Below are positions 1 through 23,639 of a DNA stretch of 23,639 bases, one piece after another. The number at the start of each line of letters is the position of its first letter. Position 1 is the first letter of the stretch. Under the pieces are notes generated by a model, which made no database searches, was not told the origin of the DNA, and saw nothing but the letters and a program-made list of their open reading frames with translations. The stretch lies in the IMG/VR virus record IMGVR_UViG_2874945390_000005; one strand, given 5' to 3'. The DNA comes from a virus (taxonomy: Duplodnaviria > Heunggongvirae > Uroviricota > Caudoviricetes). A program made the translations under genes and the position numbers.

Positions 1-1073
1 TCATTTGTTGATTTCAATTTTGTCCCATTCTCTCCCTCGGCTGTCCCTATACCGCGCCGCCATTGAATCTGATTTATGCCCGAGAAGACGTTGAGCAAAT
101 TTATCGCCAATCTGGTTCCGGTATAGCCTCGCTGACAGGCTACGCAGTTCATGGAATGTTGGCGGGTCTCCATCAAATGAGAGTCCGGAGGCATTTCTCG
201 CCTTTGTAAAATACTTTGATACTGTTTTCGGGGAAAGCGGATCGTGATGCTTTGATGCGATTATAGTTTCACTGCTGCTGGCCTCCCTGCATTTCTGTAG
301 TGTATCAACCAGTGAGATATTGAGCGCGTCAATCGTTAGCGTCAGCGGAATGGCGAGCTTAGCCCCTGTTTTACCCTGCTCAATGTGAAGATGGTTGTCG
401 TTTATGTCTGACCACTTCATTCTGCATAAATCGCCCACTCTCTGCCCTGTAATGACGGCCAAATCCATTGCCAGCCTCAGCCAGATAGGGAGAGGTTCGG
501 CTGCATGGTAAATCTCGACATACTCATTAGCTGTCAGCCTTGAGCGCCTTACTTCTGACTTTGCTGTGCGGGTTGCTGTTACCGGATTCGTAGCCACATG
601 CCCCTCGGCTATTGCTTCACGAAAAACGTCAACAAGGGTTGACCTGATTAATTTTGCGGAAGCCGCTTTACCTTCTGCTACGTAGGTATTTAGCATTGCT
701 GCCACCTCTTTCGTTGATATGTCAGTGAGCGGTTTGTCCGGCAATTTTCTTCGAATTGCCCTGATTTTGCTGGCGTAGTCGAGTAGAGTTTTCGGTCTGA
801 TGCCCCTCTCGCTGAGGATTGTTTCATATCGGTCAAGCCACGCATGAAGGGTGATTGAGTCAGCGCCTTTAATCCTGTCTATCAGTGACTCGCGCCCGCT
901 GTCTGATAGCAACTCAATGTTGGCCTGTATTGCTTCAGTGATTGCTATCCTCCTGTCTCGCCTAATCCGAACTCTTTACCCGTCCTTGGGTCCCTGTAGC
1001 AGTAATATCCATTGTTTCTTATATAAAGGTTAGGGGGTAAATCCCGGCGCTCATGACTTCGCCTTCTTCCCAT
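1..1073 (-). pseudogene. int: Lambda-type tyrosine integrase, reading frame broken near 945-962
   Basis: Minus-strand ATG at 1073-1071 overlaps the xis stop. The N-terminal frame gives MGRRRSHERRDLPPNLYIRNNGYYCYRDPRTGKEFGLG... then TAG at 947-945. The 303-codon ORF 1..912 continues in another frame (...ITEAIQANIE... ending REWDKIEINK) and carries the catalytic C-terminal domain. Both halves resemble lambda Int as recalled. Confidence 0.8.
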
Positions 1074-1269
1074 TTCTGATCCTCTTCAAAAGGCTACCTG
1101 TTACTGGTCGATTTAAGTCAACCTTTACCGCTGATTCGTGGAACAGATACTCTCTTCCATCCTTAACCGGAGGAGGGAATATCCTGCACTCGCGTACCCA
1201 TCGACGAACTGTTTCAAGGCTCCTTGGGCGTCGCTGGCGTGCGTTCCACTCCTGAAGTGTCAAGTACAT
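1051..1269 (-). CDS. xis: Excisionase, near-identical to phage lambda Xis as recalled
   Basis: 72-aa ORF MYLTLQEWNARQRRPRSLETVRRWVRECRIFPPPVKDGREYLFHESAVKVDLNRPVTGSLLKRIRNGKKAKS; ATG at 1269-1267; stop overlaps the int start. Confidence 0.9.
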   Translation of the reverse strand: MYLTLQEWNARQRRPRSLETVRRWVRECRIFPPPVKDGREYLFHESAVKVDLNRPVTGSLLKRIRNGKKAKS

Positions 1270-1353
1270 CGCAAAGTCTCCGCAATTACTCGCAAGGGAG
1301 CGAGTATTGGTTTATTTTCTCCAACAAAAAAGGAGCCGAAGCTCCTTTGATGA

Positions 1354-2010
1354 TTAAAATTCGAATTGTCTCGCCCGAAGGCTTTTCAGCATTGGTTTTG
1401 CCCGTTCGAAAAGGGCGCTTGCTTGGTCAAGTCGTGTCGCCTCCCTTAGCAGTACATCTCTGTTTTTCGTCACCGTGTAAAAAGTTTCAAACGCGATGTT
1501 ATACAGCTTGCTCGTGTATGATGAGTTCAGTTCCTTCAATATCGGGTACAGACGTTTGCAGATGTCCAGCGCATTCTCCATCTGTACCTGCATATAGCAA
1601 AGGAGGATGATTTCTTCGTCTGTGAATTGCTGCTGGATCTGCGGGTGCTGTTCCGCTTTGCCCGGGCTGAAATAGCAGTCTTCCAGTTTTTCGAACACTT
1701 CCCACGCCTGATCGGTTTCGAGCATTTTTGCGTGGCGGGCTGCGCCTCGTTCTGTCCAGAGGATGAGGTGCTTTGCTCGCGGTGCAACTAAGTTACTGTG
1801 AGTAACCTTGTTCTTAAATTCCCGCAATTCACCACCCTCCAGTTTAAAGTAGTGCTTACCACAAACAAAACGCCCGGCATTGCGCGTATAGTTCACTTTA
1901 ATGTTGTTGGTCTCAGTGCCGTAAAGTCGTGCCAGTAGTTCGGTAGTGATGACGGGGATGTGGTTATAGGTAATTGGGGAAAGGGATTCAACAGAAATTT
2001 GAGTAGCCAT
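1354..2010 (-). CDS. ORF6N/KilA-N-type domain phage protein (antirepressor-like), paralog A
   Basis: ATG at 2010-2008 (MATQISVESLSPITY...) preceded by AGGA. N-terminal about 110 aa show the ORF6N-like pattern (ITY..VITTELLARLYG...RHAKMLETDQAW). The ORF-track start at 2136 is probably an upstream artefact. Confidence 0.65.
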   Translation of the reverse strand: MATQISVESLSPITYNHIPVITTELLARLYGTETNNIKVNYTRNAGRFVCGKHYFKLEGGELREFKNKVTHSNLVAPRAKHLILWTERGAARHAKMLETDQAWEVFEKLEDCYFSPGKAEQHPQIQQQFTDEEIILLCYMQVQMENALDICKRLYPILKELNSSYTSKLYNIAFETFYTVTKNRDVLLREATRLDQASALFERAKPMLKSLRARQFEF

Positions 2011-2712
2011 GGTTTTATGTCCTATCGCATATTTTGAATTCACCCCTTTTGAGAGGGTGGTCGGGCGCTCAAAACCGGCGATAGACGGCGGGCATATTTC
2101 CCTTGCGGGTGTTTTATTAGCCGCACGCCCGACCATTGAATTCTCAATGTCGTAGACATAAAAAAATCCGCATAACTGACGGGGCGGTTTCCGCTATCGC
2201 AAAGGTGTTTTGAGCACCATGAAGCGGAATATAGCCCCGTTAATGCGGTGTTGTCAAATCATGTAGGCCTTATCTTGCTGTAAGCCGCGCCATTCGGGCT
2301 TTTCCCCACATTTGGGGAAAACTATCTTGTCAAAATCATGCAGCCTTTCGCTCTCCTTCGATGAGTTCCTCTATTTTGTGCACTCCAGCCTCGTTGTACC
2401 GAAATGTTTCAACCTGCTTGTCATTGTGCGCCGATTTGTCGATGAACCACTTCCCGTACTTTTCTGTTTTGAGCATGTAGGTGTTGGCTATGCGTCCTAC
2501 CTTGTTGGCTGAAATACCGTAGCGCTGGCCGACTTCCGTAGCAGAGTAGTAGTGCTCTGAGATAGCTGGCAGGGGTACAACATCGCGACCAACAATCGGG
2601 TTGAACACTCCAGCTACTGCTGCCTGCTTTGATTCTGAGGACAGATTCGGGAACATATTCACCAGTCGATCCGCCACGTTCAAAGCTATTTCCATGGCTC
2701 GCGCACGGTCTA

Positions 2713-3854
2713 AATAGCTGCGCTTAATACCGCTACACTTTTGCCAGTCCATGTTTGCCTCCGGGGAATGGGCTGACGGTTTCCATAAAATGGCGAACTT
2801 TTTTCAACAGTTGCCACATTGAGCGGCACTGATGATTACGCGTTATTGTGTCGTGAAGTGCCTGCCATAGCCGTTCAACATGATTCACCCATGGCGAGTA
2901 AACCGGCTGATAAATGACCCTGAACTTCGGGTTCTCCTTCAGCCAGCTCTGTGTTTCCCGGCTTTTGTGGATAATGTAGTTGTCCACGATCAGCGTGATG
3001 GTTTTCGCCCGACGGTATGTCGCTTTAAGCCGCTTCAGCAGGCTGATGAACAGCGCCGAACTTTTGCTGTTGCCGCCCACATAGCTGACTTTACCTGTCC
3101 CGCTGTGCAGCGCTCCGGCCAGATAATATTTTTCATTCTGTCCCGGCGTGACCACCCGTTTTTGCTGTCCGCGCAGTTGCCAGTCCGCACCGATTTTGGG
3201 ATGAAGATGGATATCCACTTCATCTTCATAAAAGACCGGATGCTCTGCGCTGCATTCGTCCAGTGCTTTATGGATTGCTGCCATCTTTTCATCTTTATGC
3301 GGGTCACGGATACGCAGAGTTGGCGCAGCCCTTCGCCACACAATCCCCGCAGACGGCAACCAGCGGCGAACGGTTCCGGCATTTAACTGGCAACAGGTTA
3401 TCTCATTGATTTTTATTGCCAGCAGTTCTGTACTCCAGCGTGAACGCTGGTAGCCAAAGTCGCCGGGAGAATGTTTTACCAGCTCACGTAACAGTGTGCA
3501 ACGGCCAGCGACGGGCACGCCCGGCAGGTAATGATTTCAGTCCCTCAACACCCGACTGCGTGAACCAGTTAATCCAGCGTCCAACAGAGGAACGGGCGCA
3601 GCAGAGCGTTCTGGCAACGTCGCTGACACGGTCGCCCCGGTGCAGCATCAGCATGGCAGTCAGTCTGCGGGCATAATTTTTATCGTGTGTTTTATGGATG
3701 GCTTTCTGCATCAGGCGTCGTTCGTCACGGGAAATTGGTGCTATGATCGGCATTGCTCAGTCCGGTTGGTGATTTGTTTTGATTTGGCGATTGATCAGAT
3801 CGCACAATCCGGGCTAAGTTCCCTCAAAGTGATCTACTATTCCGCGCAGCTATT
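2713..3854 (-). mobile_element. IS630-family insertion sequence with TA target duplication (2711-2712 and 3855-3856) in a CTAG target
   Basis: Terminal inverted repeat aatagctgcgc at 2713-2723, reverse-complemented at 3844-3854. Flanks reconstruct to ggtcTAggct. Encodes an IS630-type transposase. Confidence 0.8.
2733..3753 (-). pseudogene. IS630-type transposase split into two overlapping frames
   Basis: N-terminal HTH part is ORF 3484..3753 (MPIIAPISRDERRLMQKAIHK...RRWPLHTVT*). The DDE part is ORF 2733..3518 (...CTLLRELVKHSPGDFGYQRSRW...). The frames overlap at 3484-3518, indicating a small indel. Confidence 0.8.
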
Positions 3855-4404
3855 TAGGCTACTTTCTGGTTGCGGTACTGGTTGAGGATGGTTGGCAACC
3901 TTTTCGCGCTGATTGAAGTAGCCGTCCTCCAGTTTTTCGAACACGTCCCATGCCTGATCGGTTTCGAGCATCTTCGCGTGACGGGCGGCTCCGCGCTCTG
4001 TCCAGAGGATGAGGTGGCGTGCATTTGGGGCAATTTTCACAAAGTAGTTTAAAGCTACTTTGTGTTTTAGCGCGCGCAGCTCGTCACCAACGACCTTGTA
4101 GAAGTGTACCCCCTCAACAAAGCGCGACTTGTTTTCATGATGGTTTTGCCGGATGCGCACAACATCCGTTCCGTACAACTGCGCCAATAGTTCGCTGGTG
4201 ATGACGTTGGTTTGTTTGTAGGTGATTGGTGAAAGTGTTTCGACAGAAATTTGAGTATTCATAGCGTCCTCACATTGGCTTTTGCATTGAAGAAAGCTTG
4301 ACGGTGAACTCGCCGTAACGAGTTCAGATAAAAGAAATCCCCGCGAGTGCGAGGATTGTTATTCATTGCCGATATTCACCTTTATCTCAAACACCTTTAT
4401 CGGC

Positions 4405-4647
4405 TTATCTCCTTTGCATGGCACGTAATTTTTTCAGATGGTTCTCCTGCTCTGTTTCAGCCAGGATCTGGTGATATTCTCTGTGATCAATGTGTTCGAA
4501 TAAATTATTGAATTTTCTGATGCACACCCTTCCAGGATAGCCATCCATCCTCTTGAAGAATACTGAGTGATCAGTACTACGAATGATTTTTACTGGATAG
4601 CCAGCGCTATCGGTGTATATCTGACCACGTTGAATCAGAGCGAACAT
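4405..4647 (-). CDS. Small phage protein, 80 aa (DUF4222-like by recall, uncertain)
   Basis: ATG at 4647-4645 with GGAG/AGGA upstream; MFALIQRGQIYTDSAGYPVKIIRSTDHSVFFKRMDGYPGRV... Confidence 0.55.
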   Translation of the reverse strand: MFALIQRGQIYTDSAGYPVKIIRSTDHSVFFKRMDGYPGRVCIRKFNNLFEHIDHREYHQILAETEQENHLKKLRAMQRR

Positions 4648-4651
4648 TCCT

Positions 4652-4735
4652 TTATCTCCAGCGGCAAATCGAATACATCATCAGTGCCACCGCCAGTGCG
4701 GTTCCTACCTCTTTGAATGCTTCAGGCCAGGTCAT
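4652..4735 (-). CDS. Candidate 27-aa hydrophobic peptide (MTWPEAFKEVGTALAVALMMYSICRWR)
   Basis: ATG at 4735-4733 overlaps the TGA of the upstream gene (ATGA). GGGAGG sits 7 nt upstream. TAA at 4654-4652 lies 4 nt before the next gene's ATG. Below the ORF-track length cut-off. Confidence 0.3.
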   Translation of the reverse strand: MTWPEAFKEVGTALAVALMMYSICRWR

Positions 4736-5127
4736 TGATTCACCTCCCGCTCAATATTTTTAAGGTCATTCTCCGCATACAGTATCGCTGTCCTGGCTGC
4801 TCGCAACCGCGCTTTGGCGTTTTTCTCTTCACGTTCAAGTTTTGCCACAGCTTCTCGAAGAGCGTCCCGCTTTGCATAAAGTGATTTAATCTCAGACACG
4901 ATGTTTTCGCCGTTTCTCGCGCGGTCGAGAACAAGTTCGAATGGATCTAAAGCCAATCCGCATCGGTTGCAGGTAATCGTACGATTCACTTCTGAAATTG
5001 TTGTACGGATATGCTGACAGCATTTTTGCTCGACGCTTTTTCTGTCGGTTATCACAACGTTGAGAAGTCCTTCCTCCTCTGATTTTGGCTGCACCAGGGT
5101 GATAACATTATCGCTGTTATCGTCCAT
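4732..5127 (-). CDS. Phage protein, 131 aa, Cys-rich motif plus C-terminal coiled-coil-like region
   Basis: ATG at 5127-5125 preceded by AGGAGG with a 7-nt spacer (MDDNSDNVITLVQPK...). The ORF-track start at 5193 lies inside IS2 and is rejected. Confidence 0.6.
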   Translation of the reverse strand: MDDNSDNVITLVQPKSEEEGLLNVVITDRKSVEQKCCQHIRTTISEVNRTITCNRCGLALDPFELVLDRARNGENIVSEIKSLYAKRDALREAVAKLEREEKNAKARLRAARTAILYAENDLKNIEREVNQ

Positions 5128-5177
5128 CACTTCACCTCCTGCGGCGGTTCTGGTAGCGGCATCCAGTGGATTTGCCC

Positions 5178-6083
5178 CTATATTTCCAGACATCTGTTAT
5201 CACTTAACCCATTACAAGCCCGCTGCCGCAGATATTCCCGTGGCGAGCGATAACCCAGCGCACTATGCGGATGCCATTCGTTATAATGCTCGAACGCCTC
5301 TGCAAGGTTCTTTGCTGCCGTTAACCCGTTTGGTTTGGGCATGATACTGATGTAGTCACGCTTTATCGTTTTCACGAAGCTCTCTGCTATTCCGTTACTC
5401 TCCGGACTCCGCACCGCCGTGTTCTTCGGTTCAAGTCCCAACATCCGGGCGAACTGGCGTGTTTCATTAGCCCGGTAGCATGAACCATTATCCGTCAGCC
5501 ACTCCACTGGAGACGACGGAAGATCGTTGCCGAAGCGGCGTTCCACCGCTCCCAGCATGACGTCCTGTACTGTTTCACTGTTGAAGCCGCCGGTAGTCAC
5601 CGCCCAGTGCAGTGCCTCACGATCACAGCAGTCCAGCGCGAACGTGACACGCAGTCTCTCTCCGTTATCACAGCAGAACTCGAACCCGTCAGAGCACCAT
5701 CGCTGATTGCTTTCTTTCACGGCCACTCTGCCTGTATGTGCCCGTTTCGATGGCGGTACAGCAGGTTTTCGCTCAAGCAACAGCGCATTCTGGCGCATGA
5801 TCCGGTAAACACGTTTGGCATTGATCGCAGGCATACCATCAAGTTCTGCCTGTCTGCGAAGCAGCGCCCATACCCGACGATAACCATACGTGGGCAGCTC
5901 TCCGATAACATGGTGTATACGGAGAAGCACATCCGTATCATCAGTGTGACGACTGCGGCGGCCATCCATCCAGTCATCGGTTCGTCTGAGAATGACGTGC
6001 AACTGCGCACGCGACACCCGGAGACAACGGCTGACTAAGCTTACTCCCCATCCCCGGGCAATAAGGGCGCGTGCGCTATCCAC
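5178..6083 (-). CDS. insD: IS2 transposase OrfB (InsD)
   Basis: 301-aa [52 protein letters not shown]... matches IS2 InsD as recalled. Confidence 0.9.
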
Positions 6084-6363
6084 TTTTTTGCCCGTCCATA
6101 TTCAACGGCTTCTTTGAGGAGTTCATTTTCCATCGTTTTCTTGCCGAGCAGGCGCTGGAGTTCTTTAATCTGCTTCATGGTGGCAGCAAGTTCAGAGGCA
6201 GGAACAACCTGTTCTCCGGCGGCCACAGCAGTAAGACTTCCTTCCTGGTATTGCTTACGCCAGAGAAATAACTGGCTGGCTGCTACACCATGTTGCCGGG
6301 CAACGAGGGTGAACCGCCCCGGGAATCCTGGAGACTAAACTTCCTGAGAAAGAGGTAAACAGG

Positions 6364-6686
6364 ATGACTAAAAATACTCGTTTTTCCCCCGAAGTCCGTC
6401 AACGGGCAGTCCGTATGGTTCTGGAAAGTCAGGGCGAATATGACTCACAATGGGCGACAATTTGTTCCATTGCTCCAAAGATTGGCTGTACGCCGGAGAC
6501 TCTGCGTGTCTGGGTTCGCCAGCATGAGCGGGATACCGGGGGCGGTGATGGAGGGCTCACCACCGCTGAACGTCAGCGTCTGAAAGAGCTGGAGCGTGAA
6601 AATCGTGAACTGCGCCGCAGTAACGATATCCTTCGCCAGGCTTCCGCTTATTTTGCGAAGGCGGAGTTCGACCGCCTCTGGAAAAA

Positions 6687-6690
<4 letters not shown>
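6364..6690 (+). CDS. IS629 OrfA
   Basis: 108-aa [45 protein letters not shown]..., IS3-family OrfA with HTH. Confidence 0.9.
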
Positions 6691-7573
<883 letters not shown>

Positions 7574-7790
7574 GTTCACAGATAAAACACTCTCCAGGAA
7601 ACCCGGGGCGGTTCAGGGAGACCGTCATCCCCGGTTCAAAGCTCTGCTGAACAATTGCGATCTTTTCCTGTGTGGTACGCCGTCTGCGTTTCTCCGGCCC
7701 TAAGACATCAATCATCTGTTCTCCAATGACTAGTCTAAAAACTAGTATTAAGACTATCACTTATTTAAGTGATACTGGTTGTCTGGAGAT

Positions 7791-8354
7791 TCAGGGGGGC
7801 CAGTCTATCCAGTGGGTTGCCTGTTCAATACCATTACCTGGCTTAACCGTTACATCTCCACGCCGGAATGTACCTCCGGTATAGCGTGCGGAGCATATTA
7901 GCGGTTCAACCAGAGAGCTATCGAAATTCACCGAAATAAGTACGTTCTGGCCCTTTTCAGGCATTCGATCACTACAGCTTATCCAACCATCCGGAATTAC
8001 CGGAGAGTTGCCCGACATCTCATTCAACTTGTAAGTCTGGCTTACAGGTTTGGCTTCCAGTTCTGCTATGCGCTTTTTTGCTGTTTCCAGCTCGCTCAGC
8101 AGTGTCAGCACAGTAGCCGGATTGGCTGCGGCGATGAATTCAGCATTGGCCTGCTGTTCCATTTGGAAATCTTCATCGAAACCGCTTTCAGGATGCGCTC
8201 CTTCAATTCTGCAAATAGGAAGATATCCAACAACTTCACGGTGAATTAGCGCATCATCAGCATCAAGTTTCTCCTCTCCATATTCGAGCGACCACACACC
8301 CCACGTTGCTTTCTCTGCCTTTTCACGCAGTGCCTGATAGTCAATTTCGCTCAC
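7791..8354 (-). CDS. Ea22-like / DUF551-type phage protein; native C-terminus displaced by the IS2 insertion
   Basis: GTG at 8354-8352 preceded by AGGAGG with a 6-nt spacer. ...[15 protein letters not shown] then runs into IS2. Removing IS2 and one TCCAG copy restores ...THWMPLPEPPQEVK*, the DUF551 C-terminal motif as recalled. Confidence 0.6.
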
Positions 8355-8551
8355 TGTTTGCCTCCTTTGCGCCACATAGCATTCAGATATTTGTTTTGAT
8401 TCACTGACGGAAAAGAATTTCTCTTAAGCAATTCCTCTCTCGATGGCATTGGCTTTACGCGTTGGCGAATAATCATTTCTGCCGGAAGAATGCCGGGATT
8501 GTATGCAAGTCCTCTCATGGTAAATTCCTCAGTCATTACTGATAGCGCCAT
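8351..8551 (-). CDS. Small phage protein (55-66 aa), translationally coupled to the downstream gene
   Basis: Stop TGA overlaps the GTG start of the Ea22-like gene (GTGA). An internal ATG at 8518 has GAGGA 8 nt upstream and may be the true start. Confidence 0.45.
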
Positions 8552-8718
8552 AGCGTGAGCGGTAATTACGCAGGCGCGGGTCGATATATTCAGGGAATTT
8601 GTCTATTGTCGCTTTTCGCAACGGTCTCATTGCTGTTTCGTTTGTTCGGTCCTTTGAGGTAGCCTGAGTTTAACGGACACTCCTTCCTGAAATAGAATGG
8701 CATCAGAAGGAGCTAATA

Positions 8719-9021
8719 ATGAGCAGAAAAACCCAACGTTACTCTAAAGAGTTCAAAGCCGAAGCTGTCAGAACGGTTCTTGAAAATCAACTTTCGATCA
8801 GTGAAGGCGCTTCCCGATTATCCCTTCCTGAAGGCACTTTAGGACAATGGGTTACCGCCGCCAGAAAAGGGCTCGGTACTCCTGGTTCCCGCACGGTGGC
8901 TGAACTGGAATCTGAAATTCTGCAACTGCGTAAGGCGTTAAATGAAGCTCGCCTTGAGCGAGATATATTAAAAAAAGCAACAGCGTATTTTGCACAGGAG
9001 TCGCTGAAAAATACGCGTTAG
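8719..9021 (+). CDS. IS600 OrfA
   Basis: 100-aa ORF MSRKTQRYSKEFKAEAVRTVLENQLSISEGASRLSLPEG...; A7G slippery run near 8970-8980. Confidence 0.9.
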   Translation: MSRKTQRYSKEFKAEAVRTVLENQLSISEGASRLSLPEGTLGQWVTAARKGLGTPGSRTVAELESEILQLRKALNEARLERDILKKATAYFAQESLKNTR

Positions 9022-9056
9022 TCGAACAATGGCGACAACAATTTCCCATTGAAGCG

Positions 9057-9875
9057 ATGTGTCAGGTATTTGGTGTATCCAGGAGCGGTTATTACAACTG
9101 GGTACAGCATGAACCCTCAGACAGAAAACAAAGTGATGAGCGGCTAAAACTGGAGATTAAGGTGGCACATATCCGCACTCGCGAAACATATGGAACCCGG
9201 CGGCTCCAGACGGAGCTGGCAGAGAATGGCATCATCGTTGGTCGTGACCGACTGGCACGTCTTCGTAAGGAGCTAAGGCTACGCTGTAAGCAGAAACGCA
9301 AGTTCAGAGCGACTACGAACCCGAACCACAATCTGCCAGTTGCGCCAAATCTGCTGAACCAGACGTTCGCTCCTACAGCACCAAATCAGGTCTGGGTGGC
9401 GGACCTGACGTATGTTGCCACACAGGAGGGATGGTTGTACCTCGCTGGCATCAAAGATGTTTATACGTGCGAAATTGTCGGCTACGCCATGGGAGAGCGC
9501 ATGACAAAAGAGCTGACAGGTAAAGCCCTGTTTATGGCGCTCAGGAGCCAGCGCCCACCTGCCGGGCTAATCCACCACTCTGATCGAGGTTCACAGTACT
9601 GCGCATACGATTACCGGGTCATACAGGAGCAGTTTGGTCTGAAAACATCAATGTCGCGTAAAGGTAACAGTTACGACAACGCTCCGATGGAAAGCTTCTG
9701 GGGAACGCTGAAAAATGAGAGCCTGAGCCACTATCGTTTTAATAACCGGGATGAAGCCATCTCAGTAATACGGGAATACATTGAGATTTTCTACAATCGT
9801 CAGCGTCGTCACTCTCGTCTGGGGAATATCTCCCCGGCAGCCTTCAGGGAAAAATATCATCAGATGGCTGCTTAA
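9057..9875 (+). CDS. IS600 OrfB (DDE transposase)
   Basis: 272-aa ORF with an IS3-family integrase core (...HHSDRGSQYCAYDYRVIQEQFGLKTSMSRKGNSYDNAPMESFWG...). Normally expressed as an OrfAB fusion by -1 frameshift. Confidence 0.9.
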   Translation: MCQVFGVSRSGYYNWVQHEPSDRKQSDERLKLEIKVAHIRTRETYGTRRLQTELAENGIIVGRDRLARLRKELRLRCKQKRKFRATTNPNHNLPVAPNLLNQTFAPTAPNQVWVADLTYVATQEGWLYLAGIKDVYTCEIVGYAMGERMTKELTGKALFMALRSQRPPAGLIHHSDRGSQYCAYDYRVIQEQFGLKTSMSRKGNSYDNAPMESFWGTLKNESLSHYRFNNRDEAISVIREYIEIFYNRQRRHSRLGNISPAAFREKYHQMAA

Positions 9876-10282
9876 AAAAAGAACAAATGGTAGTGTCCGC
9901 TATTGCCAGTACACCTCATTGACTTGATGAAATTGTGCACTTCAACCGAGGTTTGCAGCGGCGCGTTACTGAAGCCTTTAGGCCACACCCCGAACTTCTC
10001 TTTGTAGGTATGAGCGCACCATCCGTCACTCAGTGGCTTACCTGTCGCGTTGCGGTAATTCTGATAGCCCTTGATCTCACTCCACCACCGCTGTTTTTCC
10101 TCGCGGCTGTATTCGCGTTTCCCTTTGTTTACGCGAGAGAGTTTTCGATCGCGGTCTGTTGCCACATCATCGCCACCAAGAGGACGAAACCCACATTTGG
10201 GACACATGTGTACACCAGCAGGCTTCATGAAGTGGCATTTGGGGCATTCTCTGGGAAGTTTTTCAGCTTTTAACCTCGCCAC
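9872..10282 (-). CDS. Zinc-ribbon protein (CPKC...CPKC), 3' end replaced by IS600 sequence; native part 9919..10282
   Basis: GTG start at 10282-10280 lies 20 nt upstream of the helicase stop. MARLKAEKLPRECPKCHFMKPAGVHMCPKCGF... The last 15 codons are read from the IS600 right end. Confidence 0.5.
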   Translation of the reverse strand: MARLKAEKLPRECPKCHFMKPAGVHMCPKCGFRPLGGDDVATDRDRKLSRVNKGKREYSREEKQRWWSEIKGYQNYRNATGKPLSDGWCAHTYKEKFGVWPKGFSNAPLQTSVEVHNFIKSMRCTGNSGHYHLFFF

Positions 10283-17777: not shown

Positions 17778-18596
17778 ATGTGTCAGGTATTTGGTGTATC
17801 CAGGAGCGGTTATTACAACTGGGTACAGCATGAACCCTCAGACAGAAAACAAAGTGATGAGCGGCTAAAACTGGAGATTAAGGTGGCACATATCCGCACT
17901 CGCGAAACATATGGAACCCGGCGGCTCCAGACGGAGCTGGCAGAGAATGGCATCATCGTTGGTCGTGACCGACTGGCACGTCTTCGTAAGGAGCTAAGGC
18001 TACGCTGTAAGCAGAAACGCAAGTTCAGAGCGACTACGAACCCGAACCACAATCTGCCAGTTGCGCCAAATCTGCTGAACCAGACGTTCGCTCCTACAGC
18101 ACCAAATCAGGTCTGGGTGGCGGACCTGACGTATGTTGCCACACAGGAGGGATGGTTGTACCTCGCTGGCATCAAAGATGTTTATACGTGCGAAATTGTC
18201 GGCTACGCCATGGGAGAGCGCATGACAAAAGAGCTGACAGGTAAAGCCCTGTTTATGGCGCTCAGGAGCCAGCGCCCACCTGCCGGGCTAATCCACCACT
18301 CTGATCGAGGTTCACAGTACTGCGCATACGATTACCGGGTCATACAGGAGCAGTTTGGTCTGAAAACATCAATGTCGCGTAAAGGTAACAGTTACGACAA
18401 CGCTCCGATGGAAAGCTTCTGGGGAACGCTGAAAAATGAGAGCCTGAGCCACTATCGTTTTAATAACCGGGATGAAGCCATCTCAGTAATACGGGAATAC
18501 ATTGAGATTTTCTACAATCGTCAGCGTCGTCACTCTCGTCTGGGGAATATCTCCCCGGCAGCCTTCAGGGAAAAATATCATCAGATGGCTGCTTAA
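17778..18596 (+). CDS. IS600 OrfB (copy 2)
   Basis: Protein identical to the copy 1 OrfB. Confidence 0.9.
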   Translation: MCQVFGVSRSGYYNWVQHEPSDRKQSDERLKLEIKVAHIRTRETYGTRRLQTELAENGIIVGRDRLARLRKELRLRCKQKRKFRATTNPNHNLPVAPNLLNQTFAPTAPNQVWVADLTYVATQEGWLYLAGIKDVYTCEIVGYAMGERMTKELTGKALFMALRSQRPPAGLIHHSDRGSQYCAYDYRVIQEQFGLKTSMSRKGNSYDNAPMESFWGTLKNESLSHYRFNNRDEAISVIREYIEIFYNRQRRHSRLGNISPAAFREKYHQMAA

Positions 18597-18989
18597 AAAA
18601 AGAACAAATGGTAGTGTCCGCTATTGCCAGTACACCTCATACTGGCCCCGTCGCGATCGCCTGGATACAGCTATCGACTACCTGAACACTCAGGCCGGTG
18701 AAGGTATCATCCTGAATGCTGATCACATCCCTGAGCGTGACGTCACTCCCGCATCAGATGAGATTATCAATGAGATCACTCAGGCAATCACCGAAATTAA
18801 CAAGACATGGGATGACCTGCTTCCCTTATGTTCCAAAACATTCCGTCGCACGATTGCATCACATGAATATCTCAGTCAGGAAGAAGCTGTCAAAACGCTT
18901 GATTTTGTCAAAAAGAAAGCTGCCAGAAACAAGGCCACGGCGGAAGCGAAAATTCACGCCACCACGGAAAATAGCAGCGAGGCCGTGTC

Positions 18990-19679
18990 ATGACACCAGA
19001 AATTATTCTCCAGCGAACTGGCGTGGATATTACCAGCCTCGACCAGGGCGATGATGGATGGCACAAGCTGAGACTCGGTGTTATCACTGCTTCAGAAGTT
19101 CACAATGTGATAGCAAAGCCACGTTCCGGCAGCAAATGGCCTGATACAAAAATCTCATACTTCCACACCCTGCTGGCTGAAGTTTGTACCGGCGTGGCAC
19201 CGGAAGTTAACGCTAAGTCGCTCGCATGGGGAAAGCAATACGAAGATGATGCCCGTGCCATCTTCGAATTTATCGCGGATGTTACCGTCTCGGAAACGCC
19301 AATAATTTTTCGTGACGAAAGCATGCGCACCGCCTGCTCTCCCGACGGTTTATGCAGCGACGGTAACGGCCTTGAGCTTAAATGCCCCTTCACTTCCCGC
19401 GACTTCATGAAGTTCCGGCTTGGCGGCTTTGACGCTATCAAGCCTGCTTACATGGCCCAGGTGCAATTCAGCATGTGGGTTACAGACAAGGACGCCTGGT
19501 ACTTCGCCAACTACGACCCACGCATGAAGCGTGAAGGCCTGCATTATGTCGTGGTCGAGCGGGATGAAAAGTACATGACGAGTTTTGATGAGATGGTGCC
19601 GGAGTTCATCGACAAAATGGACGAAGCACTGGCGGAAATTGGTTTTGTATTTGGAGAACAATGGGGGGTTAATAACTAA
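18990..19679 (+). CDS. exo: Lambda-type 5'-3' exonuclease (Red-alpha / YqaJ family)
   Basis: [47 protein letters not shown]...[20 protein letters not shown]... is close to lambda Exo as recalled. ATG overlaps the recT stop (ATGA). Confidence 0.9.
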
Positions 19680-20158
19680 TGGATGAAGTGATTTTTACTT
19701 ATAACGAAGAATCAGCACTGACCGCCGGACAAGGTGGTTTTATTACCGAAACGGGTGCGCATATCATTAACATCACCGAAGCAGAACTCAAGCAATCAGA
19801 AAAAGGTGCCCGATTCATTGAGTTTTCTGGAGAATCCGACGACGGACGGAAAATCCAATATCTCAGTGTTTGTGTTCAGAAGAATGACGGCACTGAAAAT
19901 AAATTTGGGGCGAGCATTATTCACGCCATGATGGGATGCACAGGAATTGGGCAGTTAACGCAACATATGGTTTCCGTCAGTAAATATGTTGCACCTGAGT
20001 TTCACGGAAAGAAAATCGGACTCGTCCTCCAGAAAGTATTAACCACAAACAGAAAGACTGGCGCAGACAGTTACCAGATGGAAATCCGCATTCCATTCAT
20101 TGCAGAAACAGGGCAGACACTGAAAGAAAAACTGAAGGAAAGAAACCAGAAACTGTAG
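19679..20158 (+). CDS. Hypothetical phage protein, 159 aa
   Basis: ATG overlaps the exo stop (TAATG); function not recognised. Confidence 0.6.
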   Translation: MDEVIFTYNEESALTAGQGGFITETGAHIINITEAELKQSEKGARFIEFSGESDDGRKIQYLSVCVQKNDGTENKFGASIIHAMMGCTGIGQLTQHMVSVSKYVAPEFHGKKIGLVLQKVLTTNRKTGADSYQMEIRIPFIAETGQTLKEKLKERNQKL

Positions 20159-20379
20159 CAAATATGGTTTCCACTCTCAAAGACAAAGACAATCGCAGCA
20201 AAAACGTAAGCCAGAATCATGCAGATGATTATGGTTACAGCCAGAACGATTACCCTCCTTTCTGATTACTGAAAATAAGGCTCCCATTAATGCCAGCGCC
20301 TCTGTATGGTGCGGATGACCCGCGCAACTGCTCCGGTAGCTCCAAGGCGGAGGTGCTGGAAAATATCAAAATGAAGTGG

Positions 20380-21528
<1,149 letters not shown>

Positions 21529-21548
<20 letters not shown>

Positions 21549-22194
21549 TGGAGCACCTGTGTTGTTCTGAGGTGAGCATATCACCTCTGTTCAGGTGGCC
21601 AAATTCAGTGTGCCACTTTACATTATCAAGTTGCTTGTTACGTGATGCCAAGATGTTCTGTTTGGCAATTTCACAGAGTTCTTCATCGCTCTTATCGGTC
21701 ATGTAAATAAACTGACCAGCACCTCTTGAAGCTTTAACCATCTTCACAATCCGGTATCCATCAGGAAGATTATTAATCACGTCTGGGATATTCTCAGGAA
21801 AAGTACCAAAACCATCATTATCTGTATATGTGAAGTAAACATACGGCTTTTGTGACAATTCATCCTGAATCTCAAATTCTGATGGCTCAATAGCTGATTG
21901 CATCAAGGTAACTTTGCTGTAAGCGTCATCAAGTTTAAGACGCTGTGCTTTTAGCAGTGGGTAATATTCACGCTCAAGATTAAATAATGCTTCACTCTTG
22001 CAAATATCAGGCATCTCTTGAGGTTCAGGAGTCACAAAGATGATTTCCTTTGGTGACATCTTTAGCTCTTGCTCAAGCTTAATTCTTTCATTGTGTTCTT
22101 TACGCTGAATAGTGATAGCTGGATGTTCAGTCTGTGGTGACCAGTCACCGAAGCTATCAATCTTTCTGCCGTTAATAAATAAATCGTTTGTCAT
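21529..22194 (-). CDS. Unknown protein in a low-GC block, 3' end replaced by the IS911 terminus; native part about 21622..22194
   Basis: ATG at 22194-22192 with GAGGAAA upstream ([44 protein letters not shown]...). The last 30 or so codons are read from the IS911 inverted repeat. Confidence 0.45.
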
Positions 22195-22216
22195 TACTAT
22201 TTCCTCTTCTAAGTAA

Positions 22217-22306
22217 TATTCAGTTTTTAAAAAGCACACCTGACAGCCTACGAACTTAGAAGAGACTTAAAAGCGTTTGCCAAGTGCGCTTTTTAAAAAC
22301 TGAATA
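22217..22306. repeat. Perfect 19-bp inverted repeat (tattcagtttttaaaaagc / gctttttaaaaactgaata) separated by 52 bp
   Basis: Arms at 22217-22235 and 22288-22306, read directly from sequence; located 23-112 nt upstream of the 22194 start. Confidence 0.7.
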
Positions 22307-22657
22307 GCCCTAGATAATTTCTTATAAAGGGCCATTCATAAGGTGAAGAAATTAAAAGAACATCTAAAGGATTCAATAACGAATGAACAAAGACTTTTTG
22401 AGATAGCCTATCTAGTGTGGGCTAAATATGCCATGACGAAAAGCATTGCACCTTTCAGAATGACTATCCCTAGATGTAGATGGAATTGTTGAAAGAAATA
22501 AGAGAGAATTGCTCTCCCATACTTAAAATTATGGCATACCTAAGGTTATTTGTCAACAGCTTTTTAACAGATTGGTAACATTAATTTTTATTTACTGTGT
22601 TACCTACCCAGCAACCAACAAATAAGCCAAGCAACGTCCAAGCAATTATTAAACCCA

Positions 22658-22981
22658 TTAGTGAACCCTCACAGAATCCGTAACCAAAATATTGTCAGCG
22701 TACAAAATTGCTATAGCCGCCTTGAGATATTTTTCAGGGCTAACGCTGTATCGGTTAGTTTCCTCAATAATAAGACGCTTCATGTTTGAGTCGCTAACAG
22801 GAAACATAAAACGTGGGTCACCAGTTTCAATTTCCTGAATAAAATCTTCAATTGCTTCTGAGTTCTCAGCCATTAGTTTTAACAGCCTGTCAAAGTCAAT
22901 GCTAATACCTGCATCAGTGAAATGCTGAATCATCAGAGCGGTGTTGGCATCAATCATAATTTGCATTGAGTAATTGTTCAT
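22658..22981 (-). CDS. Unknown protein, 107 aa, low GC
   Basis: ATG at 22981-22979 preceded by AAGGAG (MNNYSMQIMIDANTALMIQHFTDAGISIDFDRLLKLMAENSEAIEDF...). Confidence 0.5.
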   Translation of the reverse strand: MNNYSMQIMIDANTALMIQHFTDAGISIDFDRLLKLMAENSEAIEDFIQEIETGDPRFMFPVSDSNMKRLIIEETNRYSVSPEKYLKAAIAILYADNILVTDSVRVH

Positions 22982-23139
22982 TTTTAAAATCTCCTTTTTT
23001 TTACCAGACCTCCTCAATCGCTCTGTAACGAGCTAAACAGTCTTTTTCAGGGGTAGCCTGTACAGTGGTATTACCCACCCTAAAATAAGATAGTTTTTTG
23101 CGTTAGAATGCGATTGAGAGCGTCTGAGAAGCTGTTTTT

Positions 23140-23427
23140 CTAATTTCTCTTAAAGTCTCGGACTTGCATAAGATTTTTGGGTCTGGTATCGGCTCTGTTA
23201 CCATTTCGATGGATAATTTGCTTATTGGATTGATAGCCATGATAAAGGAACCAGACAACATATTTCACGTAGAAAGTATATCGGCCTATATTAAATGTTT
23301 TGTTGCCGTAGTCGTCGGTATTTATCGTGACTGACTCTCCATCAGACCAGCACAGGGAATCACTGGATTCATCATAGATAAGGTGTTCTGTAAAATATCG
23401 TCTAACATCTTCATGCCAAGGTTTCAT
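23140..23427 (-). CDS. Small HNH-type endonuclease (HNH_3-like motif IIHRNGNRADTRPKNL)
   Basis: 95-aa ORF; motif H-x-N-G-N...N-L near the C-terminus; its start overlaps the upstream ORF stop (ATGA). Confidence 0.55.
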   Translation of the reverse strand: MKPWHEDVRRYFTEHLIYDESSDSLCWSDGESVTINTDDYGNKTFNIGRYTFYVKYVVWFLYHGYQSNKQIIHRNGNRADTRPKNLMQVRDFKRN

Positions 23428-23639
23428 AAAACCTCCTCACCCCAATAACCTAATTCAATCTTGTGACGCTCAAACCATTCTGGTTTAACTGCTGTTTTCA
23501 GTGCTTCATTTGGGCCAATGGCTTTAATGAAAATATCTTTTGAGTTATGGATGTCACCGAATCCGTTTCCTTCAATCAGGAGGTCGGAGATGTAGCGAAT
23601 CATTTTATCCGTGTGGTATTCAAAGGTAACGCATAGCAT
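23424..23639 (-). CDS. Unknown protein, possibly 5'-truncated at the window edge
   Basis: ORF reaches the last base of the window; translationally coupled to the HNH gene. Confidence 0.4.
   Translation of the reverse strand: MLCVTFEYHTDKMIRYISDLLIEGNGFGDIHNSKDIFIKAIGPNEALKTAVKPEWFERHKIELGYWGEEVL

Follow-up and report, generated by a model that had tools for sequence, protein, structure and literature searches.

A one-base deletion in an HK022-type integrase gene of an IS-rearranged lambdoid prophage remnant in Shigella boydii

Features of the int-xis region

The stretch of DNA analysed here (23,639 nucleotides, referred to as the window) corresponds to positions 379,846-403,484 of CP026836.1, the 5,106,737-bp chromosome of Shigella boydii (ATCC strain), and the reverse complement of window positions 1-12752 is identical to that record. 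An excisionase gene (xis) of 72 codons lies intact at positions 1051..1269 of the minus strand and overlaps the start of the integrase gene (int) by 23 bases. Its product matches the Pfam family Exc (PF07825; E=3.9e-41) over residues 1-72 and is identical to Xis of phage HK022 at 72 of 72 residues and to lambda Xis at 71 of 72. The exact protein, named VXIS_BP434, occurs on at least 1000 contigs. A reading made earlier from the sequence alone (the sequence-only reading) had described xis as intact, almost identical to that of lambda and overlapping the int start, which agrees with these results. Comparison with lambda and HK022 also identified a TTGC-N6-TTGC motif just upstream of the xis ATG (1282..1295, minus strand). 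It occupies the position of the CII-dependent pI promoter site of lambda and is retained here; by analogy with lambda, it may have that role.

The int gene starts with an ATG at 1073 on the minus strand but lacks one continuous frame for all three integrase domains because a TAG follows after 42 codons. The 5' fragment is an ORF of 42 codons (945..1073, minus strand) that comprises 38 native codons (MGRRRSHERRDLPPNLYIRNNGYYCYRDPRTGKEFGLG) followed by ETGG and the TAG at 945-947; its product matches Arm-DNA-bind_1 (E=2e-18) over profile positions 1-44 of 74. The remaining 318 codons of int lie in a different frame and run to the stop codon at positions 1-3. This second frame is open on the minus strand from 975 to 3-1 and appears in the ORF list as a 303-codon frame at 1..912 (minus strand). 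The 3' part of the gene, from the rest of codon 39 to codon 357 (1..959, minus strand), encodes the core-binding and catalytic domains (Phage_int_SAM_1 and Phage_integrase, the latter with E=7e-42) without further lesion, one base off the frame of the start codon.

Alignment of window positions 1-1290 with the int-xis region of HK022 and with an intact homologue from E. coli RMDEC465 contains a single gap, located between 959 and 960. The sequence-only reading had proposed that the N-terminal 42 codons of int end at a TAG and that the catalytic domain continues in another frame after a switch near 945-962; the ORF at 945..1073 confirms the former, and the gap falls inside the zone given for the latter. 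The single-base deletion site (959..960, minus strand) was defined by alignments against HK022, RMDEC465 and two further relatives, L008 and L005. On the gene strand, GGC CGA GAC is changed to GGC GAG AC, so that codon 39 (Arg) loses its first base: the relatives have GGC-[C/A]GA-GAC (Gly-Arg-Asp) in this region and the window has GGCGAGAC. The base in question is a C in L008, L005 and HK022 and an A in RMDEC465. Because the closest relatives, L008 and L005, carry the C, the deletion in int is best described as a contraction of CC to C on the gene strand. In the deposited chromosome the site corresponds to CP026836.1 380,804/380,805, where the undeleted form would be GGCCGAGAC and the deposited form is GGCGAGAC. 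Putting one C back yields an uninterrupted int ORF of 357 codons, free of other defects, and the differences from HK022 near the deletion are synonymous in this restored frame.

Integrase identity and predicted effect of the break

The restored Int protein is identical to HK022 Int at 344 of 357 positions (96.4%), to the intact Int of E. coli RMDEC465 at 351 of 357 (98.3%) and to lambda Int at 266 of 355 (75%). At the DNA level, int-xis shows 95% identity to HK022, mEp235, mEp506, H19J and several Stx1a phages, against about 77% only to the lambda/434/HK97 group. The gene had been taken for a lambda-type int in the sequence-only reading. It proves to be HK022-type on the strength of its 96.4% protein identity to HK022 against 75% to lambda, and the label 'lambda int' was dropped for this reason.

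The restored 357-aa protein contains Arm-DNA-bind_1 (PF09003; E=2.7e-28) at residues 1-68, a core-binding SAM-like domain (PF02899; E=2e-14) and a catalytic domain (PF00589; E=8e-42). The catalytic residues of lambda Int follow the established order R-K-H-R-H-Y, and lambda R212, K235, H308, R311, H333 and Y342 all match identical residues in the restored protein. Five positions reportedly separate the core specificity of HK022 Int from that of lambda Int (Dorgai, Yagil and Weisberg 1995); at all five the restored Int is HK022-type, not lambda-type. The gene is an HK022-type integrase by descent and, as deposited, a pseudogene.

Lambda Int binds the arm sites through residues 1-64 and the core sites through residues 65-356 (PMC9791396). 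The break described here cuts the arm-binding domain at residue 38, and the 42-aa product matches the first 44 of 74 profile positions only. Because codon 39 lies inside the arm domain, no product with a whole arm-binding domain is expected. Arm binding is required to assemble the excisive complex in lambda, and by analogy the broken int would be unable to support Int/Xis excision, since that complex could not form without it. Two internal starts exist in the downstream frame: its first in-frame start, a TTG at 912, lacks a Shine-Dalgarno sequence, and the ATG at 696, which was chosen by gene callers, would give a 231-aa fragment beginning at residue 127.

Integrase lesions in related prophages

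In related prophages at the same mdtA-adjacent site, the int gene is broken in other ways. L008 (CP026875.1, 17176-18293), which is 99.85% identical to window positions 1-2712, is intact at codon 39 but has a +1 lesion of its own, an extra C at the equivalent of window position 226, near codon 283, and its Int product is truncated to 300 residues. In L005 (2577-3696), int is without codons 1-13 and xis is missing, and in L012 (1685-3696) an IS3-family element lies just upstream of the ORF that begins at residue 127. L013 and seven similar places are at or near contig ends. Four kinds of lesion are thereby represented in Shigella and E. coli: the frameshift at codon 39, the frameshift near codon 283, a 5' deletion and a truncation by an IS element.

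Because L008 is intact at codon 39 and carries its own lesion elsewhere, the common ancestor of the window and L008 would have had an intact int, which has decayed repeatedly. The data are consistent with a lesion that arose after these lineages split, under relaxed selection. The parallel int lesions in related strains are a mildly interesting point and offer a small, clean example of Shigella prophage decay, in which the same int gene is broken differently in each strain.

Mutation or consensus error

Searches for other copies of the deletion gave no match. A BLAST search of 5,426 E. coli genomes located the surrounding 70-nt stretch in 923 complete genomes, none of which shares the deletion; the best matches among those listed are identical to the stretch except for the one-base gap. 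A degenerate pattern across the junction had no match in species-representative genomes, look-up of the exact 42-aa and 303-aa products returned no record, and the 231-aa product of the internal start matches only its own chromosome or genomes with other int lesions. The deletion is private to assembly CP026836.1 and is either very recent or an artefact.

The codon-39 deletion is probably a real mutation. It is possible, if somewhat unlikely, that the missing base is instead a consensus error of the deposited assembly, in which case the int gene of the strain would be intact and the other lesions real. The deletion is seen in one assembly only, it is a length change in a single-base run (CC to C), and the rest of the int ORF is perfect, all of which an artefact would explain. 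The same assembly contains four more private one-base length changes in short single-base runs within 10 kb of phage DNA (at 10268, 11402, 15319 and 20289), together with a private 10-bp deletion at 11566. The change at 10268 splits a helicase gene into ORFs of 371 and 118 codons, against 501 aa in L009/L010, and that at 15319 splits ash/rha into 118 and 199 aa, against 296 aa in L009/L010. Private indel events and private substitutions number 4 and 11, respectively, in 6.9 kb. The sister assembly CP026875.1 likewise shows five one-base indels that are private to it over 6.9 kb. A proportion of 4 to 11 is higher than natural change tends to give and is characteristic of consensus errors in long-read assemblies.

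The host flanks argue against such an error. Compared with K-12, mdtABC (6,994 bp) has 180 substitutions and zero indels, and in the wrbA-ymdF-rutG flank indels are intergenic only, rutG and ymdF being full length with no indel in their coding sequence. The density in phage DNA, about 0.36 per kb, predicts roughly three indels in mdtABC; the indels are thus unevenly spread. Two-base runs are not usual error sites, and the independent, differing int lesions in relatives indicate that the gene does decay in these lineages. A single-base frameshift found in one long-read assembly nevertheless needs read support before it is read biologically. For annotation, beyond which the finding matters little, the appropriate label is HK022-type integrase pseudogene, subject to confirmation by sequencing reads.

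Attachment site

The left end of the prophage was expected just outside the window, and this holds: the P' arm and the att core fill about 80 bp past the int stop. The P' arm next to the stop codon shows no difference from HK022 across the arm-type sites, and the core lies about 70 bp beyond the stop (L003 12800-12840, about 50-90 bp to the left of window position 1). The core reads CTTAA-ATAAGGA-AAGTTG here, compared with CTTAA-GGTGAAT-AAGTTG in the Stx1a/HK022 type, and the 7-bp overlap is about AATAAGG, compared with AGGTGAA in HK022 and the Stx1a phages. The core and overlap are assigned here by analogy only and should be regarded as putative.

Homology to K-12 on the left begins at 2,153,413, 5 bp before the start codon of ibsA, and runs through sibB/ibsB into mdtABC. 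Integration at this point parts the ibsA toxin ORF from its upstream region. That the element occupies the sibA/ibsA-mdtA locus, and not the HK022 site, would follow from the different 7-bp overlap. Because an intact int is found at the mdtA junction in E. coli strains such as AMSHJX01, this junction is a natural attachment site for this Int variant. Attachment inside the sibA/ibsA toxin-antitoxin locus through HK022 half-sites and a different overlap, as these sequences suggest, would be of mild interest.

Two candidate references for the crossover were set aside. The AMSHJX01 prophage was considered as a source of attR; its far end is ybhB-bioA, the flank of the lambda site, so that it appears to be rearranged itself and provides no attR. 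The Stx1a phages, whose int is 95.9% identical, use the HK022 core and not the core found here.

IS elements, gene content and chimeric structure

From attL, the gene order is int, xis, ORF6N/antirepressor genes, an IS2/IS3 cluster, ea22, DUF2737 and IS600. After IS600 follow the split helicase gene, cro-like and cI-like genes, HicAB, ash/rha, kilR and gamL, and then recT (cut by a second IS600), a YqaJ exonuclease gene, an IS3-family element and HNH. Past the window lie Dam and resolvase genes and then ymdF-rutG. No terminase, portal, capsid, tail, holin or endolysin gene was found among the gene calls with Pfam between attL and wrbA, and recT, the helicase gene and ash/rha are all interrupted.

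The element contains at least five IS copies. An IS630-family insertion with TA flanks (2713..3854, minus strand) disrupts an ORF6N/antirepressor-like gene and is absent from L008. An IS3-family cluster at 5178..7575 is common to L008; it encodes an IS2 TnpB-like protein of 301 aa, and a second element within it has ORFs of 108 and 206 aa as well as an ALIL frameshift pseudoknot. ALIL is a frameshift stimulator of some IS3-family transposase genes, and the pseudoknot (6645-6761, plus strand, 116 bits) is situated at the orfA/orfB overlap of one IS copy. A further IS3-family element (20380..21548, minus strand) lies downstream of the YqaJ-type exonuclease gene.

The two IS600 copies, both on the plus strand, differ in their flanks. 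Copy 2 (17376..18639) lies in recT as a simple insertion flanked by a 3-bp duplication (TAC). At copy 1 (8655..9918), the int-side fragment (1-8654) meets a prophage segment of opposite orientation; the bases on either side of this copy, ctt and ttg, do not match, and there is no target-site duplication. The immunity and early region (9919..17375), which carries the split helicase gene, the cro-like gene, a cI-like S24 repressor gene, HicAB, ash/rha, kilR, gamL and the 5' part of recT, is inverted relative to the int-side fragment when the collinear L008 is used as reference. By the same reference, the inverted part extends over window positions 9916-19985 as compared with window positions 1-8413.

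Homology to the host on the right starts inside the 5' end of wrbA, at K-12 position 1,067,687, which is 1.09 Mb from the left junction (the host flanks correspond to L003 12753-13430 and L007 18534-20690). A search of the window for the att core TTTCCTTATTTA, allowing one mismatch, gave nothing, and the next 6 kb contain no exact copy. Because IS600 copy 1 joins opposed segments without a target duplication, the arrangement suggests a megabase inversion between two prophages, a model drawn from the flanks and one IS junction. Both segments are collinear at the mdtA site in L008, so that the ancestry proposed for the segments is tentative. In annotation, the region should appear as a chimeric, IS-rearranged remnant from two lambdoid prophages and not as one prophage fixed by one mutation.

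Several small elements were also detected. Within the immunity region, the HicA/HicB toxin-antitoxin pair (13744-14339, minus strand) has the cI-like repressor gene on one side and the ash/rha region on the other. Rfam matches to isrK (14998-15074, plus strand, 61.6 bits) and to C4 antisense RNA (15099-15186, plus strand, 78.6 bits) immediately precede the Phage_ASH/pRha genes, an arrangement that resembles antisense antirepressor control of the P1/P7 ImmI type. A match to Rfam sRNA-Xcc1 (2051-2134, minus strand, 78.1 bits) covers the 5' end of an antirepressor-like ORF, the 260-codon ORF6N/P22_AR_C ORF at 1354-2136.

Decay of the element and alternative explanations

The frameshifted int is likely to represent late neutral decay in an IS-ridden chimeric remnant of two prophages. 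An HK022-type lambdoid prophage is inserted 5 bp before the start codon of ibsA, and in the deposited sequence one base is missing from the CC dinucleotide at int codon 39. Translation from the normal start would then end after 42 codons, within the arm-binding domain, leaving the core-binding and catalytic domains untranslated or, at best, produced as an arm-less fragment from a weak internal start. The int-side 8.6 kb is joined via IS600 to an early region in the opposite orientation, which appears to belong to a second prophage, one that ends inside wrbA. In the simplest model, an inversion of about 1.09 Mb would have occurred between IS600 copies in the two prophages and would leave attL without a usable partner. 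The int lesion would thus be one late step in the neutral decay of a remnant that is unable, for other reasons, to excise or grow. Shigella chromosomes are known for IS-driven decay.

The sequence-only reading had proposed that the dead integrase fixes the element in the chromosome. In that form the proposal is not borne out, as the element appears to be immobile independently of int: one of its ends is in sibA/ibsA-mdtA and the other in wrbA, no partner att core is found in the window or in the 6 kb beyond, and the element carries at least five IS copies while no morphogenesis or lysis genes are called. With a defective recombinase gene, unpaired att sites and lost lytic genes, the element is, as far as its sequence can tell, a grounded remnant.

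The order of events also bears on the role of int. The IS2/IS3 cluster is common to L008, which is intact at codon 39, and some of the damage is consequently older than the int lesion; the int ORF has no secondary decay, which marks the lesion as young. Another reading is unlikely: that HK022-type integrases, with core half-sites unchanged and a different 7-bp overlap, opened a distinct attachment site inside the type I toxin-antitoxin locus sibA/ibsA, and that int was independently knocked out there at least four times, a pattern that would indicate selection for grounding more than neutral decay. It is quite improbable that loss of Int was the primary event that grounded a competent prophage, possibly under positive selection because it prevents lethal induction, with the other damage following later. 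Inactivation of the recombinase is a recognised route to 'grounded' prophages (reviewed in PMC6379469), and the presence of different int lesions at the same site in four lineages could be read as repeated selection. However, the deletion is private, and the relative that is 99.85% identical is intact at this codon yet shares the 5178-7575 cluster. The youth of the lesion, in an ORF without secondary decay, also speaks against an Int-first course, and int (1074 bp) may merely be a large target in DNA under no selection.

A functional break, whether a programmed -1 frameshift that gives low-level full-length Int or a working split recombinase, is very unlikely and was rejected: the frames do overlap, AGGAGG occurs just before the TAG, and an engineered binary lambda Int made from separate N- and C-terminal domains has been reported (PMC9791396), but the rescue overlap is 31 nt only (975-945) with no X XXY YYZ heptamer and no run of at least four bases, the cut falls inside the arm domain (residues 1-64) and not at a domain border, the TTG start at 912 has no Shine-Dalgarno sequence, and the arrangement is conserved in none of the other genomes searched.

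Relation to known systems

Late neutral decay of int in a rearranged remnant, the reading preferred here, has close parallels. An inactivated recombinase in a lambdoid remnant is a textbook 'grounded prophage' (PMC6379469). Nothing in the present case is mechanistically new. As in other grounded lambdoid prophages, the recombinase gene is dead, late genes have disappeared, and the element has undergone IS insertion and rearrangement (PMC6379469). Examples include the Qin prophage of E. coli K-12, which carries intQ', and a defective, IS-ridden Stx prophage found in Shigella dysenteriae 1. Unlike these examples, the element described here has a single young point deletion in an otherwise perfect int and apparently combines two prophages, the one at sibA/ibsA and the other at wrbA.

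The integration region resembles HK022 (AF069308) in gene order, in the 23-base xis/int overlap, in the P' arm and in the core half-sites CTTAA.../AAGTTG. It differs from HK022 in the one-base deletion at int codon 39, in the 7-bp overlap and in the locus occupied. With lambda it shares the domain architecture of Int, the first 55 Int residues (all identical), Xis (71 of 72 residues) and the TTGC-N6-TTGC sequence upstream of xis, whereas Int overall reaches 75% identity at the protein level and about 77% at the DNA level, and the core-specificity residues and the attachment site differ.

The E. coli AMSHJX01 prophage (NZ_CP030939.1) has the mdtA junction in common with the element described here and is 96.4% identical to it in DNA sequence over int-xis. 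Its HK022-type int is annotated as complete, with 357 codons, and it has kept a full lambda-like set of late genes, unlike the element in the window. The AMSHJX01 prophage (L017/L018, 1,772,300-1,828,000) is complete and lambda-like and carries nleH, cif and espJ. Its ends lie at mdtA and at ybhB-bioA, and this genome, too, seems to be rearranged between prophages.

Follow-up and report, generated by a model that had tools for sequence, protein, structure and literature searches.

The stretch of viral DNA analysed here (IMG/VR record IMGVR_UViG_2874945390_000005, 23,639 nucleotides, in the following called the window) contains a gene for an ORF6N-domain protein that is interrupted by an insertion sequence, and the transposase gene of this insertion sequence is itself broken into two reading frames. 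The question is raised how an element with a broken transposase gene came to lie in this gene, and in particular whether the reading frame was lost before or after the insertion.

The element and its flanks read ggtc-TA-AATAGCTGCGC...GCGCAGCTATT-TA-ggct, or in a fuller form ...CGCACGGTC-TA-AATAGCTGCGCTTAATA......TATTCCGCGCAGCTATT-TA-GGCTACTT..., and TA dinucleotides are present at positions 2711-2712 and 3855-3856. The following features were delineated:

2711..2712, unstranded: left TA of the duplicated target (the TA of CTAG), from the empty site with a single TA and the flank alignments
2713..3854, minus strand (transposase strand): IS630 copy with an 11-bp internal deletion, 1142 bp, from the full-length alignment to intact 1153-bp copies
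2713..2741, unstranded: terminal inverted repeat beside the 3' end of the transposase gene, with a perfect core of 11 nt (AATAGCTGCGC) that is extended imperfectly to about 29 nt
3826..3854, unstranded: terminal inverted repeat beside the 5' end of the transposase gene (...GCGCAGCTATT), from the repeat finder and sequence reading
3855..3856, unstranded: right TA of the duplicated target, from the empty-site comparison and the flank alignments

The core of the terminal inverted repeats comprises 11 perfect nucleotides, and an imperfect continuation to about 29 nt can be followed by eye. The repeat finder ranked the pair 2710-2729 / 3838-3857 highest among the inverted repeats of the region (20 nt, 90% complementarity, with the CTA and TAG flanks included). 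Uninterrupted homologues were available for comparison. In E. coli RMDEC465 and FDAARGOS_943 the empty site is GGTC-TA-GGCT with one TA, while the window has two, and a BLAST alignment of the RMDEC465 locus with the window yielded two collinear blocks, the overlap of which is exactly the TA (2 nt). This comparison directly demonstrates the TA duplication and the CTAG target. The same flanks, CTA on one side and TAG on the other, enclose the copies at 14 sites, namely all 11 deleted copies and three intact ones, the two aligned reference copies and the closest plasmid copy (see below), and a CTAG target preference of IS630 is named in the title of Tenzen and Ohtsubo (1991), which is cited in PMC2170065. 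The initial annotation had described an 11-bp terminal inverted repeat, TA dinucleotides on both sides, an element length of 1142 bp and a CTAG target with a duplicated TA. The repeat finder and the alignments bore out the ends and the length, and the empty-site alignment is in agreement with the proposed target.

In silico removal of positions 2713-3856 yielded GGTCTAGGCT at the joint and a single minus-strand ORF of 260 aa, the two parts of which are located in the window as follows:

3857..4262, minus strand: 5' part of the ORF6N anti-repressor-like gene, codons 1-135 and the first base of Leu136 (ORF6N, E 2.5e-20)
2336..2710, minus strand: 3' part of the ORF6N anti-repressor-like gene, codons 137-260 (restored ORF; phrog_7940 covers residues 124-255)

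The uninterrupted site GGTCTAGGCT with its one TA is found exactly in E. coli RMDEC465 and FDAARGOS_943, and the joined sequence has end-to-end matches in four E. coli chromosomes (98.3-99.7%), in which the gene is annotated 'ORF6N domain-containing protein'. Pfam ORF6N (PF10543) was found at residues 12-98 of the host protein with 73 bits (cut-off 27.8), the restored protein matches PHROG 1726 'anti-repressor' end to end (E 8e-92), and a separate C-terminal module, phrog_7940, covers residues 124-255. The insertion point is codon Leu136 (CTA), which is part of a Pro/Gln-rich linker between the ORF6N and the C-terminal modules. Compared with ORF6N phage anti-repressors (Ant-like, PHROG 1726), the restored protein is 100% identical to WP_001095965.1 (260 of 260 residues). 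The designation anti-repressor comes from the family annotation, and the protein is best described as putatively anti-repressor-like. In the phage collection a full-length homologue of the host gene was not found, and only a 214-nt match with 90% identity was obtained. The gene adjoins a paralogue (1354-2136, with ORF6N and P22_AR_C), an excisionase gene and an integrase gene, and it shares these three neighbours with the ORF6N gene of E. coli prophages. A comparison of the restored ORF with homologues in related prophages had been suggested at the outset, and it led to an uninterrupted, identical homologue; the single ORF6N gene predicted from the joined flanks was therefore confirmed, while its predicted length of about 255 aa had to be corrected to 260 aa.

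In contrast to the intact WP_001095965.1, the gene in the window is split after residue 135 into ORFs of 141 aa and 138 aa, both with extensions encoded by the insertion sequence. The ORF of the 5' half runs to position 3837 and stops six codons into the element, and the chimeric ORF of the 3' half is opened by an ATG at position 2752 in the end of the element. The insertion inactivates the host gene as a gene for a single protein.

RefSeq copies labelled 'IS630-like element IS630' were used as a proxy for the IS630 reference, and the identity to these copies was 99.5-99.9% apart from one gap. The element is present in 1,300 of 5,426 complete E. coli genomes (megablast), and the best full-length matches in E. 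coli are all 1153 bp long and annotated 'IS630-like element IS630 family transposase'. The window copy was aligned with two intact 1153-bp references, from pCFSAN029787_01 and from E. coli SMS-3-5, each of which has one transposase gene of 1032 nt; the annotations of the two copies are 'IS630-like element IS630 family transposase' and 'IS630 family transposase'. The first and last bases were identical in the alignment with both copies, and a single gap was found after window position 3499:

3499..3500, unstranded: junction of the 11-bp deletion, AGATATGCTCA missing on the plus strand, placement ambiguous by 1 nt (alignment columns 801-811)

This gap is the only length difference from intact IS630, and it lies inside the ORF overlap at 3484-3518. 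Both ends of the element are identical to those of three intact annotated copies. When the 11 bp were put back, only one of 1153 bases differed from an intact IS630 copy on the companion plasmid (see below), and thus chance is not at issue. The restored transposase has 343 aa and scored 254 bits against the NCBIfam model NF033545 'IS630 family transposase' (cut-off 100). The initial annotation had assigned the element to IS630, had estimated it to be about 11 bp shorter than the roughly 1.15 kb of IS630, and had suggested a small internal deletion. The assignment holds, since outside the gap the identity to intact copies is 99.9% and the restored transposase matches NF033545; the lengths were measured as 1142 and 1153 bp; and the deletion was located by the alignment. 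One small internal deletion accounts for both the shortfall of 11 bp and the frame break of the transposase. Different ends in a reference alignment would have spoken against the assignment, and the ends turned out to be the same as in intact IS630 copies.

The consequences of the deletion for the transposase gene are two overlapping ORFs, which had been noticed before at 3484-3518 and were found again:

3484..3753, minus strand: transposase fragment 1, 89 aa, N-terminal HTH DNA-binding part with an out-of-frame tail ending in RRWP-LHTVT and a stop (HTH_23, E 7e-11)
2733..3518, minus strand: transposase fragment 2, ORF of 261 aa, second HTH and complete DDE_3 catalytic domain (DDE_3, E 1.5e-24)

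Pfam searches detected HTH_23 and HTH_29 in the 89-aa ORF and DDE_3 in the 261-aa ORF. Four residues of the 343-aa transposase, FEHI (85-88), are lost through the deletion, which lies after the first HTH and before the second HTH/DDE part. Downstream of it the whole transposase reading is shifted, so that fragment 2 is in +1 with respect to the frame of fragment 1. The tail of the 89-aa ORF is specific to the deletion. An autonomous element would have a single uninterrupted transposase ORF, and ORFs of 89 and 261 aa were found instead. The copy is unable to make its own transposase and is a defective member of the IS630 family, not a functional insertion sequence. It is virtually certain that a defective IS630 is inserted at CTAG in the ORF6N-domain gene. 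The element is the ordinary, known IS630 in a crippled state, and the phenomenon is also already known.

The distribution of the deleted form bears on its possible history. The deletion-specific 89-aa ORF was used for an exact-sequence look-up, which returned one record, CP026836.1 (5.1 Mb), with at least 10 places, and a look-up with the 261-aa ORF added an eleventh locus in the same record, so that there are at least 11 deleted copies. CP026836.1 is given as Shigella boydii in PMC12817139, and window positions 484-6753 are identical to a locus of this chromosome over 6270 bp, which places the window in the S. boydii chromosome CP026836.1. Eleven copies were compared. Each of them is 1142 bp long and lies at a different locus, and they are identical to one another except for a single position:

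3395..3395, unstranded: base split, A in the window copy and five other chromosomal copies, C in the remaining five of the 11 deleted copies compared as well as in the closest intact copy of the plasmid

The presence of a continuous transposase ORF upon resequencing would have argued against a genuine frame break; instead, the frame break recurs at no fewer than 11 loci. Elsewhere, a deleted copy was absent from the top-ranked matches in 5,426 E. coli genomes and 72,556 plasmids, among which every full-length match spanned 1153 bp. These searches are informative, because a deleted copy would have ranked first. The deletion junction (40 nt, exact match) was also not found in JGI metagenome contigs. 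A scan of GTDB species representatives carries no information, as both the deletion junction and the intact control junction were absent there.

Intact copies were found on NZ_CP026837.1, a plasmid of 213 kb from S. boydii ATCC 49812, which can be recognised as the invasion plasmid by its mxi-spa, ipa and osp genes. Consecutive accession numbers and the species name suggest that CP026836.1 and CP026837.1 are from one strain. On the plasmid, IS630 is present in three copies that have the full 1153 bp without gaps. They show 1, 2 and 6 mismatches when compared with the restored window copy and differ among themselves at several positions, and at least six IS630 fragments are found in addition. 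A search of the plasmid with the restored element did not reveal a deleted copy, and the deleted lineage seems to be confined to the chromosome. The sole difference between the closest plasmid copy and the restored window copy is the C at window position 3395. Accordingly, the C variant with its five copies equals the closest intact plasmid copy minus 11 bp and nothing else. This establishes the order: intact, then deleted, then deleted with one base change. The A at position 3395 identifies its six carriers as a younger branch of the deleted form, and, as read from the copies, the element appears to have multiplied after each step of this series. The occurrence of the deleted form in at least 11 places of one chromosome is the only mildly notable point, a footnote and not a discovery.

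Some further observations were made at other IS630 copies. In CP026836.1 at 944001-950270 another deleted copy lies between ORFs of 90 aa and 230 aa, both of the SbmA_BacA family, and it apparently splits an sbmA-like transporter gene. The ATG in the IS630 end downstream of the transposase (2713-2752) reads outward, and gene callers consequently give chimeric ORFs. At another IS630 copy this outward ATG yields a predicted product of 374 aa that runs into an ALAD (hemB-like) gene.

The following history is proposed. IS630 is a DDE transposon of the IS630/Tc1/mariner type, and a cut-and-paste insertion of this copy at CTAG duplicated the TA. The 11-bp deletion would have arisen once, and the deleted element would since have been a non-autonomous transposon, mobilised in trans by the transposase of intact IS630 copies; the three intact copies on the virulence plasmid of the strain are a possible source of this transposase. 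One mobilisation of the younger variant would then have struck the ORF6N gene. The same deleted element is present at 10 or more other sites, and hence the deletion most likely predates the insertion in the window; the window copy moreover has the later base change, from which we infer that it was already defective when it inserted. Judging from this copy pattern, an insertion of an already deleted element with transposase supplied in trans is quite likely, and the explanation as a whole, a trans-mobilised deleted IS630 at Leu136 of a 260-aa gene, is regarded as having a high probability. Biochemical precedents exist. [quoted passage not shown] One aspect is not accounted for by the proposed history. 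If donors were chosen at random and one deleted copy was present at the start, the chance that 10 successive insertions all stem from the deleted lineage is about 0.3-0.4%. The ratio of at least 11 deleted copies to three intact plasmid copies is therefore not predicted by equal-chance sampling, and it would call either for intact copies in the chromosome as well or for selection against intact copies.

As an alternative, the sites could at first have held intact IS630, and the deletion and the later base change could have spread among them by recombination, so that the window copy would have been functional when it inserted. IS copies within one genome are commonly homogenised by gene conversion. 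The same ORF6N::IS630 junction also occurs in short-read assemblies of about 16 other isolates (e.g., ERR200293, ERR2287283 and SRR4180506), and CP026836.1 is the only record in which the deletion-specific 89-aa ORF was detected. This is weak evidence, because short-read contigs break at repeats and variant bubbles. The contigs of the other isolates with this junction end 25 nt into the insertion sequence, short of the deletion site. Apart from one position, the 11 copies agree over all of the 1142 bp, which would demand at least 10 conversions for the deletion that left no other difference, and more for the base change. In addition, the three plasmid copies, which are in the same cell, are still different and unconverted, and transposition accounts for the copies and for their target duplications in one step. 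Gene conversion is consequently rated as unlikely. The copies also speak to the reality of the gap. Repeats are error-prone in assemblies, and the deleted form was found in one assembly only; an assembly or polishing artefact would mean that the 11-bp gap is false and the real copy is intact. Yet the plasmid from the same project retains three intact copies, and the 11 chromosomal copies exhibit a locus-specific 6:5 base difference, which indicates that they were individually resolved. The loss of 11 bp in non-repetitive sequence is also not typical of long-read or polishing errors, and such an artefact is very unlikely.

A different type of alternative concerns the two ORFs themselves. If a ribosomal or transcriptional frameshift, or a cooperation of the 89-aa and 261-aa products, yielded an active transposase, the deleted element would be autonomous. 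In the strain, the deleted variant is more numerous than the intact form, the whole DDE_3 domain is kept in the second ORF, and a two-ORF layout has a precedent in the IS630 family, i.e., ISFtu1 with a slippery AAAAAAG and about 50 copies (PMC1978527). Against this, the transposase of intact IS630 is encoded by a single ORF of 343 aa, which only the deletion has split. The required shift is +1, not -1, and in the 50-nt open overlap neither an X XXY YYZ heptamer nor, by eye, a +1-prone codon before the stop of the first ORF was detected. An A6 at sense position 1051, which lies a long way downstream of the overlap, is the only homopolymer of at least six bases in the element, and a fused product would be four residues short in the linker between the HTH motifs. 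A working two-frame layout is thus rated as very improbable. Little credence is also given to a role of the 89-aa HTH stub, which, if expressed from the 11 or more copies, might bind IS630 ends and thereby modulate, most plausibly inhibit, transposition, or which together with the second ORF might restore activity. Truncated-transposase repressors exist in other elements. If the activity of the stub together with the second ORF were real, it would explain why the deleted form outnumbers the intact copies in the strain. The preferred reading remains that the element was deleted before it reached the ORF6N gene, and that it was moved by the transposase of intact copies.

Compared with known systems, the window copy has the same ends, TA duplication and CTAG target as IS630 of Shigella (1153 bp, a single 343-aa DDE transposase, TA of 5'-CTAG-3'), and it differs by the frame-breaking 11-bp deletion and by the presence of the deleted form in 11 or more copies in the chromosome. 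It resembles non-autonomous derivatives, i.e., bacterial MITEs and the internally deleted Tc1/mariner elements of eukaryotes, in that both of its ends are preserved while its own transposase is lost, and in that many near-identical copies occur beside intact relatives that are able to supply the enzyme. MITEs have sizes of tens to a few hundred bp and are devoid of transposase coding capacity. A classification as a MITE was rejected, since the element retains 1142 of 1153 bp and almost all of the coding sequence. The concept of non-autonomous transposons in prokaryotes is treated in a review (PMC10969869). A shared defect is also found in ISFtu2 of Francisella tularensis, in which one and the same position carries a premature stop in all 19 copies (PMC1978527). 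ISFtu1 of the same species, an IS630 family member, has two consecutive ORFs and a high copy number, but these ORFs are joined by the slippery AAAAAAG (PMC1978527), whereas the window element is without such a signal and its split is secondary to the deletion. The assignment to insertion sequences with programmed frameshifting in the style of ISFtu1 or IS3 was rejected as well, as the overlap contains no slippery motif and the intact copies have a single ORF.

The surroundings of the locus are in a similar state, and the window is an IS-riddled prophage remnant. The integrase gene (1-1073, minus strand) is frameshifted: an E. coli homologue of 357 aa aligns with 1073-960 in one frame (its residues 1-38) and with 990-4 in another (residues 29-357). 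An intact excisionase gene is present at 1054-1269. The prophage can probably no longer leave its site. Two IS600 copies in the same orientation are located at 8652-9922 and 17376-18639 (about 1.27 kb, 99.6-99.8% identical to annotated IS600), and the repeat finder reported that they are identical to each other over 300 nt. The second copy starts exactly at the end of the RecT ORF (16725-17378) and appears to truncate recT. The pair brackets about 7.5 kb with genes for a helicase, a LexA-like repressor, HicB and Rha, a layout that could act as a composite transposon or as a deletion substrate. Further IS3-family material was found at 5178-6083 (minus strand), 6364-7573 (plus strand) and 20380-21584 (minus strand); it includes an IS2 TnpB ORF (725 bits to PRK09409) without an adjacent orfA, a second element with an orfB broken into pieces of 118 aa and 222 aa, and a third element near the right end. 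The tandem ORF6N genes at 1354-2136 and 3857-4262 have N-terminal domains with 77-81% nucleotide identity (repeat families D2 and D3) and unrelated C-terminal modules, P22_AR_C and phrog_7940, respectively, which looks like domain shuffling between paralogues. The prophage was already degraded, as is evident from the frameshifted integrase gene and several other insertion sequences, and the loss of the ORF6N gene was therefore probably neutral.

For Shigella, the decay of genes through insertion sequences is well documented (e.g., PMC7373316), and the locus is of little importance beyond its correct annotation; it is one more IS-mediated gene loss in a decayed Shigella prophage. It also illustrates neatly, on a small scale, how a defective insertion sequence of nearly full length went on multiplying in nested stages. 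The 11-bp junction and the base at position 3395 could serve as lineage markers for the S. boydii clone, and the system would be a convenient natural test of how freely IS630 transposase acts in trans in bacteria.

What the first reader, a model, noticed from the sequence alone, without database searches (positions are those of the whole stretch)
4652..4735. Unannotated 27-aa hydrophobic peptide gene wedged between two phage genes
The ORF is below the length cut-off but has three independent signals of being real. GGGAGG sits 7 nt upstream of its ATG. The ATG overlaps the upstream gene's TGA in an ATGA arrangement. Its TAA lies 4 nt before the next ATG. The product (MTWPEAFKEVGTALAVALMMYSICRWR) has a 14-residue hydrophobic core and a basic tail, like small membrane-active phage peptides or type I toxins.
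Basis: seen in the sequence. Interest (0 to 1): 0.5.

Follow-up and report, generated by a model that had tools for sequence, protein, structure and literature searches.

The report
Unannotated 27-residue phage membrane peptide gene
The 27-codon reading frame is very probably a real, conserved phage gene for a tiny membrane-spanning peptide; standard annotation misses it although about 30% of complete E. coli genomes and the Shiga-toxin phages 933W and VT2-Sakai carry it, and its function is unknown.

Summary
On the minus strand (4735..4652) a 27-codon ORF has GGGAGG 7 nt upstream, its ATG overlaps the upstream gene's TGA (ATGA), and its TAA lies 4 nt before the ATG of a DUF4222 gene.

It is a real gene family. 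I collected 197 intact copies (66 distinct DNA sequences, 42 distinct peptides). All keep the ATG, a Shine-Dalgarno and a 27-codon length. Substitution events fall 54:44:116 on codon positions 1:2:3, and synonymous changes are enriched (p = 3e-8). dN/dS is 0.43, against 0.96 and 1.61 in the other two frames. In the hydrophobic core, 60 of 63 amino-acid changes stay apolar.

The ORF travels as its own module behind at least five different upstream genes. It occurs in lambdoid prophages, IncY P1-like phage-plasmids and Vequintavirinae phages. RefSeq leaves it unannotated, and Pfam, PHROGs and NCBIfam have no family for it.

The "small membrane peptide" reading is supported. The "type I toxin" reading is not: there is no promoter-like site on either strand, no antisense RNA and no sequestering RNA structure, and the ORF is translationally coupled inside an operon. 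Its function is unknown. This is a new family of a known kind, of moderate interest.

The parts
4652..4735 (-). 27-codon small ORF (MTWPEAFKEVGTALAVALMMYSICRWR, stop TAA): a member of a conserved family of phage peptides of consensus MTWPEAFTTVGIAMAVALVVYSICRWG.
   Evidence: Searches give the sequence. Searches show 197 intact 27-codon copies and 42 distinct peptides. Searches show coding-type substitution. One search gives the hydrophobic 19-residue window at residues 6-24.
4743..4748 (-). Shine-Dalgarno GGGAGG, 7 nt before the ATG. It lies inside the last codons (E-R-E-V-N-Q) of the upstream gene.
   Evidence: One search gives the sequence. In one search all 108 unique contexts have a Shine-Dalgarno-like motif, and 97 of them have GGAGG.
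4732..4735 (-). ATGA overlap: the start codon of the small ORF and the TGA stop of the upstream gene share three bases.
   Evidence: In one search the first base of codon 2 is A in all 66 distinct sequences (0 changes), which preserves the ATGA, while the second base changed 9 times.
4732..5127 (-). Upstream gene of 131 aa and unknown function (phrog_1621), with a Cys-x2-Cys...Cys-x2-Cys stretch and a C-terminal coiled-coil-like segment. Its stop is coupled to the small ORF.
   Evidence: searches (E = 4e-48; annotated as WP_004976379.1, 131 aa) and the translation.
4648..4651 (-). 4-nt spacer (AGGA) between the small ORF's TAA and the DUF4222 ATG. The last sense codons TGG-AGA (TGG-GGA in most alleles) supply a GGAG/GGGGA Shine-Dalgarno-like motif 7-8 nt before that ATG.
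   Evidence: In some searches the gap is exactly 4 nt in all 64 anchored loci with an intact ORF and in all 94 instances followed by a full-length DUF4222 gene.
4405..4647 (-). Downstream gene of 80 aa with a DUF4222 domain. It is a distant relative of the EHEC type III secretion regulator RgdR and is probably translated by coupling to the small ORF.
   Evidence: PF13973, E = 3e-15; phrog_285; RgdR carries DUF4222; 39% identity to RgdR over only 31 residues.
4336..4357 (-). Terminator-like hairpin followed by a T-run, 48 nt after the DUF4222 stop. It may mark the end of this transcription segment.
   Evidence: a consensus match only.
5128..5177 (-). 3' remnant of a DUF551 gene (...HWMPLPEPPQEVK, stop) cut by an IS2-type insertion. 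It carries the same GGAGGTGA junction motif that precedes the small ORF in other phages.
   Evidence: for comparison with L001 and BP-4795; for the DUF551 C-termini.

Best explanation
The ORF is a genuine protein-coding gene, one member of a so far unnamed family of 27-residue phage peptides.

Shown: it is translated from its own strong Shine-Dalgarno and is coupled to the stop codon of whatever gene precedes it (ATGA). Where a DUF4222 gene follows, that gene starts 4 nt after the ORF's stop and its ribosome-binding motif lies in the ORF's last codons, so the three genes form one translationally coupled chain in the leftward (integrase-proximal) accessory region of the phage.

Inferred: the peptide is a single transmembrane helix. 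Tryptophans sit at both ends (W3, W26), the N-terminal motif W-P-E-A-F is acidic and the C-terminal motif Y-S-I-C-R-W-G is basic. By the positive-inside rule this predicts the N-terminus outside and the C-terminus in the cytoplasm.

Most likely, but untested: it works in the inner membrane during phage development by binding a membrane protein of the host or the phage, as other bacterial and phage peptides under 50 aa do. It is unlikely to act as an autonomous toxin. A secondary role is to deliver ribosomes to the downstream DUF4222 gene.
For: Frame, length and signals:
- 133 of 134 pattern-found copies are 27 codons, although the stop was not part of the pattern.
- In 79 usable of 80 loci chosen only by the neighbouring DUF4222 gene, 64 carry an intact 27-codon ORF ending 4 nt before that gene. 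The 15 exceptions trace to two events: one frameshift, and one decayed allele in 14 loci.
- All 108 unique contexts have a Shine-Dalgarno, and codon 2 always begins with A, keeping the ATGA.

Coding-type evolution:
- Parsimony events on a tree of 66 distinct sequences fall 54:44:116 by codon position (p = 5e-10).
- For codons 7-20 alone, which the search pattern left free, the counts are 44:28:78 (summed from the table; chi-square 26, p about 2e-6).
- 90 synonymous against 104 nonsynonymous events, with 28% synonymous expected (p = 3e-8).
- 60 of 63 core replacements stay apolar or small.
- In the anchored sample dN/dS is 0.43, against 0.96 and 1.61 for the other same-strand frames and 0.10 for DUF4222.

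Module behaviour:
- blastn homology in several phages covers exactly ATG to stop (query 406-490; 25-550).
- At least 5 upstream gene families and several downstream contexts flank it.

Membrane character:
- The best 19-residue Kyte-Doolittle window is residues 6-24 in all seven alleles tested, with means of 1.9-2.8 for six of them and 1.38 for the window allele.
- The N-terminal part carries net charge -1, and the C-terminal part +1 or +2 in six of the seven alleles (0 in the R25H variant).

Rivals excluded: no promoter-like sites, no Rfam hit at the ORF, no conserved RNA structure.

Submitters have occasionally deposited identical peptides as 'bacteriophage protein' or 'prophage protein'.
Against: There is no direct evidence of translation or of the peptide itself. 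The two EHEC ribosome-profiling papers checked do not list it, and one of them excluded ORFs under 30 aa by design.

dN/dS of 0.43 is only moderate constraint. One lineage carries a decayed copy, so the gene is dispensable.

The window's own allele has K8-E9 in place of the usual T/A/V-T. This lowers its hydrophobicity to borderline (Kyte-Doolittle mean 1.38) and leaves only about 15 apolar residues.

Membrane insertion and topology are inferred from composition only; the peptide is too short for the structure-prediction tool.

A test for conservation along one helical face, which would have supported partner binding, was not significant (p = 0.46).

In this window the prophage is riddled with IS elements and cut off from its early promoter, so expression of this particular copy is uncertain.
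Confidence: 0.8

Rival explanations
1. It is a type I toxin: a small membrane-depolarising peptide whose translation is normally blocked by an antisense RNA and which kills or arrests cells when that RNA is lost.
For: Its size, single hydrophobic helix and basic C-terminus resemble TisB, ShoB, DinQ and Ibs (my knowledge of those families; composition). In 933W-type phages it lies just upstream of a hok/sok locus. Toxicity on overexpression was not tested.
Against: No promoter-like site lies on either strand within 4200-5300; 1.9 would be expected by chance. There is no Rfam antisense RNA at the site. Conservation stops at the ORF boundaries, leaving no room for a conserved antisense gene or long 5' leader. 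No conserved RNA structure sequesters the Shine-Dalgarno. The ORF has a consensus GGAGG and an ATGA overlap, so it is translated whenever the operon is. It matches no HOK_GEF, Ldr, TisB or other Pfam or NCBIfam model. Up to 7 places per genome match it.
Confidence: 0.05
2. It is only a translational relay. What matters is that ribosomes read through this short frame and re-initiate on the next gene (DUF4222), and the peptide itself has no function.
For: The spacing to DUF4222 is invariably 4 nt, and that gene's ribosome-binding motif lies within the ORF's last codons. Every DUF4222 gene sampled had the ORF or its remnant upstream.
Against: A relay would not need a conserved amino-acid sequence. 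Yet synonymous changes are enriched, replacements stay hydrophobic, and the terminal motifs WPEAF and YSICRW are nearly invariant. About half of the copies have no coupled downstream gene: hok/mok lies about 153 nt away, or there is no same-strand ORF of at least 40 aa starting within 200 nt; in one such locus a hairpin with a T-run follows the stop and the next genes are on the opposite strand. Those copies still keep the same 27-codon peptide.
Confidence: 0.08
3. It is not a gene. The conserved ~100-bp block is a recombination 'linker' between mosaic phage modules, or another DNA or RNA element, and the open frame is incidental.
For: The block sits exactly at mosaic junctions and is flanked by different genes in different phages. 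Similar GGAGGTGA junction motifs recur at other gene boundaries, for example at 5128-5140 in the window.
Against: Variation has 3-nt periodicity in the order position 3 > 1 > 2. Both other same-strand frames contain stops in 58 and 55 of 58 sequences. The ATG and the stop position are conserved. There is no RNA structure: consensus -1.07 kcal/mol, one covarying pair, and z = -0.11 for the window. There is no Rfam family at the site.
Confidence: 0.04
4. The real gene is on the opposite (plus) strand, in the antisense frame whose wobble positions coincide with those of the small ORF.
For: That antisense frame is open across the block in 56 of 58 sequences and shows an apparent dN/dS of 0.33. One phage record annotates a long antisense ORF there (C38 in Stx2 II).
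Against: This frame shares third positions with the sense frame, so it inherits a low dN/dS automatically. Its stop-to-stop limits and its first possible start change with the flanking genes, and a start is often absent. In the window no plus-strand ORF of at least 20 aa in that frame overlaps 4652-4735. Sense position 2 varies less than position 1 (44 against 54 events), as expected if the minus strand is the coding one. No promoter-like site lies on the plus strand.
Confidence: 0.01

Closest known systems
Small single-pass inner-membrane proteins of enterobacteria that regulate larger membrane proteins (AcrZ, MgrB, MgtS, KdpF, CydX, PmrR; Caulobacter SidA)
   Same: They are under 50 residues with one hydrophobic helix and a positive-inside charge bias. 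They are often missed by annotation and often sit in operons with tight or overlapping junctions (my knowledge of these proteins; review PMC12648545 listed, not read).
   Different: There is no sequence relationship: the best NCBIfam hit is KdpF at E = 0.26 and 11 bits against a cut-off of 27. The peptide is phage-borne, not chromosomal, and no partner is known. A test for a conserved helix face was negative.
Small host-directed proteins of the lambdoid early-left operon and cryptic prophages (lambda Kil, Rac KilR, Qin DicB and YdfD, lambda Orf63/Orf61/Orf73 of the exo-xis region)
   Same: They occupy the same genomic neighbourhood, between the recombination genes and xis/int. They are small accessory genes dispensable for growth and expressed with the early genes. 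YdfD is a small membrane-targeted protein (K-12 annotation; PMC3961180, PMC10869804 and PMC9239242 listed).
   Different: No homology. None of them is a 27-residue transmembrane peptide, and K-12's Rac, Qin, DLP12 and e14 lack this ORF altogether. No effect on the host has been shown for this peptide.
Type I toxins (Hok/Gef, TisB, ShoB, DinQ, Ibs, Ldr, ZorO)
   Same: Similar size and hydrophobic single-helix character. A hok/sok locus is the next downstream element in 933W-type phages.
   Different: There is no antisense RNA, no promoter of its own, no sequestered ribosome-binding site and no family match. It is operon-embedded and ATGA-coupled.
Hypothetical small-protein entries already in GenBank ('bacteriophage protein' CVM9545/CVM9574, 'hypothetical protein FORC28_2400', 'Prophage protein' CAL6704654)
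   Same: These are identical 27-aa sequences for several alleles of this family.
   Different: They are sporadic submitter calls with no family, domain, name or function. The window's own allele is not in the 15-billion-protein collection. RefSeq/PGAP leaves the ORF out, and the collection also carries 30-45-aa wrong-frame or extended calls across it, two of them named partial 'DUF551' proteins.

Membership tests
Type I toxin-antitoxin toxin | Small hydrophobic peptide (about 20-60 aa) with one predicted transmembrane helix | tested here: met
   27 aa. The best 19-residue Kyte-Doolittle window is residues 6-24, with a mean of 1.38 for the window allele and 1.9-2.8 for the six other alleles tested.
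Type I toxin-antitoxin toxin | Cognate antisense or divergent small RNA with its own promoter that blocks toxin translation | tested here: not met
   No promoter-like sites on either strand in 4200-5300. No Rfam RNA at the site. Conservation ends at the ORF borders.
Type I toxin-antitoxin toxin | Own transcription unit whose structured leader hides the ribosome-binding site | tested here: not met
   An exposed GGAGG Shine-Dalgarno and an ATGA overlap with the preceding gene in 108 contexts. No conserved structure.
Type I toxin-antitoxin toxin | Sequence membership in a known toxin family (HOK_GEF, Ldr, TisB, Ibs, ShoB, DinQ and others) | tested here: not met
   No Pfam, NCBIfam or PADLOC match for three alleles (two for PADLOC). 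The neighbouring Hok in 933W-type loci does match HOK_GEF.
Type I toxin-antitoxin toxin | Growth arrest or membrane damage on expression | not testable with these tools
   Needs an inducible-expression experiment.
Translationally coupled operon gene (bona fide coding sequence) | Start codon, Shine-Dalgarno and stop position conserved among homologues | tested here: met
   133 of 134 and 64 of 79 copies are intact at 27 codons. All 108 contexts have a Shine-Dalgarno, and the ATGA is preserved.
Translationally coupled operon gene (bona fide coding sequence) | Coding-type substitution pattern (position 3 > 1 > 2; dN/dS below 1 only in this frame on this strand) | tested here: met
   54:44:116 (p = 5e-10). 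Synonymous enrichment p = 3e-8. dN/dS 0.43 against 0.96 and 1.61 in the other frames.
Translationally coupled operon gene (bona fide coding sequence) | Direct evidence of translation (ribosome footprints, tagged product, mass spectrometry) | not testable with these tools
   None found. Hücker et al. 2017 excluded ORFs under 30 aa, and the peptide strings are absent from the papers and supplements searched.
Phage holin / single-gene lysis protein | Located in the lysis cassette next to endolysin and spanin genes (holin), or the sole lysis gene of a small phage | tested here: not met
   It lies in the int-proximal accessory region between DUF551/Ea-type genes and DUF4222, xis and int.
KdpF (TIGR02115) | Score above the curated cut-off, and linkage to kdpABC | tested here: not met
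   11.4 bits against a cut-off of 26.85, E = 0.26. No kdp genes nearby.
Leader peptide / attenuator | Short ORF followed by alternative terminator and antiterminator RNA structures | tested here: not met
   No conserved structure. The window's fold has z = -0.11. The peptide sequence is itself conserved.

The most novel reading that the evidence does not exclude
The peptide is a host-takeover effector shared by temperate and virulent coliphages, including the Shiga-toxin phages. In this reading the 27-residue transmembrane helix docks onto a specific inner-membrane machine of E. coli (divisome, a transporter, FtsH or a sensor kinase) through its invariant W-P-E-A-F and Y-S-I-C-R-W ends. In addition, its translation gates production of the RgdR-like DUF4222 regulator that follows it, so it could influence prophage induction or virulence regulation in EHEC and Shigella.
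Probability: 0.2. Interest if true: 0.6.

Novelty: new member of a known kind. Interest (0 to 1): 0.4.

Why it matters
If confirmed experimentally, this would add a widespread gene to the annotation of E. coli and Shigella prophages: 1612 of 5426 complete E. coli genomes, with up to 7 matching places each. It would also add it to medically important Shiga-toxin phages such as 933W and VT2-Sakai, where it is absent from RefSeq.

It shows how a fixed length cut-off hides conserved genes. At 84 nt including the stop, the ORF is below the 90-nt minimum gene length that, to my knowledge, common gene callers use, and below the 30-aa limit of the EHEC ribosome-profiling survey. Wrong-frame or extended 30-45-aa entries, two of them named partial 'DUF551' proteins, are deposited across it in its place.

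Small membrane peptides often act as specific regulators of large membrane proteins. One conserved across lambdoid, P1-like and Vequintavirinae phages is therefore a reasonable candidate for a new phage-host interaction.

Its tight coupling to DUF4222 genes, relatives of the T3SS regulator RgdR, means constructs and mutants in that region should take it into account.

It is not a surprise in kind: many small phage genes remain unannotated.

Tried and rejected
1. Fusion to DUF551. The 27-aa entries cluster with 121- and 185-aa DUF551 proteins, but those proteins end at ...PPQEVNQ and do not contain the peptide. The short 'partial DUF551' entries are wrong-frame or extended calls (frame analysis). 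I saw no slippery heptamer by eye, and in the window the ORF's frame has a stop 4 codons upstream of its ATG.

2. A conserved helical face (P4, G11, A15, S22) as a partner interface. The permutation test on the periodicity of variability gave p = 0.46, so I dropped it.

3. The published 99-aa RgdR (ECs1581) model overlapping this ORF. RgdR lies in a different, P4-like element (Sakai Sp7) with no family member upstream. It shares only 39% identity over 31 residues with the window's DUF4222 protein.

4. The antisense-frame gene, rejected.

5. An RNA element, rejected.

6. A K-12 copy with an existing gene name. Rac, Qin, DLP12 and e14 have none.

7. Large protein-database searches. Structure prediction needs at least 30 aa, so it was not run.

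8. Solved structures and PADLOC: nothing for the peptide.

9. Literature. The string MTWPEAF appears in no paper. There are no hits in the supplements of the two EHEC translatome papers. No supplement text is held for the 2026 UPEC preprint.

Full report
**1. The observation**

The ORF lies on the minus strand: ATG at 4735-4733 and TAA at 4654-4652, 27 codons, product MTWPEAFKEVGTALAVALMMYSICRWR. GGGAGG is followed by TGAATCA (7 nt) and then the ATG. The ATG overlaps a TGA stop as ATGA. The TAA is followed by AGGA and then the ATG of the next gene.

The neighbours are real phage genes:
- The upstream gene is a 131-aa protein of unknown function (5127..4732; phrog_1621, E = 4e-48). It is annotated as such in a 99.8% identical E. 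coli locus. The 153-aa ORF in the mechanical list is this gene extended through the 3' remnant of a DUF551 gene that an IS2-type element has cut.
- The downstream gene (4647..4405) is an 80-aa DUF4222 protein (Pfam E = 3e-15).

The wider context reads integrase, excisionase, antirepressor/ORF6N pieces (split by an IS630-type element), DUF4222, small ORF, 131-aa gene, DUF551 remnant, then IS2 and IS3 elements. This is the integrase-proximal end of the leftward operon of a defective, IS-riddled lambdoid prophage.

A 27-codon ORF proves nothing by itself: one search lists 92 ORFs of at least 20 aa overlapping window 2500-7500. The question had to be settled by comparison.

**2. It is unannotated but widespread**

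RefSeq leaves an empty gap at the ORF in the near-identical E. coli locus, in a 92% identical one, and in 933W, BP-4795, TH18, PhiR12_4, Stx2 II and Av-05.

- tblastn finds the peptide at 50-77% identity in 90 or so phage records.
- blastn finds the 101-nt block in 1612 of 5426 complete E. coli genomes, with up to 7 places per genome.
- tblastn finds it on 181 plasmids, mostly non-mobilizable and about 90-100 kb, in E. coli, E. albertii, E. fergusonii, Salmonella (25) and Klebsiella (1).
- One such plasmid is an IncY replicon carrying a Phd antitoxin gene, a DNA polymerase III theta-subunit gene and an S24 peptidase gene, which I recognise as P1-like.
- Av-05 and TH18 are Vequintavirinae by their taxonomy lines. 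From my own knowledge this is a virulent, rV5-like group.
- A degenerate codon pattern built from the invariant residues found 7 stretches in a collection holding one genome per species. Five are in Escherichia or Shigella. Two are tiny contigs in Xanthomonas and Acinetobacter assemblies made of E. coli-phage-like DNA (933W-like in one), probably contamination.
- The four lambdoid remnants of K-12 have no copy. That explains why the K-12-centred small-protein surveys never named it.

**3. It is a coding sequence**

*Length and integrity.* 133 of 134 pattern-found copies stop after exactly 27 codons, although the stop was not in the pattern. To remove the bias of that pattern I collected 80 loci through the neighbouring DUF4222 protein only, of which 79 were usable. 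Of these, 64 have an intact 27-codon family member ending exactly 4 nt before the DUF4222 ATG, including variants the pattern would have missed (Y21F, S22A, P4R/S). One has a 1-nt frameshift. Fourteen share a single decayed allele with a 1-nt deletion and an internal deletion. So the gene is usually maintained and occasionally lost, as expected for an accessory prophage gene.

*Substitution pattern.* Over 197 intact copies (66 distinct DNA sequences, 42 distinct peptides), parsimony events on a neighbour-joining tree fall 54:44:116 on codon positions 1:2:3 (p = 5e-10). For codons 7-20 alone, which no search pattern constrained, the counts are 44:28:78 (summed). Synonymous events number 90 of 194 against 28% expected (p = 3e-8). 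In the hydrophobic core 60 of 63 replacements stay apolar or small.

*dN/dS.* In the anchored sample dN/dS is 0.43, against 0.96 and 1.61 in the other two frames of the same strand and 0.10 for the DUF4222 gene next door.

*Start signals.* Every one of 108 unique contexts has a Shine-Dalgarno (GGAGG in 97). The first base of codon 2 is always A, although its second base changed nine times, so the ATGA overlap is preserved.

**4. Rivals**

*Antisense gene.* One antisense frame shares wobble positions with the ORF and so also shows a low dN/dS (0.33). Its start and stop move with the flanking genes and a start is often missing. The window has no ORF of at least 20 aa in that frame at the site.

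*RNA element.* Rfam has nothing at the site. The consensus fold of 17 diverse copies is worth -1.07 kcal/mol with one covarying pair. The window's RNA folds no better than shuffled sequence (z = -0.11).

*Recombination linker.* The block does sit at mosaic junctions. Several phages share homology with the window over exactly ATG to stop (query 406-490; 25-550). At least five unrelated upstream genes precede the ORF. Downstream lie DUF4222, hok/mok about 153 nt away, several other genes, or no same-strand ORF of at least 40 aa starting within 200 nt. But a non-coding linker would not show 3-nt periodicity or conserve a reading frame. The mosaic boundaries simply respect the gene's ends.

*Type I toxin.* There is no promoter-like site on either strand between 4200 and 5300, no antisense RNA, no structured leader and no family match. 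The ORF is translated whenever the operon is. That is incompatible with how such toxins are held in check.

*Fusion to DUF551.* This was suggested by database clustering and is an artefact of wrong-frame or extended partial annotations.

**5. What it most likely does**

*Shown.* It is a conserved, translationally coupled small gene. Its product has a hydrophobic stretch at residues 6-24, invariant tryptophans at positions 3 and 26, an acidic N-terminal motif (W-P-E/D-A-F) and a basic C-terminal motif (Y-S-I-C-R-W-G/R). Conservation is highest at the two ends and at G11, A15 and A17.

*Inferred.* The peptide is a single transmembrane helix with the N-terminus outside and the C-terminus inside, by the positive-inside rule.

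*Inferred.* Where DUF4222 follows, that gene's only ribosome-binding motif (TGG-GGA or TGG-AGA) lies in the ORF's last codons and its ATG is 4 nt after the stop. Its translation is therefore probably coupled to that of the ORF.

*Proposed, untested.* The peptide acts in the inner membrane during phage development by binding a membrane protein, as many bacterial peptides under 50 aa do. The test for a conserved helix face that would have supported this was negative (p = 0.46).

The presence of the ORF in Vequintavirinae, which I know as virulent phages, points to a role in lytic growth more than in lysogeny.

The window's own allele (K8, E9) is rare, found in 6 of 197 copies. It is the least hydrophobic allele, and it sits in a prophage severed from its promoter, so this particular copy may be weakly functional or silent.

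**6. Relation to what is known**

No Pfam, PHROG, NCBIfam, PADLOC or PDB entry covers the peptide. Identical 27-aa sequences for some alleles exist in GenBank as 'bacteriophage protein', 'prophage protein' or 'hypothetical protein'. The ORF has therefore been called before, but never named, grouped or studied.

No paper in the searched library contains the sequence. The Sakai translatome study considered only ORFs of at least 30 aa.

DUF4222 is the domain of RgdR, a prophage-encoded activator of the LEE type III secretion system. RgdR itself lies in a different element without this ORF and is only distantly related to the window's protein.

**7. Verdict**

This is a real gene and a new family within a well-known kind: small phage membrane peptides missed by length cut-offs. 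Interest is moderate. The gene is widespread and present in Shiga-toxin phages, but its function is unknown and its existence is not surprising in kind.

Noticed in passing
window 5128-5193 (-) and 5178-6083 (-): The 3' end of a DUF551 gene (...HWMPLPEPPQEVK, stop) is cut by an IS2-type element. The mechanical 153-aa ORF 4732-5193 is the real 131-aa gene extended, in its own frame, back through this remnant.
   Followed up: partly
window 2733-3753 (-), with 2336-2752 and 3837-4262 (-): An IS630-type element with two overlapping transposase ORFs lies between antirepressor-like pieces. The 141-aa ORF at 3837-4262 has an ORF6N domain (E = 2.5e-20).
   Followed up: partly
window 6645-6761 (+): Rfam ALIL pseudoknot (116 bits), the frameshift-stimulating structure of an IS3-family element at 6364-7573.
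   Followed up: no
window 14998-15074 (+) and 15099-15186 (+): Rfam isrK (61.6 bits) immediately followed by C4 antisense RNA (78.6 bits), a pair of phage regulatory RNAs elsewhere in the prophage.
   Followed up: no
window 2051-2134 (-): Rfam sRNA-Xcc1 match (78 bits) lying inside or overlapping the 5' end of the 260-aa ORF 1354-2136.
   Followed up: no
Public protein entries P0012, P0018 and P0019: Entries of 30-45 aa (GGESMTWPEAF..., GEMMNWPEAF..., MDTITLDAATGTAAGGEMMNWPEAF...), the first two named 'DUF551 domain-containing protein, partial' and the third 'hypothetical protein', are wrong-frame or over-extended calls that actually contain this small ORF. True DUF551 proteins end ...PLPEPPQEVNQ.
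   Followed up: yes
L009 (Xanthomonas pisi DSM 18956, 431 bp) and L012 (Acinetobacter idrijaensis MII, 369 bp): These tiny contigs in non-enterobacterial assemblies consist of E. coli lambdoid phage DNA (the small ORF plus hok in one, DUF551 plus the small ORF in the other). They are probably contamination.
   Followed up: partly
L005 (phage TH18) 1501-1584 and L217 (phage Av-05) 1501-1584: The same 27-codon ORF, ATGA-coupled to an EaA-like gene and followed 2 nt later by the next gene, occurs in Vequintavirinae genomes, which I know as virulent phages. Lambdoid 'ea' accessory modules are thus shared with them.
   Followed up: partly
L140-L152 type loci (14 IMG/VR loci), about 70 nt upstream of the DUF4222 ATG: One decayed allele of the small ORF has a 1-nt deletion after the ATG plus an internal deletion, leaving a 9-codon ORF. 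The WPEVF remnant is then in frame with DUF4222 but has no start codon.
   Followed up: partly
L216 (Stx2 II) 201-950 (-): The record annotates a 250-aa 'hypothetical protein' (ORF C38) antisense to L0139-like gene c34 and to the small ORF. It is probably a spurious call.
   Followed up: no
L003 (933W) 1501-1584 and 1676-1950: In 933W-type Stx phages the small ORF ends about 90 nt before the sokW/mokW/hokW type I toxin-antitoxin locus. The two are adjacent, but nothing in the sequence links them.
   Followed up: partly

Follow-up and report, generated by a model that had tools for sequence, protein, structure and literature searches.

Among the described elements close to the locus considered here are the PLEs of Vibrio: they are islands of ~18 kb that rely on a large serine recombinase, consist mostly of ORFans, are tied to a virulent (not temperate) myophage, and carry a nuclease along with small membrane-peptide genes; their RepA and origin and their capsid-remodelling protein are known, and they are not known to have helper-derived tail genes. 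P4-like elements, PICIs, cf-PICIs, and PICMIs are chromosomal islands without a full virion set that depend on a phage or interfere with it. Some such satellites encode homologues of helper structural proteins, as the capsid genes of cf-PICIs and the Ccm capsid homologue of SaPIbov5; the P4-like and PICI-type families have tyrosine integrases, regulators of the AlpA/Stl type, primase-replicases, and hijack genes directed at the capsid or at packaging. Finally, the Tai systems are defences that interfere with phage tail assembly (PMC11364771).

The locus occupies positions 21621-23639 of a 23,639-bp stretch of DNA (hereafter, the window), and it belongs to an integrative island that measures 11.5-12 kb when intact and is found in Escherichia, Shigella, and Salmonella; the window holds the middle part of a copy that has been truncated. 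The island is apparently undescribed: no description of it was found in the literature, including a search by RefSeq accession. Like the PLEs, it is a small island (11.5 kb) with a large serine recombinase, made up mostly of ORFans, linked to a virulent myophage and not to a temperate one, and carrying a nuclease and small membrane-peptide genes; the hosts differ, and the two are compared by description, the class of the recombinase being the one marker in common. In contrast to the PLEs, a replication module was not found in the island, and its hallmark, known at the level of the genes, is a helper-derived pair coding for a tape measure and a Dit protein.

As for the P4-like and PICI-type families, none of the island ORFs matched a tyrosine integrase, an AlpA/Stl regulator, a primase-replicase, Sid/Psu/Delta, or a capsid or packaging gene in Pfam, PHROGs, and NCBIfam, and the structural genes of the island belong to the tail, not to the head. 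The Tai systems share with it the likely point of attack, phage tail assembly; the Tai proteins, by description, are not known to be related to tail proteins or to sit on an island with a recombinase of its own. The Felixounavirus tail module, represented by phage VpaE1 (tape measure ORF065, and ORF066), has homologous genes in the same order, with identity at the nucleotide level at the ends of the tape measure gene and across ORF066, whereas the island is devoid of sheath, tube, chaperones, hub, wedges, and fibres. In VpaE1 the hub corresponds to ORF067/068 and the chaperones to ORF063/064.

The low-GC block and its genes

The prophage and IS911 have a GC content of 0.45-0.56, which drops at about position 21500 and stays at 0.36-0.40 up to the end of the window; the block has 0.379, against 0.488 for positions 1-20370 and 0.50 for the flanking K-12 DNA. 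This profile agrees with the sharp fall at the IS911 boundary noticed in an earlier reading made from the letters alone (the sequence-only reading), and the notion of foreign accessory DNA proved right. All ORFs of the block are on the minus strand (Table 1): the four co-oriented leftward genes already recognized (p236', p107, HNH95, and p71) stand, and a fifth one, p25, had been overlooked. Strong RBSs had been attributed to all four; that of p71 falls outside the window. p71 had also been regarded as partial, and it is complete: the window ends with the three bases of its ATG, and its annotated homologues are likewise 71 aa long. Across the element copies, all five ORFs have dN/dS values of 0.06-0.25, the mark of purifying selection, and they are therefore real genes and not chance ORFs.

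Table 1. Positions, in the window, of IS911, of the block genes, and of the non-coding features
Feature	Coordinates	Strand	Description
IS911	20371..21620	-	1250 bp; orfA 21584->21246, orfB 21219->20380
p236' (truncated)	21529..22197	-	native codons 1-193 at 22197->21619, then 29 IS911-derived codons
Long hairpin	22217..22306	-	two 29-nt arms around a 32-nt loop, immediately 5' of the RBS of p236; part of the structured leader
Promoter and hairpin	22498..22556	-	near-consensus sigma-70 promoter, TTGACA-17-CATAAT with TG, 22556->22528; terminator-like hairpin right after it, 22520->22498
p25	22581..22658	-	25-aa hydrophobic peptide MGLIIAWTLLGLFVGCWVGNTVNKN, read directly from the sequence
p107	22658..22981	-	107-aa ORFan
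HNH-p107 spacer	22982..23139	-	94-97% conserved between copies
HNH95	23140..23427	-	95 aa, minimal HNH_3 protein; PF13392, 34.3 bits against a gathering cutoff of 24.8
p71	23424..23639	-	complete 71-aa ORFan; stop overlaps the HNH95 start (ATGA)

Regarding p236, the intact protein has 236 aa, with a predicted coiled coil and a small alpha/beta domain, and the tape measure gene is the second gene downstream of it. The view of an ORF of about 190 aa with its 3' end replaced by IS911 is correct, since 193 native residues precede the IS911 codons; p236' is probably non-functional, having lost a conserved C-terminus of 43 residues. Fold comparison of p236 gave generic coiled-coil matches only, a profile search against the PDB gave nothing, and the family had only 18 matches among 1.84 billion representatives. 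As for p107, it is present in every element copy, diverges fast (31-100% identity), and counts more than 3,000 protein clusters; the two beta-alpha-alpha units of its predicted secondary structure suggest a tandem ribbon-helix-helix DNA binder, and its structure model is of low confidence, with a pLDDT of 52, too low for a fold search. The start of p25 overlaps the stop of p107 (TAATG), so that the two are translationally coupled; p25 is 84-100% conserved, with a dN/dS of 0.13. That the non-HNH proteins are not recognizable, as already perceived, was borne out in Pfam, PHROG, NCBIfam, PADLOC, and PDB, all without a match. They are not ordinary genes of a known phage either, the outcome that would have overturned the sequence-only reading: the search of 50,697 phage genomes returned no counterpart of p236 or p107.

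HNH95, already proposed to be HNH_3-like, matches Pfam HNH_3 with E = 1.8e-8, keeps the H..N..N motif (IIHRNGN...KNL), and matches phage HNH PHROGs as well; it consists of the HNH_3 domain only. The match with PF13392 is what it has in common with small phage HNH proteins, either HNH_3 homing endonucleases or packaging HNH proteins of the HK97 gp74 type; unlike these, it lacks AP2 and any further domain for DNA binding and does not adjoin a terminase, and the fusion or pairing of the nuclease with a sequence-specific DNA-binding domain, typical of a free-standing homing endonuclease, was not found. No close relative exists in the phage collection, and the HNH scan of species representatives returned E. 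albertii only. In a Salmonella variant of HNH95 the catalytic His is lost, and some islands carry a separate HNH_3+AP2 gene elsewhere.

HNH95 and its partner p71 fill a slot that is variable between copies, and their presence is polymorphic: only 7 of the ~25 metagenome copies spanning the slot have the HNH gene, at odds with the idea of the HNH protein as the core of the unit. Their synonymous divergence is ~0.1, against 0.6 for p107. Diversity at the level of alleles is seen in p107, in p236, and in the tape measure. A cleanly bounded p71-HNH homing cassette was considered and discarded, the conserved tract being wider than the cassette: the region of low divergence continues over p92 and the spacer.

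The long hairpin has an RNA fold z of -7.1, and a counterpart that differs in sequence is found in the leader of another type of copy (L002). The sigma-70 promoter is nearly invariant among 9 element copies, and the pairing of the terminator-like hairpin is kept via GC<->AU double changes at 3 pairs. Rfam gave only spurious matches to miRNA precursors, on the long hairpin, and none in the intact island or in the phage motif region described below.

IS911 and the truncation of the window copy

The insertion sequence on the left of the block has the size (~1250 bp), the orfA and orfB in -1 frames, and the terminal inverted repeats of IS911 (IS3 family); its 34-bp end is 100% identical to that of the IS911 of phage Sf6, and its right tip is TA in place of TG. 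The flanks are AAA and CAT, without the 3-bp target duplication of a simple insertion, and this IS911 copy is therefore a rearrangement junction between two unrelated DNAs, as previously supposed: it is recombinant and joins the island remnant, to its right, with a lambdoid prophage to its left. The IS911-mediated rearrangement took out the genes for the recombinase, Dit, tape measure, and p71b together with the C-terminus of p236, and fused the remainder of the island to the lambdoid prophage. The recombinase gene is missing from the window copy, which is an immobile, dead remnant. The sequence-only reading had given weight to a nuclease lying beside this junction; the vicinity is incidental, IS911 having merely cut a larger element.

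Extension to the right, as had been advised, was read from CP026836.1, of which the window is the exact reverse complement; p92, p184, Dam, and an invertase follow there, and the element ends at the wrbA-ymdF site. A stand-alone defence cassette and a set of ordinary phage genes are both discounted for the block, which forms the central part of a truncated island copy.

The intact island and its link to Felix O1-like phages

In the intact copies the gene order is fixed: recombinase, Dit-like, tape measure, p71b, p236, p25, p107, variable slot (p71 and HNH95 in the window), p92, and a variable arm. Transcription is leftward, with the sigma-70 promoter and the structured leader between p25 and p236. 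At one end, the intact relatives have Resolvase, Recombinase, and zinc-ribbon recombinase domains, those of a large serine recombinase that occurs as a 547-aa type, inserting in wrbA, and as a 507-aa type, inserting in yecE; intact E. coli copies are found at both sites, and the same cargo is carried by two recombinases that are only ~34% identical. A Salmonella copy of 11.5 kb has no IS, and many other copies hold IS insertions. Genomes in which the island is intact include E. coli C 236-04A (NZ_CP109924) and Salmonella GCA_038389645.1. The same architecture recurs in ~30 metagenome contigs, and the block is present in ~160 of 5,426 complete E. coli genomes.

As for mobility, one 11,473-bp metagenome contig (L047) is circularly permuted, and corresponds to a precise excised circle or to a head-to-tail concatemer; its attP is exact, the two ends of the island, right and then left, being joined across TGATTTT, and attL, attR, and attP agree on this 7-bp core, which is that of the yecE site. 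The wrbA copy has a 7-bp overlap. The circular form comes from this single contig, with ~6x coverage and a sample type that is unspecified; excised circles occur for any integrative element, and no circular form appeared in IMG/VR, where all the loci are integrated.

Regarding gene content, Pfam, PHROGs, and NCBIfam gave no capsid, portal, terminase, lysis, or replication gene on the island ORFs; none of the modules of a functional prophage (head, packaging, lysis, lysogeny control) is present in the 11.5 kb, and no replication initiator, origin, or packaging signal is recognizable. A 13-nt tandem array, GGTTAAGAAGGTC, was considered as an iteron-type origin and rejected, being a variable repeat with 0-4 copies and not a set of conserved iterons. 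The small proteins other than p236 and p107 are carried by no full-size phage among the 50,697 records, and the search of nine concatenated small island proteins against phages produced one weak match, of p184, in an unannotated region of an Aeromonas phage.

The tape measure and Dit-like genes originate from virulent myophages of the Felix O1-like group (Ounavirinae). The Dit-like protein is 82% identical at the amino acid level, and its gene up to 90% at the nucleotide level, to counterparts in 260 Ounavirinae genomes. The tape measure has 693-725 aa, against 742 aa in the phage, and full-length homology at 27-30%; it is phage-like only in the N-terminal 40 residues (72-80% identity), in the central core, and in the C-terminal tip, LLSSSYPEEE, identical in island and phage, and its middle is just 10-30% identical to the phage protein. 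The order of the two genes is that of VpaE1. The GC content of the island (0.38-0.40) compares with 0.389 for the phage and 0.50 for the host, and the island and Ounavirinae have matching host ranges. A non-coding Ounavirinae motif is common to some island copies and is missing from many, including the genome of the window. The island has two of the traits of a satellite: an incomplete set of virion and replication genes, and a specific molecular link to a helper phage, here Ounavirinae.

Possible roles of the island

The island carries tail genes of the Felix O1 type and therefore probably parasitises or blocks those phages: judged from its genes, a satellite-like or interference island acting on Felixounaviruses, with the window copy as a dead remnant, is a fairly probable explanation of the whole. 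Upon infection, the island tape measure and Dit would enter phage tail assembly through conserved interfaces, and the outcome would be either particles that serve the island or poisoned phage tails. The window genes would make up a control and effector module specific to the island: p92 and p107 would be small regulators that bind DNA, p71-HNH a nuclease pair that is optional, p25 a peptide of the membrane, and p236 a coiled-coil protein that partners the tail module; we infer the roles of the four window genes, because the fold matches of p236 are generic and the p107 model is of low confidence. It is possible, though somewhat short of probable, that the island represents a satellite family of Enterobacteriaceae that had gone unrecognized and that depends on virulent phages; it would be the functional counterpart of the Vibrio PLEs, riding on Felix O1-like myophages and hijacking their tail and not the capsid. 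Such a satellite would supply its own tape measure and baseplate-hub adaptor, docking via the conserved termini, and the fast-evolving ORFans p107 and p236 and the p71-HNH slot might be the arms-race interface with the helper phage.

The same structural facts, namely the homology of tape measure and Dit, would equally suit a pure defence island without phage-mediated transfer, moved by its recombinase and by generic transduction or conjugation, in which decoy tape measure and Dit proteins abort Felix-type tail assembly in a dominant-negative manner and the window genes regulate the system or add a nuclease. Ahead of the tail module, a terminator-like hairpin gates the strong sigma-70 promoter, which is in line with it, as are the packaging and replication functions that went undetected; interference with tail assembly is, moreover, a known strategy of defence (PMC11364771). 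This explanation is nevertheless rather unlikely, considering the free circular or concatemeric form that dominated one metagenome contig, the non-coding phage motif of some copies, and the DNA-level exchange with phages, from which an intimate co-replication would follow; PADLOC-DB v2, in the scan for defence systems that had been suggested, also gave 0 matches for 10 island proteins. Of the accessory defence or anti-defence cargo envisaged by the sequence-only reading, the theme of phage conflict is probably right, given the Felix O1-like tail genes, and a known defence system was not detected. It is improbable that the island is no more than an inert relic, left from a mosaic prophage in decay and retaining by chance the recombinase and two tail genes, with window ORFs that have no current phage role: the plain decay of the window copy, the IS insertions, and the ORFans of no assignable function would suit it, and they stand against a single gene order kept with two dissimilar recombinases, at two sites and in three genera, an IS-free copy, precise excision, low dN/dS values, and small proteins, p236 and p107 included, that no full-size phage carries.

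A narrower reading of the block, as a self-contained HNH-based defence or anti-defence cassette of four genes, or with p71-HNH as a free-standing homing endonuclease parked at the junction, draws on the intact H-N-N motif of the HNH_3 domain, on the polymorphic presence of the pair, and on its low synonymous divergence; yet the tract of low divergence also covers p92 and the spacer, and p71-HNH is therefore not a clean cassette, the 95-aa protein is without a DNA-binding domain, the Salmonella variant is without the catalytic His, the genes are always embedded in a larger operon, and PADLOC has no match for them, all of which makes this reading very improbable. The label of transposase, given to p236 by PGAP and borne by many of its homologues in RefSeq, would turn the block into the cargo of an IS911-linked transposon; no Pfam or NCBIfam transposase model matches p236, its predicted fold is of another kind (coiled coil and small alpha/beta domain), and intact elements have no IS at the p236 position, so that family scans and IS-free copies effectively refute the label, and the reading built on it is scarcely credible.

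Returning to an island that acts on Felixounaviruses, the interest of such an element lies in its targets: Felix O1-like phages are classic typing phages, and Salmonella and E. coli are widely treated with them in biocontrol and therapy. If the explanation is true, a chromosomal island common in these hosts, and made to fit into the tail assembly of these phages, would add to the determinants of resistance to phages or of gene transfer driven by them, and the concept of satellites of virulent phages would reach beyond Vibrio, to Enterobacteriaceae, and beyond the hijack of capsids, to that of tails. The window copy itself has a more modest message, that of a dead remnant at wrbA, a site shared with a lambdoid prophage.

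Composition, genes and left junction of the block

The low-GC block to the right of IS911 is the remnant of an excision-competent island with tail genes derived from Ounavirinae. Regarding its composition, the block (21621-23639) is a real feature, with 37.9% GC against 48.8% in the remaining window and ~50% in E. coli backbone DNA; the composition profile passes from 0.45-0.56 to 0.36-0.40 from ~21500 to the window end, bearing out the sharp drop that had been noticed at the IS911 boundary. The same sequence-only reading described four co-oriented leftward genes, and four minus-strand ORFs are indeed found; of the strong ribosome-binding sites ascribed to all four, Shine-Dalgarno sequences can be seen for the starts at 22197, 22981 and 23427, and the 95-aa protein judged HNH-like (HNH95) scores above the gathering score for HNH_3 and matches phage HNH PHROGs. 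The 71-aa ORF (p71), taken for partial, is a whole gene, since the final triplet of the window serves as its ATG and the annotated homologues also have 71 aa, and a fifth gene, encoding the 25-aa peptide p25, had been overlooked. Overall, that description was essentially right, and its interpretation as accessory defence or anti-defence cargo was right only in part.

Features of the window, of the island and of the loci compared
Feature	Position	Strand	Remarks
Lambdoid prophage	window 1-20219		adjoins island
IS911	20371-21620		exactly 1250 bp
IS911 right tip	21619-21620		TA; canonical TG
p236' ORF	22197->21529	-	ORF list; Shine-Dalgarno visible
Promoter and leader	22200-22556	-	between p25 and p236
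p25	22581-22658	-	hydrophobic peptide MGLIIAWTLLGLFVGCWVGNTVNKN; ATG overlaps p107 stop (TAATG); conserved
p107 ORF	22981->22658	-	ORF list; Shine-Dalgarno visible
HNH95 ORF	23427->23140	-	ORF list; Shine-Dalgarno visible; Pfam HNH_3
p71 ORF, complete	23639->23424	-	ORF list; ATG at window edge
Large serine recombinase	island end gene		Resolvase + Recombinase + zinc ribbon
Dit-like baseplate protein	after recombinase		PF21821
Tape measure protein	after Dit-like		PF20155; phrog_4036, 1.8e-81
Variable arm	beyond p92		p184 + p62 or different genes, followed by either Dam + invertase or HNH_3-AP2 gene
Non-coding element, phage VpaE1	59283-59680 (L019 9283-9680)		three units
Non-coding element, islands	L001 17107-17178; L012 1770-1832; L014 5908-5968		one unit each
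Deletion junction	L073 ~4307; L074 2480-2590		recombinase residue ~232
Tyrosine-integrase gene	L017 7264-9005		beside yecE island copy
Divergent HNH, Salmonella island	L022 9116-9394		IIFRDGN
Long p184, Shigella	L004 8072-9061		329 aa
13-nt tandem repeat, Salmonella island	L022 7339-7388		upstream of p184
95-nt repeat, Salmonella island	L022 7451-7628		upstream of p184

IS911 is flanked by AAA and CAT and lacks a target duplication; therefore, this copy joins two unrelated DNAs. The DNA on its left belongs to the early region of a lambdoid prophage of Stx type, with a match that stops at 20219, and to its right p236 is deprived of the conserved C-terminal 43 residues. The junction can alternatively be placed at an AAGT microhomology with p236, and under either placing the right end of IS911 may be transposition-defective. 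The window is the exact reverse complement of CP026836.1, reached via the exact p107 protein, and beyond its right end follow p92, p184, a divergent 62-aa membrane ORF, a Dam-type methylase and a Hin/Gin-type invertase, then chromosomal ymdF-rut. The window copy is a truncated, immobile remnant, a dead fragment. The prophage also has RM/helicase genes and more IS copies. Just past the left end of the window, L003 contains a HicAB pair.

The intact island and its excision

Among 5,426 complete genomes of E. coli, ~160 contain at least 80% of the block at 86-91% identity, and in these it sits within a discrete island. Comparison with the empty K-12 site places the wrbA insertion 15-21 nt into the gene from its 5' end, with a 7-bp junction overlap; a second group of islands is inserted in yecE, and a copy of ~11.5 kb at wrbA in Salmonella enterica is free of IS elements. 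The genes keep an invariant order: large serine recombinase, Dit-like protein, tape measure, p71b, p236, p25, p107, variable slot, p92 and variable arm; capsid, portal, terminase, lysis and replication genes are absent from the island. Both wrbA and yecE are also sites of lambdoid/Stx phages, occupied in tandem with the island.

As for mobility, a metagenome scan gave 51 loci with the yecE-type recombinase, ~30 of them integrated between the yecE halves. One contig of 11,473 bp (L047) is circularly permuted, with the right end of the island joined to the left end; its contig ends abut within ~4 nt, and its final bases are Nextera adapter. The sites read host / TGATTTT / left end (attL), right end / TGATTTT / host (attR) and right end / TGATTTT / left end, with inverted-repeat arms (attP), which agrees exactly with site-specific recombination; this structure, together with L047, therefore establishes precise excision by the island family. 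The excised form, circle or concatemer, can be the dominant one in a sample. Two contigs from one further project (L073 and L074) hold a permuted deletion derivative that lacks the recombinase N-terminus, and with it an intact integrase; here the right end and TGATTTT are fused to the recombinase gene at mid-length.

Tail genes and the link to Felix O1-like phages

The Dit-like protein had 303 matches in the phage collection, 204 of them at 80-90% identity, and all appear to be Ounavirinae. In the Felix O1-like phage VpaE1, the tape measure gene is immediately followed by the Dit-like homologue ORF066, an order shared with the island, and nucleotide identity between island and phage reaches 90%. 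The tape measures of island and phage can be aligned from end to end at 27-30% identity, rising to 72-80% in the first 40 residues and to 50-72% in a central patch; the tip of the C-terminus, LLSSSYPEEE, is unchanged in one island (L001). This is the pattern expected if assembly interfaces were kept while the remainder diverged. Island GC (0.39-0.40) equals phage GC (0.389), and the organisms with a p107 homologue (E. coli, Shigella, E. fergusonii and Salmonella) make up the host range of Felix O1-like phages; the exact p107 protein is assigned to Shigella in UniRef. An Ounavirinae-specific non-coding element, found in 107 Ounavirinae genomes, consists of a short covarying stem, the conserved loop ATTTTTAACGTGGCTA, then CCACCCATACC and 12-16 NNACC pentamers; candidate identities are an origin, an array of protein-binding sites or an RNA. 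Three units stand in one VpaE1 intergenic region and a single one in some islands; the genome of the window has none.

Control region, variable slot and proposed role

p236 has no match in the Pfam, PHROG, NCBIfam, PADLOC and PDB profiles, just 18 relatives among 1.84 billion representatives and none among sequenced phages; therefore, both a tube protein and a transposase are ruled out. The latter name, given by PGAP in many genomes (e.g., WP_264455149.1), finds no HMM or fold evidence, and is probably a propagated mis-annotation. Its allele classes diverge strongly (~90%, 61% and 27% identity) with unchanged architecture. Upstream, a near-consensus sigma-70 promoter is nearly invariant across copies, and it is followed by a strongly structured leader of ~330 nt (z about -7) matching no Rfam family; a 5' terminator-like hairpin shows compensatory changes at three pairs, and a hairpin with a 29-bp stem, preserved in two different sequence versions, abuts the p236 RBS at the leader end. 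Promoter, hairpins and leader suggest that expression of the module p236-tape measure-Dit is gated.

p107 is present in every island copy (31-100% identity), and its low-confidence predicted model has two beta-alpha-alpha units; the same pattern was judged by eye in p92, which has a sub-threshold DndE match, and both may be small ribbon-helix-helix DNA binders. p25 is 84-100% conserved, with a dN/dS of 0.13 (0.06-0.25 across all genes); copies of the L002/L012 type have a different short ORF in its position. The slot beyond p107 holds the p71-HNH pair, a protein of 128/141 aa whose C-terminus gives a weak HTH-like match, or a divergent HNH (41% identity) with p76 and a p71-like ORF. In the divergent Salmonella HNH, Phe replaces the first catalytic His; this version may be inactive and structural.

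We infer that the island would parasitise or block Felix O1-like phages at tail assembly, the window genes forming its putative control and effector module. By logic, the closest analogue is the Vibrio PLE with ICP1; markers of P4, PICI and cf-PICI are not in the island. The parasite-or-blocker reading competes mainly with three others: a defence acting purely as a decoy, an inert relic and an HNH cassette standing alone. A randomly decayed prophage is argued against by the two recombinases: the wrbA type (547 aa) and the yecE type (507 aa) are only ~34% identical, but their cargo is common to both. An HNH cassette would fit a dS of ~0.1 for p71 and HNH vs ~0.6 for p107 and p25, and HNH is in only 7 of ~25 slot-spanning metagenome copies; however, the near-identical tract also extends over p92 and the spacer, therefore the pair is not a clean homing cassette. 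No published description of the island was found in the literature, the RefSeq accession included as a query, and the dead window fragment points to an apparently new family of phage-linked islands, for which there is a concrete, testable hypothesis.

As to repeats, p184 of another Shigella genome is lengthened by ~45-50 tandem NTY (9-nt) repeats, and upstream of p184 the Salmonella island has, besides the 95-nt repeat, a 13-nt sequence, GGTTAAGAAGGTC, perfectly repeated in tandem (x 3.8) and present in 0 to 4 copies depending on the island.

Follow-up and report, generated by a model that had tools for sequence, protein, structure and literature searches.

The window, a 23,639-nt stretch of viral DNA, holds an inverted repeat that forms, in RNA of the minus strand, a real, conserved and strand-specific hairpin just upstream of the first gene of a tail-gene operon. 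The loop of this hairpin and the Shine-Dalgarno (SD) site of the gene that follows are complementary, and the two covary across the types in which the element occurs. On the sequences at hand, the hairpin most likely controls translation of the following gene. No regulatory signal is clearer in the island to which it belongs, one that E. coli carries very commonly, and, if the loop silences the first gene of the tail operon, the hairpin would provide a simple handle on when the island is switched on. If this holds true, it would be the third sequence-unrelated case, after C4 of P1 and CI of P4, of a co-transcribed antisense RNA directed against the next ribosome-binding site. The features discussed here are collected in Table 1.

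Table 1 Features of the hairpin, its leader and the flanking genes, in coordinates of the window.
Feature	Position	Strand	Remarks
IS3-family element (IS911-like)	20250-21618	minus	OrfA and OrfB translations; left boundary approximate
Regulated gene, first of the tail-gene operon (236 aa when intact)	21619-22194	minus	truncated here after ~190 codons
SD target ACUUAGAAGAGG	22203-22214	minus	SD of the first gene; begins 2 nt past the stem
Hairpin 3' arm	22217-22245	minus	left arm of the previously noted repeat, extended
Hairpin apical region	22246-22277	minus	32 nt, weak internal structure
Anti-SD UCUCUUCUAAGU	22254-22265	minus	in the apical loop; 11-nt perfect inverted repeat with 22204-22214
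Hairpin 5' arm	22278-22306	minus	right arm of the previously noted repeat, extended to 29 nt
G+C hairpin 'T3', GGCCCT...AGGGCT	22306-22333	minus	directly 5' of the big hairpin
Central leader hairpin ATGGCATATTTAG...CTAGATAGGCTAT	22403-22434	minus	from sequence inspection
Invariant leader motif GAAAGGTGCAATGCTTTTCG, 20 nt	22437-22456	minus	in all nine first relatives
5'-proximal terminator-like hairpin 'T1', GGGAGAGCAATTCTCTC then TTATTTCTTTC	22491-22518	minus	also found in L004
Sigma-70 promoter TTGACA, 17 nt, TG-n-CATAAT	22528-22556	minus	11/12 matches plus extended -10

A conserved hairpin of the gene strand

The arms of the repeat, TATTCAGTTTTTAAAAAGC (22217-22235) and GCTTTTTAAAAACTGAATA (22288-22306), are exact reverse complements of 19 bp with 52 bp between them, and the repeat extends to 23 bp with 1 mismatch; all of these figures, given in a preliminary description of the region, were reproduced. 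At its longest extent the repeat measures 29 bp (22217-22245 and 22278-22306) with three mismatches, corresponding to 90% complementarity, and the arms are then 32 nt apart. The three mismatches, all of them transitions, become G.U pairs in the minus-strand RNA, which is predicted to form a single unbroken stem of 29 pairs with a folding energy of -51 kcal/mol (z = -7.13; 0/200 shuffles equally stable). The plus-strand RNA, by comparison, reaches only -34 kcal/mol.

Related loci, about 100 of them from viral and metagenome contigs, were fetched through the invariant leader motif, which has exact matches in 6 viral and 99 metagenome stretches; this route was chosen after a scan of species-representative genomes with the 236-aa protein had given one locus only. 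Wherever the sequence of a related locus extends far enough, a long hairpin occupies the same position, exactly one per locus, and the main stem comprises 21-32 pairs in all 77 distinct variants. The arm sequences fall into at least five types and are completely different between island types, with the pairing kept: the arm reads CAGYUUUUAAAAAGCAYACUUGGCA in type A, UUUCUUAAUAGAGCAUCUU in type B and UUUCGUCAAGUACAUUUGAUAGC in type C.

A consensus fold of 20 representatives, calculated with RNAalifold, contains 18 pairs, 11 of them with compensatory double changes. Each of 100 sources contains a single gene-strand match to the covariance model built from the representatives, scoring 70-120 bits (in the window, 102 bits at 22192-22312 on the minus strand), while the palindromic echo on the opposite strand amounts to only 35-47 bits. 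In the alignment fitted to this model, 99.8% of 1401 pair cells form standard pairs, and in 10/18 pairs both partners have changed. Covariation scores 0.488, where shuffles give 0.273 and none of 500 reaches the observed value, and sliding one partner by 1-3 columns as a control lowers the pairing to 41-53%. Counted over 20 stem positions in 78 distinct variants, G.U cells number 218 and A.C cells 18, a bias which argues that RNA of the gene strand has been under selection, not double-stranded DNA. Compensatory changes in about 100 loci, the RNA-like strand asymmetry and the covariation of loop and SD described below support the large regulatory hairpin that was one of several options in the preliminary description; since the related sequences comprise about five types, the changes represent a handful of independent evolutionary events and not hundreds.

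Loop, Shine-Dalgarno site and leader

The genes flanking the hairpin are all on the minus strand. On this strand the hairpin lies 22 nt upstream of an ATG (22194), and 2 nt separate its end from the stretch ACUUAGAAGAGG, which holds the SD site and is read from 22214 to 22203. The loop sequence UCUCUUCUAAGU can form 12 pairs with this stretch, yielding a duplex of -17.0 kcal/mol, compared with about -7 kcal/mol for shuffled loops. Within the whole leader the best partner of the SD window is the loop, at -16.6 kcal/mol, and partners elsewhere reach -11.9 kcal/mol or weaker. The same complementarity is found in the relatives: in 75/77 distinct modules the loop-SD duplex has an energy of -13 to -22 kcal/mol, where loops shuffled in place give about -6 to -9 kcal/mol, and the two exceptions are artefacts of automatic parsing. 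Complementarity spans 9-12 nt or more, including the GAGG core of the SD, and a net -8 to -14 kcal/mol is left once the cost of opening both partners is paid.

Loop and target change together between types. In types A-C the loop reads CUUCUAAG and the ribosome-binding site CUUAGAAG or CUUAGA(A)G, and in types D-E the loop reads UUCACCUC and the ribosome-binding site GAGGUGAA. Mean energies for cognate combinations of loop and SD range from -14 to -18 kcal/mol, whereas non-cognate combinations of A-C with D-E average -6 to -11 kcal/mol. On a finer scale, types B and C display a matched gain of GUGU/ACAC pairs on one side, and type E, relative to type D, has lost one pair at one end and gained one at the other. 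The relevant strand, the promoter and the complementarity of the loop to the ribosome-binding site had all been missed in the preliminary description.

The hairpin is the last element of a structured leader of ~330 nt behind a near-consensus promoter, ~230 nt downstream of which it is located. The same promoter is present in relatives L004 and L021 and visible in the upstream regions of all nine first relatives; as judged from its position, transcription would probably start near 22521. The stems of T1 are altered yet still pair in relatives (AGGAAGAG..TTTTCCT and AGAGAG..CTCTCT, compared by eye), and the central hairpin has counterparts at the same place (GGCCTTTCAG/CTGAGAGGCT and GACCTCT/AGAGGTC, compared without a formal count of pairs). 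Behind T3, most relatives have a U run with which the 5' arm of the big hairpin also begins, and T3 might act as a terminator; its loop is longer than 8 nt, hence its absence from the list of the terminator scan. Together, the terminator-like hairpins and the still-pairing central stem suggest that read-through control of the operon may be layered on top.

Several smaller observations concern the same region. The leader as delimited here (22306-22556, minus; 5519-5761 in L004) comprises up to three terminator-like hairpins behind the conserved promoter, and the longer leaders of some relatives contain an extra inserted module of ~110 nt. An upstream frame of 22 codons (22240-22335, minus) starts in the window 29 nt before the 5' arm. 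Further upstream, a 25-codon hydrophobic frame, MGLIIAWTLLGLFVGCWVGNTVNKN (22581-22658, minus), overlaps the stop of the 108-aa gene and terminates shortly ahead of the leader promoter, and similar small hydrophobic frames are present in relatives. A plus-strand ORF of 49 aa (22343-22492) was rejected as a gene, being broken by indels in L001-L003 and by a module insertion in other relatives, as assessed by eye.

Proposed mode of action and alternatives

We consider it slightly more likely than not that the loop silences translation of the operon by pairing with the SD, either in trans or after excision of the hairpin. The long stem would present a loop of ~32 nt carrying the anti-SD, and pairing of this loop with the SD would prevent the ribosome (30S) from binding and leave the operon translationally silent. 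Because the pairing covers the GAGG core, a block of 30S binding would be its simplest effect. The linker between stem and target measures 2 nt in the window and 2-11 nt in types A-C (medians of 7 in type A, 4 in B and 4 in C), while the stem of 21-32 pairs is roughly 60-90 angstroms long; moreover, the full hairpin is 24 kcal/mol more stable than a fold in cis with the lower stem open and the loop on the SD. With so short a linker against so long a stem, the loop of an intact molecule should be unable to reach the SD, from which we infer that pairing is intermolecular or follows excision of the hairpin from its transcript. RNase III would be the enzyme to cleave the long regular stem, freeing a stem-loop with the anti-SD. 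Stems of this length and regularity are within the size class of RNase III substrates, and the 29 unbroken pairs in the window provide the two turns or more of regular double-stranded RNA that such cleavage calls for. The analysis shows the hairpin itself, the strand on which it acts as a structure, its conservation and the covarying match of loop and SD; that the promoter is used, that the effect is repressive and not activating, that the RNA acts in trans and that RNase III processes it are the parts of this scheme that we infer.

The arrangement resembles that of C4 in phages P1 and P7 (RF01695), a regulator on the same strand and in the same transcript as its target, just upstream of it, with a loop complementary to the ribosome-binding region of the next gene. 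C4 is processed from a transcript that also carries its targets, and between P1 and P7 the loop of C4 and its target have changed in a matched way, as is the case between types A-C and types D-E here. In our loci the hairpin is likewise on the strand of its target, with a covarying complementarity of 12 nt, and the single promoter suggests that the two are co-transcribed. The likeness ends with the fold and the genes: the element is a single ~90-nt hairpin with one large loop and not the C4 fold, and the genes downstream are unrelated to icd and ant. No consistent CCA follows the stem among the variants. The C4 model has no match at the hairpin, including in a permissive scan of 22150-22720, and matches the window only at 15099-15186. 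RNA-OUT of IS10 is similar in size, being a long stable stem-loop whose loop initiates pairing with the translation start region of its target; it is, however, encoded on the opposite strand and fully complementary to the target, whereas here regulator and target share a strand and ~9-12 nt pair.

In satellite phage P4, the CI RNA arises by processing of its own transcript and has seqA and seqC as pairing partners (PMC4825925). As in P4, where an RNA from the untranslated leader of a phage-dependent island pairs with sites of the same transcript and shuts off downstream genes (PMC4825925), our hairpin belongs to a leader and matches a site behind it, with processing as a presumed further parallel. 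Unlike in P4, where CI leads to premature termination of transcription, the complementary site here is the SD itself, and there is no similarity to CI in sequence or model. The Rfam scan of the window at gathering thresholds returned no family at the leader, and a permissive scan of 22150-22720 together with a scan of seven related loci returned only matches, far below threshold, to hairpins of plant microRNA precursors. The principle is known from C4, CI and RNA-OUT, and the sequence family and the single long-stem form are absent from the libraries searched.

Of the two targets of P4 CI, seqA lies upstream and seqC downstream. In the loci studied here, the complementary site downstream of the loop, at the SD, is always present. 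A further, upstream 13-nt site complementary to the loop occurs in 6/94 loci in which the loop was located by motif, 48 of these 94 reaching at least 4 kb upstream. Loop-complementary sites of at least 12 nt number 15 on the gene strand and 0 on the other, against 1.6 with shuffled loops. Most islands lack the extra upstream sites, whose non-coding examples show no link to the loop type that they would match, and one such second-target site, in type B, lies in a coding repeat. In some type A islands the site is a 13-nt perfect complement of the loop, ACTTAGAAGAGAC (with GGC in L012), which is non-coding and on the same strand ~4 kb upstream (10709-10721, minus, in L002; equivalents in L012, L047, L049, L054 and L058); the loop variant to which it corresponds in L002 and L012 is the one with U/C.

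That the hairpin serves only in processing or stability, with RNase III separating the leader from the coding part or with the stem stabilising the mRNA from its 5' end, and that the anti-SD is secondary, seems to us unlikely as a full account. Its models would be the RNase III hairpin of the lambda N leader and the inter-cistronic sites of T7. The stem of 21-32 pairs does exceed what is needed to display a loop, and the hairpin directly precedes the ribosome-binding site, just as the long regular hairpin of the lambda N leader, downstream of a phage promoter, stands before the first gene's ribosome-binding site. We know of no complementarity between loop and SD in the lambda N leader, and we recognised no nut site or N-like protein in our loci. 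A pure processing element would leave two observations unexplained, the joint change of loop and SD between types and the rank of the loop as best partner of the SD in the leader; as a role in addition to silencing, processing is compatible with our main explanation and not exclusive of it. Greater doubt attaches to an intramolecular switch or activating pseudoknot, in which the A+U-rich lower stem would be opened, for instance by a ribosome on an upstream frame, and the loop would then pair near the start. RepY/repZ control in plasmid ColIb-P9 and the rpsO leader offer parallels, both having a hairpin loop complementary to a stretch by the ribosome-binding site of the next gene. The lower 19 pairs of the window stem are indeed nearly all A-U, the predicted fold pairs loop and SD when the lower 5' arm is blocked, and about half of the variants have short upstream frames that run into the 5' arm, in several types ending at a UAA just before the anti-SD. 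However, many type A variants have no such frame, nor do types C and E, and most of the frames lack an SD, begin within the hairpin upstream and change in frame and length as a T run grows or shrinks. The repZ and rpsO pseudoknots form within one molecule and have short stems, and that of ColIb-P9 activates translation; our stems are far longer, the linkers of types A-C are too short for an intramolecular pseudoknot and only type D, with 11-22 nt, has one that could suffice. The GAGG core, moreover, is itself paired, which favours a block over activation, and the 24 kcal/mol by which the full hairpin exceeds the switched fold likewise speaks against a switch.

Readings in which the repeat does not act as RNA of this operon fare worse. 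We find it very improbable that it works as DNA, be it as the site of a dimeric regulator, as a cruciform or as a crossover site for a serine recombinase. The island does encode a large serine integrase and a small invertase-like recombinase, and the arms include the palindrome TTTTTAAAAA. Yet the arm sequences are wholly different between island types with pairing retained, and the excess of G.U over A.C is not expected of double-stranded DNA. The recombination site proposed in the preliminary description is further contradicted by arms that are 32-52 bp apart with no adjacent half-sites, by a position in the middle of the island and not at its ends, and by a spacer whose orientation is constant in 78/78 variants; a crossover site of the hix/gix or att kind was rejected because the arms are unconserved although recombinases are present throughout, and because the site is single. 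Hardly credible at all is a repeat element with miniature-transposon ends, or an intrinsic terminator of the upstream gene, even though a long perfect intergenic inverted repeat near several insertion sequences could bring either to mind. The preliminary description had recommended a search of the genome for further copies of the 19-mer; a search of the window found only the two arms with up to three mismatches (0.00 expected from 100 shuffles). One copy in the window and one per related locus, a median of one place in each E. coli genome that carries the repeat, none on plasmids and a constant position in the island do not fit the ends of a miniature element, another option of that description, and the candidate was discarded. 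A terminator, which the description had already thought unlike the repeat, was correctly dismissed: the terminator scan has no call over 22217-22306 for either strand, the sequence after the stem is AUAUUACUUAG when the minus strand is read and GCCCUAGAUAA when the plus strand is read, neither of them a U run, and the hairpin stands ~230 nt past a promoter and 22 nt before a start codon.

Silencing of the operon by the loop, the explanation we favour, has points against it as well. Anti-SD sequences are rich in pyrimidines and such runs are common, and for type D a shuffled loop forms as strong a duplex as the observed one in 0.5-4.5% of trials. The longer type D linker might permit pairing in cis, and the mode of action need not be uniform. 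No separate promoter or terminator bounds the hairpin as an RNA of its own, and, given the terminator-like hairpins of the leader, control of translation may rank second to control of transcription.

The E. coli island and the rest of the window

The hairpin had been described as lying upstream of a truncated low-GC gene, which holds and can now be completed: the gene is a minus-strand ORF that starts at the ATG at 22194 and is cut at ~21618 by the IS911-like element. Its product is 60% identical to intact E. coli homologues over residues 1-181, after which IS sequence follows, and 21400-21618 is 100% identical to sequence at or next to an IS911-family copy in L001. The insertion cuts off the regulated gene and the rest of the operon, so that in the window the island is decayed and the hairpin a relic; nothing in the window's genome depends on it.

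The region matches 460/5426 complete E. coli genomes at 60-95% identity, always on the chromosome and at a median of one place per genome. Intact copies form an island of ~12 kb at various chromosomal sites, one of them flanked by tonB and yciI, with the hairpin in the middle. The island encodes, in order, a small invertase-like serine recombinase, a Dam-type methylase, several unknown proteins, an HNH nuclease and a 107-aa protein, followed by the leader, the 236-aa gene, a 71-aa gene, a tape measure protein and a Dit-like tail protein, with a large serine recombinase on the other strand. In the window the island spans 21619-23639 and continues past the window end; intact copies extend over 349-11398 in L002 and 6491-17181 in L114. 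Felix-O1-like myoviruses have tape measure proteins ~30% identical to that of the island, and the HNH protein encoded in the window recurs unchanged in 11010 blocks of the assembly collection. Most island proteins have no match to a profile family. The 236-aa protein in particular has no meaningful match in Pfam, PHROGs, NCBIfam or PADLOC, the phage genome collection holds neither a DNA match for the region nor a protein match for the 236-aa gene, and the exact protein of the 108-aa upstream gene is not on record. Our literature search found no paper describing the island or its RNA.

The island, so common in E. coli, has the look of an undescribed satellite-like element and may be a more interesting object than the hairpin. 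We tentatively raise the possibility that the hairpin is an excised antisense 'immunity' RNA of these ~12-kb satellite-like islands, which would silence the tail operon in trans until a helper phage arrives; types A-C and types D-E would then be specificity groups, comparable to the heteroimmunity of P1 and P7.

A module of ~120 nt is present twice in the island, in inverted orientation and ~3.4 kb apart (6948-7068 and 10481-10601 in L002, 71% identity; 23045-23165 in the window). The inverted pair adjoins the invertase-like recombinase in the intact island, and the small recombinase gene is oppositely oriented in L114 and L118; the segment between the modules may be invertible.

The window as a whole is a mosaic of prophage pieces and insertion sequences, and none of the complete E. 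coli genomes covers more than 37% of it in one place. The island fragment is joined by the IS to the recombination genes of another prophage, which include a lambda-exonuclease-like ORF (18990-19679). Two 100% identical ISs of 1265 bp in direct orientation (8655-9919 and 17376-18640), annotated as IS600 family in a matching E. coli record, bracket ~7.5 kb of prophage DNA. Rfam places isrK (14998-15074) next to a C4 antisense RNA (15099-15186) on the plus strand; they are an immunity-type RNA pair of a different prophage, 7 kb from the hairpin. Other Rfam matches are an ALIL pseudoknot, a frameshift signal of the IS3 family, on the plus strand (6645-6761) and sRNA-Xcc1 on the minus strand (2051-2134).
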